A stretch of DNA of 64,000 bases. It comes from Lentisphaerota bacterium. Its GTDB lineage: Bacteria; Verrucomicrobiota; Kiritimatiellia; RFP12; UBA1067. Below the pieces are notes generated by a model. The model did not search any database and had not been told where the DNA came from. It saw nothing but the letters and a program-made list of their open reading frames with translations. Where the stretch lies: positions 13,137 to 77,136 of the forward strand of contig SUWC01000006.1 of the NCBI GenBank assembly GCA_015061665.1, in the 5' to 3' direction. Numbering within the stretch: the stretch's first letter is position 1; each line of letters begins with the position of its first letter. A program made the translations under genes and the position numbers. Shown here piece after piece: positions 1 through 64,000 of the stretch.

Positions 1-611
1 GCTACCACGACTATCTGCTGGTTTCGCGCGATATGATAGCCGCTACCGAGCGCTATATCGCCTACAACCCGCTTAAATGGGAGTTGATGTATGGCGTTGA
101 TTCGCGGCTTTATATCAACGAGCCGCTTTTATCGCCGCGCCTCGATGGCGCCGATTATTGGAAGGGCGTAGGCAACCTCTCTCTCTTAGCCCCGGAATCG
201 CCGATGGTTTCTCTCAGAGTTTCGCGCCGAGTTCGCGATATTCCAGCCGTTGTTGCTCGCATGGCGAATGCAGTTGCCAAGGGCTATACGATAATCTCTG
301 GTTTCATTTCGCCCGGGGAGCGCGCAGTGCTCGACATGCTTCGCGCTCGCAAAGGCGCGCGCTTTATTCGCATGAGGCCGAGCTGCATTCCCAACGCGCG
401 ATTCAGGCCCGAGAGCGCATACGTTGAATCCTTTATGGAAGAGCGCTATCTTGAAATCGGGCGCGGCAATGACGAAACTGAATTCTGCCGCGCGGCCTGC
501 CTTGATCTTAACGACGAAATCGCACAAATCGCCGCTGCTGGCGATGGGCTTGCGGTATATTTCACTGAACATGGCCTTGAGGTAATCGCAAGGGGCCATG
601 ATCGTAGCTAG
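1..611 (+). CDS. hypothetical protein, 5' end outside window; tail of an IS200/RAYT-like (Y1) domain followed by a DprA/SLOG-like Rossmann region
   Basis: Frame is open from nt 3 (YHDYLLVSRD precedes the first ATG at 33). ERYIAYNPLKWEL resembles the conserved C-terminal helix of Y1 transposase-like proteins. VAKGYTIISGFISPGERAVL resembles the DprA-type SGxAxGxD segment. Stop at 609-611. Confidence 0.45.
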   Translation, partial: YHDYLLVSRDMIAATERYIAYNPLKWELMYGVDSRLYINEPLLSPRLDGADYWKGVGNLSLLAPESPMVSLRVSRRVRDIPAVVARMANAVAKGYTIISGFISPGERAVLDMLRARKGARFIRMRPSCIPNARFRPESAYVESFMEERYLEIGRGNDETEFCRAACLDLNDEIAQIAAAGDGLAVYFTEHGLEVIARGHDRS

Positions 612-632
612 GCTACAGCAAAGACAAATAAA

Positions 633-1976
633 ATGCTAAACCTTCTTAGAAAACTCCGCTCGCGGTTTGGCGAGCTGTGGTGGTGGTCTGCCATCATATT
701 CATCTCGTGCCGCTTTGGCGACGCGATAAACGCTTTCATCGGGCTCTGGCTTGTGCCTAAGTGGGTTCCGCAGGAAGAGCTCGGCGCGGCGCTCCCCATC
801 CTCCAGGCCGCCACCGCTTTCGGCATACCGCTCACTCTCCTCGTAACGCCGTTTTCCCGCTGGCTTACAATCTACGCCACAAAAGGGGAGAAGGGCAAAA
901 TCAAGCGCCTCCTTTCGATCGTCTGCTACGGGGCTGTCATTGCATTTATAGCCGCAGTCCTCATTTCAAAGTTCATTCTCCCGCTTTTCTTCGAACGTCT
1001 TCGCATTTCCGAAGGCTCCCTTGGATTCCTCATCGTCTGCTCGGGGTTGATCGGACCAGTCGCCAACGTCTTCAACAACGCCCTGCAGGGGCTCAAGCGC
1101 TTCAAGGCGATGTCCGTCATCAACATCTTCGGCGCGCCCGTAAGGCTCGTAGTCATGCTCCTCGCCATGCCGTTCCGCGCGCTGTCCGGCTATGTTCTCG
1201 GACAGATGGCGTCTCCCGTTCTCAACATCGCGGCCGGTTGGTTTTCGCTCCGCAAGGAGCTGGGGCGCGATTTCAAAAGCGAGCCCTTGGGACGCGACGT
1301 CCTTGACATGGGGCGCTACCTAATGCCTTTCGCCGTATACCTCGTCATCGGAACGCTTCTCGGCTCTTGGCAGGCGCTTCTTTTCCGTCAACGCCTGCCC
1401 GACGTCGAATCCGCCGCTTACTACATCATCACCCGCCTTGCCGAGATTGCCGCGTACGCCGGGATGTCGGTCGGCTTCGTCGTCTTTCCGCTTGTCGTTG
1501 AGGCGAAGGAGAAGGGGTCCAAGGATGGCGGACTTCTCGCCAAGATGCTTGCTGGCACGATCATCCCCGGTCTTGCCGTCACGCTGTTCCTCGCGCTATT
1601 CGGGAAGACGGTGCTTGGGATTGTCCCGCTTTGGCGCGACTACGCGCCGTACTCGCTCCTCCTGACCGTCTACACATTCCGAATGACGCTTGTCGCTGCA
1701 TACGGCGCGTTCTATTCCTTCGAGACGGCAGCGGGACGATTCCGCTTCCTCTGGTACTGGGTACCGCTTGCGCTCGCAGAAACGGGCGTTCTGGTCGCGC
1801 TTACGGGCTACGGCGCGTTTCGCGGCATATTGCCCGACGCCGCAGTCGATTGGATGGCGTCGCTCGACGCGGGACGGCTTTCTTTCTTCGTCTGGTGGCT
1901 GTTTGCCTGCTCAATGGCCCACTCAGTAGCCATTGCCACTCAGATAATTGCACGTCGCAGGCGAATTTTGGTATAA
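633..1976 (+). CDS. polytopic membrane protein, MOP/Wzx-type oligosaccharide flippase-like
   Basis: 447 aa made almost entirely of hydrophobic segments with short basic loops and no soluble domain. Family call rests on architecture only. Confidence 0.5.
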   Translation: MLNLLRKLRSRFGELWWWSAIIFISCRFGDAINAFIGLWLVPKWVPQEELGAALPILQAATAFGIPLTLLVTPFSRWLTIYATKGEKGKIKRLLSIVCYGAVIAFIAAVLISKFILPLFFERLRISEGSLGFLIVCSGLIGPVANVFNNALQGLKRFKAMSVINIFGAPVRLVVMLLAMPFRALSGYVLGQMASPVLNIAAGWFSLRKELGRDFKSEPLGRDVLDMGRYLMPFAVYLVIGTLLGSWQALLFRQRLPDVESAAYYIITRLAEIAAYAGMSVGFVVFPLVVEAKEKGSKDGGLLAKMLAGTIIPGLAVTLFLALFGKTVLGIVPLWRDYAPYSLLLTVYTFRMTLVAAYGAFYSFETAAGRFRFLWYWVPLALAETGVLVALTGYGAFRGILPDAAVDWMASLDAGRLSFFVWWLFACSMAHSVAIATQIIARRRRILV

Positions 1977-1977
1977 T
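1966..1977 (+). promoter_or_regulatory. extended -10 promoter motif TTTTGGTATAAT upstream of nadB
   Basis: Member of the recurrent T-tract + TG/GG + TATAAT motif. Lies 30 nt before ATG 2008. The TAA stop of the upstream gene sits inside the TATAAT. Confidence 0.55.
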
Positions 1978-2007
1978 CTTCACATAAAGAACGATTTATT
2001 CCATCAA

Positions 2008-3642
2008 ATGAAGACAATTGACTGCGATTACTTTGTGGTCGGGTCCGGCATGGCCGGACTCATGAGCGCGCTTCACCTTGCCAGCTACGGCAAGGTCGTG
2101 CTCGTCACCAAGGAACGCCTTGCGGACTGCAACACCAACTTCGCGCAGGGTGGCATCTGCTGCGTTATGGATCCCGCCGACACCTTCGACAAGCACGCGC
2201 GCGACACCATGATCGCCGGCGCATGGCTCGGCAAGAGCTCCGTCGTCCATGAAATCTGCGAACACGCGCCCGAGGGGATCCAGGATCTCGTCGACTGCGG
2301 CGTGAAGTTCGGGCGCAAGGAGGACGGCGAGTGGGACCTCACGCGCGAGGGCGGGCACTCCGCGCGTCGCATTCTGCACGCCGGCGACATAACGGGCGAG
2401 AAGTGCGAGGCCGCTATGATACGCAAGATCAAGAAGTCTGGCGTCGACATTCGCGAGCACAACATCGTAATCGACCTCATAATGTCCAACCGCATCGGAA
2501 TCCCGGGCGAGAAGCGCTGCCTCGGCGCGTATGTCATGGAGAAGAAGTCCGGCGAAATCTACGCCGTCCGCACGCCGAACACAGTCCTTGCAACCGGTGG
2601 CTGCGGAAAAGTCTACCTCTACACCTGCAACCCCGACACTGCGAGCGGCGATGGAATCGCAATCGCGTGGCGCGCCGGCGCGAAGATCGAGAACATGGAG
2701 TTCGTCCAGTTCCATCCGACATGCCTATACCATCCGCAGGCCAAGCGCTTCCTGATAAGCGAGGCCGTCCGCGGAGAGGGCGCTGTTCTCGTCGACAAGA
2801 AGGGGCGCGAGTTCATGCACAAGTACGACCCGCGCGGATCGCTCGCGCCGCGCGACATCGTGGCGCGGTCCATCGACTCCGAGATGAAGCGCACGGGCGA
2901 CGACTGCATGTACCTGGACATACGCAGGAAGGGCGAGGCCTACCTCAAGAAGCGCTTCCCCAACATCTACGCCAAGTGCCTCTCCTTCGGAATAGACATG
3001 GCGAAGGACCTCATACCCGTCGTTCCCGCAGCGCACTACATCTGCGGCGGCATACAGGCGACGACGGACGGACGCACTTCGATACGAGGGCTTTCCGCAG
3101 TCGGCGAATGCGCTTGCACCGGCCTTCATGGCGCCAACCGCCTTGCCTCCAACTCGCTCCTCGAGGCGCTCGTCTGCGCGCGCCTTACCGCCGCGCGGCT
3201 CGGTCCGCATCCGGAAAGTTGGGGAACGGGGAATGGGGAATGGGGAAATGGGAATGGGGAACGGGGAACGGGGAAGCCCGACATTCCCGCTTGGAAGACG
3301 GGTGATGCCGTGCCGCCAGATGAGGCTGTCCTTGTCACGCACATGTGGGACGAGATACGCCGCCTGATGTGGGACTACGTCGGCATTGTCCGCACGAACA
3401 AGCGCCTCGCCCGCGCCGCTCACCGCCTGCGCACCCTTAGGCGCGAGATACACGACTACTATTTTCGCTACCTCGTGACGCCCGACACGCTGGAGCTTCG
3501 CAACCTCGCCGTCTGCGCGGAGCTCATCGTCAAGTCGGCGCAGCGCCGCCATGAGAGCCGAGGTCTCCACTACACTCTCGACTACCCGAGGCAGTCAAAG
3601 ACCATCCGCCAAACAGTTCTGCCAGGATATGGAGGAAAATGA
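2008..3642 (+). CDS. nadB: L-aspartate oxidase
   Basis: FAD fold DYFVVGSGMAGL, FAQGGI, HPTC, RHESRGLHY and WDYVGIVRTNKRL are typical of NadB. Start set at ATG 2008 (MKTIDCDYF), because 1948-2007 overlaps the upstream gene and the promoter motif. Confidence 0.9.
   Translation: MKTIDCDYFVVGSGMAGLMSALHLASYGKVVLVTKERLADCNTNFAQGGICCVMDPADTFDKHARDTMIAGAWLGKSSVVHEICEHAPEGIQDLVDCGVKFGRKEDGEWDLTREGGHSARRILHAGDITGEKCEAAMIRKIKKSGVDIREHNIVIDLIMSNRIGIPGEKRCLGAYVMEKKSGEIYAVRTPNTVLATGGCGKVYLYTCNPDTASGDGIAIAWRAGAKIENMEFVQFHPTCLYHPQAKRFLISEAVRGEGAVLVDKKGREFMHKYDPRGSLAPRDIVARSIDSEMKRTGDDCMYLDIRRKGEAYLKKRFPNIYAKCLSFGIDMAKDLIPVVPAAHYICGGIQATTDGRTSIRGLSAVGECACTGLHGANRLASNSLLEALVCARLTAARLGPHPESWGTGNGEWGNGNGERGTGKPDIPAWKTGDAVPPDEAVLVTHMWDEIRRLMWDYVGIVRTNKRLARAAHRLRTLRREIHDYYFRYLVTPDTLELRNLAVCAELIVKSAQRRHESRGLHYTLDYPRQSKTIRQTVLPGYGGK
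3221..3276 (+). repeat. imperfect heptanucleotide tandem repeat (GGGGAAY) x8 inside nadB
   Basis: Units read directly: ggggaac ggggaat ggggaat ggggaaat gggaat ggggaac ggggaac ggggaag. Encodes the Gly/Asn/Glu/Trp-rich insert WGTGNGEWGNGNGERGTGK. Confidence 0.9.
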
Positions 3643-3643
3643 C

Positions 3644-4444
3644 ATGGAAAACATCCTTGAAGTCCGCGACCTCAGGGTCTGGTTCCCGATAAAGAAGGGC
3701 GTCTTTGCGCTTACTTCGGGGTATGTGAAGGCCGTTGACGGCGTCAGCTTCGACCTAAGGCGCGGAGAGACTCTTGGCGTCGTCGGCGAATCGGGCTGCG
3801 GCAAGTCAACCACCTCCCGCGCGATCCTTCTGCTCAACAAGCCCTGCGGAGGGACGATCAAGGTCAACGGCGTGGACATTACCAAGATCAGCGGCAAGGA
3901 CGAGATGAAATACCGCCGAACCGTCCAGGTCGTCTTCCAAGACCCACATGCGGCGCTCAACCCGAGGCACACGGTCCTCGACATCCTTACCGAGGGCATG
4001 ATCTACCACGGGCTGTGCAAGCCGGAGGAGCGCCGGGAGAAGGCGACGGAGCTTCTGAAGGCGGTCGGAATGCCGCTCGACATCCTCGACCGCTATCCGC
4101 ACGAGTTCTCGGGCGGACAGCGCCAGCGCCTCTGCATCGCGAGGGCTATTTCGCTCAAGCCGGAGCTGCTGATCTGCGACGAGGCCGTATCCGCGCTCGA
4201 CCTCACGATCCGCGCGCAGGTGCTCGACCTCCTGGAGGACCTCAAGAAGAAGCTGGGGCTCAGCATCCTCTTCATCACCCACGACCTTGGCGTCGTCCAG
4301 CACGTTGCGGACAGGATAATCGTCATGAACAAGGGCAAGATCGTCGAAAGCGGCGACGCCTCGGAAGTGCTCAAGCACCCCAAGAACGAGTACACCAAGC
4401 GGCTCATGGCGTCCGTCCCCAAGATAGGAAAGCCTCTTTCTTGA
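3644..4444 (+). CDS. Opp/Dpp-type ABC transporter ATP-binding protein (OppF/DppF-like), no cognate permease nearby
   Basis: Walker A GESGCGKST, QDPHAALNPRHTV, signature FSGGQRQR, Walker B LLICDEAVSALD, ITHDL. GGAGGA at 3631-3636 precedes ATG 3644, and the start lies 1 nt after the nadB stop. Confidence 0.85.
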   Translation: MENILEVRDLRVWFPIKKGVFALTSGYVKAVDGVSFDLRRGETLGVVGESGCGKSTTSRAILLLNKPCGGTIKVNGVDITKISGKDEMKYRRTVQVVFQDPHAALNPRHTVLDILTEGMIYHGLCKPEERREKATELLKAVGMPLDILDRYPHEFSGGQRQRLCIARAISLKPELLICDEAVSALDLTIRAQVLDLLEDLKKKLGLSILFITHDLGVVQHVADRIIVMNKGKIVESGDASEVLKHPKNEYTKRLMASVPKIGKPLS

Positions 4445-4462
4445 CCCACAAGCAGCCCGAAA

Positions 4463-4473
4463 TTTGATATAAT
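4463..4473 (+). promoter_or_regulatory. extended -10 promoter motif TTTGATATAAT upstream of ppdK
   Basis: Recurrent motif. An A-rich 36-nt leader without an obvious SD follows. Confidence 0.6.
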
Positions 4474-4509
4474 TTGTGCACTTAAAGCAAAAGAAAAAGA
4501 AACAAAACC

Positions 4510-7151
4510 ATGAGTGAACAGAAAAAGTACGTGTACTTCTTCGGTGCTGGAAAGACCGAAGGCAACGCAAACATGCGCGAGCTGCTGGGCGGCAAGGGCG
4601 CGAACCTCGCCGAGATGGCCGGACTTGGGCTGCCGGTTCCGCAGGGCTTCACGATTTCCACCGAGGCCTGCACGCGCTACTACGACGACGGCAAGGTTAT
4701 CGGCGATGACATCCAGGCGCAGGTCATGGACTACATCGACAAGCTTGAGAAGTCCGCAGGCAAGAAGTTCGGCGACGCGAAGAACCCGCTTCTCGTCTCC
4801 GTCCGCTCCGGCGCGCGCGCTTCCATGCCCGGCATGATGGATACGATCCTCAACCTCGGCCTCAACGAGACGGTTGTCGAATCGCTCGCCGCTCAGACGA
4901 AGAACCCGCGCTGGGCGTGGGACTGCTACCGCCGCTTCATCCAGATGTTCTCCGACGTCGTAATGGAGGTCGGCAAGAAGTACTTCGAGAAGCTCATCGA
5001 CGACATGAAGGCCAAGAAGGGCGTCAAGCTCGACGTCGAACTTTCCGCCGACGACCTCAAGGAGCTCGCCGGACAGTTCAAGGCCGAGTACAAGGCGAAG
5101 ATCGGTTCCGACTTCCCGTCCGACGCAAAGGTCCAGCTCTTCGAGGCGATCAAGGCCGTCTTCCGCAGCTGGGACAACCCGCGCGCCAACGTCTACCGCC
5201 GCGACAACGACATCCCCTACAGCTGGGGCACGGCCGTGAACGTCCAGATGATGGCGTTCGGCAACCTCAACGACAACTCCGGAACGGGCGTCGCCTTCAC
5301 GCGCGATCCCGCGACCGGCGAGAAGAAGCTCATGGGCGAGTTCCTCATGAACGCGCAGGGCGAGGACGTTGTTGCCGGCGTTCGCACCCCGATGCCCATC
5401 GCGAAGATGGCCGAGGTCATGCCCGAGGTCTTCGAGCAGTTCCAGAAGATCTGCCAGACGCTCGAGTCGCACTACCGCGACATGCAGGACATGGAGTTCA
5501 CGATCGAGAACAAGAAGCTCTTCATGCTCCAGACCCGCAACGGCAAGCGCACCGCGAAGGCCGCGCTCAAGATCGCCTGCGATCTCGTCGACGAGGGAAT
5601 GCGCACCGAGGAGGAAGCGGTCCTCATGATCGACCCGCGCAACCTCGACACGCTTCTCCATCCGCAGTTCGACACAGTCGCGCTCAAGAAGGCCAAGGCA
5701 ATCGGACGCGGCCTCGCGGCCTCCCCGGGCGCGGCATGCGGTCGCATCGTCTTCACGGCAGAAGACGCCAAGGCGTGGAAGGCGCGCGGCGAGAAGGTCG
5801 TTCTCGTCCGTCTCGAGACCTCGCCCGAGGACATCGAGGGCATGAAGGCCGCCGAGGGCATCCTCACGGTTCGCGGCGGAATGACATCCCACGCGGCTGT
5901 CGTCGCTCGCGGAATGGGCGAGTGCTGCGTCTCCGGCTGCCAGGATATCACCATGGACGAGGAGAACAAGAAGTTCGTCCTCGCCGGCAAGATGTTCAAG
6001 GAAGGCGACTGGCTCTCCATCGACGGCGGAACGGGCAACATCTACGACGGCGTCATCCCGACGGTCGACGCGACCATCGCGGGCGAGTTCGGCCGCATCA
6101 TGATGTGGGCGGACAAGTTCCGTCGCCTGAAAGTGCGCACGAACGCCGACACTCCGCGCGACGCGAAGAAGGCGCGCGAGCTCGGCGCCGAAGGCATCGG
6201 CCTCTGCCGCACGGAGCACATGTTCTTCTCGCAGAGCCGCATCCTGCCGTTCCGCCAGATGATCTGCGCCGACACCGTCGAGGAGCGCCGCATCGCGCTC
6301 AACAAGATTCTCCCGTTCCAGCAGGACGACTTCGAGCAGCTCTTCGAGGCGCTTGACGGACAGCCCGTCACGATCCGCTTCCTCGATCCGCCGCTGCACG
6401 AGTTCGTGCCGCACACCGAGGACGAGATCGCCCTCCTTGCGAAGGAGACGCACAAGCCGATCTCCCGCATCAAGGAGATCATCGACTCCCTCCACGAGTT
6501 CAACCCGATGATGGGCCACCGCGGCTGCCGCCTGACGGTCACCTACCCCGAAATCGCCGTCATGCAGACGAAGGCGATCATCCGCGCGGCTATCAACGTC
6601 CAGCGCAAGCACAAGGGATGGACGGTCAAGCCGGAGATCATGATTCCGCTCACGGGCGACGTCAAGGAGTTCAAGTTCGTCAAGGACATCGTCGTGCGCG
6701 TCGCGAACGACGAGATACAGGCTGCCGCCATCAAGCTGAACTACGAGGTGGAACGATGATCGAGATTCCGCGCGCAGCGCTCACAGCTGGCGAGATCGCC
6801 GAGGAGGCGGAGTTCTTCTGCTTCGGCACGAACGACCTCACCCAGATGACGTTCGGCTTCAGCCGCGACGATGCGGGCAAGTTCCTCGGCGCGTACTACG
6901 ACAAGAAGATCTACGAGAACGATCCGTTCGCCAAGCTCGACCAGGCCGGCGTCGGCAAGCTCATGGAGATGGCCGTCACGAACGGCAAGGCGACCCGCCC
7001 GAAGCTCCACTGCGGCATCTGCGGCGAGCACGGCGGCGATCCGTCGTCCGTCGAGTTCTGCCACAAGATCGGGCTCAACTACGTCTCCTGCTCGCCGTAT
7101 CGCGTGCCGATCGCGCGCCTTGCGGCTGCCCAGGCGGCCCTCAAGAAGTAA
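4510..7151 (+). pseudogene. ppdK: pyruvate, phosphate dikinase, interrupted by an apparent 1-nt frameshift near 6748-6755 (or a sequencing error)
   Basis: GGKGANLAEM (ATP-grasp), GGMTSHAAVVARG (phosphohistidine swivel), [16 protein letters not shown] and [14 protein letters not shown] (PEP/pyruvate domain). ORF 4510-6759 ends ...KLNYEVER*. The rest of the protein, (G)[22 protein letters not shown]..., continues in another frame from 6756 to 7151. Confidence 0.9.
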
Positions 7152-7172
7152 TCGGTCTATCCGATACACTGC

Positions 7173-7212
7173 AAAGACCCGTTGCGCACCCGCGCGGCGG
7201 GTCTTTTATTTT
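7173..7212 (+). terminator. rho-independent terminator after ppdK
   Basis: AAAGACCCG (7173-7181) pairs with CGGGTCTTT (7198-7206), followed by a T-rich tail TATTTT. Confidence 0.75.
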
Positions 7213-7233
7213 CGCGCATTAACCGTATGCGAA

Positions 7234-7244
7234 TATGATATAAT
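7234..7244 (+). promoter_or_regulatory. extended -10 promoter motif TATGATATAAT upstream of the MraY-like gene
   Basis: Recurrent motif, 33 nt before ATG 7278. Confidence 0.55.
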
Positions 7245-7277
7245 ATTCGTCAAATTAAACGTCAAAAACGAATTAAG

Positions 7278-8450
7278 ATGCTGTATTATATCGCGATGCT
7301 GCTCAAGGACAGCTGGGGGCCTTTCCGCCTCCTGCAGTCTCATGTCGTCCTCCTTGCGGGCGGGACGTTTTTCGCCGCGCTCCTCTCGATGCTCCTTTTG
7401 CCGAAGCTCTGGAGCCTTCTGCCGCGCGACCGGGGCAAGGTCATCTGCTCGGATCTGGGCGGGATGAAGTCCGCCGGCAAGCCCACCGGCGCCGGCATGC
7501 TCGTGACGCTCATCGCGCTTCCAGTCATAGTGCTCTTCGCTCCGCTTGCGTTCTGGGACCTTCTTTCCGTCGGGGCGATCTACTTCGCCATGATATTCGG
7601 CTACCTTGACGACCGTGCGGACACTCCGTGGGGCGAACTCAAGAAGGGGCTTCTCGACGCGGTGGTCTCCATTGCGATCGCGACCTTCATCTTTCTCGGC
7701 CACTCCCATGTCCCAGCCGAGCTCACGAACCTGCCCGAGTTCGCCTACACGTTCGGCGACGACATCTTCAGTTCGGCGGCCGCATGCAAGTCGGCGAGGA
7801 TGATCGTCTGGCTGCCGTTCGTGAAGGGCCTCTGGTTTGCCCCGTGGTGGCTCTACATACCAGCCGCGGCGTCCGTCATCTGGTTCACGCTGAACGCGAC
7901 GAACTGTTCCGACGGCGTGGATGGACTGGCCGGCTCGCTCACGGTCATCGCGCTCGTGATGCTCGCCGTCATCCTTTACATCGTCGTCGGATACCGTCCG
8001 GTCGCTCACTACTTCCTCATTCCCTGCTACTCCGAGGCAGCGCGCTGGGCGATAGTCACGATGATCATCGCCGGAGCGTTCGGCGGCTACCTGTGGTTCA
8101 ACGCAGAGCCTTCCAAGATACTCATGGGCGACGCAGGCAGCCGGTTCCTGGGCGTACTTGTCGCGACGGCCTGCCTCATGACGGGCAACCCGTTCATCGT
8201 CCTCGCCATCGCGCCGATAGTCCTCGTAAACGGCGGAGGCGGCCTGGCAAAGCTAGTCCTTCTCCGCGTCGCCAAGAAGCTCGGCTTCGCGGTTGCTGAC
8301 GACAGCATCATACGCCGCATCCGATTCCCTCTCCACGACCACTTCAAGAAGAACCTCGGCTGGTCCAACGCGCAGGTGCTCATGCGGTTCATCCTGCTCC
8401 AGCTCGCGATAATGCCGGTCCTTCTCATCATCTTCATAAAGATACGCTGA
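7278..8450 (+). CDS. mraY: phospho-N-acetylmuramoyl-pentapeptide-transferase family protein (divergent MraY-like)
   Basis: Polytopic membrane protein with the order of motifs seen in MraY: KSAGKPTGAGM (cf. K-x-TPTMGG), YLDDR, NATNCSDGVDGLAG, FNAEPSKILMGDAGSRFLG, PLHDHFKKNLGW (cf. P-x-HHH-x-E-x-x-GW). Confidence 0.65.
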   Translation: MLYYIAMLLKDSWGPFRLLQSHVVLLAGGTFFAALLSMLLLPKLWSLLPRDRGKVICSDLGGMKSAGKPTGAGMLVTLIALPVIVLFAPLAFWDLLSVGAIYFAMIFGYLDDRADTPWGELKKGLLDAVVSIAIATFIFLGHSHVPAELTNLPEFAYTFGDDIFSSAAACKSARMIVWLPFVKGLWFAPWWLYIPAAASVIWFTLNATNCSDGVDGLAGSLTVIALVMLAVILYIVVGYRPVAHYFLIPCYSEAARWAIVTMIIAGAFGGYLWFNAEPSKILMGDAGSRFLGVLVATACLMTGNPFIVLAIAPIVLVNGGGGLAKLVLLRVAKKLGFAVADDSIIRRIRFPLHDHFKKNLGWSNAQVLMRFILLQLAIMPVLLIIFIKIR

Positions 8451-9379
8451 TGGGAGTTTTCGCGACTATCCTCCTTTTCGCGCTCACGCGCGCGGAACTG
8501 ATCGAACGGTTCAAGGCCGACCCGATCACCAGGGTTGACGGACTTGTCCAGGCGATCGGGGATTGTCCTGCCGACATGCGCCGCGAATATCTCGCGCCGA
8601 TTGCGGCGAACATGGCGGATATATGCAACAGTCTCTACAGGGGCGAGCGAATGAAGCCCATCCGCTTCGACCTGCCTGCGATCATCGTCCACATAGGCGA
8701 CGTGCGCACGAACATCTCCCACATAGCGGTGAAGGTGCAGCGTCGCGACGACGGAACGCGGCTGACGAAGATGTTCATGCCCTCGCCAGGCTTCGCCGAC
8801 ATCGAGAGGTTCAGGCTCGAGACCGTAAAGGCGTTCTACCGTGCCGTAAAGGGCGAGGAGATCGACGACGAAACAGCCATCAGGCGGCTTCACGCGGCCG
8901 ATCCCGATCTGCGCGCCAGGGACAACTACGCGGACCTGGACAAGTGGCTTGCGGGCGAGCCCGTCAAGGAGGACGACGAGCATTTCCTGAAGCTGATGAG
9001 GTCCGTGATCAAGCCTGGCTACGCTAGCGAGTCGGACGTCCTTCGCTTCGCCAGCAGGCTCCGCCTCTATCCGAGGACGATCGACGGATTCTTCTGCGGC
9101 AGGTTCTGGAGCTGTTCCTTCGCCGAGGCCGTCGAGTATGCGAAGATCGATCCGCGCCTGCGCCTCGAGGCGTATGCGAAGGCGCCGCTTCTGATTGCGT
9201 ACGGAGGCGGACACGGAGAGTCTCTTCTTGCCGCCGCCGAGGCCTACTCCAAGTTCCTCTTCGACTTTGCCGCCTACACGAAGACCAAGGAGGAGCTTCT
9301 CAAGGAGCTTGAGGAGGCGGACGCTAAACTCAACCAGGCATACGAGGAATCCCTTGCCGACTCCCGGCCACAGCAATGA
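8450..9379 (+). CDS. hypothetical protein with N-terminal hydrophobic signal/anchor
   Basis: 309-aa ORF whose ATG overlaps the MraY-like stop by 1 nt (TGATG). Codon usage is consistent with neighbours. No motif recognised. Confidence 0.6.
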   Translation: MGVFATILLFALTRAELIERFKADPITRVDGLVQAIGDCPADMRREYLAPIAANMADICNSLYRGERMKPIRFDLPAIIVHIGDVRTNISHIAVKVQRRDDGTRLTKMFMPSPGFADIERFRLETVKAFYRAVKGEEIDDETAIRRLHAADPDLRARDNYADLDKWLAGEPVKEDDEHFLKLMRSVIKPGYASESDVLRFASRLRLYPRTIDGFFCGRFWSCSFAEAVEYAKIDPRLRLEAYAKAPLLIAYGGGHGESLLAAAEAYSKFLFDFAAYTKTKEELLKELEEADAKLNQAYEESLADSRPQQ

Positions 9380-9388
9380 GGTGACGAT

Positions 9389-10789
9389 ATGAAAAGCAAA
9401 AAGAAAAACGCCAAGACCATAACGGACAGCACAATCGACCCCGACGTGCTAGCGTACACTGTTGGTGACGATCCGATTCTCGACCTGAACCTGGCCGTCT
9501 GGGACTGCATGGGCACGGCGGCACACGTGACGATGCTCAGCGAGATGAAGGGGCTCAAGCGCCCCATCGTGACGAAGGGCGAAGCCGCGACCGTCCGCAA
9601 GGAGCTCGGCAAGATCGCCGCGCTTGCGGAGAAGGGCAAGTTTGTTATCCGCATCGACGACCAGGATGTGCACATGGCCGTCGAGCGCATGCTGACTGAG
9701 AAGCTCGGCGACCTCGGGAAGAAAATCCACACGGGTCGCTCGCGCAACGACCAGGTTGCAGTCGACGTTCGGCTCCACATGAAGGACGCGATACTCCGCA
9801 CGGAGTCCGAGCTCGTCGGGCTCGCGGCGCAGCTCGAGCTCTTCGGTGCGAAGACCGGGATGGTCCCGCTCGTCGGCAGAACCCATCTCCAGCCCGCTAT
9901 GCCGTCGTCCGTCGAGATGTGGGCGACGGGCCATGCGGAGATGATCCTCGACCAGCTGGAGAACCTCGAGGCGGCGTACCGCCTGGCGGACGCGAATCCG
10001 CTCGGTTCGGCCGCGGGGTACGGCGTTCCGCTTCCTCTCGACCGCAGGCGTACGACGGAGCTCCTTGCGTTCAGCCGCTCGATCCACAACTGCTTCGGCG
10101 CTTCGATGGCCCGCGGCGAATGCGAGGCCGCGCTCCTGAGCGCGCTCGCCCAGCTGATGGCCGTCCTTTCGCGGCTCGCCGAGGACATGATACTTTTCTC
10201 GATGCCGGAGTTCGCGTACTTCAAGCTTCCGCGCGCCTACTGCACCGGCTCGTCGATCATGCCGCAGAAGTTCAACCCCGACGTGCTTGAGCTCGTGAGG
10301 TCGAAGGCCGCGCAGGTGCTCGGGCTCCAGACCGCATCGCTTTCGCTTCTGCACGCGATGCCCGGCGGATACAACCGCGACCTCCAGGACTGCAAGTGGC
10401 TCTACATGAAGGGGCTCGACATCACGCGCACGACGCTGCGCATACTCGCAAAGGTCGTAGCGGGAACGACGGTCGACCCAGATCGCTGCCGCAAGGCGTT
10501 CACGCCCGGCGTTTTTGCGACGGACGTCGCGCTGCGGAAGGTCGCCAACGGCACGCCCTGGCGCGACGCATACCATGCCGTTCGCGACCAGTTCGCCGCG
10601 CTCTACGACGGAAAGCCCGCGGAGGTCGCGTCAATCGATCCGGACGAGGCGGTCGCGGCGAAGTGCCACGAGGGGACGACAGGCGGAATCGACCACGAGG
10701 TCTACCGCGGGCGCATGGAGACGGCGCTGAAGGACATATCCACTCGCCTGGGCGCGCTCCAGTCCGCAAAGAAGGCGCTATTCAGGTGA
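9389..10789 (+). CDS. argH: argininosuccinate lyase
   Basis: GRSRNDQVAVD and the fumarate-lyase signature GSSIMPQKFNPD; 466 aa. Confidence 0.9.
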   Translation: MKSKKKNAKTITDSTIDPDVLAYTVGDDPILDLNLAVWDCMGTAAHVTMLSEMKGLKRPIVTKGEAATVRKELGKIAALAEKGKFVIRIDDQDVHMAVERMLTEKLGDLGKKIHTGRSRNDQVAVDVRLHMKDAILRTESELVGLAAQLELFGAKTGMVPLVGRTHLQPAMPSSVEMWATGHAEMILDQLENLEAAYRLADANPLGSAAGYGVPLPLDRRRTTELLAFSRSIHNCFGASMARGECEAALLSALAQLMAVLSRLAEDMILFSMPEFAYFKLPRAYCTGSSIMPQKFNPDVLELVRSKAAQVLGLQTASLSLLHAMPGGYNRDLQDCKWLYMKGLDITRTTLRILAKVVAGTTVDPDRCRKAFTPGVFATDVALRKVANGTPWRDAYHAVRDQFAALYDGKPAEVASIDPDEAVAAKCHEGTTGGIDHEVYRGRMETALKDISTRLGALQSAKKALFR

Positions 10790-11526
10790 AGAACATCTTC
10801 GAGGTCGAGGATCTGCACGTCCGGTACGGACGCTTCGAGGCCGTGAAGGGCGTAAGCTTCACCCTTGGCGAGGGTGAGATTCTTGGCATCGTGGGGGAAT
10901 CTGGAAGCGGAAAGTCTACGATTGCGAAGACGCTGATCGGACTCGAAAAGCCTTCGGGCGGACGCATAGTCCGCTCGGGGGCTTCCGTCCAGATGATATT
11001 TCAGGACGCCGTCGGATCGCTAAATCCGCGCATGACGGTCCGCCAGGCTCTGGACGAGGCGCTGAAGCACGCCAGGCGCGCAAAGGGCACGCCGCCTTCG
11101 CGCCGCATGCCGTCCGACCTGCTCGCGCTTGTCGGACTGAGCGATGCCGTCCTAGACCAGTATCCGCGCGAGATGTCGGGTGGACAGTGCCAGCGCATCT
11201 CCGTCGCGCGCGCCCTTGCGTGCGATCCGCAGGCGCTCATCGCGGACGAGCCGGTGTCGGCGCTCGACGTCTCGGTCCAGGCTCGTGTTCTCAATCTCCT
11301 TCGCGACCTCAGGCGCGAGCTCGGACTTTCGATTCTGCTCATCGCGCACGACCTTGCCGTCGTGAAGAACGTCTGCGACAGGATATGCGTCATGGAGCGG
11401 GGGCTCTTCGTGGATTCCGGCGACGCCGAGTCGGTGTTCGAGCACCCGAAAAGCGACTATACAAAACGTCTTCTCGAAGTCGTGCCGGACGTTTCGCGCG
11501 CACTTGCGGAACGCCAGGCGAAATAA
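10786..11526 (+). CDS. Opp/Dpp-type ABC transporter ATP-binding protein (short DppF-like), no cognate permease nearby
   Basis: [33 protein letters not shown]. The only plausible start is GTG 10786, which overlaps the argH stop (GTGA). The ORF portion 10396-10785 lies inside argH. Confidence 0.8.
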   Translation: MKNIFEVEDLHVRYGRFEAVKGVSFTLGEGEILGIVGESGSGKSTIAKTLIGLEKPSGGRIVRSGASVQMIFQDAVGSLNPRMTVRQALDEALKHARRAKGTPPSRRMPSDLLALVGLSDAVLDQYPREMSGGQCQRISVARALACDPQALIADEPVSALDVSVQARVLNLLRDLRRELGLSILLIAHDLAVVKNVCDRICVMERGLFVDSGDAESVFEHPKSDYTKRLLEVVPDVSRALAERQAK

Positions 11527-11535
11527 TGCGATAAT
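11527..11535 (+). promoter_or_regulatory. possible extended -10 element TGCGATAAT
   Basis: TG-n-GATAAT, 18 nt before ATG 11554. Weaker match to the motif family. Confidence 0.35.
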
Positions 11536-11553
11536 TCAGGAGCTTCTCCCCAA

Positions 11554-13752
11554 ATGTCAGAAAAGAAGAGAGAGGAAAACCCCACGGGCTACGGATTCGG
11601 CACTTTTCAGGGTGTCTTCACTCCGAGCATTCTCACCATCATCGGCGTCGTCATGTACCTGCGTTTCGGCTGGATGCTCGGAAACGTGGGACTTGCGACT
11701 TCTCTTGTCATCGTCACCATCGGCAGCACGATCACGTTCCTGACCGGGCTTTCGATTTCCGCGCTCGCGACGAACATGCGCATGAAGGGTGGCGGCGCGT
11801 ATTTCATGCTGTCCCGTTCGCTTGGGCTCGAGGCCGGAGCAGCGCTCGGCATCCCGCTTGCGCTTTCGCAGGCCATCGCCGTCTCGTTCTACATCGCAGG
11901 TTTTGCCGAGGCGTTCGTCGGATCGGGCTTGCCATACGTTTCGGAGTGGGATCCGCGCATCATCGGACTCGCCACGCTGACGATACTCGCAGGCGTCGCG
12001 ACTGTTTCTGCCAACATAGCGCTGAAGTCGCAGTATTTCATCATGGCTGCGATCGCTTTTTCGCTTATCTCGTTCTTCACCGGAAGCGCACCTGAAGGCC
12101 TTGCCTCGCCAGATCCGGCGACGGTCCCTGCGAAGCTCGGCTTCTGGCCCGTGTTCGCCGTATTCTTCCCCGCAGTTACGGGCATTCTCTCCGGCGTCGG
12201 CATGTCGGGCGACTTGAAGAACCCGAGCCGTTCCATCCCCGTCGGCACAATTGCCGCGGTGCTCGTCGGATACGCGATTTACATGTCGGTTCCGATCGTT
12301 CTGGACAAAATGGTCAGCGACCCGTCGATACTCCTTACCGACACTTTGATTCTCCAGCGCTGCGCACGCTGGTCGTCGTCCATTCTTATCGGCGTCTACG
12401 CCGCGACGCTTTCCAGCGCGATCGGGAGTTTCCTCTGCGCGCCGCGCGTCTTCCAGGCTCTTTCGCGCGACAGGCTTCTCCCTGCGTTCCTCGGAAAGGG
12501 GTTCGGCAAGGAGGATGATCCCCGCATCGCCGCCGCGTTCTGCTTCGTTGTGGCGGGCGTCTGCGTGTGGCTCGGCGACATCAACGTCATCGCCCCTGTC
12601 CTGACGCTCTTCAACCTCTCGACGTATGGTCTCCTAAATCTCTGCGCCGGGTTCGAGGAGGCGCTTTCCAATCCGTCGTGGCGTCCGACGTTCCGCGTAA
12701 AGTCGGGGCTCAGCTTCGTCGGGTTCGCAGGCTGCCTTGCGGCGATGTTCATGATAAGCCCGGGCTGGACGTTCGTCGCGCTTGCGTTCGAAGCTGGCAT
12801 CTTCTGGATTGTCAAGCGCCGCGCGCTGCGCGCGCAGTGGGGCGACATGCGCACAGGCCTCTACATGGCGCTTGTCCGCTTCGCGTTCGGTAAGCTCATG
12901 CGAGTTGACCACGCCGAGCGCAACTGGCGTCCGAACCTGCTCGTCATGTCCGCTCTCCCCGACGTGGACTCGCGTCTTCTCGAGCTTGCAAAGGGCGTTT
13001 CCGGCGGACGAAGCCTTGTCACGCTCGCGTCGGTTCTGCCGCGGGACGTCGTAGGCACGCAGCGCGAGAAGGATCTTGCGGAATCGGCGAGGCGCACGGC
13101 CGAGAAGGGCGGACTTGAGGCGTCGGTCAAGATCATTTCGTCGCCGAACGACTGGGACGGCATGATGGAGCTTGTGAGGACGTACGGGTTCGGTCCAATC
13201 GTCCCGAACACTGTCATGCTCGGCTTTCCGAAGGACCGCAACGCCGACAGGTTCGCCGAGTTCATGCGCCTGATGGTCAGCGAACGGAGGAACGTGCTCG
13301 TCACGGCCGGTGACGTTGAGATGCGCGAAGACGGGTACATCGACATCTGGTGGCGCGGCAAGAACCCCAACGGTGCGCTGATGCTCTCCCTCGCGTTCCT
13401 TCTCCAGCGGGACGACCGCTGGCGCAGGCATCCGCTGCGCGTAAACATGATCGTCCGCTCCCGTTCGCACGAGGAGGCGCAGTCGCTGCTCGACGAATTC
13501 CTCTCCAAGGCGCGGGTCGACGCGACTACGCGGATCGTCGAGGCGAACGACCGTCCGTTCGAGGACGTCATCGCGGAAAGCTCGTCCGACACCGCCGTGA
13601 CCTTCCTCGGGCTGCGCGGTCCGGCGGCTGATGAGACGCCTGAGCAGTACGGGGCGTATTTCATGGCGCTGCACGACAGGCTCAAGACGCTGTCGTTCCC
13701 TGTCTTCTCGCTTGCGGCCGAAGACATTGACTTCCGTCGTATTTTCACCTGA
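11554..13752 (+). CDS. cation:chloride cotransporter (SLC12/CCC)-type APC-superfamily transporter with large cytoplasmic C-terminal domain
   Basis: FGTFQGVFTPSILTIIGVVMYLRFGWMLGNVG matches the CCC N-terminal signature. About 12 TM segments, then a soluble C-terminal domain of about 270 aa. Confidence 0.75.
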   Translation: MSEKKREENPTGYGFGTFQGVFTPSILTIIGVVMYLRFGWMLGNVGLATSLVIVTIGSTITFLTGLSISALATNMRMKGGGAYFMLSRSLGLEAGAALGIPLALSQAIAVSFYIAGFAEAFVGSGLPYVSEWDPRIIGLATLTILAGVATVSANIALKSQYFIMAAIAFSLISFFTGSAPEGLASPDPATVPAKLGFWPVFAVFFPAVTGILSGVGMSGDLKNPSRSIPVGTIAAVLVGYAIYMSVPIVLDKMVSDPSILLTDTLILQRCARWSSSILIGVYAATLSSAIGSFLCAPRVFQALSRDRLLPAFLGKGFGKEDDPRIAAAFCFVVAGVCVWLGDINVIAPVLTLFNLSTYGLLNLCAGFEEALSNPSWRPTFRVKSGLSFVGFAGCLAAMFMISPGWTFVALAFEAGIFWIVKRRALRAQWGDMRTGLYMALVRFAFGKLMRVDHAERNWRPNLLVMSALPDVDSRLLELAKGVSGGRSLVTLASVLPRDVVGTQREKDLAESARRTAEKGGLEASVKIISSPNDWDGMMELVRTYGFGPIVPNTVMLGFPKDRNADRFAEFMRLMVSERRNVLVTAGDVEMREDGYIDIWWRGKNPNGALMLSLAFLLQRDDRWRRHPLRVNMIVRSRSHEEAQSLLDEFLSKARVDATTRIVEANDRPFEDVIAESSSDTAVTFLGLRGPAADETPEQYGAYFMALHDRLKTLSFPVFSLAAEDIDFRRIFT

Positions 13753-13770
13753 CGTCCCGCAGTCCGGCGA

Positions 13771-13783
13771 TTTTTGATATAAT
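13771..13783 (+). promoter_or_regulatory. extended -10 promoter motif TTTTTGATATAAT
   Basis: Best-match instance of the recurrent motif. AAGGAG SD and ATG 13813 follow. Confidence 0.65.
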
Positions 13784-13812
13784 ATTACTTTAATTCTACG
13801 CAAGGAGTAAAG

Positions 13813-15492
13813 ATGAAGATAGCAATTGCCTCTGATCACGGCGGAGTGGAACTTAAGTCCGCCATCGTCAACGCACTTTCAACCGTCGCAACGATTCAGG
13901 ATTTCGGTCCCGCGACGAAGGAAAGCTGCGACTATCCTGACTACGCCATTCCCGTAGCCGCCGCTGTTGCCGCCGGAGAGGCGGAGTTCGGAATTCTCAT
14001 CTGCCGCTCGGGCATTGGCATGTCCATGACAGCCAACCGTTTCCAGAACGTCCGCGCCGCCATCTGCCAGACGACCGAGGTTGCGACCGTCACTCGCCAG
14101 CACAACGCGGCGAACGTGCTCTGCCTCGGTGCGAACGACGTCTCGCCCGACTACGCCGTAGAGATCGCAAAGACCTTCATCGCCACTCCTGTTGACATGG
14201 ACGAGCGCCATGCGCGCCGTCGCTTCAAGCTCGAGCGCGCCGGCCGTCTATCCGACTGCTCCGGGCTCATGCACGACGACCCCGAGGTCTTCGCGGCGAT
14301 CAAGGCGCAAACCGAGCAGGAGGATACCGAGATCAACCTCATCGCTTCGGAGAACACCTCCAGCCGTGCGTGCCGCGAGGCCGCTGGCTCCGTTCTCATG
14401 AACAAGTACGCCGAGGGATATCCGGGGAAGCGCTGGTATTCGGGATGCCTGCCCGTAGACGCCGCGGAGGAGCTGGCCCGCAAGCGCGCGTGCGAGCTTT
14501 TCGGCGCCGACCATGCGAACGTCCAGCCGCACTGCGGCAGCGCGGCGAACATGGCCGTCTACTTCGCTACGATCAAGCCCGGCGACACGATCATGTCGCT
14601 CTCTCTCGACCAGGGTGGACACCTCTCCCACGGCTCGCCCGTCAACTTTTCCGGAAAGATCTACAACATCGTCCCGTATCTCGTCAACAAGGAGACGGAG
14701 ATGATCGACTACGACGATCTTGAGAAGCAGGCCCTTGAGGTCAAGCCGAAGATCCTCCTTTCCGGCGCGTCTGCTTATCCGCGCACGATCGACTTCAAGC
14801 GCATCCGCGAGATCTGCGACAAGGTCGGCTGCATCATGATGGTCGACATGGCGCACATCGCTGGACTCGTGGCAGGCGGCGTGCATCCCTCGCCCGTCCC
14901 CTACGCCGACTTCGTCACCACGACGACTCACAAGACGCTCGGCGGGCCCCGCGGCGGCATGGTCCTCTGCAAGGCGCAGTACGCAAAGGCGCTCGACTCG
15001 GCTGTCTTCCCCGGAATGCAGGGCGGTCCACTCGAGAACATCATCGCCGCGAAGGCCGTCAGCTTCCGCGAGTGGATGCAGCCCGAAAAGAAGGAGTACG
15101 CAGCGCAGATCGTCAAGAACTGCAAGGTCCTCTGCAAGACCGTTCAGGACCGCGGCTACCGCATCGTCTCTGGCGGAACTGACAACCACCTCTTCCTCGT
15201 CGACGTTAAGACTACGAAGGGCATCACTGGCAAGGAGGCGGCTGCCGCGCTTGACGCCGCCGGAATTGTCGTCAACAAGAACACGATTCCCTACGACACC
15301 GAGTCTCCCTTCCGCACCAGCGGCATCCGCGTCGGTACGGCTTCCGTCACAACGCGCGGAATGAAGGAGCCCGAGATGATCAAGATCGGCACCTGGATCT
15401 GCGATGTGCTCGACAATATCGCCGACACTTCCATTCAGGAGCGCGTGAAGGCCGAGGCAAAGGCCCTCGTCGCCGGATTCCCCGTTCCATGA
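13813..15492 (+). CDS. glyA: bifunctional ribose-5-phosphate isomerase B / serine hydroxymethyltransferase fusion
   Basis: Residues about 1-145: [39 protein letters not shown] (RpiB/LacAB family). Remainder: [38 protein letters not shown] (SHMT with PLP lysine). Confidence 0.9.
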
Positions 15493-16724
15493 CGGAGATA
15501 ACGCTCAGATCCGGACGCGAAAAGAGCGTCCTCAGACGCCACCCCTGGATATTTTCCGGCGCGGTGGCGTCGGGCATTGCCGGCTTGGGCGAAATTGTCC
15601 GCGTCCGCTCTGCAAAGGGCGAGACGCTGGGCTACGGCTGCTTTTCGCCTGACTCGCAGATCCGCGTTCGCATGATATCCTTTGGCGAGGGACCTGCGCC
15701 CGACGAGAAGTTCATATCCAATCGCGTCAGGGAGTCGGTCGAGCGCAGGCGCCTTACCGCGCCCTGGATGTTCTCCGAGCCGGAGGCGGGCTGCCCTCAG
15801 GGTGCGGCGCGTCTTGTCAACGCAGAGGCGGACGGACTGCCCGGCGTTGTCGCAGACTGCTACGCCGGATGGGTCGTATGCCAGTTTACGTCTACGTTCG
15901 CCGAATCTTGGAAGAGCGTCATCGCAGAGGCGCTGGCCGGGTCTGTTCCAAATTGCAAAGGCGTTTCGGCTCGAAGCGACGTCGAGGTAAGGCGCAAGGA
16001 AGGGCTCTCCGTAAGCGACGGACTCGAGATCCTTTCCGGCTCTGAGCCGCCGGAAGTGATCGAGATCGCGGAAGGCCCCGCGAGGTTCCTTGTCGATGTG
16101 CGCAAGGGACACAAGACAGGGTTCTATCTCGACCAGCGCGACGCGCGCGCCGCTGTTGGCGCACTGGCGAAGGGACGGGAAGTCCTCAACTGCTTCTGCT
16201 ACACTGGCGGCTTCGGCATCTACGCCGCTGTCGGGGGCGCGTCGAAGGTCACTCAGGTCGACGTATCGTCCGACGCGCTCGCGCTCGCAGCGCGCAACCT
16301 TGAGCGCACACGCGGCGCTTCTGCCGCGGCAGCGTCCGCAGCATGCGAAGTCGAGCAGGTTGAGGCGGACGTCTTCAAGTACCTGCGCGAATGCAGGGAC
16401 CGTGGGCGCAAGTTCGGCATGATCGTCCTTGATCCACCCAAGTTCGCGGAGACGAAGTCGCAGCTGGACAAGGCGGCCAGGGGCTACAAGGACATCAATC
16501 TTCTCGCCATGAAGCTGCTGGACAAGGACGGCATCCTCGCCACGTTCTCCTGCTCCGGCGCTATGGACGCCGAGTTTTTCGACACGATCCTCGCCGAGGC
16601 CGCGCAGGATGCGCGAAGGGGCTTTCAGGTTGTCGGGCGGACAGGCCACGCTGCCGACCACCCAGTGTCGCTGGCGTTTCCCGAGGGTCGCTATCTCAAG
16701 GGCGTGATACTGCGTGCGATTTAG
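15489..16724 (+). CDS. rlmI: class I SAM-dependent rRNA (cytosine-C5) methyltransferase, RlmI-like
   Basis: N-terminal PUA-like [15 protein letters not shown] motif [18 protein letters not shown], then C-terminal HPV...YLKG. Start overlaps the glyA stop (ATGA). Confidence 0.8.
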
Positions 16725-16733
16725 GAGCTAGTT

Positions 16734-17828
16734 ATGGAAAACGAATCTGAACCGAAGAAGCGCAAACATGGCTGCCTGGTTGGATGCCTTGTTTCCGCAG
16801 CGTTGCTTATCCTTTTCTTCCTGCTCATCTTCTTTTTTCTGTTCGCCTTTCTTGCCGGGATTGCAGAAACCGCCGGCAGGTCGGCCAGGGGCTCGAGAAA
16901 CGCGGCGAGAATGCAGGCCGACATCCTCGAGCAGTCCCCTGAGGAGGAGAGCCTCCCGAAGCTCGTGTGGGAGCGCGGAGGTACGAAAGCCTCGCCCAAA
17001 GTCCTCCGTCTGCGGCTGAGGGGCGTCATATCATTTTCAGACGAGCGCGACGATTTCCTCGGCATACGCGAAAAGTCTCCGTCCTCCGTGCTCCTCACGC
17101 GCATACGCCAGGCGACTGTGGACGACGAGATCGACGGCATCTGTCTAGAGCTCGACACGCCGGGCGGAGAGGTCACGGCGGCGGACGTCATATCGGATGC
17201 GCTCTGCGCTTTCCGCGAGTCGGATACGAACCGCTTTGTCATAGTCCACATGGGCTCGCTTTGCTGCAGCGGCGGATACTACATTGCTGCTGCGGCAGAC
17301 TGCATCGTCGCTCATCCGACCACGACAACTGGCTCCATCGGCGTCATCATGAGCACGTACAACGCGTCCGAACTCGCAAAGAAGATCGGCGTTGAGAGCG
17401 TCACCATCGCAACGGGCGACAACAAGGACATGCTAGATCCGCTGAAGCCGGTTCAGCCCGAGCATGTCGAGATATTCCGCAAGGTCGTTGCGGCGGACTA
17501 CGAACGGTTTCTCGAAGTCGTCTCGCGCGGGCGCGACATTCCTCTCGAGGACGTCAGGCGCATCGCGGACGGTCGCGTGCTTTCCGCAGAGGAGGCGCTT
17601 ACGCTCAAGTTGATTGACGCAATCGGATATCGTGACGATGTTTACGACATCATGAACAAGCTGGTAGGGCGCGACGTCGCAGTATACCGCTACGAGGAAG
17701 ACGTTTCGCTGCGCGGACTCCTTTCCGGACTTTTCTCCGCGCATGCTTCCTCGCGCGCGGTCTCCGCGTTTTTCGAGCGAATGGTTCCGTCCGTAGATGC
17801 TCCGCGCATCGAGTACCGTCTTCACTGA
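16734..17828 (+). CDS. sppA: signal peptide peptidase SppA (S49 family, 36K type)
   Basis: N-terminal TM anchor, then GSLCCSGGYYIAAAADCIVAHPTTTTGSIGV and GRVLSAEEAL, typical of S49. Confidence 0.8.
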   Translation: MENESEPKKRKHGCLVGCLVSAALLILFFLLIFFFLFAFLAGIAETAGRSARGSRNAARMQADILEQSPEEESLPKLVWERGGTKASPKVLRLRLRGVISFSDERDDFLGIREKSPSSVLLTRIRQATVDDEIDGICLELDTPGGEVTAADVISDALCAFRESDTNRFVIVHMGSLCCSGGYYIAAAADCIVAHPTTTTGSIGVIMSTYNASELAKKIGVESVTIATGDNKDMLDPLKPVQPEHVEIFRKVVAADYERFLEVVSRGRDIPLEDVRRIADGRVLSAEEALTLKLIDAIGYRDDVYDIMNKLVGRDVAVYRYEEDVSLRGLLSGLFSAHASSRAVSAFFERMVPSVDAPRIEYRLH

Positions 17829-17833
17829 GGCGC

Positions 17834-18757
17834 ATGCAGGTGACAAGGATAGAGCAGTTCGGATGGCGTGGCGCGGTCGAGCCTGGTATCGGGCGCGTCG
17901 TTAGTTCGCACGGCGACTACTACCACCTCGTCTGCAACGAGACGGGCGGCGAGATCATCGCGAGGAAGAAGAAGAGCGCCTGGAAGCCGCCGGCTGGAGG
18001 CGACAAGCGCGTCGCCGTTTCGTCTGCCGCTCTGCGCGAGACGGGCGGATTCGTCAGGACGGCGCGTCCGGTCCGTTCGGAGACCCCCGAGGCGCTGAGT
18101 CCGATAACGGGCGACTTTGTCCGTTTCCGCTACAACCCGCACGGCGAGTCGCTTATAACCGAAGTGCTGCCGCGCAGGTCGCATTTCGAGCGCAAGGACC
18201 CGACTGCCAAGCGCAAGGCGCAGACGCTTGCCGTCAACTTCGACACGATCTTCATCATGATGTCGCTGAACGAGGACTTTTCGACGGCGCGCATCGACCG
18301 CTATCTGACGCTTGCCGAGGACATGGGAGATGCAGAGGCCGTGGTCGTTGTCACGAAAGCCGACCTGCGACAGGACGGTGACGAGGAGTTCATAAACGAT
18401 CTCGCCGAGACTGTTGACGCAAGGGCGAAAATCATCTCGATTTCCGCATTTACGGGCGAGGGAATGGAGTCCGTCCTGGAGTATGTCAAGCCTGGAAGGA
18501 CTGTCGCGTTCATCGGCTCCTCCGGGGTCGGAAAGTCGACTCTGCTCAACACGCTTGCGGGAGAGGAGTGGGCCGCCACCCAGGAGATACAGGAATGGAG
18601 CGGCAAGGGCCGCCACACGACGACGAGCAGGGATCTTTCGATGCTGCCCTCCGGCGCGATGGTGATCGACACGCCCGGGATTCGCGAAATCGGCATGATA
18701 GGCGAAACGGACGAGGTCCGCGCGAAGGGTTCCGCTTCACATCGTTGGCGCAAGTGA
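17834..18757 (+). CDS. rsgA: ribosome small-subunit-dependent GTPase A, lacking the C-terminal zinc-finger region
   Basis: Circularly permuted GTPase order: TKADL (G4), GSSGVGKSTLLN (G1), GKGRHTTT, DTPGIRE (G3). The protein stops about 20 aa after DTPG. Confidence 0.75.
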   Translation: MQVTRIEQFGWRGAVEPGIGRVVSSHGDYYHLVCNETGGEIIARKKKSAWKPPAGGDKRVAVSSAALRETGGFVRTARPVRSETPEALSPITGDFVRFRYNPHGESLITEVLPRRSHFERKDPTAKRKAQTLAVNFDTIFIMMSLNEDFSTARIDRYLTLAEDMGDAEAVVVVTKADLRQDGDEEFINDLAETVDARAKIISISAFTGEGMESVLEYVKPGRTVAFIGSSGVGKSTLLNTLAGEEWAATQEIQEWSGKGRHTTTSRDLSMLPSGAMVIDTPGIREIGMIGETDEVRAKGSASHRWRK

Positions 18758-18773
18758 CGCCATCCATCGTAGA

Positions 18774-18786
18774 TTTTTGATATAAT
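18774..18786 (+). promoter_or_regulatory. extended -10 promoter motif TTTTTGATATAAT, only 10 nt from the dapA ATG
   Basis: Identical 13-mer to the one at 13771-13783. Confidence 0.6.
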
Positions 18787-18796
18787 AATCTAAGCC

Positions 18797-19675
18797 ATGA
18801 AACTCTCAGGTACAATTACAGCTCTGGCGACGCCGTTCGCGAAGGACGGCGCCGTCGATTACGGTGCGCTCAAGACTCTCGTCGATGCGCAGGTTGAAGG
18901 AGGCGTCGAGGGGATCTGCGCCGTCGGAACAAGCGGCGAATCCCCCACGCTTGACCATGCCGAGCACCACAAGGTGATCGAGAAGGTCATTGAATTCGCC
19001 GCAGGCAAGGTGAAGATCGTCGCCGGAACGGGCGCGAACTCGACCGCCGAGGCAGTTTCTCTTACGAAGGCGGCAATAGCCATGGGTGGCGCGGATGCGA
19101 GCCTCCAGGTGACGCCATACTACAACAAGCCGAACGCCGAAGGGCTCTACCGCCACTTCATGACGGTTGCGGACCTTGGCCTTCCTGTCATCCTCTACAA
19201 CGTGCCTGGCCGTGCCGGAAAGGAAATCCCCCTTGACGTCGTTGCGCGACTTGCAAAGCACCCCAACGTGATCGCCATCAAGGAAGCGGCGGGTTCCGTA
19301 GAGCGAGTCTCGGCGATCAAGAACCTCGTTCCTGACTTCACGGTGCTTTCCGGCGACGACTCGCTGACGCTTCCGATGATCTCCGTCGGCGCGGAAGGCG
19401 TGATCTCCGTGGCGTCCAACGTCATCCCGCGCCAGATGAGCGACATGGTCCGTTTCGCCCTTGCTGGCGACTTCGTGAAGGCTCGCGAACTTCACAGGAA
19501 GTACTATCCGCTCTTCCACGACCTCTTCATCGACACGAACCCCGTGATGGTCAAGGAAGGCCTCTGGATGATGGGCAAGATCGAGCGTGTGTTCCGCCTG
19601 CCGCTCTGCGAGACTACGGACGCGAACCTTGCGAAGCTCCGCGACACGATGACAAAGGTGGGGATCCTCGGCTGA
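18797..19675 (+). CDS. dapA: 4-hydroxy-tetrahydrodipicolinate synthase
   Basis: GTSGESPTL, TPYYNKP, VIAIKEAAGS (Schiff-base Lys context); 292 aa. Confidence 0.9.
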   Translation: MKLSGTITALATPFAKDGAVDYGALKTLVDAQVEGGVEGICAVGTSGESPTLDHAEHHKVIEKVIEFAAGKVKIVAGTGANSTAEAVSLTKAAIAMGGADASLQVTPYYNKPNAEGLYRHFMTVADLGLPVILYNVPGRAGKEIPLDVVARLAKHPNVIAIKEAAGSVERVSAIKNLVPDFTVLSGDDSLTLPMISVGAEGVISVASNVIPRQMSDMVRFALAGDFVKARELHRKYYPLFHDLFIDTNPVMVKEGLWMMGKIERVFRLPLCETTDANLAKLRDTMTKVGILG

Positions 19676-20148
19676 TGCGCATCGGCTTCGGATATGATTC
19701 CCATGTGTTCGACCCCGCCAAGCCGCTTGTGCTGGGCGGGGTTTCCATTCCTGGCTGCGATGGACTGAAGGCGCATTCCGACGGCGACGTTCTGCTTCAC
19801 GCGGTCATCGACGCGATATTCGGCGCAGCGGCGATGGGGGACATCGGCTCGCATTTCCCCGACACCGACCCGAAGTGGAGGGGTGCGGACTCCGCAAATC
19901 TTCTCGAGGCATGCGTCGACGAAGTATCGGAGGCTGGCTTTCGGATTGGGAACCTCGACGTTACCGTCATCTGCGAAAAGCCGCGTCTGCGTCCGCAGGC
20001 GGATGCGATTCGCAGCCGGGTCGCTTCGCTCCTGCGCGTCGACGTTTCGCGCGTCTCGGTCAAGGGCAAGACAAACGAGAAGATGGACGACGTAGGAGCG
20101 GGAAGGGGCATCGTGGTCCATGCCGTTGTCCTTCTCGAGGAGGCGTGA
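19675..20148 (+). CDS. ispF: 2-C-methyl-D-erythritol 2,4-cyclodiphosphate synthase
   Basis: IGFGYDSHVF, HSDGDVLLHA, GDIGSHFPDTDP; 157 aa. Start overlaps the dapA stop by 1 nt. Confidence 0.9.
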   Translation: MRIGFGYDSHVFDPAKPLVLGGVSIPGCDGLKAHSDGDVLLHAVIDAIFGAAAMGDIGSHFPDTDPKWRGADSANLLEACVDEVSEAGFRIGNLDVTVICEKPRLRPQADAIRSRVASLLRVDVSRVSVKGKTNEKMDDVGAGRGIVVHAVVLLEEA

Positions 20149-20819
20149 CATTGCGTTGCCCCAAAATCATTTTCGACGACAGGGACATTGCGGTCGTCTC
20201 CAAGCCTGCCGGGATGCTCGTGCATCCGGCACCTGGGCACTCAGGCCCGACGATGGTAGATTTTCTTCTGCGCGAGTTTCCCGAGATGCGCGGCGTTGGC
20301 GGAGAAGGCCATGACGGCGTTGTCCATCGCCTTGACCTCGACACGAGCGGCATAATGGTTTTCGCAAAGAACAGGCGCGCCTATCTTGCACTGCGCCGCG
20401 ACTTCGAGCGTCACGATCATGTCGAAAAGACGTATTTGGCAGTGACGAACGGCGCGCCGTTCGCAAATAAGGGCACGCTTTGCAATTTCCTTTTCAAGTC
20501 TGGGTCCAAGATGAAGGTTTCGCCCGAAGGGCGCGGACTGCGCGCGGTCACGCGCTGGGAGGTCCTCGCGCGTCGCAACGGAAGGTCGCTGGTGGAGTTC
20601 CGCATAGAGACAGGGCGCATGCATCAGATACGCGTCCACGCCGCTGGCATTGGCTGTCCGGTGGCGGGCGATCCGCTTTATGGCGACAAGGAGGCGGATG
20701 CGAGGCGGCGTCCGCCGCGCATGCTCCTGCATGCAGTCGAGCTTGCCTTCCCTCATCCGTCCGACGGACGCATTGTCCGTTTCGCTGCGGTTCCGCCGCC
20801 GGAAATCGTGAACTTCTGA
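20145..20819 (+). CDS. RluA-family pseudouridine synthase (no S4 domain)
   Basis: VVSKPAGMLVHP, catalytic HRLDLDTSGIMVFAKN, GRMHQIRVH. Start is GTG 20145 (overlaps the ispF stop) or TTG 20151 (7 nt after GAGGAGG). The ORF part 19875-20144 lies inside ispF. Confidence 0.8.
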   Translation: MTLRCPKIIFDDRDIAVVSKPAGMLVHPAPGHSGPTMVDFLLREFPEMRGVGGEGHDGVVHRLDLDTSGIMVFAKNRRAYLALRRDFERHDHVEKTYLAVTNGAPFANKGTLCNFLFKSGSKMKVSPEGRGLRAVTRWEVLARRNGRSLVEFRIETGRMHQIRVHAAGIGCPVAGDPLYGDKEADARRRPPRMLLHAVELAFPHPSDGRIVRFAAVPPPEIVNF

Positions 20820-20833
20820 ATACAGGCAAAACA

Positions 20834-21673
20834 ATGACCGATGTTCTGACAGTTAGGGACCTGCGCATTGCCTTCAGGATGGAAGGGCGGCTTTCCGTCC
20901 CCGTCAGGGGCGTGTCGTTTACGGTAGGGCGCGGCGAGCGCGTTGCGCTCGTCGGAGAATCGGGGTCCGGCAAGTCGCTTACGGCGCTTGCGGTCGGCGG
21001 ACTGGTCGACCGCGCGGAGATTTCAGGAGACGTTTCGCTGAGCGGACGCATTGCGTATATTTTCCAGAATCCGATGCAGTCGCTGAATCCCGTGATGCGC
21101 GTAGGCGCGCAGATCGACGAGGCGAAGAAGTCGCGCAGGACTGCGGAGGAGCTGCTCGGCGACGTCGGGCTTCCGGCAGAGGCTGCGCGCAAGTATCCGT
21201 GCGAGATGTCCGGCGGTCAGCAGCAGCGCGTGATGATCGCGATGGCGCTTGCGCAGGAGCCGGACCTTCTTGTAGCCGACGAGCCCACGACGGCTCTGGA
21301 CGTCACGACGCAGAGGGAAGTGCTGGATCTTGTCGACTCCGTTGCGCGGTCGCGTGGCATGGCGGTCCTGTTCATCACGCACAACCTCGGGCTTGTCGCG
21401 CGCTATTCAGACTTCGTAAACGTCATGTACGCCGGCGAGATAGTCGAATCGGGTACAGTTCCTGCGGTTCTTTCCGCGCCGCGCCATCCATACACGCAGG
21501 GACTTCTTGCCGCGGTTCCGAGTCTTGACGCGCCAAAGGACGCACCGCTCAGCGACATTCCAGGCACTGTTCCTCCGCCGACCGATTGGCCGAGCGGCTG
21601 TGCGTTTCATCCTCGTTGCCCGCACGCTATCCCCGAATGCTCCAGCTCGTCGCGCTGCCGTTTTCTCGCCTGA
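20834..21673 (+). CDS. Opp/Dpp-type ABC transporter ATP-binding protein (OppD/DppD-like), no cognate permease nearby
   Basis: [35 protein letters not shown], and a C-terminal oligopeptide-type tail HPYTQGLL...CAFHPRCP. Start at ATG 20834 ([10 protein letters not shown]). Confidence 0.85.
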
Positions 21674-21712
21674 CGAAATTTTGCCTTCCCCCATTGCAAT
21701 AGGAGTTGAGAA

Positions 21713-21722
21713 TTGGTAAAAT
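21713..21722 (+). promoter_or_regulatory. promoter motif variant TTGGTAAAAT upstream of rubrerythrin
   Basis: Same GGTAAAAT variant as at 55848-55855 and 63833-63840 (minus strand). Lies 53 nt before ATG 21776. Confidence 0.45.
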
Positions 21723-21775
21723 AGTTCTGTTTCGGAAAATAACCAACCGAATCACATCCATTAGGAGGTAAAAAT

Positions 21776-22324
21776 ATGGCTAAGTGGGTCTGCCCCGTCT
21801 GCGGGTATGTGTATGAAGGCGAAAATCCGCCGGAGAAATGTCCGCAGTGCGGCGTTCCTGGCGCGAAGTTCAAGAAGCAGGAGACAATGACATTTGTCGC
21901 CGAGCACCATGTAGGGGATGGCATCGTTGACGATGCGGAGGTAACTGAGGGACTCAAGGCGCATTTCACAGGTGAGTGCACCGAGGTCGGCATGTATCTG
22001 GCGATGAGCCGCGTAGCTGATCGCGAAGGCTATCCCGAAGTCGCAGAGGCGTACAAGCGCATTGCGTACGAGGAGGCCGAGCATGCCGCCAAGTTCGCAG
22101 AGCTCCTCGGCGAGAAGATCGACATCGTCACGGCATCGACCAAGACGAACCTCACGCGCCGCGTTGAGGCGGAGTGCGGAGCGACCGCCGGCAAGCTGGC
22201 CATCGCAAAGCGCGCCAAGGAACTTGGCTACGACGCGATCCACGACACCGTTCATGAGATGGCGAAGGACGAGGCGCGTCACGGCAAGGCTTTCCAGGGA
22301 CTGCTCAACCGCTACTTCAAGTAA
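21776..22324 (+). CDS. reverse rubrerythrin (N-terminal rubredoxin-like domain + diiron ferritin-like domain)
   Basis: CPVCGY...CPQCG at the N-terminus, then ExxH diiron motifs EEAEHAAKF and DEARHGKAF. Strong SD TAGGAGG. Confidence 0.85.
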
Positions 22325-22337
22325 GGGGAGACTAGTC

Positions 22338-23759
22338 ATGGATATGAACCGTAGGGATTTCCTAAAGGGAACTGCGTGGATGGGCGCTACGGCCGCGCTA
22401 GCCGGATGCGTCTCTTCCGCGGCTAGGCTAGTCGACCGCGGCGGCATGACAGCTTTCGCTGCTCCGGCCCTCAAAAAGGTCCGTGTCGGCGTTGCCGGTC
22501 TTGGCATGCGTGGTTCGGGGGCAGTGCATCGTCTCGCCAGCATTCCTGGCGTAGAGGTCAGCGCACTCTGCGACCTGTACCAGCAGCGCGTCACCGCCCA
22601 GCAGAACTGGCTCAAGCAGAGCGGCAAGCCTGCTGCGGCCGAATACACGGGCCCCGAGGGCTACAAGGCGATGTGCGAGTCCGACTTGGACCTCATCTAT
22701 GTCGTCACTCCCTGGGCGCTTCACACGCCCGTCGCGCTTTACGCTATGAACTGCGGCAAGCATGCGGCTGTCGAGGTTCCTGCGGCCATGACGCTGGACG
22801 AGTGCTGGGCGTGCGTCGAAACTTCCGAGCGCACCGGCAGGCACTGCATGCAGCTGGAGAACTGCTGCTACGGTGAAGTCGAGATGCTCACGCTCAACCT
22901 TGTCCGCAAGGGCCTTCTCGGCGACATTGTCCATGGCGAAGGCGCGTACATCCACGACCTGCGAGAGCTGAACTATCTTGATCCAGTCAAGGGCGGCTAT
23001 CAGGGCTACTGGCGCCTGAAGTGGAACGAAAAACACTTCGGCAATCCGTATCCGACGCACGGACTCCTGCCTATCATGCAGGCGATGAACGTCAACCGCG
23101 GCGACAGGTTCGACTACCTTACCTGTGTTTCGTCCGGTCAGTTCGGCATGGATGCCTATGCAAAGGCCGTCTTCGGCGAACAGAGCTGGCAGGCGGGGCT
23201 CCACCCCAAGTGCGGCGACATGTCCACGACCGTGATCAGGACCGTAAAGGGCCGCTCCATCATGGTCCAGCACGACGTGACGAGCCCGCGTCCCTACAGC
23301 CGCATCAACCTCGTCTCCGGCACGTTGGGCTGCCTCTGCGACTATCCGCTCAGGATTGCTCTCGCGTCCAAGCCCGGCGACCCTGCGCATGGTTGGTTCG
23401 ACGGTCAGTCGACGGAGCAGATCAGGGTTCAGCACAGGCATCCTCTCTGGCAGGTTGCAGGCGAGCTCGCTCAGAAGGTCGGCGGACACGGTGGCATGGA
23501 CTTCCTCATGGACCTTCGCCTCATGTACTGCCTCCAGAACGGACTTCCGCTTGACATGGACGTCTACGACCTTGCCGCAAGCTGCTCGATCTGTGAACTT
23601 TCTGAGCGTTCCGCCCTCAACCGCGGTGCGTCGCAGGACGTTCCTGACTTCACGCGCGGCGGCTGGAAGACGGCCAAGCCGCTCGGCATAGAGTCCGTGG
23701 ACATCTCGAAGTTCAACTTCGGGGATGTCAAGAAGGACGACGCGCAGCTGAATGTCTAG
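22338..23759 (+). CDS. Gfo/Idh/MocA-family NAD-dependent enzyme with twin-arginine signal (GH109-like architecture)
   Basis: MDMNRRDFLKGTAWMGATAALAGC (TAT signal, possible lipobox) and Rossmann VRVGVAGLGMRGSG. The GH109 assignment is inferred from architecture. The ORF part 22062-22337 overlaps rubrerythrin. Confidence 0.7.
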   Translation: MDMNRRDFLKGTAWMGATAALAGCVSSAARLVDRGGMTAFAAPALKKVRVGVAGLGMRGSGAVHRLASIPGVEVSALCDLYQQRVTAQQNWLKQSGKPAAAEYTGPEGYKAMCESDLDLIYVVTPWALHTPVALYAMNCGKHAAVEVPAAMTLDECWACVETSERTGRHCMQLENCCYGEVEMLTLNLVRKGLLGDIVHGEGAYIHDLRELNYLDPVKGGYQGYWRLKWNEKHFGNPYPTHGLLPIMQAMNVNRGDRFDYLTCVSSGQFGMDAYAKAVFGEQSWQAGLHPKCGDMSTTVIRTVKGRSIMVQHDVTSPRPYSRINLVSGTLGCLCDYPLRIALASKPGDPAHGWFDGQSTEQIRVQHRHPLWQVAGELAQKVGGHGGMDFLMDLRLMYCLQNGLPLDMDVYDLAASCSICELSERSALNRGASQDVPDFTRGGWKTAKPLGIESVDISKFNFGDVKKDDAQLNV

Positions 23760-24246
23760 TCGTCTCCCAAAGGTTCTGTCTACGGATTCCGGTCCGTTTT
23801 GGCAGTTCGTTAAATACGGAACGATCGGCGTCCTTTCGACGCTTGTCCAGGCCCTGTTCTTCTACCTCCTGGCGTCAACGTGCCTGCGTTGCCTGGGAGG
23901 GGACGACTGGGCCGTCCGTTTGCTTTCGCTGCCCGACGCATCCGTCTCCGACGCGGTGCGCGCGCAGCGTTTCGCTTTGGCGACCGCCCTTGCGTTCGTT
24001 GTCGCCAACATCTTCTGCTGGCTTTTGAACAGGCGCTTCGTTTTCCGCGCCGGCAAGTACAGCTGGGCGGTGGAACTCCTGATGTTCATTGCTGTCTCGG
24101 GTTTCGCAATGGCGCTTGCGACGGCCATAAGCTGGTTTTTGATCAACAAGCTTGGGACAATGACGACGATTGCGGTGTTTGTGGAGGTCTTTGTCTCGTT
24201 CGTGTTCAACTACTTCATCAGGAAGTTTGTCATCTTCCGCGGGTGA
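23752..24246 (+). CDS. GtrA-family membrane protein
   Basis: FVKYGTIGVLSTLVQ, NRRFVFR, and four TM segments ending NYFIRKFVIF. Overlaps the upstream gene by 8 nt. Confidence 0.7.
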   Translation: MSSRLPKVLSTDSGPFWQFVKYGTIGVLSTLVQALFFYLLASTCLRCLGGDDWAVRLLSLPDASVSDAVRAQRFALATALAFVVANIFCWLLNRRFVFRAGKYSWAVELLMFIAVSGFAMALATAISWFLINKLGTMTTIAVFVEVFVSFVFNYFIRKFVIFRG

Positions 24247-24298
24247 AGATGCCTTGCCCGATCGAAAATAACGCGCTTGCCGTTGATTTTCCGCGGCC

Positions 24299-24311
24299 TT
24301 TTTGGTATAAT
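24299..24311 (+). promoter_or_regulatory. extended -10 promoter motif TTTTTGGTATAAT upstream of fba
   Basis: Recurrent motif. AAAGGAGAAG SD and ATG 24362 lie downstream. Confidence 0.6.
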
Positions 24312-24361
24312 TTGCGCCAATTCCACCAAATCGTGGAAAATACCAAAGGAGAAGTTAAAAA

Positions 24362-25360
24362 ATGGTCAGTTACAAAGATCTCGGTCTCGTCAACACGCGC
24401 GAGATGTTCGCCAAGGCGGTTAAGGGCGGCTATGCCATCCCCGCGTTCAATTTCAACACCATGGAGCAGATGCAGGCCATCGTCCAGGCCGCCGTCGAGA
24501 CCAGGTCTCCCGTCATCATGCAGGTTTCCAAGGGTGCCCGCAAGTACGCGAACCCCACGATTCTCCGCTACATGGCCGAAGGCGCCGTTGCGTACGCCAA
24601 GGAGCTCGGCTGCGCCAATCCGCAGATCGTCCTCCACCTCGACCACGGCGACAGCTTCGAGACCTGCAAGAGCTGCATCGAGACTGGCTTCTCCAGCGTC
24701 ATGATCGACGGCTCGCACCTCCCCTACGAGGAGAACATCGCCCTCACGAAGAAGGTCGTCGATTTCGCCCACCAGTACGACGTCACGGTCGAAGCCGAGC
24801 TTGGCGTTCTCGCCGGCGTTGAAGACGAGGTCTCCGCTGCTGAGAGCCACTACACGAAGCCCGAGGAAGTCATCGACTTCTCCACCCGCACGGGCTGCGA
24901 CTCGCTCGCCATCTCCATCGGCACCAGCCACGGCGCGTACAAGTTCACGCCTGCTCAGTGCACGCGCGATCCCAAGACCGGCAAGCTCATCCCGCCGCCG
25001 CTCGCGTTCGACATCCTCCACAAGATCGAGGAGAAGCTCCCCGGCTTCCCGATCGTCCTCCACGGCTCCAGCTCGGTTCCGCAGGATGAGGTCGACACGA
25101 TCAACAAGTTCGGCGGCAAGCTTCCCGACGCTGTCGGCATTCCCGAGGAGCAGCTCCGCGAGGCCGCCAAGAGCGCGGTCTGCAAGATCAACATCGACAG
25201 CGACTCGCGCCTCGCCATGACGGCCGCCATTCGCCAGCACCTGGCCGAGCACCCCGATCACTTCGATCCTCGCCAGTACCTCACGCCTGCGCGTGACAAC
25301 ATGAAGAAGATGTACATCCACAAGATCGTCAACGTTCTCGGCTCCAACGACAAGCTGTAA
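24362..25360 (+). CDS. fba: class II fructose-1,6-bisphosphate aldolase
   Basis: AFNFNTMEQ, LHLDHG, MIDGSH, GTSHGAYKF, LHGSSSVP. Confidence 0.9.
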   Translation: MVSYKDLGLVNTREMFAKAVKGGYAIPAFNFNTMEQMQAIVQAAVETRSPVIMQVSKGARKYANPTILRYMAEGAVAYAKELGCANPQIVLHLDHGDSFETCKSCIETGFSSVMIDGSHLPYEENIALTKKVVDFAHQYDVTVEAELGVLAGVEDEVSAAESHYTKPEEVIDFSTRTGCDSLAISIGTSHGAYKFTPAQCTRDPKTGKLIPPPLAFDILHKIEEKLPGFPIVLHGSSSVPQDEVDTINKFGGKLPDAVGIPEEQLREAAKSAVCKINIDSDSRLAMTAAIRQHLAEHPDHFDPRQYLTPARDNMKKMYIHKIVNVLGSNDKL

Positions 25361-26406
25361 TGAATACGATCAAAGACACCAAGTCCGCCTACGCGCAGGC
25401 CGGCGTCAACATCGACGTCAAGATGGGCGCGGTGGCCTCCATCAAGGAGATGGTCGCATCCACCAAGACCCAGTCCGTCATCGGCGGAATCGGCGCGTTC
25501 GGAGGGCTCCACAAGGTCCCTGCTGGCAAGGACGAAATCCTTGTCGCCTCGACCGACGGCGTCGGCACGAAGCTGAAGATCGCCGCCATGATGAACAAGC
25601 ACGACACTGTTGGGCAGGATATCGTCAACCACTGCGTTAACGACATCCTTGTCCAGGGTGCGAAGCCGCTGTTCTTCATGGACTACGTCGGCACGGCTAA
25701 GGTTGATCCGAATGTCTTCAAGAGCGTCGTGAGCGGCCTGTGCAAGGCGTGCCGCGAGAACAAGATGGCTCTCCTCGGCGGAGAGACGGCTGAAATGCCC
25801 GGTCTCTACCCGCTTGGCGAGTACGATCTTGTCGGAACGATCGTCGGACACGTCAAGAAGAGCGAGCTCATCACCGGCAAGTCCATCCGAGCGGGAGACG
25901 TCATCATCGGCTTCCCGTCTGGCGGGCTCCAGACCAACGGCTTCTCGCTTGCTCGCCGCGTCGTCTTCGACCTCTGCGGATACTCTTGGCAGGACAAGCT
26001 CCCTGGCACGAACCAGACGTTCGGCGAGGCTCTGCTTGCAGTCCACAAGAGCTTCCTCAAGCCTGTTGCAAAACTGCTTGAGCGCAAGGTCAGGATCACC
26101 GGCATGGCCCACATCACCGGAGGAGGCTTTCCGGACAACATTCCGCGCGTCCTCCCGAAAGTCGTCAACGCCGTCATTGACCGCAGTTCCTGGGATGTCC
26201 CGAAGATCTTCACGTTCATCGAGCGCCAGGGCAAGGTCGATCACGACGAGATGTACCGTGTATTCAACATGGGCATTGGATATGTCGTCATCCTTCCCAA
26301 GAACCAGCTTGAGAAGGCCACGAACATCCTCAAGGCCCAGCACCAGCCCTATAGCGTGATCGGAGTGATCCGCAAGGGCAAGGGCATCGTCACGTACGAA
26401 CACTGA
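25360..26406 (+). CDS. purM: phosphoribosylformylglycinamidine cyclo-ligase (AIR synthetase)
   Basis: STDGVGTKLKIA, DIVNHCVNDI, GGETAEMPG, MAHITGGGF. ATG shares 1 nt with the fba TAA. Confidence 0.9.
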   Translation: MNTIKDTKSAYAQAGVNIDVKMGAVASIKEMVASTKTQSVIGGIGAFGGLHKVPAGKDEILVASTDGVGTKLKIAAMMNKHDTVGQDIVNHCVNDILVQGAKPLFFMDYVGTAKVDPNVFKSVVSGLCKACRENKMALLGGETAEMPGLYPLGEYDLVGTIVGHVKKSELITGKSIRAGDVIIGFPSGGLQTNGFSLARRVVFDLCGYSWQDKLPGTNQTFGEALLAVHKSFLKPVAKLLERKVRITGMAHITGGGFPDNIPRVLPKVVNAVIDRSSWDVPKIFTFIERQGKVDHDEMYRVFNMGIGYVVILPKNQLEKATNILKAQHQPYSVIGVIRKGKGIVTYEH

Positions 26407-26441
26407 CGCAGCCTGAAACACAAGTTCGCTAGAGGACGGTC

Positions 26442-27332
26442 ATGAAGAGATTCTTTCTGCTTGCGGTTTTGAACGTGGCAGTTCTGATGATGCTCTCGCT
26501 GGCATCGTCGGTTCTCTTCGCCGTCCTCGGCGTTCCTTTAGCCAAGATATTCGGCGACTATTCCTATCTTGCATGTTTCTCGATCGCCCTTGGCTTCGGC
26601 GGCTCGATTATCTCGCTTCTGATTTCAAAGCCGATGGCGAAGTGGAGCGTCCATGCGAGGACGATCACCGGAAACGAAGGGCCTGCCGAGCGCTGGCTTG
26701 TCGATACGGTCGCCGATCTTGCGCAGCGCGCAGGGCTGAAGACTCCCGAGGTCGCGATCTACGAGGGAAGCGCTAACGCATTTGCAACGGGAGCTTTCAA
26801 GAACAGCGCTCTTGTGGCCGTGTCGACGGACATCATGCGCCAGATGACCAAGGAAGAGCTCCGTGCCGTGCTTGGACATGAAATCAGCCACGTCGCCAAC
26901 GGCGACATGGTCACGATGTGCCTCGCCCAGGGCGTTCTCAACGTTTTCGTCATTTTCCTGTCCCGCGTGCTCGCATCTGTGATAGACGGCGCGCTCTCCG
27001 GCAACCGCAGTTCGCGCAACCGCTCCAGTGGTTTCGCCTACTATATTGTCGTACCTGTGCTTGAGCTCCTCTTTGGGCTGCTCGCTTCCATAATCACCTG
27101 CTGGTATTCGCGCAGGCGCGAGTTTGCCGCAGACTCCGGTTCGGCGAGACTCCTCGGTTCGCCTGCCTCCATGATAGCCGCGCTTCGCAGGCTCGGCAAC
27201 CTCCAGCCCGGCGTACTGCCTGCTTCTCTCAAGGCGTTCGGCATCGCCTCAAAGCCGAAGACCTCGCTTTGGGCGACTCATCCCCCGCTTCAGGTGCGCA
27301 TTGACGCGCTCCTCAACGCAGGCCCTCGCTAA
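26442..27332 (+). CDS. htpX: M48-family zinc metalloprotease HtpX
   Basis: HEISHVANGDM (HExxH), TM segments on both sides, EFAADSGSA. Confidence 0.9.
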   Translation: MKRFFLLAVLNVAVLMMLSLASSVLFAVLGVPLAKIFGDYSYLACFSIALGFGGSIISLLISKPMAKWSVHARTITGNEGPAERWLVDTVADLAQRAGLKTPEVAIYEGSANAFATGAFKNSALVAVSTDIMRQMTKEELRAVLGHEISHVANGDMVTMCLAQGVLNVFVIFLSRVLASVIDGALSGNRSSRNRSSGFAYYIVVPVLELLFGLLASIITCWYSRRREFAADSGSARLLGSPASMIAALRRLGNLQPGVLPASLKAFGIASKPKTSLWATHPPLQVRIDALLNAGPR

Positions 27333-27335
27333 GCC

Positions 27336-28475
27336 GTGAACAATCGCCTTTTCTGGAGTTCCTTCGCGCTTTGCCTCCCGACCACCGCTCTTGTCGCGGC
27401 AGCCGTGATGTTCTATTACTACGATGTGCCCCGCATCCAGCAAAGCGAGAGCGAGCGCGTCCGCTCCGAGGCCAGGGAGATAGCCGACGACTTGAAGGAC
27501 GGCGTCGCGCAGTCTGATTTCGTCTGGGTGTACGGCAAGGGCGTCGAGGATGGACACGAACCGTATGCGTCTGAGTTTCCTCCGTCCCTTACGTGGAAGG
27601 ACTGGCCGTCGAACGGACCGAAGCGCAAGGCGGACATGTGGGGCTTCATGGAACACGACGACGGAATGATCGTTTGGGTCCGCAGCGGAAAGAAGGTTCT
27701 TGGACGCGAAACAACGCTCGCTGAGGTTGACTATAGGTCGCTTTTCCTCTATGGTGGACTTTTTGCGTGCTTCGTTCTTATTGCGATTACCGGCATCGCC
27801 ATCCGCTATTTCCGGTCGTATGTGAAAAGCAGAGACGACTATCTCGCCGCGACCGCGCACGACCTCACCACGCCTCTCGTGGGAATGAGGCACTGCATCG
27901 GCCGCAACGACGAGGAGGCGAAGATTCTCAACGAGCGCCTTATACGAATCGTCGACAACATAAAGGATTTCCTTCGTCTTGGAGGTAGGCGCGCCAAGTT
28001 CAACGTCGAGACCTTTGATATCGTCGATGCCTACAAGGAGGCCTACGGACTCTTTAGGGCAGACTACCGCGATATTTTCGAAGGATGCGACGTGCCGATT
28101 GAGGTCATTGGGGACAGCAGGGTCTCAGCAGACATGACGCTCGTTGTCCAGATCCTTTGGAACCTTCTTGGAAACGACCTCAAGTATGCCGCGCCGTTCG
28201 GTCCTGTAAAGGTCAGGATCCGTCGTGAATACGCGTATGTTGCAGTGGACTTCATCGACGAGGGCCAAGGCATGTCTTCGTCACAGATGCGCCACGCCTT
28301 CGACCGCTACTACAGGGCAAAGACGGTCCTGGAATGCGGAAAGGGCGGATTCGGGCTTGGGCTCTGCACAGCACGCGAACAGGCCGAGCTGATGGGAGGA
28401 TCTCTGTCGGTGCGCGCAAACTCGCCCAGGGGCTGCGTATTCACGCTTCGCCTTCCCGCCGCAGCTTCCGCTTGA
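27336..28475 (+). CDS. membrane sensor histidine kinase (two TM segments, extracytoplasmic loop, HisKA + HATPase)
   Basis: GTG start 3 nt after the htpX stop. H-box ATAHDLTTPL, N-box LLGNDLKYA, G-boxes DEGQGM and GLGLCTAREQAELMGGSL. No response regulator gene adjacent. Confidence 0.85.
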   Translation: MNNRLFWSSFALCLPTTALVAAAVMFYYYDVPRIQQSESERVRSEAREIADDLKDGVAQSDFVWVYGKGVEDGHEPYASEFPPSLTWKDWPSNGPKRKADMWGFMEHDDGMIVWVRSGKKVLGRETTLAEVDYRSLFLYGGLFACFVLIAITGIAIRYFRSYVKSRDDYLAATAHDLTTPLVGMRHCIGRNDEEAKILNERLIRIVDNIKDFLRLGGRRAKFNVETFDIVDAYKEAYGLFRADYRDIFEGCDVPIEVIGDSRVSADMTLVVQILWNLLGNDLKYAAPFGPVKVRIRREYAYVAVDFIDEGQGMSSSQMRHAFDRYYRAKTVLECGKGGFGLGLCTAREQAELMGGSLSVRANSPRGCVFTLRLPAAASA

Positions 28476-28509
28476 TGCGAGTTGTCCATTTCAAACCTAG
28501 TGCAAAGAT

Positions 28510-29664
28510 ATGACAAAGATTGAATATTTTCCCGATGAGGCTGCTTCCGCCGCGTTCATGGATTCGCTGGGCGGCTACAGGAATCCGTCTGCCGTATCGC
28601 CGCTGAAGGGCGCTGCCGCGCATGAAGTCGCCGTTGGACCAGTGCACGCCGGAGTCATCGAGCCAGGTCACTTTCGCTTCCAGTGCATGGGCGAGGACGT
28701 CTACAACCTTCAGATCTTCCTCGGCTACCAGCATCGAGGCGTGGAGAGTGAAATTGTCGAAGCGGACGGCTTCACGGCGCGCCAGGTCGCCCTAGCTGAG
28801 ACATGCGCAGGCGATACGTCAATCGCCGCTGCGACTTGCTTTGCAGAAATCATGGAGTCCGTCTTCCCCGATCGTTTCGCCGCGCCCGATGCGAAAGCGA
28901 TGTCCGTCCGCAGTTGTCTTCTTGAGCTTGAACGCATAGCCAACCATGTCGGCGATCTCGGCGCGCTTGCAGGCGATGTCGCATTTCTTCCTACTTCGTC
29001 GTTCTGCGGACGCATCCGCGGCGACTATCTCAACATGACGGCGCTCGTCTGCGGCAATCGCTTCGGACGCAACGCCGTCGTTCCAGGCGGAACGCGCGTG
29101 ACGATAGACTCCGAGAAGGCCGCGAAGCTGAAGTCGCTAGTCGCAGCCGCGAAGAAGGACCTCGACAACGCCCTCGGGCTGATGTTCAACGAACCGACCG
29201 TCGTGGATCGATTCTCGGGAACTGGCACTGTCACGAAGGAAACCGCCGCGCAGATCGGGCTTGTCGGAGTCGCGCGAAGGGCATCCGATGAATTCGGCGG
29301 AGACGTCCTTGCTCGCGCAAAAGTGCGCCGCGTCGAGATAGACGAGGCCCACGAAAAGATATCAGCCATCCTCGACGCGCTTGAGGCAGGGCGAACGCCC
29401 GAATGCCTCGAAGCGGCAAAGGCGCCGACAATGAAGCCCGAGGGCCGATTCGCAGTCTGCGTGTCCACAGTCCAGGCATGGAGAGGACCACTTGTCCATG
29501 CCGCGCTATTCGGCGAGGGCGGAAAGCTGCTCCGCTACAAGATAGTTGATCCGTCGGCGTTCAACTGGCATGGTCTCGCGTGGGCGCTGCGCGGAGAGCA
29601 GATTTCGAACTTCCCGATCTGCAACAAGTCATTCAACCTTTCGTACTGCGGCACAGACCGCTGA
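28510..29664 (+). CDS. group-4 [NiFe]-hydrogenase large-subunit-like protein (HycE/EchE/NuoD fold) lacking most Ni-Fe cysteine ligands
   Basis: GPVHAGVIEPGHFRF and GYQHRGVE are hallmark motifs of the family. The L1 position reads ETCAGDTSIAA instead of C-G-x-C-x-x-x-H. The C-terminus reads SFNLSYCGTDR* instead of DPCxxCxxR. Confidence 0.75.
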   Translation: MTKIEYFPDEAASAAFMDSLGGYRNPSAVSPLKGAAAHEVAVGPVHAGVIEPGHFRFQCMGEDVYNLQIFLGYQHRGVESEIVEADGFTARQVALAETCAGDTSIAAATCFAEIMESVFPDRFAAPDAKAMSVRSCLLELERIANHVGDLGALAGDVAFLPTSSFCGRIRGDYLNMTALVCGNRFGRNAVVPGGTRVTIDSEKAAKLKSLVAAAKKDLDNALGLMFNEPTVVDRFSGTGTVTKETAAQIGLVGVARRASDEFGGDVLARAKVRRVEIDEAHEKISAILDALEAGRTPECLEAAKAPTMKPEGRFAVCVSTVQAWRGPLVHAALFGEGGKLLRYKIVDPSAFNWHGLAWALRGEQISNFPICNKSFNLSYCGTDR

Positions 29665-29677
29665 CAGGAGATTCATC

Positions 29678-30415
29678 ATGCTTGACGCATTTGCCGCACG
29701 ACTTAGGCAGGGATTCAGGACCGGGGCGTTTCCTCCCGCGCCGCCGAATCTCCCCCCTGACTTCAGGGGACGTCCAAAGCTCGACGCCGGAATGACGCGC
29801 ACGGACGTCGAATCCGCCGCGAAGGAGTGTCCGTCGCTCGGTTCTCTGGGCTTTGACGAGAAGGGCGCGTTCCTGGACATGGGGCGCTGCATTTTCTGCG
29901 GACGCTGCGCGAAGGCGTGTCCGAAGATTTCCTTCACGCGCGAGTACAGGCTCGGCGTTTTCAGGCGCGAGGACCTTGTGGTTCGCGCAGGGGAGGGCGA
30001 ATACGCACCTCCGGAGCAGTCCGATCCCGAGGCGCTCGCGCTGCGCCATTCGTTTCTTCTGCGCGAAGTTTCGGCAGGGGGCTGCGGCGCGTGCGAGTTG
30101 GACGCAAACGTTCTGGGAACCCTTGCATGGGACTTCGGACGCTTCGGCATTCGTTTTGCGGCGTCGCCGCGCCATGCGGATGCGATATACCTTACCGGGC
30201 CTGTATCCAAGAACATGCAGTTGGCGCTCGACAAGACGTATGCCGCCGCTCCATATCCGAAGTTCCTGATTGCGGCTGGCGCGTGCGCGATATCGGGCGG
30301 ACTTTATGCGCAGGGCAAGCTTCCTGCGGTGCCTTCACTGTTCATTCCTGGCTGTCCGCCACATCCAGCGACGACACTGGATGCGCTTTTGCGTTTCACG
30401 GGCCGTCGCGCTTGA
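29678..30415 (+). CDS. fused ferredoxin-like (HycF/EchF-type) + NuoB/HycG-like small-subunit Fe-S protein
   Basis: AGGAG SD, ATG 29678. CIFCGRCAKACP (4Fe-4S motif), then GGCGACE, SPRHADAIYLTGP, GACAISGG, PGCPP (NuoB/HycG proximal-cluster motifs). Confidence 0.75.
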   Translation: MLDAFAARLRQGFRTGAFPPAPPNLPPDFRGRPKLDAGMTRTDVESAAKECPSLGSLGFDEKGAFLDMGRCIFCGRCAKACPKISFTREYRLGVFRREDLVVRAGEGEYAPPEQSDPEALALRHSFLLREVSAGGCGACELDANVLGTLAWDFGRFGIRFAASPRHADAIYLTGPVSKNMQLALDKTYAAAPYPKFLIAAGACAISGGLYAQGKLPAVPSLFIPGCPPHPATTLDALLRFTGRRA

Positions 30416-30427
30416 CTCTTTGCCCCG

Positions 30428-30441
30428 TTTTTTGGTATCAT
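30428..30441 (+). promoter_or_regulatory. extended -10 promoter motif TTTTTTGGTATCAT upstream of nusA
   Basis: Recurrent motif with a TATCAT -10. A 76-nt leader runs to ATG 30518. Confidence 0.5.
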
Positions 30442-30517
30442 ATTGCTTGATTTCGGCGATTCGAGTGGATCGCCCGTGGTTTACTATTGGCTCTTTCTGA
30501 CACTCAGGAGATATATA

Positions 30518-31789
30518 ATGGCGATTAACAACCAGTTGCTGGCAGTTGTCCAGAACATAGAAAACGAACGCGGCGTGAGTCGCGAGATCGTCCTTACCGC
30601 TATTGAGCAGGCTATAATGCAGGCCGCTCGTAAGAATCAAGCGGTTACGAACGACTTTCGTGTTTTCATTAATCGCCAGGATCTTTCAATCCACATCTTC
30701 GACACATTCGTCTGCTCGGACGAGGATACTGGTCCTGGTTTCATCTCCCTTTCGATGGCTCGCCGCGTGAAGCCCGACATCAAGGAGGGCGAGGCTCTTG
30801 AGGTGGAGATGCCTCCGGCTAAGCTCGGCCGCATAGCGGCGCAGATGTCGCGTCAGATGATCATGCAGAAGATCCGCGACGCCGAACGCAGCAACACATT
30901 TACCGAGTACCGCGACCGCATCGGCGACATCGTCTCCGGAACGGTTACGGCGATTGCCCATCGAGATGTCTACATCATGGTCGGTAAGACTGAGATGCTT
31001 CTTCCAGGCCGCCACCGCATCCCGGGCGAGGACTACCAGATCGGCGACTCGATCCGTGCGGTTGTTGAGCGCGTCGACACTGACGACCACAAGGGGCCGT
31101 CCGTCCTTGTCAGCCGTACGTCGCCGAAGTTCCTGGAGGCGCTTTTCCGCCTTGAGGTCTCCGAGATACAGGATGGTGTAGTTGAAATAGTTTCGGTCAG
31201 CCGTGATCCTGGTTACCGCGCTAAGATTGCGGTCAGGACGTCCAACGAGAACATAGATCCAGTCGGTGCGTGCGTCGGCCAGAAGGGCTCCCGCGTCCGC
31301 ACCATTGTCAACGAGCTTGGCGGCGAAAAGATTGACATTGTCCGCTGGAGCGACGACATCCGCCAGTTCGTCACGCAGGCGCTTTCGCCCGCGAAGCTCG
31401 AGTCCGTTACTGTCGATCCAGCTGAGCCGAATACAGTCCACATCGTTGTTTCCCCCGACCAGTATTCACTCGCGATCGGCAAGCGCGGGCAGAACGTCCG
31501 CCTCACGACGAAGCTCACGGGCTGGCACATCGAGGTCAAGAAGTCTTTGGCTACGGCGAGCTTCGACGAGCTCAAGGCCGAGGCCATCAAGGAACTGGCG
31601 GAGACGTTCAGTGTTTCGACGGCTGTCGCCAAGCAGATGGCGGAAGCCGGATTCCTTACGGTCGACGGGATCGTCGCGGCCGACGAGGCGACGTTCATCG
31701 CGTCGACGGGACTTGACGAAGTCACTGCCAAGGGTGTCTATGCGGCGGCGCTGGCCGTTTCCGAACTCACCGCGAACAATGAGAAATGA
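30518..31789 (+). CDS. nusA: transcription termination/antitermination factor NusA
   Basis: N-terminal LLAVVQNIENERGVSREIV, S1 domain GDIVSGTV, KH domains GACVGQKGSRV and AIGKRGQNVRL. Start at ATG 30518 after CAGGAG. Confidence 0.9.
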   Translation: MAINNQLLAVVQNIENERGVSREIVLTAIEQAIMQAARKNQAVTNDFRVFINRQDLSIHIFDTFVCSDEDTGPGFISLSMARRVKPDIKEGEALEVEMPPAKLGRIAAQMSRQMIMQKIRDAERSNTFTEYRDRIGDIVSGTVTAIAHRDVYIMVGKTEMLLPGRHRIPGEDYQIGDSIRAVVERVDTDDHKGPSVLVSRTSPKFLEALFRLEVSEIQDGVVEIVSVSRDPGYRAKIAVRTSNENIDPVGACVGQKGSRVRTIVNELGGEKIDIVRWSDDIRQFVTQALSPAKLESVTVDPAEPNTVHIVVSPDQYSLAIGKRGQNVRLTTKLTGWHIEVKKSLATASFDELKAEAIKELAETFSVSTAVAKQMAEAGFLTVDGIVAADEATFIASTGLDEVTAKGVYAAALAVSELTANNEK

Positions 31790-31830
31790 CAGAGCGTGAT
31801 TCGTCAGAGAGAAGCTTTCAGGAGTAAAAT

Positions 31831-34467
31831 ATGCGAGTATACGAGTTGGCAAACGAGATAGGTGTTTCTAGCGCAGAGGTTTTGCGCGCAGCTTCCGGTT
31901 GCGATGTTGAGGCCGTCAGCGCAATCAGCGCCATCGGCGGTTTGGATGTTGAGAAGCTGCGCGAGGCGCTCAATGGCGCAGACGCATCTGCTCTCCTCTC
32001 CAGGCGCGACGCCAAGCGCCGCCGTGCAGGCGAGATCGCACGGTCGGCTGTCGAGTCGGAAAGGGAATCGCTTTTTCGCCATCTCTCAGTAGCCAAGGAG
32101 GCGCAGGCCCTTAAGCCCGCCGCCAAGCCCGGCGACGACATCTCCGCAGCCAAGGCGGCCGCTCGCGCAAAGGCAGAGGTCGCCGCCAGCGAAGCTCCTG
32201 CTCAGGTTCCCGAGAAACCGGTAGAGGCGAAGCAGGATTCCGCGGATGCGGCAGTCCCCGCAAAGCCGACATTCACCCCCATTACGATTTCCGGCAAGCC
32301 CTCTGTCAAGCGTCCAGAAGTCCCCGCTCCAAAGATTTCGATTTCAGTCGCATCGCCGTCTTCGGCTAAGCAGCCCATACGCATGGCCCCTGGCGTGAAG
32401 CCGAAGGTCGTCGGAACGACTAACGCCAGCAAGCTTGGACTGTCGGTCCATCCTGGTTTCAAGCCGCTTCAGAGGGCCGTTCCTCCGGGGGCGACCGCAA
32501 TCAAGATCACCGTCGCTGCCCAGCCGAAGGTACGCCCCCCGAAGGTCGTCGACTACGATGACGACGGCACGAAGAAGGGCCGCAAGGGCAAGGACGGCAT
32601 GAAGGCGTTCGAGCGCAGCCGTCTGCCGCACGCGCAGGCTGCGGCCACGCCTTCCGCAAACACCGGCATCCGCGTCAACGAGGAGGCCAAGGAGATTTCG
32701 ATCCGCGGCGCAGTGGTCGTCAAAGATCTTGCAGCGAAGCTTAATGTCAAGCCAAACAGGCTTATCGCGGACCTTATGGGTCTCAAGATACTCGCTTCTA
32801 TCAACCAGCGCGTCGAACCAGATGTCGCGACGAAGGTTGCCGAGAAGTATGGCTTCAAGGTCACGATTGAAAAGGCGCGCGACAAGGCGGCGGCGAAGCC
32901 CGTCCTCAAGTCGATCGACGCAGACGACCTGATACCGGAAGACGCGCCCGAGACCCTGAAGCCGCGCGCGCCAGTCGTCACTTTCCTTGGACACGTAGAC
33001 CACGGCAAGACGACGTTGATGGACTGGATCCGCAAGGAGCACGTCGCCGCCGGAGAAGCTGGTGGCATCACCCAGCAGATTTCCGCGTACCAGGTTGAAG
33101 TCGCTGGACGCAAGATCACTTTCCTCGACACCCCCGGGCACGCGGCGTTCAGCTCGATGCGCGCACGCGGCGCTCAGCTTACGGATATCGCGGTACTCAT
33201 CATCGCAGCCGACGACGGCATAATGCCGCAGACGGAGGAGTGCATCAAGGTCGCGCGTCAGACAGGCGTACAGATCATGGTTGCCATCACGAAGGCCGAC
33301 AAGCCCACGGCCAACGTCGACCGTGTAAAGCAGCAGTTGCAGAAGCGAGGACTCACGCCTGAGGACTGGGGTGGCGACATCATCTGCTGTCCCGTCTCCG
33401 GCATCACGGGAGAGGGCGTTGACTCGCTTCTTGAGAACATCCTTGTTCAGGCCGAGGTTCTCGAGCTGATGGCGAACCCCAACCGCCGCGCAAACGGCTT
33501 CGTCATCGAATCCGAACTCCAGCAGGGGCTCGGACCGTGCGCCACGCTGCTAGTCACTGGCGGCACGCTGAAGGTAGGCGACGCGATTCTCATCGGCGAG
33601 CACTTCGGCAAGGTCCGTGCGCTGATTGACGACCATGGACGCCGCATCAAGGAGGCTCCGCCCTCGACCCCGGTCAAGGCGACGGGCCTTTCCGGCGTCC
33701 CCGAAGCGGGCGCGGAGTTCCGCGTAATGCTCGACGAGAAACGTGCACGCACGCTTGCCGAGCAGACGGCCCAGGAGCGCAAGGAACAGGAGCTATCAAC
33801 ATCCAAGGCCGCTTCTCTCGACGCGCTCATGAGTCGCATGGCCGCAGAGGGAAGGCGCGAACTCAATGTCATCGTGAAGTCCGACACACAGGGCTCGCTT
33901 GAGGCGATCGTCCAGGCGCTTCAGGAAATCAAGTCCGAGAAGGTCGGCCTCAACGTTATCGGCACAGGTACAGGCAACGTCTCGCTGACGGACGTCAAGT
34001 CCGCTGCCGCAGGCAAGGCCATCGTCGTCGGTTTTGACATCGGAAACGACTCCGGCGTTCAGCAGCAGGCGCGCCACGACGGCGTCCGCATCAACTCATT
34101 CCGAATCATCTACGAGCTAATCGACCACGTCAAGCAGTCCATGCTCGATCTCCTTCCGCCCGAGTACAAGGAGAACGTCCTCGGTCATGCCGAGATCAAG
34201 GCAATATACGACATCGGCAGGCTTGGCAAGATCGCCGGCTCGCAAATGCTCGACGGCAAGCTCTCCGCAAAGGAGAAGTACCGCATCATGCGTCGCGGCG
34301 AACAGGTCTGGGACGGCAAGGTCCAGACCCTCCGCCACTTCAAGGACGAGGTCAAGGAAGTCACCGGACAGCAGGAGTGCGGCGTTTGCTTCGCGAACTA
34401 CGAAGGATTCGAGGTTGGCGACGTAATCGAGTGCTACTCGCTCGAGGAGCTTCCCAGGAGCCTCTAA
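31831..34467 (+). CDS. infB: translation initiation factor IF-2
   Basis: IF2_[15 protein letters not shown], low-complexity Ala/Pro/Lys linker, G domain [20 protein letters not shown]; 878 aa. Confidence 0.95.
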
Positions 34468-34482
34468 GGAGACTTGCAAGTC

Positions 34483-34845
34483 ATGTCCGTCGACAGGCTG
34501 GAAAGAATCAACTCGCTTCTGAAGCGCGTCATCGCCGAGGGAATGTTCCAGGTGATGCAGGGCGACTCAGTCCCTGCCGGAATGATAACCGTCACCGGCG
34601 TTCAGTGCGGCAAGGATCTCCGCGATGCTTCGGTATGCGTTTCCGTATTCGGAGACGACGAGCTTAAGGAACGCGCCGTTCGCCACCTTAAGGCAAAGGC
34701 GCGCGAATTCCAGTCGCTCATAAACCGTCAGGTGCGGATGAAGTTTACCCCGCGTCTTACTTTCAAGCTCGATCTCTCGCTTGAGAAGGGCGATGAGGTT
34801 CTTGCGCTTCTCGACAAGTTGGAGCACAATGACAGCAATAGTTGA
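34483..34845 (+). CDS. rbfA: ribosome-binding factor A
   Basis: RLERINSLLKRVIAE, TVTGVQCGKDLRDASVCVSV, TPRLTFKLD. ATG 34483 is preferred over TTG 34474 because of AAGGAG at 34466-34471. Confidence 0.85.
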   Translation: MSVDRLERINSLLKRVIAEGMFQVMQGDSVPAGMITVTGVQCGKDLRDASVCVSVFGDDELKERAVRHLKAKAREFQSLINRQVRMKFTPRLTFKLDLSLEKGDEVLALLDKLEHNDSNS

Positions 34846-35422
34846 TTACAGGGCCGGCAACCTGACAAGCGTGCGCCTTGCGTTCGAGGCGCTTGGCGAG
34901 GATGCCGTAGTAACTTCAGATCCCAATGTCGTAGCAAAGTCGGATCGGGTTGTTTTCCCCGGCGTTGGTGCCGCGGCTAGTGCGATGGCGAATCTGCGCG
35001 AGCTCCGCCTTGTCGACGCCGTAAAGTCAGTTGCCGCGGATAAGCCGTTCCTCGGCATCTGCCTGGGTATGCAGATTCTCTTTGAGCATTCCGAGGAAGA
35101 TGGCGGAGTCGATACGCTTGGCATAATCCCCGGACGCGTCCGCAGGTTCGCAGATGTCCCTGGATTCAAGATCCCGCAGATAGGCTGGAACGACGTCGAG
35201 ACGGTCAATGGCTGCAACGTTTGTCCGTCGGGCGAGTTCTTCTATTTCGTCCACTCGTACTACGCTGAGCTGTGTCCGTTCACCTCAGGCGTGACTGAAT
35301 ACGCCGGTGTTAAGTTCACGGCGATGGTGAAAAGGGGACGACTCCTCGCCTGCCAGTTCCACCCGGAGAAGTCCGGCAAGGCTGGCCTTGCGCTTCTGAA
35401 AGGATGGCTTGAATCATGCTGA
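34829..35422 (+). CDS. hisH: imidazole glycerol phosphate synthase, glutaminase subunit HisH
   Basis: IVDYRAGNL, FPGVGA, GICLGMQ (catalytic Cys), VHSYY, CQFHPEKS. Start overlaps the rbfA 3' end by 17 nt. Confidence 0.9.
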   Translation: MTAIVDYRAGNLTSVRLAFEALGEDAVVTSDPNVVAKSDRVVFPGVGAAASAMANLRELRLVDAVKSVAADKPFLGICLGMQILFEHSEEDGGVDTLGIIPGRVRRFADVPGFKIPQIGWNDVETVNGCNVCPSGEFFYFVHSYYAELCPFTSGVTEYAGVKFTAMVKRGRLLACQFHPEKSGKAGLALLKGWLESC

Positions 35423-36192
35423 CAAAACGCGTCATTCCATGTCTAGACGTGCGCAGCGGACGCGTCACCAAAGGCGTTAAGTTCAAGAACAACATCGACC
35501 TCGGCGACCCCGTCGAGATGGCAGTGCGCTATTCAGACGGCGGTGCCGACGAACTAGTCTTCTACGACATCACGGCTTCGGCCGAGCGCCGCCCGATCGA
35601 CATCGGAATGGTAGAGTCTGTCGCTAAGGCGATCCGCATTCCGTTCGCCGTAGGCGGCGGAATATCTTGCGTTGCCGACATGGAGCGCGTGATACTCGCA
35701 GGCGCGGAGAAGATATCCGTCAATTCGCTCGCCGTCAGGAACCCGGGCATCATTGCCGAAGGCGCGAAGGCGTTTGGCCGACAGTGCATCGTCCTTGGAA
35801 TGGACCCCGTGAAGTCCGAGAACCCGGCATGTCCATCTGGCTATGAGATAACCACGCGTGGTTTTCGCGAGTTCACAGGAATGGACGCCGTTGAATGGGC
35901 GAAGAGGGCTGCGGACCTCGGAGCAGGTGAAATCGTCGTCAATTCCGTAGACGCCGACGGTACTCGCGCAGGTTTTGAGCTTACAATCACGAAGATGATC
36001 GCTGACTCGGTAGGCGTTCCTGTTGTCGCTTCCGGCGGCGCTGGCAGGCCTGAGCATCTCGTGACGGTTTTTCGCGATGCCGATGCGGACGCAGCGATCG
36101 TCGCAGGCATGATCCACACAGGCGATTATACGATCGCCCAGATCAAGGATGTCATGCACGCGTCCGGAGTCCCAACCCGTATCACATTCTGA
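35416..36192 (+). CDS. hisF: imidazole glycerol phosphate synthase, cyclase subunit HisF
   Basis: RVIPCLDV, ADELVFYDITAS, VGGGI, NSVDADGT, ASGGAG. Confidence 0.95.
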   Translation: MLTKRVIPCLDVRSGRVTKGVKFKNNIDLGDPVEMAVRYSDGGADELVFYDITASAERRPIDIGMVESVAKAIRIPFAVGGGISCVADMERVILAGAEKISVNSLAVRNPGIIAEGAKAFGRQCIVLGMDPVKSENPACPSGYEITTRGFREFTGMDAVEWAKRAADLGAGEIVVNSVDADGTRAGFELTITKMIADSVGVPVVASGGAGRPEHLVTVFRDADADAAIVAGMIHTGDYTIAQIKDVMHASGVPTRITF

Positions 36193-36194
36193 CT

Positions 36195-37787
36195 ATGCAC
36201 CAACTCTGGCCTTCGCTCGCGTACATCGCGCTTCTTGCGTACCTTCCCGTCGCGTATGCGGCGCAGAAGGGCGCGGCCGGAGGAAGGTGGCGCAACCTGA
36301 CCTTCGCAAGGGCCGTCTCAAAGGACTTCCTTCGGACGTTCCCGATGGTCGCGCTGATGTGGATTCCCATTTTCCTTTTCCCCGCTGCGGCACGTTGGTA
36401 CACGCTTGGCGTCCATGCAGTCTTTGCCCCTCTTGCAATTTTCGAGCTTGTCCACATCAAGTACTTCGGCGCACGTGTTGGAGTCAACACATTCTATTCG
36501 ATTTTCGTCACCAACGCGCGCGAAGTCGGTGACTACATTCGCCAGTCGGTTACGGTTCTGAACATCGTTTCGCTCGTGGCGATATATGTTCTGCCTGGCG
36601 TTGCGATCGGCGTGTTCATGCCGAACGGGGCCATTGAGCCCGCCTGGCTTAGATGGACTCTCGCCGCGGCCGCCTTTTTTGCCTTTCTGCCTTTCCCTCG
36701 CAACCTGACAAAGAAAGGCTCGCGCTTCAAGATCGGATATGTCCTCAATCCATATTCGAACCTTGTCTACCATTGGTTTGTCTTCAAGCGCAGCTACGGA
36801 GAACTCAAGCGCAACATCGCCGCGCATTCCGCGCCGCCGTTTGCGAAGATCGCATCGTCCGTCTCCCCCGAAGAGAAGGAAACATACGTGATCTGCATCG
36901 GGGAAAGCGCAAGCGCGCTTCACCATTCGTACTGTGGATACGCACGCAACACGAACGAGTTTACCGACGCGTTTGGAGATTCGATCCGCAGGCTCCCCGG
37001 CGTCCGCTCGCAGTTCGCGCAGACGCTTCCGTCTCTTGAAAAGGTCCTTACCTTTGCCGACTGCGCCAACCCCGACAGGCTCTGGACGCAAGGTTCGATG
37101 ATTGACTATTTCAAGGAAGCGGGGTTCAAGACTTTCTGGCTTTCCAACCAGTATGCGCTGGACGACACGGCGATAACGGCGATGGCCGGTCACGCGGACG
37201 AGATGAAGTGCTTCAACTTCGGCGACATGAAGCGGTTCGAGCGCACTGGGCTCGACGGCGACATGCTGCCCGAAATCGAAAAGGCGTTGGCTTCGCCCGA
37301 GAGGAAGAAGGCCATCTTCATCCACATGATCGGCTCCCACGCAGCCTACGTCAACCGCTATCCCGCGGAGTTCCGCCACTTTGATGGGGCCGCACCAGGG
37401 AAAGAGCATCTTTCGGCCATCAAGAACCAGATGATAAACACTTACGACGATTCCATACGCTATACGGACTATGTCGTCTCGCGCTTCATCAAGGCCCTCG
37501 ATTCCGTCGGCGGCATGTCTTTCCTCCTCTATTTCTCAGACCACGGCGAAGACATATACGACACGCGCGAGGACAAGCCGCTTGGTCATTCCCAGCTGGC
37601 GAATCTTCCGATGACTGCCGTTCCTTTCATGTTCTGGACGAGCGAGCGCTACCGCGAGCTGCGGCCAGACGTCGCCAAGCGCCAGGCGAAGGAATCGTAT
37701 CGTCTCGAGGACGCGATTCACACCGTCATCGACCTCGCGTCGCTCTCAAACCCCGACTTCGTCAAGTCGAAGAGCATACTGTCCTAG
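36195..37787 (+). CDS. phosphoethanolamine transferase (EptA/sulfatase-like membrane enzyme)
   Basis: N-terminal TM bundle, then a sulfatase-type domain YVICIGESASALHHSYCGYARNTNEF, IHMIGSHAAY, YFSDHGE. Confidence 0.75.
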   Translation: MHQLWPSLAYIALLAYLPVAYAAQKGAAGGRWRNLTFARAVSKDFLRTFPMVALMWIPIFLFPAAARWYTLGVHAVFAPLAIFELVHIKYFGARVGVNTFYSIFVTNAREVGDYIRQSVTVLNIVSLVAIYVLPGVAIGVFMPNGAIEPAWLRWTLAAAAFFAFLPFPRNLTKKGSRFKIGYVLNPYSNLVYHWFVFKRSYGELKRNIAAHSAPPFAKIASSVSPEEKETYVICIGESASALHHSYCGYARNTNEFTDAFGDSIRRLPGVRSQFAQTLPSLEKVLTFADCANPDRLWTQGSMIDYFKEAGFKTFWLSNQYALDDTAITAMAGHADEMKCFNFGDMKRFERTGLDGDMLPEIEKALASPERKKAIFIHMIGSHAAYVNRYPAEFRHFDGAAPGKEHLSAIKNQMINTYDDSIRYTDYVVSRFIKALDSVGGMSFLLYFSDHGEDIYDTREDKPLGHSQLANLPMTAVPFMFWTSERYRELRPDVAKRQAKESYRLEDAIHTVIDLASLSNPDFVKSKSILS

Positions 37788-39049
37788 CGTTGGAGGGCCA
37801 GGGCCTTTTCAACGGCCTTGAGTCCGTTCTCGGCGTATGATTCGTCGCTGGGGAGTTTTTCCGCCGACTTGATCTTGTACTCCTCGAATGAGTGAAGTCG
37901 CTTTATGATGTTTCCGTTTCCAGTCGAGAGCTGTTTGAGTCCGTTGTTGTAGTCGTCGGCAAGTTTCGCCATCGCCTTGCCTAGCTTTTCGTAGGTGCAA
38001 AGGAAAGTCTCGACCTTGTCGCAGAGAGCCTCGCAGGCCTCGCGTATCTTTTCGGCCTTCTTGTCGCTCTCCTGTCGGGCCCAAGTGGCGGAGACGAGGT
38101 GAAGGGTAGGCAACAGACTCGTCGCGTTGACGAAGATGATGTTTGCGTTGCGCGCGTATTCGCGCAGGAGTATCCTCTCGCCGCATACCTTTACCTCCTC
38201 CTTCATGGCGATCAGATAGACCTCCTCGAAGGGAATGTACATAAACGCGTAGTCGAAGGCCTGCTTGATGTTCTTCTGGTAGGCGGCGGACTTCATTTCG
38301 TCGACGTGGTTCTTCAGCGACTCAACGATTTTCCTCTTGGCGTCTTCGTGCTTAGATTCGTCTCCGCTGGCGTAGTCCACGTATGCGTCCATCGTGTTCT
38401 TCGAGTCGATGACGAAGTATTTGTCCCTGGAAATCTTGACGAGTACGTCTGTCCTCAAATCGCGGCGTAGCGACTCCGCGCTTGCGAATGTCTCCTGGTA
38501 CGTGTAGTCGACTCCTTCGACAAGTCCGGCGAGGTCGAGGACCCTTCGCAGCTGAATCTCTCCCCATGCGCCCGTAACCTGCGCCTCGCCTCGTATCGCA
38601 TTAGCAAGCTCGTTTGCCTGCGCCGAGACTGTATTCGTCGTCTCGGCCAGCATCTTGATCTTCTCCTCCATCTTACCGCTCTGCTTCAGCGCGGCGTCGT
38701 TGATCAGCTCCATCTTTTCGCGGAAGGCCTTGATGTCCCTGAGAAGGGGGGCTATCGCCGCGTTGAGGTGTTCCGTTCCTTCCCTCTTGAGACGTTCGCT
38801 GCGATCCTCGAATATTTTCTGCGACAGGGCGCGGAACCTGTTTTCGGTCTCTGCGAGCATCGAGTCGAAGTAGTGTTCCTGACGCTTGAGCATGGCTTCT
38901 CGTTCTTCGGCGAGACCGCTCCTTATGCGGGATTCAATTTCGGCGTCTGACGGACCCTGCGGCGCCCTCTTGCGGCTCATCAGGGCTATCACGAGTCCGA
39001 TGCATGTTGCTGTCAGTATTCCGAGAATGATATAACACGCGATTTCCAT
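37784..39049 (-). CDS. rmuC: DNA recombination protein RmuC
   Basis: N-terminal TM anchor, long coiled-coil, then the C-terminal nuclease-like region FVIDSKNTMDAY and FMYIPFEEVY typical of RmuC. Confidence 0.8.
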   Translation of the reverse strand: MEIACYIILGILTATCIGLVIALMSRKRAPQGPSDAEIESRIRSGLAEEREAMLKRQEHYFDSMLAETENRFRALSQKIFEDRSERLKREGTEHLNAAIAPLLRDIKAFREKMELINDAALKQSGKMEEKIKMLAETTNTVSAQANELANAIRGEAQVTGAWGEIQLRRVLDLAGLVEGVDYTYQETFASAESLRRDLRTDVLVKISRDKYFVIDSKNTMDAYVDYASGDESKHEDAKRKIVESLKNHVDEMKSAAYQKNIKQAFDYAFMYIPFEEVYLIAMKEEVKVCGERILLREYARNANIIFVNATSLLPTLHLVSATWARQESDKKAEKIREACEALCDKVETFLCTYEKLGKAMAKLADDYNNGLKQLSTGNGNIIKRLHSFEEYKIKSAEKLPSDESYAENGLKAVEKALALQR

Positions 39050-39055
39050 CTCAGC

Positions 39056-39718
39056 CTACCTGTCTATGAACACACATTCTACGCGAAGTTCACGCTTCAT
39101 TTCCCGCATGAGCGCCTTGACGCCGTACGTCTCTGTTTCATAGTGGCCGCGGAGCGTCATTTTCATTCCGACGTTTTCCGCTGCGATCGTCTCGCCCCAG
39201 TCGGCTTCCCCGGTGATGAACTCGTCGCAGCGAAGTTCCTTTGCCTCTGGCGCAAAGCACGCGGCGCCGCCGGAGCACACGCCGATTTTACGTCCCTTGG
39301 CATCGAAACCGATCACTCCGATGACGTTGCCGTGGTAGTTGAAAGCCTTCGATATGCGCCGGAGCCCGAGTTCTCGCGCGATCTCCCAGTTGTTGCCGCA
39401 TTTCCTGGATGCGTCGAGCGGCAGGTGAGCAGCGTAAAGTGCGAGATCGCCATCTATCGCAGCCTTTACGACGTTGTACGCCCCGCCTGTAATCGTCTTG
39501 ATTCCGCCGCCCCAGCTGATGCCGTGATGGACGACGAGAAGCTGTGCGCCGGCGTCAACGGCCTTCTGAATGCTTGCGAGCGACCCGTCGACCGCGAATG
39601 CCACCTTGCGGACGCTTCCGCCGCTGCGAGCGATCTGGATTCCGTTGTTCGACACATCGTCGAACCTGTCCAGCTCCAGTGTCTTGTCAAGCCAGCAAAC
39701 GATCTTTTCGAGTTTCAT
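39056..39718 (-). CDS. Nif3-family dinuclear metal-centre protein (GTP cyclohydrolase 1 type 2 homologue), short form
   Basis: DDVSNNGIQIA, LVVHHGISWGG, ITGEADW, RGHYETE. Confidence 0.7.
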   Translation of the reverse strand: MKLEKIVCWLDKTLELDRFDDVSNNGIQIARSGGSVRKVAFAVDGSLASIQKAVDAGAQLLVVHHGISWGGGIKTITGGAYNVVKAAIDGDLALYAAHLPLDASRKCGNNWEIARELGLRRISKAFNYHGNVIGVIGFDAKGRKIGVCSGGAACFAPEAKELRCDEFITGEADWGETIAAENVGMKMTLRGHYETETYGVKALMREMKRELRVECVFIDR

Positions 39719-39751
39719 TAATGGATTCCTTTTTTGGCGCGTTGTGCAGGC

Positions 39752-40798
39752 CTACGCCATGCGTCGCGCCGCTGCCATTGAAAGCGTGACGGAGAGGAAT
39801 ACGAGAATCGCGCCCGCGACGAGAAAACCTGCGAAGTGCTCGTCCCATCTGTTCCATGCGTCCGCCTCGAGTTTTGTCGTCTCGAGCTTGTCGATTTCGT
39901 CGAGTGCCTTTTCGAGTGAATCCCTGTCGTTGACCGGGAAGTACATTCCACCCGTCTTTGAGGCAATCGACTTGAGCTGCCTCTCGTCGAAGGTCATGTC
40001 GGTATACTGGATGACACGGCGCCCGAAGATGTCCGTTGCGTAGAACGGCGTTCGCTTGGACTTCGTTCCGACTCCAATCGCATACACCTTGACGCCGAGC
40101 TTGGCTGCGGCGTCCGCAGCGTCCTCTGGCTCAACCGCGCCGACATTGGACACGCCGTCGGAGAGAAGAATCACGACCTTAGAAGTCGGCTTTGCGTCCT
40201 TTAGGCGCGCGATTGCCGTGGCGAGTCCGTCGCCTATCGCAGTCATCTGCTCATCTCGGGCTATGGGGCGTCCCTGCTCGTCGAAGACGGTCTGCGGAAT
40301 CTCCACGCCCTTGAGGACGTTGAGGAGCGCCTCGTGGTCGGCCGTCAGCGGAGAGCGCGTCGCAGCGTAGCCAGCGAAAGTGACGAGCCCGATCAAGTCG
40401 TCGGGGCGCTTTTCTACGAAGTTCGCGAAGAGCTTCTTGACGACAGCTAGGCGCGTAGTGTCCTTTGAGAACTTCTCGCCGAGCGGCGTGAGGTCCAGCG
40501 CATCCATAGAGCCAGATACGTCTACCGTCATAGCAATCGCAATTGCGTCCACGCTTCGGGACTCGTGCGCAATCGGCGAGCGAGGCCGCGCGGCTGCGAC
40601 GACTGCGAGGGCAAGTCCCGCCAGGAGGATGAAGGGCGAGAGCGACGCGAGAAGGGCTCGCAGACCTCCGTTCTTCCTGGGAAGGCGGGAGACGGCGGAG
40701 AACCTTATGCCGGCGCGGCGGCTCCTCCTGAAAAGGCGCCATGCGGCGAATGCAAGCGGAACCAGCAGAAGGAATGAAAGGGGAGTTGCGAAGTTCAT
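39752..40798 (-). CDS. VWA-domain membrane protein, BatA-like
   Basis: Typical BatA N-terminus FATPLSFLLLVPLAFAAWRLFRRSRR, MIDAS motif DVSGSM, C-terminal TM anchor. Confidence 0.8.
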   Translation of the reverse strand: MNFATPLSFLLLVPLAFAAWRLFRRSRRAGIRFSAVSRLPRKNGGLRALLASLSPFILLAGLALAVVAAARPRSPIAHESRSVDAIAIAMTVDVSGSMDALDLTPLGEKFSKDTTRLAVVKKLFANFVEKRPDDLIGLVTFAGYAATRSPLTADHEALLNVLKGVEIPQTVFDEQGRPIARDEQMTAIGDGLATAIARLKDAKPTSKVVILLSDGVSNVGAVEPEDAADAAAKLGVKVYAIGVGTKSKRTPFYATDIFGRRVIQYTDMTFDERQLKSIASKTGGMYFPVNDRDSLEKALDEIDKLETTKLEADAWNRWDEHFAGFLVAGAILVFLSVTLSMAAARRMA

Positions 40799-41682
40799 GC
40801 GTTCGCTCCTTTCGACGTCGCGTCGTCGTCGCGAAGATACGTGCGCGCAGCCCCTGTCGCCTCGTCCGCCATCTCGGGCGTGGCCTCGATGCCGGCGAAC
40901 TTTACCATGTCGGCGGACTCCAGGAAGCGAGCGAGTGATTCGGACTGAGCGCGCGCTCCGAGTCCGAGTTCGCCCAGGCGTTTGAGGAACTCCTCGGTCG
41001 TCATGTGAGGCGCCTTGATGCCGTAGCGGCGCTGGACGTATCTCCTCACAACCATTGTCAGCTCGACGTAGAAGTCCTTGTACCTTCCCCGCCCGGGGAG
41101 ACCTTTCTTCAGCAGGCGGTCAAGCTCCACCCAGGCGCGTTCGATGGGGCTCATCATGTGTTCGTGTATGCGGCGTGAAACGTATTTGACGAGCACAACG
41201 ACTAAGAACACCGCAAGGGCCGCAAGAGCGAGAATTCCTAGCGCGACGCCTGCGAGCTTCCAGCTGAGGGGCGGAAGGTCCTTGCGGGGATTTATCTCCA
41301 TTCCACCAGTGACGGGTTCGCGGGGATCTGGCGGTTCAAACTCGATTGGCCCGGCGACGAAGAACTCGCCGACGGAAAAGGGCGCTATCCTGTAGCGCTC
41401 TGCGTATGGCTCGGGTACAAGCTTCCACGTCACGACCTGGCGGACGCGTCCATCCTTCATTGTCTCAGGCTCCGAAGCAAAGTCCTCGGCCAGGGAGAAG
41501 CCGCGCACGCGGTCGCGCAAATCGGGCGGCGCGGCGGAAATGCCGCGGTCGGTGGTGAGCGTCAGTTCGAGGTTGATGTTGCGCGCCGGATCGACCTTCT
41601 GTGCGTCGCAGTCGATTGACAATTCAACTCCGCCCTTGGCGATCGAGAGAACCGTCGCCGCAAGAACAATGAAACTGTGCAT
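40795..41682 (-). CDS. hypothetical membrane protein, BatD/DUF4381-like
   Basis: Signal-like N-terminus, central TM (LAGVALGILALAALAVFLVVVLV), and a C-terminal region (FYVELTMVVRRYVQRRYG...TTEEFL...ADMVKFAG) resembling DUF4381 proteins of Bat operons. Start/stop overlap (ATGA) with the BatA-like gene. Confidence 0.5.
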   Translation of the reverse strand: MHSFIVLAATVLSIAKGGVELSIDCDAQKVDPARNINLELTLTTDRGISAAPPDLRDRVRGFSLAEDFASEPETMKDGRVRQVVTWKLVPEPYAERYRIAPFSVGEFFVAGPIEFEPPDPREPVTGGMEINPRKDLPPLSWKLAGVALGILALAALAVFLVVVLVKYVSRRIHEHMMSPIERAWVELDRLLKKGLPGRGRYKDFYVELTMVVRRYVQRRYGIKAPHMTTEEFLKRLGELGLGARAQSESLARFLESADMVKFAGIEATPEMADEATGAARTYLRDDDATSKGANA

Positions 41683-41703
41683 TATGATCCTATGGCCTTC
41701 CTG

Positions 41704-42561
41704 TTATTTCTTCGCTGCCTTGTGTGCCTTCTGCGCTGCGGCGAACTCCTTTGCCGCGGCCGTGACTTCGGGTATCTGTTCCTTGTATTCCGCACCTTCC
41801 TCGGGGAATGTCACCATGTACGCCTTGATGGCGGCGAGCGCCTTTGGAGGGTTCTTCTTCTTTAGATATTCGATTTCGTCCTTTACGTCTGTCTTGGCGG
41901 ACTTGATGGCATCGAGTATTTCCTTCGCCTCTTCGGCCATGGCCTTTGCCATGGGGCTTGCCGACTTGGATTCAGCCTTCTTGATGTCGGCTTCGAGCTT
42001 CTTCAGGTGGTTCTTGATGTTCTTTCCGAGGACGAGCTGTTTTTCCAATGCCTTGTATTTCGCGAGGACTACGTCGCCGAGGATGGACGGCGGAGCGTCG
42101 ATTGCGGCAAGCGCATTGACAACAGCTTCGGTCGCGGCGCGCTCGTCGCGTCCAAAGAATACGACTTTGCCGCGATGGTTGACGACGTAGAGAAAAGGTA
42201 TGGCGTTGAAGCTCGGTTCGCCTTGGGCCAGTCCGAAGTTCTGGTACATTGGATATGAGAGCTTGTTCTCCTTGACGAGTTCGGCAACGCGGTCGACGGA
42301 ACGTGCCTGGCAATGGCTTCCGACAAGAACGAATGGTTTGTGCTTGAAACTTTGCCAAATCTGCTCAATGCGGGGCAATAGCGCACGGCAAGGCGGACAG
42401 TTGACGCCCCAGCAATCGACAAGGACTACCTTTCCTTCCAAATAGTTTTCCGTGAGCTTGGGACCCGAATAGTGGTTTGATTCGTCTAGACCTCTCCATG
42501 TTTCGGCCAGGCCGGTTATGCAGGATGCGCAGAGTGCAGCTGCTAGAAAGCTTTTATTCAT
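41704..42561 (-). CDS. secreted thioredoxin-fold (TlpA/redoxin-like) protein with CPPC active site and helical C-terminal domain
   Basis: Start at ATG 42561 (MNKSFLAAALCASC signal). VVLVDCWGVNCPPCR is a thiol-disulfide oxidoreductase motif. 285 aa. Confidence 0.75.
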   Translation of the reverse strand: MNKSFLAAALCASCITGLAETWRGLDESNHYSGPKLTENYLEGKVVLVDCWGVNCPPCRALLPRIEQIWQSFKHKPFVLVGSHCQARSVDRVAELVKENKLSYPMYQNFGLAQGEPSFNAIPFLYVVNHRGKVVFFGRDERAATEAVVNALAAIDAPPSILGDVVLAKYKALEKQLVLGKNIKNHLKKLEADIKKAESKSASPMAKAMAEEAKEILDAIKSAKTDVKDEIEYLKKKNPPKALAAIKAYMVTFPEEGAEYKEQIPEVTAAAKEFAAAQKAHKAAKK

Positions 42562-42581
42562 TGTCTTCTCCACTTTTCTTT

Positions 42582-43439
42582 TTACTTTGAAAGTGTTGCG
42601 GATGCCCATTTCAGTTCGGCGAGGGCGTTCTTCGCCTCCTGGACGACGTTTGGATCGCGGCATTGCTTTAGCGGCTCGTACTTTTCTATCAGAATTTCAA
42701 TCTTGTCCTTCGTCACCTTCTGGGACGCAGCCGAGTTGGGGTCACGATCCTTGACCAACTTTGCCGCCGCGACCAGCTTCGAAAGCTTCTTTATTTCGGG
42801 TCGATTTTCGAGCTTCTCCATGACTTCGCCGTAGGCCTCCTTCGCCTCGGCCGGATGCTGAGCCTCGAAGTCCTTGAGCCTCAGGTACGCGCGCCCCGGG
42901 ATGTTCTTTGTCTCCCAGTCGAGGAAGTGCTTCCACTCCTTGACGCTGCGCGGCGCCGCCATGTTCATCAGCGACGAACCGACAACGCCCATGGCCGCTC
43001 GGTCATCCGTTCCGAAGTAGGCGACCTTGCCCGTTTCGTCAAGGACGTAGATAAACGAATTCAGCTCTTCGTCGACCTTGCGTCCTTTTTCGACGGACGC
43101 CACCCCGAAGTCGCGGTATACCGGGAATGTAAGGCCCATCTTCTCCATCAACTTTCCTATCTTGCCGTCGGCGGTTTGGCCGCGGTGGGAGCCGACTAGG
43201 ATGAAGGGCTTGGACTTGTAGGCGGACCAGATGGACTGAAGGCGGGGAAGGACGTCTTTGTTCGCCTTCGAGCCGTAGTCACGGCAGTCGACCATTACGA
43301 CCTTGCCGCGCAGGTATCCAGAAGAAATCATACGTCCACCGATGCGATTGTCGTCGCTGGTGCCATGCCATTCTATCTCGCCCGCAGCCAAAGCAACGGG
43401 AAACGACAGCAGAATGCCCAATAGAGTAATAGTTCTCAT
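42582..43439 (-). CDS. secreted thioredoxin-fold paralogue lacking the CxxC motif
   Basis: 285 aa, collinear with the downstream paralogue (KVVMVDCRDYGSKANKDVLPRLQSIWSAYKSKPFILVGSH versus KVVLVDCWGVNCPPCRALLPRIEQIWQSFKHKPFVLVGSH). Signal peptide MRTITLLGILLSFPVALAA. Confidence 0.7.
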   Translation of the reverse strand: MRTITLLGILLSFPVALAAGEIEWHGTSDDNRIGGRMISSGYLRGKVVMVDCRDYGSKANKDVLPRLQSIWSAYKSKPFILVGSHRGQTADGKIGKLMEKMGLTFPVYRDFGVASVEKGRKVDEELNSFIYVLDETGKVAYFGTDDRAAMGVVGSSLMNMAAPRSVKEWKHFLDWETKNIPGRAYLRLKDFEAQHPAEAKEAYGEVMEKLENRPEIKKLSKLVAAAKLVKDRDPNSAASQKVTKDKIEILIEKYEPLKQCRDPNVVQEAKNALAELKWASATLSK

Positions 43440-43446
43440 TACTAAT

Positions 43447-43458
43447 ATTGTATCAAAA
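43447..43458 (-). promoter_or_regulatory. extended -10 promoter motif TTTTGATACAAT (minus strand), 7 nt from ATG 43439
   Basis: Reverse complement of attgtatcaaaa. The spacing TACAAT-ATTAGTA-ATG implies a leaderless transcript. Confidence 0.55.
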
Positions 43459-43481
43459 GCCGCATGAAAAGGGCAACTGGC

Positions 43482-44198
43482 TTAGGACTGAAGGATGGAG
43501 GCGATTCGTCGCGTGGCGTCCACTGCGGCGCGGTGTCCGTCAGGGCCGACAGGGTGCAGCGTCCCGCGCCAGTCGAGTGAAATCCTGATCGTGTGTTCGC
43601 CCATGTCGTGCCAGGGCTGTCCCTTCGCCAGGACAACCGGTTCGTATGCTATGCGAAACGCTTCGATGTCTGACCTGGACGCGAGAGCGAGCCTCGCCGC
43701 GCCGCGGTGGAACTTGTCCCCGCCGCGTGTGCCCTGCGGGAAGACGACGACGTTGATGCCGGATTCAAGGAATCGCACACCTTCCCTTATCGCTGCGTCC
43801 GCGCCGAGGTCGTTCGAGATGAAAAGCTTCTTCACGACGGCGGCGAGGAAGGGGTTGCGCTTTGTCGCAGACTTCGCGATGCAGACGGAGTCCGGAAGAT
43901 GCGCCAGGATGATGCAGATGTCAATCAGAGATACGTGGTTCATCACGACGACGCGTCCGCGGATGGTCGCCAGACGCTCCCTTGTCGCTTGCGGCATTGA
44001 GACGGCGTAGAGTCCTGTCAGCCGAGCCGAGAGGACGAACGCCCTGTAGAATATCCGCACGACAGCGCGCCCGACCTTCGGCGGAACGAGCGGCGTCGGA
44101 AGGACGAGCGCGAAGGGGAGAGCGAAGAGTCCGTAGAGGACGAAGAACGCGCCGGAGAGCGCGGCGCGCGCGATGCGGACGGTTCTGCTCGGCATCAT
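43482..44198 (-). CDS. lysophospholipid (1-acyl-sn-glycerol-3-phosphate) acyltransferase family protein
   Basis: NHVSLID (HX4D motif), VVFPQGTRG. Start at ATG 44198 overlaps the ruvA stop (ATGA). The longer ORF to 44429 lies inside ruvA. Confidence 0.75.
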   Translation of the reverse strand: MMPSRTVRIARAALSGAFFVLYGLFALPFALVLPTPLVPPKVGRAVVRIFYRAFVLSARLTGLYAVSMPQATRERLATIRGRVVVMNHVSLIDICIILAHLPDSVCIAKSATKRNPFLAAVVKKLFISNDLGADAAIREGVRFLESGINVVVFPQGTRGGDKFHRGAARLALASRSDIEAFRIAYEPVVLAKGQPWHDMGEHTIRISLDWRGTLHPVGPDGHRAAVDATRRIASILQS

Positions 44199-44800
44199 TT
44201 CCTTCCAGCTGCGAGCGCGAGTCGGATTACGGTTTCCGCATCCGACGCCTCGGGGTGTTCCTGCACGACCGAGGAGACCATCTTGTTCGCGACCTCGTCG
44301 CTGAATCCGAGCGCGGTAAGCGCAAGGATCGCGTCCTGCAGCACGGGCGCGGCAGATTTGCCGCGCTCGTCGCGCGAAGTCGCGGCAAGTGCCTCGATGG
44401 CGTTGATCTTGTCCTTCAGCTCGACGCAAATCTTCTCTGCCGTCTTCTTGCCGACGCCCTTGATGGAGGCGAGACGCTTGTGGTTGGAGCTGGAGATAGC
44501 AAGCGAGAGCTCGCCTATCGAGCCGCCGGACAGAATCGCGAGGGCGATCTTCGGTCCGACGCCCGAAACCGCTGTGAGCTTTGCGAACAGTTCGCGTTCT
44601 GCGGGCGTCGCGAATCCGTACAGTACCTCGTCGTCCTCGCGCACGGAGTGGTACGCGAGGAGCTTCGTTTCGTCGCCCGTATGTGGCAGGCGGTCGAACG
44701 TCGATATCGGGATGAGCAGTTCATATCCGATGCCCGCGGCCTCCACGACCGCGCGCATCGGAGCTTTCTCCACAAGTGTCCCTCGGATGTATGCTATCAT
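44195..44800 (-). CDS. ruvA: Holliday junction branch migration complex subunit RuvA
   Basis: MIAYIRGTL...GIGYELLIP, HhH motifs LTAVSGVGPKIAL and LASIKGVGKKTAEKI, C-terminal domain ALTALGF. Confidence 0.9.
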   Translation of the reverse strand: MIAYIRGTLVEKAPMRAVVEAAGIGYELLIPISTFDRLPHTGDETKLLAYHSVREDDEVLYGFATPAERELFAKLTAVSGVGPKIALAILSGGSIGELSLAISSSNHKRLASIKGVGKKTAEKICVELKDKINAIEALAATSRDERGKSAAPVLQDAILALTALGFSDEVANKMVSSVVQEHPEASDAETVIRLALAAGRK

Positions 44801-44825
44801 TTCAGCAGGTGGCTCCTTCCATTGT

Positions 44826-46148
44826 TCAGACGACCTGTTCGCCCAGAGCATCGGCAGGAGGCGTGTCGAACACAGGGATGTCCGCGTACGGATCGGGTGA
44901 ATTGTCCGACGGGAGGGACTTCATGTAGGCGTCCATCGCCTCTGCGACCTTCTTTGCGCTAGCGACCGCCTCCACGACGGTGCGCGCACCTGCGACTGCA
45001 TCGCCGCCCGCGAACACGCCAGGGCGCGTCGTAGCTCCATTTTCATCGACGGATAGGAGCCCCTTGGCGCTGCGTGTCATTGCGCAGGAGCCATCAGAGC
45101 CCGTGTCGACCTCGTAGGAGCTTCCCTGGGAGACGGAGACTATCACGCCGGTGTGCGGGTAGAGCTTCTCGGTTCCCGGGATTGTCGACCACTTGCCGTC
45201 GTCGCCAAGTCTGTTATCAATGCAGATGATGCCGTTGTGCCTGATCTCGACGGGCTGGAGTCCCCAGCGGAAGCCGACTCCTTCGAGCTTCGCGTAGCTC
45301 ATCTCGTACGCGCTGGCAGTGGCGTCCTTCTCGGTGCGGCGCCCGTAGCAGGTGACGTGCCTTGCGCCATTGCGGATTGCCGTGCGCGCGCAGTCCATCG
45401 CCGAGTTGCCAACGCCTATGACGGCAATGTCGTTGCCAAGGCTCTTGAAGCCCGTCGGGTTGGCGAGGTAGTCGATTCCGAACGCGACGTTTCCGAGGGT
45501 TTCGCCCTTGATGTTCATCGCGTTCGCCTTCCAGAGGCCCGCGCCGATGAAAACGGACTTGTATCCGTCCCGGAAAAGGTCGTCGATTGTGATCGTCTTC
45601 CCGATCGTTGTGTTCGTCCTGACCTTTATGTCCTTGAGCTGCAGGTGGCGGTACTGGAAGTCGTCGAGCACGGCGTCCGGCAGGCGGAAGTTGGGTATGC
45701 CGTAACGCATCATTCCGCCGATCCTGTCGCGTGCCTCGAAGATCGTGACGTCATATCCCCAGCGTGCGAGCAGGACTGCGATGGTGAGCCCTGCGGGGCC
45801 GGAACCCACGACGGCGGCCTTCATTCCATTTGGCTTTGCGGGCCCCTTGACCATTTTGTTGGCAAACGTCGTCGAGATGTAGCTCTCAATCACGCTGAAG
45901 TGGACGGGCGAGCCATTGATGCCGCGCACGCAGTGCCCCTCGCACTGTTTCCCGTGGTTGCAGACGAGCGCGCAGACAGTTGTGAGGGGGTTGTTTTCGA
46001 AAAGCTTCCATCCAGCGGCGTCAAGGTCGCCTGCCTTGAGAAGTTTGATGACGTTCGGGATGTCAGTCTTTATCGGACATCCCTCCTGGCACCTCGGCCG
46101 GGGGCATCCAAGGCACATCTTTGCTTCATCCATTACATGTAGTGCCAT
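44826..46148 (-). CDS. GltD/NfnB/SudA-family NAD(P)H-dependent Fe-S flavoprotein oxidoreductase
   Basis: N-terminal Cys clusters CLGCPRPRCQEGCP and CALVCNHGKQCEGHC, FAD fold VVGSGPAGLT, RYGIPNFRLP, second Rossmann VIGVGNSAMDCA, GVFAGGD. Confidence 0.75.
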   Translation of the reverse strand: MALHVMDEAKMCLGCPRPRCQEGCPIKTDIPNVIKLLKAGDLDAAGWKLFENNPLTTVCALVCNHGKQCEGHCVRGINGSPVHFSVIESYISTTFANKMVKGPAKPNGMKAAVVGSGPAGLTIAVLLARWGYDVTIFEARDRIGGMMRYGIPNFRLPDAVLDDFQYRHLQLKDIKVRTNTTIGKTITIDDLFRDGYKSVFIGAGLWKANAMNIKGETLGNVAFGIDYLANPTGFKSLGNDIAVIGVGNSAMDCARTAIRNGARHVTCYGRRTEKDATASAYEMSYAKLEGVGFRWGLQPVEIRHNGIICIDNRLGDDGKWSTIPGTEKLYPHTGVIVSVSQGSSYEVDTGSDGSCAMTRSAKGLLSVDENGATTRPGVFAGGDAVAGARTVVEAVASAKKVAEAMDAYMKSLPSDNSPDPYADIPVFDTPPADALGEQVV

Positions 46149-46214
46149 ATTGTCTCCTTTAATCCTCTTTTTTCCACAAGGTATCTTTAAATCGCATCAT
46201 TGGCGAGAAGGGGG

Positions 46215-47042
46215 CTAAGCTAACTGAAGAAGATGCTTGGCGTTGGCGGAGAAAACGCATTCCAAGTCTTCGGTTGGGCGAATAGACTCCACCCACGCAG
46301 CGGAGCGCACCGGACTAGTCCACGGGAAGTCGGTTCCGAAAAGCAGCTGTTCCCTAGGCCATTCGCGGAGGACCCGCTGTTGCTCTGGTTTGCCGTGGTC
46401 GCGCTCCAAGGCACTCGTATCGGCGTAGCATCCTAGGTCGATCAGCTCGTCGGTTGCGTGTGGCTCGTACCCAGCGCATCCGCCTAGGTGAGCGGCAATG
46501 AACTTAAGACCCTTGACGTTTTTAAGGAGCGTGGCGACTTCCTTTGGGCCGCATGCGTCAAATCTGTCGGGATAGCCGATGTCGAAGCCACAGTGACACT
46601 GGACGACAAGCCCGAGGTCGGCGATTTTCCGGAACATTGGCCAGACGGACGGATCGTCAAGCGAGAAATTCTGGTAGTAGGGATGGAACTTGATTCCCTT
46701 GATTCCATGGGATGAAATTTCGTCCAAATGAGCGTCGAGTTTCGGGTCCAGAGGATGCGCGGACGCGAACGGCACAATCATTCGAGGACTGCGCTCGTCA
46801 AGCGAACCGTCCATAAGAGCCAACGCATTCTGAAGGATGACTTCGTGGTGGCTTGGCTTCGTGGCGATTGGCAGCATGAACGAAACATCTATTCCGTCGC
46901 GCTGCATCGTGTCTAGGAGATTCTTTAGCGTACCGTCGCCATTGGGCTCAATGATTCCCTTGACGGATGACGTCATCATGGCCATGGCGCGAAAAGCCAC
47001 GGAATCGGGTATAAAACAGTGAGCGTGAACGTCAATCTTCAT
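46215..47042 (-). CDS. amidohydrolase-family (TIM-barrel metal-dependent hydrolase) protein
   Basis: MKIDVHAHCF (HxH motif at the N-terminus), GIKFHP, HCG, FGTDFPW. Confidence 0.6.
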   Translation of the reverse strand: MKIDVHAHCFIPDSVAFRAMAMMTSSVKGIIEPNGDGTLKNLLDTMQRDGIDVSFMLPIATKPSHHEVILQNALALMDGSLDERSPRMIVPFASAHPLDPKLDAHLDEISSHGIKGIKFHPYYQNFSLDDPSVWPMFRKIADLGLVVQCHCGFDIGYPDRFDACGPKEVATLLKNVKGLKFIAAHLGGCAGYEPHATDELIDLGCYADTSALERDHGKPEQQRVLREWPREQLLFGTDFPWTSPVRSAAWVESIRPTEDLECVFSANAKHLLQLA

Positions 47043-47084
47043 AACTAGTCTGTAATCCCTAAAATGCGCATAATGGGCGTTATG

Positions 47085-48356
47085 TCAACTAGATTTAAGG
47101 GCGGCCATTCTCTTGGCTATCGTCGCCTCATAGCCCTGCTCTGTCGGACGATAATAGTTCTTCGGAACGTTCATGTAGACTTGCTCCACGAAATGGTTTG
47201 CAAACGAATGCGGATACTTGTATTCCGTAACCCGCTCGGACCCAATCGCCTTGACGTGCTTGTTCTTCAGGTGCTCGGGAATCGGCTGGATGGCACCCGA
47301 TTCGACGTCGGCCATAGCTTCGCTTATGGCCATGCAGCTTGCGTTGGACTTTGGAGCCGTCGCAAGGTAGGTAGTTGCCTGGGCGAGGTTGATTGCGCAT
47401 TCGGGCATGCCTACAAACTCGCACGCCTGCATCGCAGCGACTGCGACTGAGATCCCGCGCGGGTCTGCGTTGCCTATGTCCTCGCTTGCGCTGATGACAA
47501 GGCGGCGGGCGATGAAACGGGGATCCTCGCCGGCAGTCAGCATCTTGCCGAGCCAGTAGATCGCGGCATCTGGATCACTCCCGCGGATCGACTTGATGAA
47601 TGCAGAGATGGTGTCGTAGTGTCCGTCTTCCTTCTTGTCGTATCTCACCTGGCGTCGCTGCACGCATTCCTGGATTACGTCCAAGGTCAGATGGATCTTT
47701 CCGTCCTCGCTGTAAGGCGTCGAACGCATTGCGATTTCCAATGCGGTCAGCGCGTGGCGCGCATCGCCGTCGCAGATCGTCGAAAGGAACTCCTTGGCGT
47801 CGTCGTCGAAAACCGTCGGCATCTTTCCGAAGCCTCGGACAGAGTCGCCTAGCGCCCTTTCCAGCAGCTTAGCGATGTCTGGCGGCGAAATCGGATGAAG
47901 TTCAAATACCAGCGAACGCGATGTCAGCGGCGTGTTGATGAAGAAGTTCGGATTGTGCGTCGTCGCGCCGATTAGAACAACCGTGCCGTCCTCGACATAC
48001 GGCAGAAGGACATCCTGCTGGCTTTTGTTGAAGCGATGGATTTCGTCGATAAAGAGGATCGTGCCCTTTCCGCCAAGCTCGTTACGCGCACGATCGCAAA
48101 TCTTGCGGATATCGGCGACGCCTGAAACAACTCCCGAGAGGCGTGTGAAATTTCTCTTTGTCGACTGCGCGATGACTTCGGCCAGCGTCGTCTTGCCGCA
48201 ACCGGGCGGACCGTAGAAAATGACGTTGGTCAGCCGGTCCGCCTCGATTACCCTTCTCAGCAGCTTGCCCTCGCCGAGTATATGCGACTGCCCGACGACC
48301 TCTTCGATCGTCTGCGGCCTCATGCGGGCGGCAAGCGGAGAAGAGTCGTCCGTCAT
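47085..48356 (-). CDS. rarA: replication-associated recombination protein A (AAA+ ATPase)
   Basis: MRPQTIEEVVGQSHILG, GPPGCGKTTLA, LFIDEIHRFNK, GATTHNP, and a MgsA C-terminal region YDTISAFIKSIRGSDPDAA. Confidence 0.9.
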   Translation of the reverse strand: MTDDSSPLAARMRPQTIEEVVGQSHILGEGKLLRRVIEADRLTNVIFYGPPGCGKTTLAEVIAQSTKRNFTRLSGVVSGVADIRKICDRARNELGGKGTILFIDEIHRFNKSQQDVLLPYVEDGTVVLIGATTHNPNFFINTPLTSRSLVFELHPISPPDIAKLLERALGDSVRGFGKMPTVFDDDAKEFLSTICDGDARHALTALEIAMRSTPYSEDGKIHLTLDVIQECVQRRQVRYDKKEDGHYDTISAFIKSIRGSDPDAAIYWLGKMLTAGEDPRFIARRLVISASEDIGNADPRGISVAVAAMQACEFVGMPECAINLAQATTYLATAPKSNASCMAISEAMADVESGAIQPIPEHLKNKHVKAIGSERVTEYKYPHSFANHFVEQVYMNVPKNYYRPTEQGYEATIAKRMAALKSS

Positions 48357-49462
48357 TGTTCAGTGTAGACGTACCAGTTCAGAATGAACCTGCCAATTGC
48401 CTTGCGCAGCGCGTAGATTCGATTTAGCTGGGTCGCAGGAGCCGCGTACACAAGGACGGTCTGGGTCTTTTCGGAGAGATCGCCGATCTTGGCTGCCGCT
48501 TCTGCGTCGGACTTGAACGGATGCTCTACGATTGTAAGCTTCGGGTCAAGCGTGCCCTCTCCGCTCCAGTCCTCAAGGATTTCCGTTACTACGCACGATC
48601 CATCCGCCTTCATGTGCACTTCGGGCGGCTGGCACAGACGTTGCGTACGGTCGCGCCAGCTTTCCTTCGGCAGATATGCCTGGAAAAACAGTTCGCCTTC
48701 CTTGTAGCCGTTCATCTTGACCTTGCGCGAGTCCAGAACTGACAGAGCATTGGCCGCGGTGATGGCCTCGGAAAGAGCAAGCTCTCCTGAGAACGTCGGG
48801 GTTACGTCGAGTTCGGGCCCTTCCTCGGCGGTCTTTTTGAGCGCGGCAAAGGCCTCGGGGAGTTTGCCAGGTTCGAAGACGGGGGTGACTGGCTTGTTAA
48901 GCGACTTGCCCTTCCATTTAAACGTAAACGCGCGGCGCTCGCCCTTGGTGAACTCCGCTGCCGGCCGGAAGCGTCCGTACGTTGCCGACTGGTCGAGCGC
49001 ATCGTCGAACTGCATCAGCGACTGTGGCATGCTGTAAAGCGCAAAGACGGCGAGCGGCATGTTGGTTGACGCATCGGGGATCCCGCTCGCATCGCGTTTC
49101 CCGCCAGTGTACGAAATGGGAACGAGCGGTTCGCCGAACGTCTCTTTGATCAGCGTGTCAAACGCTGGCGTCATCTCAAGTTCGTCGCCGACAGGCCACA
49201 GGCGCGCCGACGCCGCGTCTATGGGCTTGCCCGTCGGGATTCCGGCCTTTTCGAACGCCTTGGCGATTTCTCCGACATCGGCGTCTGTCAGAAAGAGCGT
49301 TTCGTAGTCGTGGTCGGAATCCTTGCCGGCGAAGAGGAACTCGATCTGCGCGCTCGTCGGCATTCCGACGGCCGTCGCAGTAAACGTGACCGAATGCTCT
49401 TCGGCGTTGTAGGAAACGGGGGAGGTTGCGGCGAGCGCAGCAGCAATGAAAAGCGATGTCAT
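48353..49462 (-). CDS. hypothetical secreted protein
   Basis: 369-aa ORF with a signal-like N-terminus MTSLFIAAALAA. Translationally coupled (ATGA overlaps) to both the aminotransferase and rarA. No motif recognised. Confidence 0.6.
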   Translation of the reverse strand: MTSLFIAAALAATSPVSYNAEEHSVTFTATAVGMPTSAQIEFLFAGKDSDHDYETLFLTDADVGEIAKAFEKAGIPTGKPIDAASARLWPVGDELEMTPAFDTLIKETFGEPLVPISYTGGKRDASGIPDASTNMPLAVFALYSMPQSLMQFDDALDQSATYGRFRPAAEFTKGERRAFTFKWKGKSLNKPVTPVFEPGKLPEAFAALKKTAEEGPELDVTPTFSGELALSEAITAANALSVLDSRKVKMNGYKEGELFFQAYLPKESWRDRTQRLCQPPEVHMKADGSCVVTEILEDWSGEGTLDPKLTIVEHPFKSDAEAAAKIGDLSEKTQTVLVYAAPATQLNRIYALRKAIGRFILNWYVYTEQ

Positions 49463-50664
49463 TTGAATTTCTCCATTGCGCGTTTGAATCCAGCTGCGCT
49501 GCGTGCGATTATCTTCTCGTCGACGCTGCAGCTGAGGCGGACATATCCTGCGAAGCCGAATCCCTTGCCGGTGACGACGAGTATCTTTTCCGCCAAAAGC
49601 GCATCAACGAACTTAAGGTCGTCTGCAACAGGGCTCTTGGCGAAGAAGTAGAAAGCGCCCTTCGGCATCTCGAACTCGATACCGGCGTCGGAAAGCACCT
49701 TTGCCATGAGCTTGCGGCGACGGTCGTAGATTTCGAGGTCAACGGTTTGGTCAAGAAGCGCAGCCGCGAGACGCTGCCCGATGACAGGCGAATTGACGTA
49801 GCCGAGCGTCCTGTTGGTAAGGGTTACGGCCGCAACGAGCTGCGGCTGTCCAGGCATCTGCGGGTTCGCGAGCAGGTATCCCACGCGCTCTCCGGCAAGC
49901 GAGAGCGTCTTGGAAAAGCTTCCGAGGACGACAGCCCACTTCGTTAGCGGAAGAACGGCCGGGACCTTTGCGCCGTCATAGGCAAACGCGCGGTAAGGTT
50001 CGTCGGAGAGGAGAAAGAGCGGCCTTGCGCCGGGGATTGACTCGCGTTCCGCGTTTACCTTGTCGACAAGCGCGGCAATCGCCTTCATGTCCTCCAGCGA
50101 ATATATCGCGCCAGTCGGATTGTTCGGTGAATTGACGATGATGGCGCGGGTCTTCGGCGTTATCGCCTTCTCGATTCCGGCCACGTCGGGACGGAACGTC
50201 GGAGGAAGCGAAGGAACCGCCTTGAGAACGCCGCCGAAGTGTCCGCAGTAGGCGCCGTATTCAACGAAGTACGGCGCAGGAGTGATGACCTCATCCCCCT
50301 TCTCGATGACCGCGCGGAAGAAGGAGACGAGCGCTCCTGCGGCGCCGACGGTCATTACGACGTCCTTGGACGCGACGGGCGTTTCCTGCTGCGTGGAAAG
50401 ATAGCTCGCCATCGCATCGCGGACGGCTGGAATGCCGGCGTTGGGACAATACCCCAGGCCCAGTGGACGCACCGCGCTTTCGGCTATAGAGGCAAGCACC
50501 TCGCGCGTCTTTGCCGGCGGCGGCACGTCAGGGTTGCCGAGCGAAAAATCGCACACCGCGTCCTCGCCGAACTCACGCTTGAGCTCGAGGCCCTTTTCAA
50601 ACATCTTGCGAATCCAGGAGCTGGAGCTCATGGAACTTTCAATTTCAGGTGTAACCGTTGTCAT
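49459..50664 (-). CDS. class I/II pyridoxal-phosphate-dependent aminotransferase (AspC/AlaA-like)
   Basis: NSPNNPTG, SFSKTLSLAGERVGY (PLP lysine), FGFAGYVRLS. Confidence 0.85.
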   Translation of the reverse strand: MTTVTPEIESSMSSSSWIRKMFEKGLELKREFGEDAVCDFSLGNPDVPPPAKTREVLASIAESAVRPLGLGYCPNAGIPAVRDAMASYLSTQQETPVASKDVVMTVGAAGALVSFFRAVIEKGDEVITPAPYFVEYGAYCGHFGGVLKAVPSLPPTFRPDVAGIEKAITPKTRAIIVNSPNNPTGAIYSLEDMKAIAALVDKVNAERESIPGARPLFLLSDEPYRAFAYDGAKVPAVLPLTKWAVVLGSFSKTLSLAGERVGYLLANPQMPGQPQLVAAVTLTNRTLGYVNSPVIGQRLAAALLDQTVDLEIYDRRRKLMAKVLSDAGIEFEMPKGAFYFFAKSPVADDLKFVDALLAEKILVVTGKGFGFAGYVRLSCSVDEKIIARSAAGFKRAMEKFK

Positions 50665-50675
50665 AGCTGCCTATT

Positions 50676-50688
50676 ATTATACCACAAA
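50676..50688 (-). promoter_or_regulatory. extended -10 promoter motif TTTGTGGTATAAT (minus strand), 11 nt from ATG 50664
   Basis: Reverse complement of attataccacaaa. Confidence 0.6.
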
Positions 50689-50717
50689 TGGCGCGGATAA
50701 TGGGTGCGCTGCCTTCG

Positions 50718-50957
50718 TCAGATGATCGCCAAAAGCGCTGCGAGAAGAATTATGAGGAAAGCGGCAAAGCGGCGAAGTCCGCTGACGGGCTTTCCGTCGT
50801 CTTGCGCGGCTGGCGCGCCTGCGTCCCTGCGGAGCATCCGCGCCAGCCCGCGGACGGCCAGCGGAAGCCGTCCCTTCGGAGTGACAAGAACAGCCGCCCA
50901 GACTACTAGTCCGATGACGGCTGCGACCCTTGCTATTTGAATCAAGGCACTGAACAT
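50718..50957 (-). CDS. possible small membrane protein (79 aa, two hydrophobic segments)
   Basis: ORF in the same orientation directly after the GH51 gene. Hydrophobic N- and C-terminal segments. Competing plus-strand ORFs have Arg/Ser-rich shadow composition. Confidence 0.35.
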   Translation of the reverse strand: MFSALIQIARVAAVIGLVVWAAVLVTPKGRLPLAVRGLARMLRRDAGAPAAQDDGKPVSGLRRFAAFLIILLAALLAII

Positions 50958-50983
50958 CGTCAGCTACTTGTCAGCTTTGGCCA

Positions 50984-52891
50984 TTACTTCATCTCTACGA
51001 CTACAAGGCTGCAAGCCGGGAGCGCAACGGATCCTTCGAGTACGGATTCCGCCACGACAGGCTTCACAACCTCAGCGCCGCGCGCGTTGACGTCAAGCTT
51101 CGCGCCGGACAGCGTCGTTACCTTCGCTGCGCCGCGGAGGTCAATCTTCACATCACGAACTTCCTCGGATGTGTTGACGAGCTTGACGATGCGCTTGCCG
51201 CCTCTGACGCCTGCCGAGGCATAGACGTCTGATGCACCTTCAACCTTCACGGGGAGGGTGCGGTCGGGTCGGTTAAGCGAGAACAGCTGCTGGACGTAGT
51301 AGTTCGGCGTTGCCCAGCTCTCGGTTCCGTTGAACCAGATCAGGTCGGGCGTCCACTGGGCATGTCCCTCGCGAGCAAAAAGCGGGGCGTAGCTGGCCAT
51401 CTTGACGACGTCGCAGTTGCGCTCGAAGCCTGTCATTGCGACAGCCTCGCAGATTGCGCTCCAAAGGGAATTGGGCTTGCGCTTGTTGACATGGTGATGG
51501 CAGGCGTACTCGCCGGCATATACCGGCGGCCTCTTGCGGTCGTAACCGTCGTAGCGCGTTGCGGCGCGCAGGAACCATTCCGGATCGCGATAGTAGTGTT
51601 CATCGACGAAATCGGCCGTTTCCGCTGTAATGCGGCCCCACGCGTAGCGGTAATGTCCGTCATCTGGACCAGGGCCCGACGAACCGATTATCTTTATCTC
51701 AGGGTGCTTTTCACGAAGCGCCTTGGCGATTGGCTCGCAGCGGTCGAAGAACGGGGCATCCCAGTTCTCGTTGCCGACTCCGACCATCTTGAGGTTGAAT
51801 GGAGCAGGATGCCCCATCTCGGCGCGGACGCGGCCCCACTTTGTGTCTACACCACCATTGGCAAATTCGATTAGGTCGAAGATGCACTGCGTGAAGAAGT
51901 CTATGTCCCTCACGTCGCACATGAGCGCAGGCTTCTGGAACTGGCAGGTAAGCCCGGCCAGACAGATCGGAAGCGGTTCGGCGCCAAGCTCCTCGCAAAG
52001 GAGGAAATACTCGTAGAAGCCGACGTCAAACGTCTCCCAATAGGGTCTGTAGCCCTCGTGGTGGGTCCAGCGGTTGAGAATGCACTCGCGGCGCTCGCGC
52101 GGTCCAACCGTCCTGCGCCAGTCGTACCAGTGCTGGAAGTCGCCTTCTTCGACGATGCATCCTCCTGGGAAGCGCACAAAAGTGGGCTTGAGTCCAGCAA
52201 GCATGTCGACGAGGTCCTTGCGAAGTCCGGCACGCACGAGATTCTTTCCCGTAGGCTTGAGGCTCACGTTGTCGAACTCAAACGTACGGCGTCCGGAGAC
52301 GAGGATGGAGAAAGTCACGCGATCCTTGTCGCTCTCAACTACGACTTTTCCGAAGGGCATGTCGATCGACAAGCCTTTCTCGTCGCCAGTGAACGACGTT
52401 TCGAAGCGGGACCACTTGCCAAGCTCGAAGTCTATTCCCGTCCTGGAAATCTCGCGCCAGTCGAATACGAGCCTGTACGGTTCGCCCTTCTTGATCCACA
52501 TTCCGTCCAGGCCGCGGTTGCGCACTCCTGCCAGACCATGCCCGAACGCCTCGATGCGGAGGTGCTTTGCGGTGTTGGGATGGACGGGCGCGCCGTACTG
52601 GAACGAGAGACGCGCCATACCCCCTTCACGGTAGTCCGGCTCCCATCCGTCTTCGGTGCAGTTCCACTTCTCGTGGTCAGCCTGCTGCCAGTCAAATCCG
52701 CCGTTGGCGAGCATTTCGACGCTTAGGCCGCCATCTGCGGCCCAGTTGATGTCTTCGAAGAATATGCCCCAAAGTCCCTTTGGCACATCGTGTCCGTCGG
52801 CTTCGTTGCCGAACGTGACGACTGCGGGATCGGCGGCGGACGCCGCTGCTGCGAATGACAGGGCCGAAACAAGTGTTATCACATTTCTCAT
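50984..52891 (-). CDS. alpha-L-arabinofuranosidase (GH51-like), secreted
   Basis: Signal peptide, WGIFFEDINWAADGGL, FPGGC, VGVGNENW (GH51 acid/base region). Confidence 0.8.
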   Translation of the reverse strand: MRNVITLVSALSFAAAASAADPAVVTFGNEADGHDVPKGLWGIFFEDINWAADGGLSVEMLANGGFDWQQADHEKWNCTEDGWEPDYREGGMARLSFQYGAPVHPNTAKHLRIEAFGHGLAGVRNRGLDGMWIKKGEPYRLVFDWREISRTGIDFELGKWSRFETSFTGDEKGLSIDMPFGKVVVESDKDRVTFSILVSGRRTFEFDNVSLKPTGKNLVRAGLRKDLVDMLAGLKPTFVRFPGGCIVEEGDFQHWYDWRRTVGPRERRECILNRWTHHEGYRPYWETFDVGFYEYFLLCEELGAEPLPICLAGLTCQFQKPALMCDVRDIDFFTQCIFDLIEFANGGVDTKWGRVRAEMGHPAPFNLKMVGVGNENWDAPFFDRCEPIAKALREKHPEIKIIGSSGPGPDDGHYRYAWGRITAETADFVDEHYYRDPEWFLRAATRYDGYDRKRPPVYAGEYACHHHVNKRKPNSLWSAICEAVAMTGFERNCDVVKMASYAPLFAREGHAQWTPDLIWFNGTESWATPNYYVQQLFSLNRPDRTLPVKVEGASDVYASAGVRGGKRIVKLVNTSEEVRDVKIDLRGAAKVTTLSGAKLDVNARGAEVVKPVVAESVLEGSVALPACSLVVVEMK

Positions 52892-52918
52892 TTATTGTGT
52901 TCCAATTAGATTGTGCTA

Positions 52919-57369
<4,451 letters not shown>

Positions 57370-57419
57370 CGCTGTCCCCGTTCGCTAAGCTGCCGACGAC
57401 ATTGCGTGTTATGTCGAAA

Positions 57420-57429
57420 GATGATAAAT
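57420..57429 (+). promoter_or_regulatory. weak promoter-motif match GATGATAAAT
   Basis: Degenerate version of TTTGATATAAT, 17 nt before ATG 57447. AAAGGAG SD follows. Confidence 0.25.
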
Positions 57430-57446
57430 ATTAAGAAAGGAGAATA

Positions 57447-59021
57447 ATGAAAAAACTAATATCTGCGATACTCGTTGTCGCCGTCTTCACGGTTATCGCC
57501 GCAGACAAGACTAAGGTCGCGTGCGTAGGCGATTCAATTACGTTCGGCCTAGGCCTTCCCGACCGGCCGAATGAATCTTATCCCGCGCAGCTCCAGAAGA
57601 TGCTCGACGAGGCGGAGCCAGGCAAGTACGAGGTTCGCAACTTCGGCAACTCCGGACGCGGCATCTACCTCGACTCGATGCGCGGCAGCGAGAAGCGCGG
57701 CTTCCGCTACATGCCCGAACACAAGGCGGCCCTAGAATGGAAGCCCGACGTCGTCATCTGCAACCTCGGCATCAACGACAACGGCGAATACATCAAGGAA
57801 TACACCGGCGGACGGAAACGCGGACAGTTTGAAGGCGACTACCTCGCGCTTCTCGAGGATTACCGCAAGGCGAATCCAAAGGCGAAATTCGCCATTTGGA
57901 CGAAGCTCTCGCCGCTCGCGGAAGGACAGAAATTCTACCGCAGCCCCGAGCCGTTCTTGATGCAGGCCGACCTTGAGGCGGTTGCCAAGAAGATGAACGC
58001 AACGGGCATCGACATGCAGGACCCTCTTCGCGAGAAGATGGACGAAATATTCGCCCGCGACAAGATCCACCCCAACGCCGAAGGGGCGCGCATCATCGCA
58101 GAGACGACGTTCAAGGCGCTGACGAAGGGCCCTGAAGCCAAGACGGTAAATCGGCTAGAGACGAAAATGCAGGGCGAGACGTGGCTCTGCGCCGGCCAGT
58201 CGAATATGCAAAAAGGCTGGGGGGAGTTCAATGCTTCGCCTGCAGAAAAGGAGAGGGTCGAAAACGAGCTGAAGCGGCTCGACAAGGTTGATGTCCGGTT
58301 CTGGGACTTCAACACTGGCGAGTGGAGAAAGCTTACGCGTGCCAACGCCCTCCGGAAGAGTGCGTTCGGCGTCTCCTTCGCGATCCGTCGCGCCGAGGCG
58401 ATCAAGGGCCAGGTTCGCATGCTCTACGTCGCTGCGGGCGGCGCGCCCACTGAATCGTTCCTCTCCGAGCAGACGATGTGCGCCATGGGCAAGGACGGCA
58501 AGCCACTTTATCCGCATCTCGCCGCGATCGCGACGAACCGCCACCGCCTCGACCAGAACAGGGACTTCCCGTGCGCGTGGGTCGCGCGCGAGTATCCACG
58601 CCGCCGCGCAAACAAGGAAGAAGCCTATTGGTGGCCCGTGTCGAAGATGTATGACGAAGGTGTCAAGCGCATAAAGGAAAGCGAAGTAAATATCGACGGG
58701 ATCCTATGGTATCAGGGCGAGTCGAACGCGACGACATGCGTCGCGCCTGATACGCCGACCGACCGCGACTACCAGCTCGAGACGCTGCGCGCCCTCGTCT
58801 CGGAGCTGCGCGGCGACAAGAAGATTCCTTTCATCATGATGGGACTTCCGAGAATGAACCGTCCGTGGGAGCAGTACCGCGACGTGCAGCACGAGGTCTG
58901 CGACGAGACTGGCGCGATCTTCGTAGACACGTTCGCGGCGGGGCTCGGCGAGATGCACGACGTCCATCCGCGCGACAAGACAGTGTTCGCGGACCTTGCT
59001 GCCAAGGCGGCCGCGAAGTAA
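57447..59021 (+). CDS. two-domain carbohydrate esterase: SGNH/GDSL hydrolase + sialate-O-acetylesterase-like (SASA) domain
   Basis: N-terminal VACVGDSITFG, GINDN and DKIHPN (SGNH blocks). C-terminal WLCAGQSNMQ and ILWYQGESN (SASA/DUF303-type). Confidence 0.7.
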   Translation: MKKLISAILVVAVFTVIAADKTKVACVGDSITFGLGLPDRPNESYPAQLQKMLDEAEPGKYEVRNFGNSGRGIYLDSMRGSEKRGFRYMPEHKAALEWKPDVVICNLGINDNGEYIKEYTGGRKRGQFEGDYLALLEDYRKANPKAKFAIWTKLSPLAEGQKFYRSPEPFLMQADLEAVAKKMNATGIDMQDPLREKMDEIFARDKIHPNAEGARIIAETTFKALTKGPEAKTVNRLETKMQGETWLCAGQSNMQKGWGEFNASPAEKERVENELKRLDKVDVRFWDFNTGEWRKLTRANALRKSAFGVSFAIRRAEAIKGQVRMLYVAAGGAPTESFLSEQTMCAMGKDGKPLYPHLAAIATNRHRLDQNRDFPCAWVAREYPRRRANKEEAYWWPVSKMYDEGVKRIKESEVNIDGILWYQGESNATTCVAPDTPTDRDYQLETLRALVSELRGDKKIPFIMMGLPRMNRPWEQYRDVQHEVCDETGAIFVDTFAAGLGEMHDVHPRDKTVFADLAAKAAAK

Positions 59022-59022
59022 C

Positions 59023-61932
59023 CTACACTCTGAGAATTTCCTTTAGCTTTTCGACGGTAACCGGCTTTAGCTGGATGCCGTCGAACCCCTTCTCGGCGAA
59101 TGTCATCGACAGTTCGACGTCGGCGGTGATTACGTAGACGGGAATTTTTGCGAACCGTTCTTCGGCCCTGATTCGCTTTGCAAGCCCTTCTCCGTCTAGT
59201 TTCGGCATCCACATGTCCGTAAGGACGATATCAAATGCCGGGGCGCCTTCTTCGGTCATTTTCTTCCATGCCTCCTCGCCGTCCTCAGCCATTACGATTG
59301 TAGGCTTGCCGAGTCGCATAAGCATCGCCTTCAGCACCATAAGGTTCATCTTCGAATCGTCTGCGATAAGGATGCGAAGTCCCTCCAATGTGCCTGTAGG
59401 CGCAGGCGACTTTGGCGTCGACTCTCCTTCCGCAACAGTGGATACAGGTGGCGTCAGCTCGATAGATGCCTGCGGATGGACAGATGGCCTTGGATCTGCA
59501 GAGCTAATTTTGACATTAGGGATCTTAACAGTAAAAGTGGAGCCTTTCCCGAGTTGCGAAACGAGGGAAAGCGATCCGCCCATAGCGGCCGACAATTGCT
59601 TGCAGATTGCAAGCCCGAGTCCGGTTCCTCCATGGCGAGCGGTCTTTGCGCTGACCTGGACGTAGGGCGACGCTATGCGCTTCTGATCAAGCTCGCTTAT
59701 GCCGACTCCAGTATCCTCCACCTCAAACTTCAGCGTTCCCGACTCCAAGTAGTCCGATCCGCTGAAGGAAAGACGAGCCTCGATAAACCCTGATTCCGTG
59801 AACTTGAGCGCATTGCCAATCAGGTTTACGGCAATTTGCCTCAGGCGATGGGAGTCAATAAGGAGGGTGGGAATCGGATCAGGGTTAAGCTTGCAGCGGA
59901 GCTCGACGGCTTTGTTGGAATTGCCTATCCGGAATGTCGTCGTGATTTCACGCAGAAGGCGCGAGCAGTCCGTCGGTTCAGGATCGATTTCCACACGTCC
60001 AGCCTCCAGCTTGGAGAGGTCGAGGATGTCGTTGATGAGGCCCAGCAAGGTGTTGCCGCTTGACAAAATGGAATCAACGGCCTGGTCCTGCTCCTCCTTC
60101 GACTTGAACCCGGCCTTCAGCATCTGCGAAAAGCCGATGATGGCATTGAGCGGAGTTCGTATGTCGTGGCTTACTGTCGAGAAGAAATAGCTCTTCGCGC
60201 GGGCCGCGAGCATCTCCTTGCGAGACATCGTGTTGTAGATGTTGAACATTATAGCCAGCGTAATGACGACAAGGCTCATCTGGACAAGATTGTAGCGCGT
60301 CAGCGCGTCATCGATCACGTCCTTCTGCTCTTTCAGGTACACTGCGTCGTCGTCTGACTGGGCGTTTTGGGGATTGTAGTTCTTCTCGTAGTGGCAACCT
60401 ACTTCGCTTACGACTTTCCCCGTGAGTCCGTGGGTAGCCTGGCGAACCCACATAAGCGAGGCGAAAAAGACAAGGAAGAGTAGCACTAGCCAGACAACGG
60501 TCGACTTTCCGAAGCGGTCATGCTGGTCGACTCGGAAAATCTTCCTGAAAGACATAAACCCAAGAATGCCCCATGCAGCGAGGATGAGGTAGGACTCCGT
60601 CGCAAAGGCGCTGACAGACCAAAAGTTCGGCACCATGAAGTATATGACGAATGTTACGGAAATCACAAGACCGATGATGCCCGTTGCCTTGACAAAGCGC
60701 TTCTTCTCTCTTTTCGCGCGAACAAAGGCGCAGTAGGAGACGTAACCGTATACTATGCCCGCGCCCACTGACGTAACGTCCACGATCCATCCGATGGCCG
60801 TTCGCCCGAAAAGAAGCACTCCGCAAGACAGAAGGACCATTGCGATTACGACGTTGACCGGCACTAGGTCGCGTTTGGAGACCGCAAACGGTCTGGGAAG
60901 GAGACCGTCCTTGGCCATGGAGTGGACGAGGCGGCTTGCCGCTATCAGGTTCCCGATGATCCCTGTAAAAATAGCCGCTAGCGCAGCTATGCCGAGAACT
61001 ACAAGCCCCGCCCTGCCCATCGCGCCCTCAACCGAGTAGAATACAGGCAGACCCTCCAGCCGCCCCTCGTACTGCCAAAGGTCGGCGACGTAGCCAATCC
61101 AGTCGTAGAACCTGTCCGGACGGCGCGCAACCGCAATAAGCGTCAAGGCGACATAGGCAAAGGCACTCGTCACGAGCGATGCAATTATCACCCAAATAGT
61201 CTTCCGTCGCTTAAAGCTAAAATCTTCGACTGTGTGGGATATCGACTCGAAACCGACGAACGCCCATGGCGCAAGCCCCACAATGCTCAGAATCTGAAGC
61301 GCAGAGCTGTTGCCGGAGGATTCGAAAGCAGGGCCCAGCGAAGCAAGCCCTTCTTTATGCCCGAGCATCACAGCTGCAAAGGCAATTGCGACGCCGCCAA
61401 GGAGAAGTATGGCAAGAAACGCCTGAAGACGCGAGACGGTTGCCGTGCCGAAGCGGCAGAAGATGAACGCGACAAGCGCAAGTGAAGCAACAGCCACCAG
61501 AAACTCGCCAAGGTATATGTCGTAGTGAAGGACATTGTAGTGGAAGCCGAACTTGAACAGCCCGCCTAGGAGGTTCCGCCCGATAAGCGCGATTGCAGTC
61601 GCATTGCTCCAGGTAATCGCAATGTATACGAGCACAAGGAACCATGCGCACAGGAAGCCGTGGTCGTAGTTGCATATCCGCTTGACGAATCCGTATGCGC
61701 CGCCAGAGTCAGGATATCGCTGCATCAGGAAATTGTAGTTGATCCCGATGAGAAGCATTACCAGCGCACCAAGCAAGATGCCGAGCAGTGTTCCTAGCGG
61801 ACCCGCAACAGGAAGAAACGTCGTTCCAGGCATGACAAACGCCCCCCATCCGACCGCACAGCCAAATGACAGGCCCCAGGCGGAAAGAAAACCTATGCCA
61901 CCACGAACTGGAATATTGTTTCCCTCTTTCAT
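59023..61932 (-). CDS. hybrid sensor histidine kinase with N-terminal APC-type amino-acid-permease-like domain (permease + HisKA + HATPase + receiver)
   Basis: First roughly 470 aa are polytopic, with GCAVGWGAFVMPG and RYPDSGGAYGFVKR (APC signatures). Then FFSTVSHDIRTPLNAI (H-box), NLIGNALKFT, DTGVGI, GGTGLGLAICKQL, and receiver ILIADDSKMN...DMWMPKLDG. Confidence 0.85.
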   Translation of the reverse strand: MKEGNNIPVRGGIGFLSAWGLSFGCAVGWGAFVMPGTTFLPVAGPLGTLLGILLGALVMLLIGINYNFLMQRYPDSGGAYGFVKRICNYDHGFLCAWFLVLVYIAITWSNATAIALIGRNLLGGLFKFGFHYNVLHYDIYLGEFLVAVASLALVAFIFCRFGTATVSRLQAFLAILLLGGVAIAFAAVMLGHKEGLASLGPAFESSGNSSALQILSIVGLAPWAFVGFESISHTVEDFSFKRRKTIWVIIASLVTSAFAYVALTLIAVARRPDRFYDWIGYVADLWQYEGRLEGLPVFYSVEGAMGRAGLVVLGIAALAAIFTGIIGNLIAASRLVHSMAKDGLLPRPFAVSKRDLVPVNVVIAMVLLSCGVLLFGRTAIGWIVDVTSVGAGIVYGYVSYCAFVRAKREKKRFVKATGIIGLVISVTFVIYFMVPNFWSVSAFATESYLILAAWGILGFMSFRKIFRVDQHDRFGKSTVVWLVLLFLVFFASLMWVRQATHGLTGKVVSEVGCHYEKNYNPQNAQSDDDAVYLKEQKDVIDDALTRYNLVQMSLVVITLAIMFNIYNTMSRKEMLAARAKSYFFSTVSHDIRTPLNAIIGFSQMLKAGFKSKEEQDQAVDSILSSGNTLLGLINDILDLSKLEAGRVEIDPEPTDCSRLLREITTTFRIGNSNKAVELRCKLNPDPIPTLLIDSHRLRQIAVNLIGNALKFTESGFIEARLSFSGSDYLESGTLKFEVEDTGVGISELDQKRIASPYVQVSAKTARHGGTGLGLAICKQLSAAMGGSLSLVSQLGKGSTFTVKIPNVKISSADPRPSVHPQASIELTPPVSTVAEGESTPKSPAPTGTLEGLRILIADDSKMNLMVLKAMLMRLGKPTIVMAEDGEEAWKKMTEEGAPAFDIVLTDMWMPKLDGEGLAKRIRAEERFAKIPVYVITADVELSMTFAEKGFDGIQLKPVTVEKLKEILRV

Positions 61933-61938
61933 GCCCTA

Positions 61939-61951
61939 ATTATAGCACAAA
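61939..61951 (-). promoter_or_regulatory. extended -10 promoter motif TTTGTGCTATAAT (minus strand), 6 nt from ATG 61932
   Basis: Reverse complement of attatagcacaaa. The spacing TATAAT-TAGGGC-ATG implies a leaderless transcript. TGGACA sits at the -35 position. Confidence 0.55.
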
Positions 61952-61957
61952 CCCGAC

Positions 61958-61978
61958 TTTTTGTCCAATGGACAAAAA
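61958..61978. promoter_or_regulatory. perfect inverted repeat TTTTTGTCCA-A-TGGACAAAAA overlapping the -35 position of the kinase promoter
   Basis: Read directly: 10-bp arms with a 1-nt centre. It also abuts the U-tail of the pgk terminator. Confidence 0.4.
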
Positions 61979-62038
61979 AAGCGCAAGAATCGCGTGGAAG
62001 GAGCCTGACGCGAACCTTCCGCACAAATTCTCGCGCTT
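61974..62038 (-). terminator. rho-independent terminator after pgk
   Basis: On the minus strand AAGCGCGAGAAU pairs with AUUCUUGCGCUU (one G-U pair), with an inner GGAAGG/CCUUCC helix, followed by a U-run. Confidence 0.75.
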
Positions 62039-62073
62039 CTAAGACTTCGTCCTAGACGAAGCCTGTATGACCA

Positions 62074-63387
62074 TTACTTGTCGTTGAGAGCCGCAACGCC
62101 AGGAAGGACCTTGCCCTCGAGGAACTCGAGGCTCGCGCCGCCGCCGGTGGAGACATGGCTCATCTCGGGCGCCTTGCCGGACTTCTTGACAGCGCTGACG
62201 GAGTCACCGCCGCCGATGATCGAGATGCCGCCGTTGGCCTTGACCGTCGCAACCGCCTCGCAGACGCCGTATGTGCCCTTGGAGAGCGGAGCGAACTCGA
62301 AGCAGCCCATAGGCCCGTTCCAGACAACCGTCTTTGCGCCCTTGACCGCATCGGCGAAAAGCTCAACGGACTTCGGTCCGATGTCGAGGCCCATCCAGCC
62401 GTCCGGAATGTCGCCCTCGCAGGTCTTCATCTGGATGTCGCTGGCGTCCTTCGTCTCGGGGAACTTGTCGGCGATAACGTTGTCGACGGGGAGGAGGATC
62501 TTGATGCCCTTCGCGGAAGCAGCCTCAAGCATCTCCTTGCAGTAGGCGACCTGATCGTCCTCGCAGAGGGAAGTGCCGATCTTGAGGCCCTGAGCCTTCT
62601 TGAACGTGTAGGCCATGCCGCCGCCGATGATGAGCGTGTCAACCTTGTTGAGCAGGCTCTTGACGACTGCGAGCTTGTCGGACACCTTGGCGCCGCCGAG
62701 GATCGCGACGAAGGGACGGACAGGATTCTCGACAGCATCACCGAGGAACTTGATCTCCTTCTCAAGGAGGAAGCCGCTGACGGCGGGCTGGAGGTAGTCT
62801 GCGACAACGGCCGTGGAGGCATGGGCGCGGTGAGCCGTGCCAAATGCGTCATTGCAGTATATCTCGCCGTAGGAAGCGAGCTTCTTGGCCATCTCCTGGC
62901 GGGACGCCTTCAGCTCTGCCTTCTTGGCCGCGAACTCCTCGTCGGTGAGGTGGATGCCCTTCTTCTCGTCATCCTTCTTGACCTTGCCGTCCTCAGCCTT
63001 GTAGAAACGGGTGTTCTCAAGAAGAGCGACTTCGCCCGGCTTGAGCGCCTTGACGACATCGTCAGCGGCCATGCAGTCCGGAACGAACTTGACTTCGATG
63101 CCGAGCTTCTTGGAAAGATCCTCGGCAACGGGCTTGAGCGTGAACGCCGCGTTGTCGGGATTCGCCGCTGCGCCGAGCTTGACGCCCTTCGGACGGCCGA
63201 GGTGGCTCATGAGAACAAGGCTGCCGCCCTGCTCGAGAACGTACTTGATGGACGGGAGAGCCGCTACGATGCGGGTGTCGTCCGTAATCTTGCCGGAACC
63301 GTCCTTAGCCATGGGCACGTTGAAGTCAACGCGCATAAGAACGCGCTTGCCCTTGATCTCGACGTCACGGAGTGTCTTCTTTGCCAT
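62074..63387 (-). CDS. pgk: phosphoglycerate kinase (long form with Lys/Glu-rich insert)
   Basis: [43 protein letters not shown]; 437 aa. Confidence 0.95.
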
Positions 63388-63433
63388 TGTATTTTTCCTT
63401 TCTTGTGAAAATTCACTTGCAAAATGGGGTTTT

Positions 63434-63475
63434 CAAAATCGCAAAGGGCACCCAAGTTCGACTTAGATGCCCTTT
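63434..63475 (-). terminator. probable rho-independent terminator after rpsT
   Basis: Minus strand AAAGGGCA...UGCCCUUU (8 bp, extendable by an inner CUAAG/CUUGG pairing), followed by GCGAUUUUG. Confidence 0.5.
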
Positions 63476-63510
63476 TGCATTCACATTCCCGTCTTTTTCT
63501 CTGTGTTGGG

Positions 63511-63798
63511 TTACTTTGCGGCCGCTGCTGCCATCTTGTTCAGCTTGAGCTGAGCGCGGGATTTCTTGCGGTCCGCGGTATTCTTGGAAATGATGCCCTT
63601 CTTCGCGGCCTTGTCGAGACCAGCGACGAATTCCTTGAACTTCTTCTCGGCTTCCTCACGGCTGCCGGCGTCGGCTGCCTTGAAGAGCTTCTTGTGCGCA
63701 TCGTGAAGCTTAGCCTTGGCGACGGAATTGCGCTTGTTCGCCTTGGCGTTCTGACGGTCACGTTTCCTGGCGGCGCGGCCGCCCTTGATATTAGCCAT
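63511..63798 (-). CDS. rpsT: 30S ribosomal protein S20
   Basis: MANIKGGRAARKRDRQNAKANKRN... Small, very basic, helical protein of S20 type, 95 aa. Confidence 0.85.
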   Translation of the reverse strand: MANIKGGRAARKRDRQNAKANKRNSVAKAKLHDAHKKLFKAADAGSREEAEKKFKEFVAGLDKAAKKGIISKNTADRKKSRAQLKLNKMAAAAAK

Positions 63799-63832
63799 TT
63801 TCTTTTTCCTTCTTTGGGAATGTTCGCCGTAT

Positions 63833-63846
63833 ATTTTACCGAATTT
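63833..63846 (-). promoter_or_regulatory. promoter motif variant AAATTCGGTAAAAT (minus strand) upstream of rpsT
   Basis: Reverse complement of attttaccgaattt. Lies 34 nt before ATG 63798. Confidence 0.45.
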
Positions 63847-64000
63847 CGGTGAAAATTACAAGGGGGTGAATTGTATGGATATCTAGTGCGACCCTAGGAC
63901 ATACTAGGGGCAACAAATCGGCCGCGCCCGATCATCTTTTGTGCGTAGGCATCGAGCCTACGCTCCGATGGCTTTTCCATGCATGCGGGCCGAGGCAGTG

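Follow-up and report, generated by a model that had tools for sequence, protein, structure and literature searches.

An Ehr-family large and small subunit pair with a substituted Ni-Fe site, encoded apart from membrane-arm genes in a 64-kb stretch of Lentisphaerota DNA

The Ehr (Ech- or energy-converting hydrogenase-related) complexes, whose gene set was named ehrABCDLS in Methylacidiphilum (PMC6688271), are widespread and known to be devoid of the CxxC motifs; in evolution they stand between the group-4 hydrogenases and complex I. According to PMC7894505, in which the credit is given to Coppi (2005), Ehr was first described in Geobacter sulfurreducens (GSU0739-45); the same paper describes the Geobacter complex as including a NuoL-like EhrA, a HyfE-like EhrC, EhrL and EhrS. 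Ehr is also known from Methylacidiphilum, Margulisbacteria, Melainabacteria, Nitrospira, CPR and Elusimicrobia, and the Ehr clade in published trees already includes Lentisphaerae and spirochaete sequences (PMC6349859). The complexes have been reported to be without Ni/Fe ligands and of unknown role (PMC6349859; bioRxiv 10.1101/765248; PMC7304191; PMC10284858), quinone has been raised as a possible acceptor (PMC6349859; bioRxiv 10.1101/765248), and one paper labels the Geobacter Ehr ‘nonfunctional’. No substrate or activity is known for any Ehr complex, and the locus presented here leaves that picture unchanged.

In the window, i.e., the whole 64-kb stretch of DNA that was analysed, the two adjacent genes ehrL and ehrS stand alone between a histidine-kinase gene and nusA. 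The features of this locus are as follows.

28510..29664, + strand: ehrL, Ehr complex large subunit; open reading frame of 384 aa, Pfam Complex1_49kDa, homologue of HycE/HyfG/NuoD
28636..28680, + strand: GPVHAGVIEPGHFRF (residues 43-57), an invariant hairpin motif corresponding to the NuoD/HycE beta1-beta2 loop
28798..28830, + strand: remodelled N-terminal metal-site motif E97-T-C-A-G-D-T-S-I-A-A107, which replaces D/E-R-x-C-G-x-C-x-x-x-H
29620..29664, + strand: C-terminal signature C371-N-K-S-F-N-L-S-Y-C-G-T-D-R384 and stop codon; Ser378 and Gly381 occupy the Cys3 and Cys4 columns
29665..29677, + strand: ehrL-ehrS spacer of 13 nt with AGGAG (Shine-Dalgarno-like)
29678..30415, + strand: ehrS, encoding the small subunit of 245 aa, with a half-ferredoxin of HycF/NuoI type (residues 1-104) and a HycG/NuoB-type domain (residues 123-240)
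29828..29920, + strand: Cys51-Pro and Cys71-x-x-Cys74-x-x-Cys77-x-x-x-Cys81-Pro, predicted single [4Fe-4S] site of the ferredoxin half-domain
30083..30355, + strand: Cys136-x-x-Cys139, Cys203 and Cys226-Pro-Pro, predicted ligands of a proximal (N2-type) [4Fe-4S] cluster of HycG/NuoB type

The ehrL reading frame is intact, and its product matches the Pfam family Complex1_49kDa (PF00346) with an E-value of 2.8e-18. Among solved structures it is closest to E. coli HycE (7z0s_E), matched at E 1.2e-23 by EhrL alone and at 8.9e-29 with the family profile. The top NCBIfam match, the NuoD model NF004739, reached 103.5 bits against a curated cut-off of 360. An AlphaFold model (pTM 0.83), which served fold assignment only and in which pLDDT is low at residues 29-62 (the hairpin region), returned HycE 7z0s_E first in a fold search, followed by complex I 49-kDa/Nqo4 chains. 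The group-4 hydrogenase/NuoD motifs pointed out in an earlier note on this DNA are indeed present: GPVHAGVIEPGHFRF hardly varies among 85 family sequences, the exceptions being V/I alternation at two positions and a single P-to-L change, and is kept in distant representatives; GYQHRGVE occupies residues 72-79. That note had also described the protein as being without the NuoC-like N-terminal domain of HycE, which is borne out by the finding that ~37 residues precede the conserved core. A scan for promoters and terminators upstream of ehrL returned nothing convincing. Homologues of EhrL number more than 8000 at 90% clustering, a count that is a lower bound, and form ~1650 clusters at 50% identity and E < 1e-10. 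Their database names are generic, i.e., ‘hydrogenase’, ‘NADH-quinone oxidoreductase subunit C’ or ‘hypothetical protein’, and a search for a named EhrL among the members of the homologue clusters yielded generic names only.

EhrS matches the Pfam families Oxidored_q6 and Fer4; it also matches NCBIfam models of the NuoB family and of the formate hydrogenlyase Fe-S subunit, these NCBIfam matches all lying below cut-off (for example, 81.6 bits for the NuoB model NF005012, the cut-off of which is 116); the corresponding PDB matches are 7z0s_G (E 1.7e-19) and 7z0s_F (E 4e-9). Eight Cys residues are invariant among 79 EhrS sequences, enough for two [4Fe-4S] clusters. Based on analogy with the 2x[4Fe-4S] ferredoxin motif, Cys51, Cys71, Cys74 and Cys77 would form one of these, Cys81 (85% conserved) being a leftover of the lost second ferredoxin cluster, while the other four invariant residues, Cys136, Cys139, Cys203 and Cys226, align to the cluster Cys residues of HycG and MbhJ. 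The EhrS of this family is a fusion with two predicted clusters only, by which a minimal electron path is defined. In all 77 related loci, S lies within 260 nt downstream of L, and ehrL and ehrS constitute a tightly coupled pair.

The register of the Ni-Fe ligand columns was established by HMMER alignments to HycE and MbhL and by a MAFFT alignment with P0257 and P0263, two closer relatives which keep an intact site (E-R-I-C-G-V-C...H and N-K-S-F-E-L-C-Y-S-C-T-D-L). At the N-terminal site, E-T-C-A-G-D-T-S-I-A-A aligns to D-R-V-C-G-I-C-G-F-A-H, so that the Arg column is filled by Thr98, that of the first Cys by Ala100, that of the second Cys by Thr103 and that of the His by Ala107, with Gly101 being kept; Asp102 falls between the two ligand columns, while Cys99, a residue peculiar to the present clade, lies outside them and varies in the family (E-T-[C/A/L/V/T/I/M/P]-A-G-D), the consensus of which reads E-T-x-A-G-D-[TS]-[TS]. 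In the earlier note the second Cys had been read as replaced by Asp, a register that is off by one according to the alignments to HycE, MbhL, P0257 and P0263, whereas its reading of the C-terminal site is upheld: the D-P-C-x-x-C column is occupied by N-L-S-Y-C-G, in which Cys3 is replaced by Ser, Cys4 by Gly, and one Cys sits a position earlier. EhrL departs both from the group 4 L1 motif R-x-C-G-x-C-x-x-x-H, where it has T-C-A-G-D-T-S-I-A-A, and from the L2 motif D-P-C-x-x-C-x-x-R/H, where it has N-L-S-Y-C-G-T-D-R. As judged from these alignments all four Ni-Fe Cys columns are substituted (Ala100, Thr103, Ser378 and Gly381), and the previous description of the metal ligands as mostly gone, with three of the four Cys replaced, was too mild.

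The C-terminal stretch of EhrL aligns to HycE gap-free and, as had been noticed, stops at its Arg (chain position 549 of 581), which is the mature C-terminal position of HycE and MbhL. The 32 residues beyond HycE position 549 are the segment removed by HycI. Of 85 close family members, only two depart from the signature C-N-K-S-F-N-L-S-Y-C-G (F-to-Y, N-to-S). Viewed across the family alignments, the substitutions in EhrL are a conserved signature and not decay. The former Ni-Fe pocket has been rebuilt from motifs under strict conservation, E-T-x-A-G-D-T/S-S/T and, at the C-terminus, C-N-K-S-F-N-L-S-Y-C-G-x-D-L/R, which speaks for a genuine active site of another kind and against a dead one.

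The EhrL/EhrS locus belongs to the already described ehrABCDLS family, with its operon most likely fragmented. EhrL shares the following hallmarks of Ehr proteins, i.e., homology to group-4 hydrogenases and NuoD, both Ni-Fe motifs without Cys, and a partner EhrS with predicted [4Fe-4S] ligands. Furthermore, a tblastn search with the large subunit of locus L004 as query identified orthologues (64-74% identical) that close ehrABCD-L-S clusters. In these, the L-S pair is preceded by four membrane genes, which are HyfB/NuoL-, NuoH-, HyfE- and HyfF/NuoN-like, and forms the end of a cluster of six, EhrA resembling HyfB, EhrC HyfE (E 6e-17) and EhrD HyfF, while EhrB matches Pfam NADHdh. All six ehr genes were detected in 60 of 80 species representatives, and an antiporter-like ehrD/ehrA gene lies directly upstream of L in 69 of the 80. 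The taxa with arm-linked L include Kiritimatiellia, Lentisphaeria, Victivallales, Phycisphaerae, Pirellulales, Desulfobulbia, Desulfovibrionaceae, Myxococcota and Rectinemataceae. The proposal that this is a hydrogenase-type large subunit without a Ni-Fe site, distinct from standard hydrogenases and from complex I subunits alike, agrees with the motif and cut-off tests, and the likeness to Ehr that had been suggested turns out to be membership, given the ligand loss, the EhrS partner and the six-gene context of the orthologues, with indirect support from the Lentisphaerae and spirochaete sequences in published Ehr trees. Whether the family had been characterised was left in doubt at that stage; it is described in the literature, although its function is uncharacterised.

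The absence of a membrane arm, by which the earlier note had set this pair apart from Ehr, holds for the 64-kb window, in which tblastn detected no ehrA-D genes, but not for the family, in view of the ehrABCD-L-S clusters of the orthologues. The separation from Ehr is not supported, in view of these arm-linked orthologues, of arm-only loci and of the lack of relaxed constraint in the detached pair. Arm-only loci without L-S (ehrABCD at L093, L096, L163 and L171-176, ehrBCD at L105/L177 and L178, and ehrABC at L111) occur in gut Kiritimatiellia, in the same clades as the detached pairs, which are themselves scattered among arm-linked ones in the tree. Between the window and locus L085, dN/dS amounts to 0.089 in L and 0.070 in S. 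Of the sites that do not vary among arm-linked orthologues, detached pairs keep 98-100% in L and 97-99% in S, the same as arm-linked sequences do in a leave-one-out comparison. Purifying selection acts on the detached pair, with no relaxation of constraint.

The two halves can also be related to one another. L168 carries recBCD-ehrL-ehrS-rplM-orf-DEAD helicase and L171 carries rplM-orf-DEAD-GT2-ehrABCD; they are 97% identical over a 2408-nt overlap, with L-S and ABCD flanking one four-gene block, an overlap from which both halves can be assigned to one species. Each half is also seen alone beside the same block, L024 having L-S, the shared block and GT2 with no arm in the next 5 kb, and L163 having the shared block and ehrABCD with no L-S, so that differential loss fits as well. 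Similarity profiles match the L-S of the window clade to the ehrBCD lineage (r 0.84-0.92) and other detached pairs to the ehrABCD-only lineage (r 0.91-0.98), correlations that largely reflect membership of two subclades. Among the contigs and MAGs compared, no case of a detached pair together with a detached arm was found: the EhrB sequences of the arm clade derive from GCA_017646855.1 and GCA_017647185.1 (contigs of 1.8-3.5 kb), and the NCBI-sourced detached L proteins that were compared derive from the metagenome assembly GCA_016852305.1, giving no match. For the EhrB of L105, a rare protein, one relative (77% identity) was found, and the L105 EhrB contigs share no synteny with the window except for a rubrerythrin gene. 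The most likely reason for the missing membrane part is that the operon has been scattered, not that the enzyme is of a new kind, and the membrane genes most likely lie at a different locus, beyond the 64-kb window; their location elsewhere is strongly indicated, and this genome would accordingly carry ehrBCD(A). In the earlier note, clustering inside a well-characterised hydrogenase or complex I clade with partner genes elsewhere in the genome had been named as a refutation, and this applies here insofar as the clade is described, if not well characterised, and the comparisons strongly point to an arm elsewhere. In gut Kiritimatiellia, the operon has been repeatedly broken into L-S and ABCD/BCD, a pattern that neighbourhood-based annotation pipelines and hydrogenase surveys will misread.

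We therefore favour, with good though not complete confidence, the view that EhrL and EhrS are the cytoplasmic redox module of an Ehr complex whose operon is broken up and whose membrane genes lie elsewhere. Ehr would then be a complex-I-like membrane machine of Hyf/Ech type in which the Ni-Fe site of the large subunit has been exchanged for a different conserved pocket. A low-potential cytoplasmic donor, most likely ferredoxin, would reduce the [4Fe-4S] cluster in the HycF-like half of EhrS, from where the electron would pass to the N2-type cluster of the NuoB-like half and then to a substrate pocket at the EhrL/EhrS interface. The walls of this pocket may be formed by E-T-x-A-G-D-T/S-S/T together with the GPVHAGVIEPGHFRF hairpin and the tail C-N-K-S-F-N-L-S-Y-C-G at the C-terminus, and its chemistry would be neither proton reduction nor quinone binding of the complex I type. 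Turnover would presumably be coupled to ion translocation via the NuoH-like EhrB, the HyfE-like EhrC and the antiporter-like EhrA and EhrD.

Alternatively, ehrABCD may have been lost in this and other gut Kiritimatiellia lineages, leaving EhrL-EhrS as a free cytoplasmic two-cluster oxidoreductase. The lack of arm genes in the window, the joint retention of the pair in at least four different neighbourhoods, the purifying selection acting on it when detached, and L024 with its L-S beside the shared block and no arm downstream are all compatible with this. However, the arm-only ABCD and BCD loci of the matching subclades would then be equally orphaned, the detached pairs show no extra substitutions at sites invariant in arm-linked orthologues, and the L168/L171 overlap places both halves in one species; a weaker counter-argument is that the hairpin and the C-terminal tail are of low confidence in the monomer model, as if they became ordered only in a complex. 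It is thus improbable that a soluble EhrL-EhrS performs chemistry other than that of a hydrogenase by itself, in a remodelled pocket with the invariant Asp102, Thr/Ser103-104, Cys371 and Cys380, and loss of the arm in these lineages is rated as similarly unlikely. If true, no earlier case would be known of a hydrogenase/complex I catalytic module whose descendant is arm-less, and the pair, being soluble, would offer a tractable route to the Ehr substrate.

That the pair is a divergent NuoD/NuoB module reducing quinone in the manner of complex I is considered very unlikely. The top NCBIfam matches are NuoD and NuoB models, many fold-search matches are complex I 49-kDa subunits, and a quinone acceptor has been suggested in the Ehr papers cited above (PMC6349859; bioRxiv 10.1101/765248), but the scores fall far short of the curated cut-offs for both models, EhrL is nearer in sequence to HycE than to any NuoD, and the membrane partners in relatives are of Hyf type. 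Furthermore, in an alignment to T. thermophilus Nqo4 (2fug_4), Ile50 and Gly101 of EhrL fill the columns of His38 and Tyr87. These two Nqo4 residues are the quinone head-group ligands.

A working [NiFe]-hydrogenase with the unconventional ligands Cys99, Cys371, Cys380 and Asp102 would be in keeping with two near-C-terminal Cys residues that are invariant in the close family and with an invariant Asp between the former ligand columns, yet it is highly implausible, as Cys99 is not conserved, Cys371 and Cys380 become I/V/N and A/S, respectively, in more distant members whose signature is otherwise preserved, inspection of the ORFs at 22-36 kb of the window revealed no hyp or protease gene, and Ehr is regarded in the literature as unable to bind Ni-Fe (PMC6349859; PMC7304191; PMC10284858). 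A hydrogenase large subunit pseudogenising after operon loss, as might be imagined from the lost ligands, the detachment from the arm and the ‘nonfunctional’ label given to the Geobacter Ehr, was rejected as scarcely credible on account of the intact frame, dN/dS values of 0.07-0.09, replacing residues that are invariant across phyla, and thousands of homologues.

The assignment of the pair to an Ehr complex as its cytoplasmic redox module can finally be set against known systems. The Mbx/MBS sulfane-sulfur reductase of Thermococcales (6u8y) is likewise a membrane complex of group-4 descent; its large subunit no longer has the Ni-Fe site, and it reduces something other than protons, but it differs in subunit composition, and MbsL is not the closest solved relative of EhrL: the match to 6u8y_L (E 2.3e-5 alone, 4.2e-10 with the profile) is far weaker than those to HycE, MbhL and Nqo4. 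The complex I Q-module (NuoD/Nqo4 and NuoB/Nqo6) has the same fold (TM about 0.6), an N2-type cluster in its small subunit and a hydrogenase-derived site no longer holding Ni-Fe, while EhrL is without the His38/Tyr87 pair, EhrL and EhrS score under the NuoD and NuoB cut-offs, and the Ehr partners are of Hyf rather than Nuo type. E. coli formate hydrogenlyase/hydrogenase-4 (HycE/HyfG, HycG/HyfI, HycF/HyfH, HycC/D and HyfB-F; structure 7z0s) provides the best solved relative of both EhrL and EhrS. Common to both systems are the position at which the mature large subunit ends, the hairpin motif EPGHFR and, in relatives, the Hyf-type membrane partners; the differences are that EhrL is without the Ni-Fe ligands, the NuoC-like domain and the C-terminal extension, and that EhrS is a fusion of reduced forms of HycF and HycG in which a single ferredoxin cluster takes the place of two. 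In those loci whose gene tables were read, no formate dehydrogenase gene adjoining ehr was noted. The described Ehr complexes differ from the present locus in that L-S is detached from ehrABCD in the window lineage and in that the Kiritimatiellia clade has lost the NuoC-like N-terminal domain of ~130 aa carried by more distant members, while the small subunit keeps its Fe-S ligands and the orthologues show the same six genes in the same order.

The large and small subunit genes of the hydrogenase-related (Ehr) membrane complex lie next to one another in the window:

28510-29664, forward strand: ehrL, Ni-Fe hydrogenase-type large subunit, 384 aa
29678-30415: ehrS, 245 aa, starting 13 nt 3' of ehrL

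The ehrL ORF contains the motifs from which the earlier note recognized a hydrogenase-type large subunit. Its product matches Pfam Complex1_49kDa (E 2.8e-18) and scores far below the cut-off of the NCBIfam NuoD-type models (103.5 bits vs 360). Of the solved structures, E. coli HycE matches best (7z0s_E, E 1.2e-23), ahead of MbhL (6cfw_L) and then T. thermophilus Nqo4; this ranking was unchanged when a 38-sequence family profile was used (HycE E 8.9e-29). A fold search with the AlphaFold model (mean pLDDT 77, pTM 0.83) likewise returned 7z0s_E as the nearest structure and complex I 49-kDa chains as the next, with a TM of about 0.6. The ungapped C-terminal alignment to HycE described in the earlier note holds over approximately the last 60 residues, and EhrL stops at the Arg aligned to HycE chain position 549 of 581, with 32 residues remaining in HycE. 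HycI removes a 32-residue C-terminal peptide from HycE. Only ~37 residues precede the conserved core of EhrL, and thus the NuoC-like domain is absent, as had also been proposed; residues 1-20 (strand 2-7, helix 10-19), which lie outside this core and are modelled with pLDDT >90, may be a small remnant of it. In the monomer model, pLDDT falls below 50 in the two segments that are conserved most strongly (residues 29-62 and 364-384), a faint hint of elements folding only against EhrS or the membrane protein EhrB.

Residues 1-104 of EhrS match the first half of HycF/HyfH, with one full C-x-x-C-x-x-C-x-x-x-C-P motif and a single C-P, while residues 123-240 match HycG/MbhJ/NuoB. Cys51, 71, 74 and 77 and Cys136, 139, 203 and 226 are invariant among 79 family sequences, and these eight would suffice to bind two [4Fe-4S] clusters, one ferredoxin-type and the other N2-type. 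The small subunit gene (S) follows that of the large subunit (L) in 77/77 related loci.

An EhrL orthologue with 70% identity closes a six-gene cluster in a Kiritimatiellia MAG, the first, third and fourth genes of which are HyfB-like, HyfE-like (E 6e-17) and HyfF-like, respectively, according to NCBIfam:

L004: Proton_antipo_M (563 aa), NADHdh, NuoH-like (296 aa), membrane protein (229 aa), Proton_antipo_M (409 aa), L, S

Among 80 species representatives retrieved with the window protein, an antiporter-like ehrD/ehrA gene lies immediately 5' of L in 69 and the full six-gene set is present in 60; six have no arm (ehrA-D) within 2.5-10 kb, and the contigs of five are too short to judge. No ehrA-D homologues occur in the 64 kb window, and a relative with 89% identity, L085, also has a detached L-S in the same HtpX/histidine kinase/L-S/NusA context. 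Further detached pairs, and arm-only loci found by searching metagenomes with an EhrB alignment and by subsequent look-ups, are as follows:

P0007, detached pair: ParB, M28 peptidase, 312-aa ORF, L-S, Sua5
P0106, detached pair: radical SAM, L-S, DUF4886
P0078, detached pair: RecBCD, L-S, rplM
P0069, detached pair: another context
L093, L096, L163, L171-176: ehrABCD, with unrelated or convergent genes after it (in L093, rhamnosidase, ABCD, then a PLP enzyme on the opposite strand)
L105/L177, L178: ehrBCD, flanked by rubrerythrin and Hsp33 genes or by a sigma-factor gene
L111: ehrABC on its own

In a neighbour-joining tree of L, the detached pairs sit at several points among arm-linked sequences. 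The ABCD-only loci form a separate clade in the EhrC and EhrD trees, at the position that one detached-pair clade occupies in the L tree. In identity profiles computed against 14 complete ehr operons, the window-clade L-S correlates with the ehrBCD lineage at r 0.84-0.92, as against 0.24-0.48 with other arms, and the other detached pairs correlate with the ABCD-only lineage at r 0.91-0.98. Two contigs provide the most direct evidence:

L168: recBCD, ehrL, ehrS, rplM, orf, DEAD helicase, contig end
L171: rplM, orf, DEAD, GT2, ehrABCD

Their overlap of 2408 nt is 97% identical, and in one species-level population the same four-gene block is therefore closely preceded by L-S and closely followed by ABCD; the contigs are from different samples and diverge 68 nt past the ehrS stop codon. 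L024, which is more distant, carries L-S, the block and GT2, with no arm within the next 5 kb, while L163 carries the block and ABCD without L-S. The earlier note was right in likening the protein to Ehr, but the missing arm beside the window L-S, which it had set against that resemblance, most likely results from break-up of the ehr operon in gut Kiritimatiellia.

A genuinely arm-less soluble EhrL-EhrS module, which the arm-free window would suit, is improbable beside these matching arm-only lineages. The dN/dS values for window vs L085 are 0.089 (L) and 0.070 (S), and detached pairs keep 98-100% in L and 97-99% in S of the positions that do not vary in 15 arm-linked orthologues (leave-one-out baseline for arm-linked sequences: 97.6-100% and 96.7-100%); neither comparison gives any sign of altered partners or function.

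Several observations concern the surroundings of these genes. Across 26442-31789, dS against L085 is 0.17-0.22 for HtpX and the histidine kinase and 0.61-0.73 for ehrL, ehrS and nusA, a mosaic that suggests a recombination boundary close to 28.5 kb between strains that are collinear in other respects. The promoter scan found no promoter-like site in the 34-nt gap 5' of ehrL, so ehrLS may be transcribed by read-through from the histidine-kinase gene; the sole good sigma-70-like match in the region (30412-30441; TTGACT, 18 nt, TATCAT, TG extension) overlaps the final ehrS codons and would serve nusA. A rubrerythrin gene (21776-22324) lies 6 kb upstream of ehrL, and its orthologues (85-86% identical) are found near detached ehrBCD, directly upstream in L177/L105 (L177 9396-9950) and one gene off in L178 (4003-4557); no further synteny with these contigs was found, and the arrangement may be left over from an earlier rubrerythrin-ehr neighbourhood or be due to chance.

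Three independent assemblies, L171-L173, begin at the identical base, 165 nt ahead of the L168 homology; this unique leader (positions 1-165) holds a perfect hairpin, CCTCCCCCATGGGGGAGG, and may represent a repeat, or a junction that varies among strains, at which assemblies break just where L-S is expected to join. MAG contig L010 (1-11867) has ehrC-D-L-S with a CNNM transporter in place of ehrA-B, whereas metagenome contig L104, with a near-identical EhrC, has consecutive ehrA-B-C-D; either the genes have really been rearranged or the MAG contig is a chimera. In Lentisphaeria-type contigs L123 (52-7349) and L118 (383-3972), ehrS is immediately 5' of ehrA, and L123 has an additional ehrL after ehrD; this order suggests tandem ehr operons, which could yield the order L-S ... 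A-B-C-D.

The ligand register was taken from three independent alignments: HMMER against HycE and MbhL, the family profile, and MAFFT with P0257 and P0263, the two closest representatives with an intact Ni-Fe site (E-R-I-C-G-V-C-x-x-x-H and N-K-S-F-E-L-C-Y-S-C-T-D-L). All three place L-A-E-T-C-A-G-D-T-S-I-A-A of the window opposite L-S-D-R-V-C-G-I-C-G-F-A-H, so that Arg becomes Thr98, Cys1 Ala100, Cys2 Thr103 and His Ala107, with Gly101 retained; in the C-terminal columns Cys3 becomes Ser378 and Cys4 Gly381. The earlier note had read the C-terminal part correctly and the N-terminal part with a one-residue shift. All four Ni-Fe ligands are thus lost, and Cys99, variable in the family (E-T-[C/A/L/V/T/I/M/P]-A-G-D), is a non-ligand residue. 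The quinone ligands His38 and Tyr87 of Nqo4 lie opposite Ile50 and Gly101, and the site therefore does not belong to the complex I type either; a quinone-reducing NuoBD-like module, for which the similarity to complex I chains would speak, is thus very unlikely.

Among 85 EhrL-family sequences, which span nine lineages of class or phylum rank, GPVHAGVIEPGHFRF, E-T-x-A-G-D-[TS]-[TS] and the C-terminal C-N-K-S-F-N-L-S-Y-C-G-x-D-[L/R/K] plus stop codon are invariant or nearly so; the old L1-motif His is retained in many members and is Ala in the window clade. The ending N-K-S-F-[N/D]-L-S-Y-x-G-x-D-L is kept among 149 representatives (50% clustering), where I/V/N and A/S replace the two C-terminal Cys of the close family, which are thus not universal. 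The metal site therefore looks rebuilt rather than decayed: an unconventional hydrogenase and, despite the ligand losses, a decaying remnant both deserve almost no credence. More distant members (490-530 aa) have an N-terminal extension of ~130 aa with a NuoC-like ERE..D.FG motif, an extension lost in the Kiritimatiellia clade. P0257 and P0263 (Planctomycetota, 'Ca. Wujingus'), the nearest relatives with all four Ni-Fe Cys (35-39% identity), have both the GP[IV]HAGIIEPGHFRF hairpin of the family and its N-K-S-F...T-D-L ending, with no C-terminal extension, and may mark the hydrogenase lineage that gave rise to Ehr.

We consider it likely that EhrL-EhrS forms the cytoplasmic redox part of an ion-translocating, Hyf-like membrane complex, the arm genes of which would sit at a separate locus in the window lineage. 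A low-potential donor would pass electrons into the two predicted [4Fe-4S] clusters of EhrS and thence to a pocket where L and S (and B) meet, which would be free of metal or carry a different metal site and where the acceptor would be neither H+ nor a quinone bound in complex I fashion.

The six-gene make-up and order of the relatives are those of the published ehrABCDLS (PMC6688271), and Ehr has been described as related to group 4, devoid of Ni/Fe-binding Cys and without an assigned function (PMC6349859; bioRxiv 10.1101/765248; PMC7304191; PMC10284858; PMC13194489), with Lentisphaerae and spirochaete members already recorded (PMC6349859). The family is therefore already known and uncharacterised, and the window EhrL is a new member of this functionally unsolved group. 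The Geobacter Ehr cluster, with a NuoL-like EhrA, a HyfE-like EhrC, EhrL and EhrS (PMC7894505), agrees in composition and order with the six-gene cluster of the window EhrL relatives.

Follow-up and report, generated by a model that had tools for sequence, protein, structure and literature searches.

The 64-kb stretch of DNA analysed here (the window) carries two adjacent genes on its forward strand, ehrL and ehrS, which encode a NuoD/HycE-like large subunit and a small subunit in which a NuoI/HycF-like part and a NuoB/HycG-like part are joined in one polypeptide. The ehrS gene begins with an ATG, and 13 nt lie between it and the stop codon of ehrL. Four membrane subunits are encoded elsewhere in the same genome and are listed with the two genes of the window in Table 1. 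A scan for promoters and terminators around ehrL and ehrS returned nothing above background except a nusA promoter-like site.

Table 1. Features of ehrL and ehrS in the window and locations of the other Ehr genes of the same genome; identities are to the corresponding proteins of locus L004, a Kiritimatiellia MAG.
Feature	Location	Strand	Basis or remark
ehrL (subunit L), 384-aa NuoD/HycE-like large subunit	window, 28510..29664	+	PF00346; alignment to HycE 7z0s_E; 70% identity to L004
Shine-Dalgarno-like AGGAG	window, 29666-29670	+	7 nt 5' of the ehrS ATG, read from the sequence
ehrS (subunit S), NuoI/HycF-like and NuoB/HycG-like fusion	window, 29678..30415	+	single 245-aa ORF; 74% identity to L004
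N-terminal helix (residues 2-11), then long loop	window, 29678..29710	+	AlphaFold2: helix at 2-11, coil to residue 32
Degenerate first ferredoxin motif TRTDVESAAKECP, residues 40-52	window, 29795..29833	+	only C51-P52 left
Intact second ferredoxin motif CIFCGRCAKACP, residues 71-82	window, 29888..29923	+	C71, C74, C77 and C81
Linker from ferredoxin core to NuoB-like domain, residues 105-125	window, 29990..30052	+	HycF match ends at residue 104-105
NuoB/HycG-like domain with four proximal-cluster Cys	window, 30053..30397	+	PF01058 and HycG/MbhJ motif alignment
Subunit A	contig C160		63% identity to L004
Subunit B	contig C160		68% identity to L004
Subunit C	contig C160		67% identity to L004
Subunit D	contig C160		63% identity to L004

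The two halves of EhrS are read without a stop codon or a change of frame between them, and each is recognized by profiles of a different subunit. Pfam places Oxidored_q6 (PF01058, the NuoB family) at residues 136-239 (E = 3.4e-18) and finds one Fer4 motif only, at residues 66-82. NCBIfam matches residues 1-104 to positions 1-110 of the 180-position profile of the HycF-type formate hydrogenlyase Fe-S subunit (E = 1.1e-13) and residues 135-239 to NuoB (E = 4.6e-23), with all scores far under the equivalog cut-offs. When a profile of 73 family members is compared with the PDB, the C-terminal half matches HycG (7z0s_G, E = 4.9e-39) and MbhJ (6cfw_J, E = 5.6e-39), and the N-terminal half matches HycF (7z0s_F, E = 1.7e-20, residues 1-105 against 1-110) as well as NuoI and MbhN; the HycG match begins at profile position 112, which corresponds to HycG residue 24. 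Together these searches establish as genuine the fusion of a HycF/NuoI-like and a NuoB/HycG-like module in one polypeptide, which a preliminary description of this DNA had proposed from the sequence. An AlphaFold2 model of EhrS computed from the 73-member alignment has a mean pLDDT of 92.9 and a pTM of 0.89, and its best PDB matches in Foldseek are HycG, NDUFS7/PSST and MbhJ. The NuoB-type cysteines C136 and C139 (GGCGACE), C203 (GACAISGG) and C226 (PGCPP) align to the cluster motifs of HycG and MbhJ. At the other end of the protein, R8, T15, P19 and G31 are invariant in the 73 sequences. [quoted passage not shown]

Homologues of the whole protein are abundant. A word-seeded search returned 7988 significant EhrS homologues of about 245 aa, the best 120 of which are 243-264 aa long and 69-100% identical at 98-100% coverage, and among representatives at 50% identity an exhaustive search gave 90 clusters at E <= 1e-30. 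When one genome per species was scanned, EhrS turned up at no fewer than 546 loci in more than 12 phyla. The best 80 of these loci include Kiritimatiellota, Lentisphaerota, Planctomycetota, Verrucomicrobiota, Acidobacteriota (Holophagaceae, Geothrix), Geobacteraceae, Desulfovibrionaceae, Myxococcota, Elusimicrobiota, Spirochaetota, Omnitrophota, Cloacimonadota, Cyanobacteriota (UBA8530) and others, and the nearest relatives, at 72-76% identity, come from MAGs of Kiritimatiellia sampled in gut and rumen, which makes an organism of this kind the most probable source of the window. Among the best 80 loci an ehrL homologue lies directly upstream of ehrS in 75, and 66 have the full set of genes in the order antiporter-like A, NuoH-like B, HyfE-like C, antiporter-like D, L and S, with a second copy of A in Geobacteraceae, Holophagae and some others.

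This gene order and the large subunit described below point to the Ehr family. EhrS is 47-53% identical over its full length to the proteins of five Geobacteraceae loci (L035, L044, L051, L084 and L088) that have the same operon and fall in the same family tree. The Ehr genes of Geobacter sulfurreducens are GSU0739-0745, and its Ehr complex was reportedly treated by Coppi in 2005 and by Marreiros et al. in 2013. Ehr, short for Ech/energy-converting hydrogenase-related, has the subunits EhrA-D, EhrL and EhrS; it was named in this species (PMC7894505) and is treated in the literature as related to group 4 hydrogenases and complex I but lacking a Ni-Fe site (PMC6349859, PMC10284858). The small-subunit fusion, which the preliminary description had taken to be unusual, is the norm in this family and is already published: Supplementary Note 4 of PMC6349859 reports the NuoI-NuoB fusion for Ehr, citing Marreiros et al. 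2013, and states, again after Marreiros et al. 2013, that Firmicutes and hyperthermophiles have it in their Ehr complexes too. The genome studied here thus has the small-subunit fusion, a large subunit without a Ni-Fe site, four membrane subunits, of which two are antiporter-like, one NuoH-like and one HyfE-like, and orthology to the Geobacter genes.

The large subunit EhrL matches residues 192-549 of HycE, as well as MbhL and Nqo4. The preliminary description held that it is devoid of a canonical Ni-Fe site, and the alignment agrees, as EhrL has A, T, S and G where HycE has its Ni-Fe cysteines C241, C244, C531 and C534, and the L1 (RxCGxCxxxH) and L2 (DPCxxCxxR) motifs of group 4 [NiFe]-hydrogenases are absent from it. 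A comparison of 76 L sequences, which represent more than 12 phyla, nevertheless shows near-invariant motifs: HEVAVGPVHAGxIEPGHFRFQC; ETxAGDT, which replaces RxCGxC; and the C-terminal FP[LI]CNKSFNLSYCGxD. Residues C59, D102, C166, C181, C371 and C380 are conserved in at least 95% of the 76. These motifs argue for a conserved, putative active site. A typical Ehr L has about 490-510 aa and an N-terminal NuoC-like domain: PF00329 matches L015 at E = 1.6e-9 and L035 weakly at E = 8e-4, and a fused domain of this type has been reported for the Ehr L of Margulisbacteria, Firmicutes and others. In the clade of the window (the window itself, L004, L010, L011 and L012) L has about 380 aa and is without this domain; for the window EhrL, Pfam gives PF00346 only. 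The NuoC-like domain is frequent in Ehr L, but not a defining feature of Ehr.

The N-terminal half of EhrS does not contain two complete CxxCxxCxxxCP motifs, as a 2x[4Fe-4S] protein of the NuoI/HycF/EchF type would. The second motif is intact, whereas in the first, by alignment with NuoI of E. coli, R42, V45 and A48 occupy the positions of C60, C63 and C66, and C51-P52 alone remains. With these three residues in place of the other motif 1 cysteines, the remaining set suffices for one ferredoxin cluster and not for two, so that the preliminary description was correct on both motifs and on what they imply. No substitute ligands are evident at R42, V45 and A48, positions that are variable in the clade; in 22 close orthologues the whole motif 1 region varies, C51-P52 excepted. 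In the same 22 orthologues C51, C71, C74, C77, C136, C139, C203 and C226 are invariant. C81, the last cysteine of motif 2, is kept in about 90% of them and missing in P0016 and P0120, and because it is so often kept it may retain a residual role.

A wider census of 84 EhrS proteins, made up of the window, 80 genome loci (the best 80 of at least 546) and three metagenome loci, separates what is fixed in the family from what is not. C51-P52, C71, C74, C77 and the four NuoB-type cysteines are present in all 84, which extends to the family the earlier observation that the NuoB-like half keeps its four proximal-cluster cysteines. Motif 1 is full (Cx3-4CxxCxxxCP) in 62 of the 84, for example as CPAGCRTCADVCP in Geobacter, and wholly or partly lost in the other 22; since most members have it, the degenerate motif is a lineage-specific reduction and not a family trait. 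Among the 22 proteins in which motif 1 is reduced, 11 are without C81, versus one of the 62 with a full motif 1 (Fisher p = 4e-7). In the 2x[4Fe-4S] ferredoxin fold, one cluster is held by cysteines I-III of motif 1 and cysteine IV of motif 2. Because the fold pairs these cysteines, loss of C81 together with a reduced motif 1 is the pattern expected from loss of a whole cluster. A phylogenetically controlled test of this co-loss was under-powered, with 5-8 independent pairs and a median p of about 0.6, and as these are too few for significance the covariation is suggestive only.

On a tree of EhrS built without the motif columns, loss of motif 1 takes at least eight changes, at least five of them forced by well-supported branches. 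It maps once to the whole Kiritimatiellia clade (10 sequences), two or three times to Lentisphaerota and once to a clade of four Elusimicrobia sequences, with single losses in Omnitrophota, a Planctomycetaceae and a deltaproteobacterial MAG. Loss of the motif was thus independent in the Kiritimatiellia clade and in four or more other lineages.

To assign the missing cluster we compared EhrS with the clusters of complex I. C51 of EhrS aligns to C70 of E. coli NuoI (read from NC_000913), C71, C74 and C77 to C99, C102 and C105, and C81 to C109. A published table of equivalent E. coli and ovine residues lists F92/Y109 near N6a, and C74/A91 and L116/E133 near N6b (PMC8357420), from which paired residues it follows that the ovine number is the E. 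coli number plus 17. The NDUFS8 variant p.Ala159Asp is described as adjoining "Cys126 coordinating cluster N6a" (PMC9783039). Ovine Cys126 is then E. coli C109, the last cysteine of motif 2, which means that N6a is held by cysteines I-III of motif 1 with cysteine IV of motif 2. N6b would be the cluster held by cysteine IV of motif 1 with cysteines I-III of motif 2, an assignment drawn from the alignment and the literature, and E. coli C74 and L116, the residues listed near N6b, lie beside C70 and the C-terminal strand. In the structure paper on formate hydrogenlyase the ligands of F1 and F2, the two clusters of HycF, are not given (PMC9474812).

With the cluster order N5-N6a-N6b-N2 of complex I (PMC10068793), the alignment and the two literature tables suggest that the cluster lost from EhrS is the distal one, equivalent to N6a or to the outer cluster of HycF or MbhN. 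The retained predicted cluster (C51/C71/C74/C77) would be equivalent to N6b and a neighbour of the N2-like cluster, and C81 would be a ligand of the vanished N6a-like cluster that has been left without its partners. The EhrS of this clade is accordingly predicted to hold two [4Fe-4S] clusters, not three. Because the N6b-like site lies next to the N2-like site, a working two-cluster wire that is continuous but one step shorter is plausible. We consider it likely that the gene in the window is ehrS of a Kiritimatiellia bacterium, encoding an Ehr small subunit with a predicted two-cluster wire.

At least five lineages would then have dropped the distal ferredoxin cluster independently, with the Kiritimatiellia clade losing the NuoC-like domain of L as well, whereas the N6b-like and N2-like clusters and the pocket of L are strictly kept. 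What is kept defines the minimal electron path of Ehr and suggests where its donor must dock, and the existence of two-cluster and three-cluster forms of EhrS offers a concrete handle for Ehr biochemistry. Loss of a cluster by itself reveals no new chemistry, and the reduction is informative, not surprising. We make only the modest claim that the protein is a reduced variant of the known Ehr family and not a new kind of enzyme. In the literature covered, to which Marreiros et al. 2013 does not belong, we found no statement on Ehr small subunits with a single ferredoxin cluster or on recurrent loss of one; the family and its fusion were known already, and within that scope the recurrent two-cluster form of EhrS is a modest addition.

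No membrane-subunit genes were found near ehrL and ehrS within the 64-kb window, and the arrangement in the rest of the genome bears on how the pair should be read. The genome (G000) is 92% complete in 177 contigs, and its two Proton_antipo_M matches and one NADHdh match are all clustered on contig C160. A tblastn search of the genome with the proteins of L004, in which the six genes are contiguous (563, 296, 229, 409, 381 and 245 aa), found A-D on C160 (45878-50420) in order and in open frames, with neither L nor S after them; all six Ehr genes of the genome are open and full length. With A-D on C160 and L-S in the window, the operon has been split in two. Variations on this theme are found among relatives: L010 has a contiguous six-gene operon as L004 does, L003 has L-S beside glycosyltransferase genes, and L011 has C, D, L and S only, with 9 kb of upstream sequence at hand. 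In L001 and L002, which come from two independent samples, a deletion has fused part of A with the terminal 60 or so codons of L, and S is intact.

The absence of membrane-subunit genes beside L-S in the window could mean that the pair is a stand-alone soluble two-subunit redox protein, freed from Ehr and recruited for a cytoplasmic reaction. The same L-S-only arrangement in L003, the survival of S in L001 and L002 despite a truncated A, deleted B-D and the loss of most of L, and the missing NuoC-like domain of L would all fit such a recruitment. We nevertheless judge it improbable and largely reject a soluble cassette: intact orthologues of A-D are present on C160 and have diverged about as far as L and S, the helix and loop of NuoI/HycF type by which the module docks on the membrane arm are conserved, and in L004 and L010, both of them close relatives, the operon is still contiguous.

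A second alternative takes the same fragmentation as decay, with L-S a non-functional remnant and the loss of cysteines a sign of relaxed selection in a complex that is vanishing from gut and rumen Kiritimatiellia. The operon is split here, fragmented in L011 and L003 and largely deleted in L001 and L002, and both the NuoC-like domain and a cluster have gone; with the operon fragmented or decaying in L001, L003 and L011, the complex may be on its way out here rather than streamlined. A remnant is nonetheless very improbable, given that the eight ligand cysteines and many other residues are invariant in a clade with 70-90% overall identity and that the six genes of this genome are intact. The same cluster has moreover been lost in at least five lineages with complete operons, among them the Elusimicrobia loci L056, L063 and L071, and the operons of the Victivallaceae L016 and L018 are complete despite the loss.

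We reject as next to impossible that the gene is a product of faulty sequencing or assembly, be it through a missed stop, a frameshift or a miscalled motif 1. Nothing speaks for this beyond the unusual architecture, and against it the ORF is single and uninterrupted, about 8000 proteins from independent sources and at least 546 genome loci have the identical architecture, and the degenerate motif is common to all clade members. The preliminary description had named a missed stop or frameshift between two genes as a way in which its reading could fail, and the recurrence of the fusion in hundreds of genomes answers this; of its other such case, the first half holds, as motif 1 is indeed intact elsewhere, but the supposed artefact does not, the motif being degenerate in every orthologue of the clade.

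Taken as an Ehr small subunit with a shortened wire, EhrS is closest to its counterpart in Geobacter. The Geobacter Ehr has the same NuoI-NuoB fusion, S after ehrL, six subunits and an L that is free of Ni-Fe CxxC motifs. The Geobacter-type EhrS has, by the count of cysteines, a full motif 1 and three clusters where the EhrS of the window would have two; elsewhere the L of Ehr often carries the NuoC-like domain that the window EhrL is without, and in Geobacteraceae the Ehr genes form one operon, whereas here they are divided over two contigs.

Among solved structures the best matches of the two halves are HycF and HycG of E. coli formate hydrogenlyase (PDB 7Z0S), with a likeness that covers residues 1-110 of HycF, where it takes in the amphipathic helix at the N-terminus, and HycG from residue 24 on, where it takes in the proximal-cluster motifs. 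HycF and HycG are, however, separate polypeptides where EhrS is one, HycF has two clusters and a C-terminal Cys4 metal site where the ferredoxin half of EhrS would have one cluster and has no such extension, and HycE, the partner of HycG, has the Ni-Fe site that is missing from EhrL. NuoI and NuoB of complex I share a homologous fold, and the retained cysteines of EhrS map to the ligands of N6b and N2. In complex I the two are separate subunits, both NuoI clusters (N6a and N6b) are present, and NuoB has a tandem CC in place of the hydrogenase-type CxxC of EhrS. The NuoEFG input module of complex I feeds N6a, an entry point that is absent from the EhrS of the window.

The Mbh and Mbx/MBS complexes of Pyrococcus furiosus likewise combine a module of the group 4 hydrogenase type with a membrane arm that is antiporter-like, and MBS sets the precedent of a relative that has no Ni-Fe site and uses another acceptor. 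In Mbh and MBS (MbhN and MbhJ; PDB 6CFW and 6U8Y) the subunits are separate, the NuoI-like one has two clusters, and there are many more membrane subunits; MBS has weaker sequence similarity to the EhrS family (6u8y_J, E = 2.9e-27).

We propose that a soluble donor of low potential, for which reduced ferredoxin is the likeliest candidate, would give electrons directly to the N6b-like cluster, now the one nearest the surface, from which they would pass to the N2-like cluster and on to the conserved non-Ni-Fe pocket of EhrL. There an acceptor would be reduced, and this reaction would drive the translocation of ions through subunits A-D; the donor, the acceptor and ion pumping by Ehr are all part of the proposal. 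No conserved gene for a redox partner was found within 9 kb of the 80 operons, which favours a generic soluble donor such as ferredoxin. Reduction of protons to H2 at EhrL is unlikely because it has no Ni-Fe site. The genome has three [FeFe]-hydrogenase-like genes. Neither MenA, MqnA nor Rnf/Nqr was detected in the genome, which at 92% completeness leaves their absence uncertain; with neither MenA nor MqnA detected, menaquinone is an unlikely acceptor in this organism. Speculatively, this genome may encode no ferredoxin-linked ion pump other than Ehr.

A bolder version, which we hold to be doubtful, is that this organism is a fermenter in which the stripped-down Ehr is indeed the only ferredoxin-linked ion pump, with ferredoxin docking at the N6b-like cluster and the EhrL pocket (C59, D102, C371 and C380; motifs ETxAGDT and FP[LI]CNKSFNLSYCGxD), which does not vary across phyla, carrying out a chemistry not yet described that involves neither H2 nor a quinone. 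If this were true, the recurrent loss of the N6a-like cluster would mark that cluster as an adaptor for optional partners and not as part of the core machine. The only recurring neighbour of the 80 loci is a regulator of the HTH_17-PTS_EIIA_2 type, which lies upstream in 19 of them.

Instead of the Ni-Fe motifs, the large subunit EhrL holds other motifs that are near-invariant across more than 12 phyla, as revealed by an alignment of 76 L subunits. These are HEVAVGPVHAGxIEPGHFRFQC, ETxAGDT and, at the C-terminus, FP[LI]CNKSFNLSYCGxD, and in the same set C59, D102, C166, C181, C371 and C380 are each at least 95% conserved. This pattern of sequence conservation suggests a conserved active or metal site, so far undescribed.

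The Ehr operon of the window's own genome (G000, 92% complete) is divided over two contigs, as the membrane-subunit genes A-D form a cluster on contig C160 that contains neither L nor S. This cluster is neighboured by genes for a class-I tRNA synthetase (tRNA-synt_1b), a class-V aminotransferase and a topoisomerase. Searches of G000 for MenA (TIGR00751), MqnA (PF02621) and Rnf/Nqr (PF02508) returned zero matches, and the genome contains three [FeFe]-hydrogenase large-subunit-like genes, one on contig C52 and two on contig C112. Judged by gene content, this combination is consistent with a fermenter that lacks quinones and whose sole complex I-type module may be Ehr.

Ehr loci are also rearranged in related Kiritimatiellia. 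In two independent samples of one such lineage (loci L001 and L002), a deletion has taken out subunits B to D along with the bulk of L, fusing the N-terminal ~210-250 residues of the antiporter-like A to the final ~60 of EhrL; the junction reads …LNHAFLKGGLFLGAGSV followed directly by LRQTGPLVHAAVF…NLSYCGTDR, and an intact 244-aa ehrS ORF lies directly downstream. The locus of a yak-omasum Kiritimatiellae MAG (L011) is a further rearranged Ehr locus of the clade: the 9 kb available upstream of the match yielded C, D, L and S, with A and B not found there.

The very diverse alignment A2 of the fused NuoI-NuoB family points to relatives that would be even poorer in cofactors than the window EhrS. 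Six distant members (P0131, P0181, P0212, P0219, P0238 and P0270) lack all four NuoB-type Cys, with motifs such as AGGDGSTE, GSDAISGG and PGNPVHP, and also lack the first ferredoxin motif; the N6b-like site alone is kept.

A gene for a 233-aa HTH_17 + PTS_EIIA_2 protein, a candidate dedicated Ehr regulator, lies just upstream of the operon in 19 of the 80 best loci (of at least 546), in several phyla; it is absent beside the window ehrL and ehrS. A sigma-70-like scan of the region found no promoter-like site directly upstream of ehrL, and its best match overlaps the ehrS stop codon, ahead of nusA. A histidine kinase gene precedes ehrL, separated by a gap of 34 nt.

Coordinates of Ehr-related features in the window and related loci
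Feature	Location	Remarks
ehrL	window 28510-29664	
Promoter-like site, sigma-70-like	window 30412-30441	TTGACT, 18 nt, TG-TATCAT; 10/12 matches
Membrane-subunit genes A-D	G000:C160 about 45878-50420	= L009 5878-10420
A-EhrL fusion	L001 7134-8000	
A-EhrL fusion	L002 233-1095	
Rearranged locus	L011 1-9000	
HTH_17-PTS_EIIA_2 gene	L027 1684-2382, and in 18 further loci	about 300 nt upstream of ehrA
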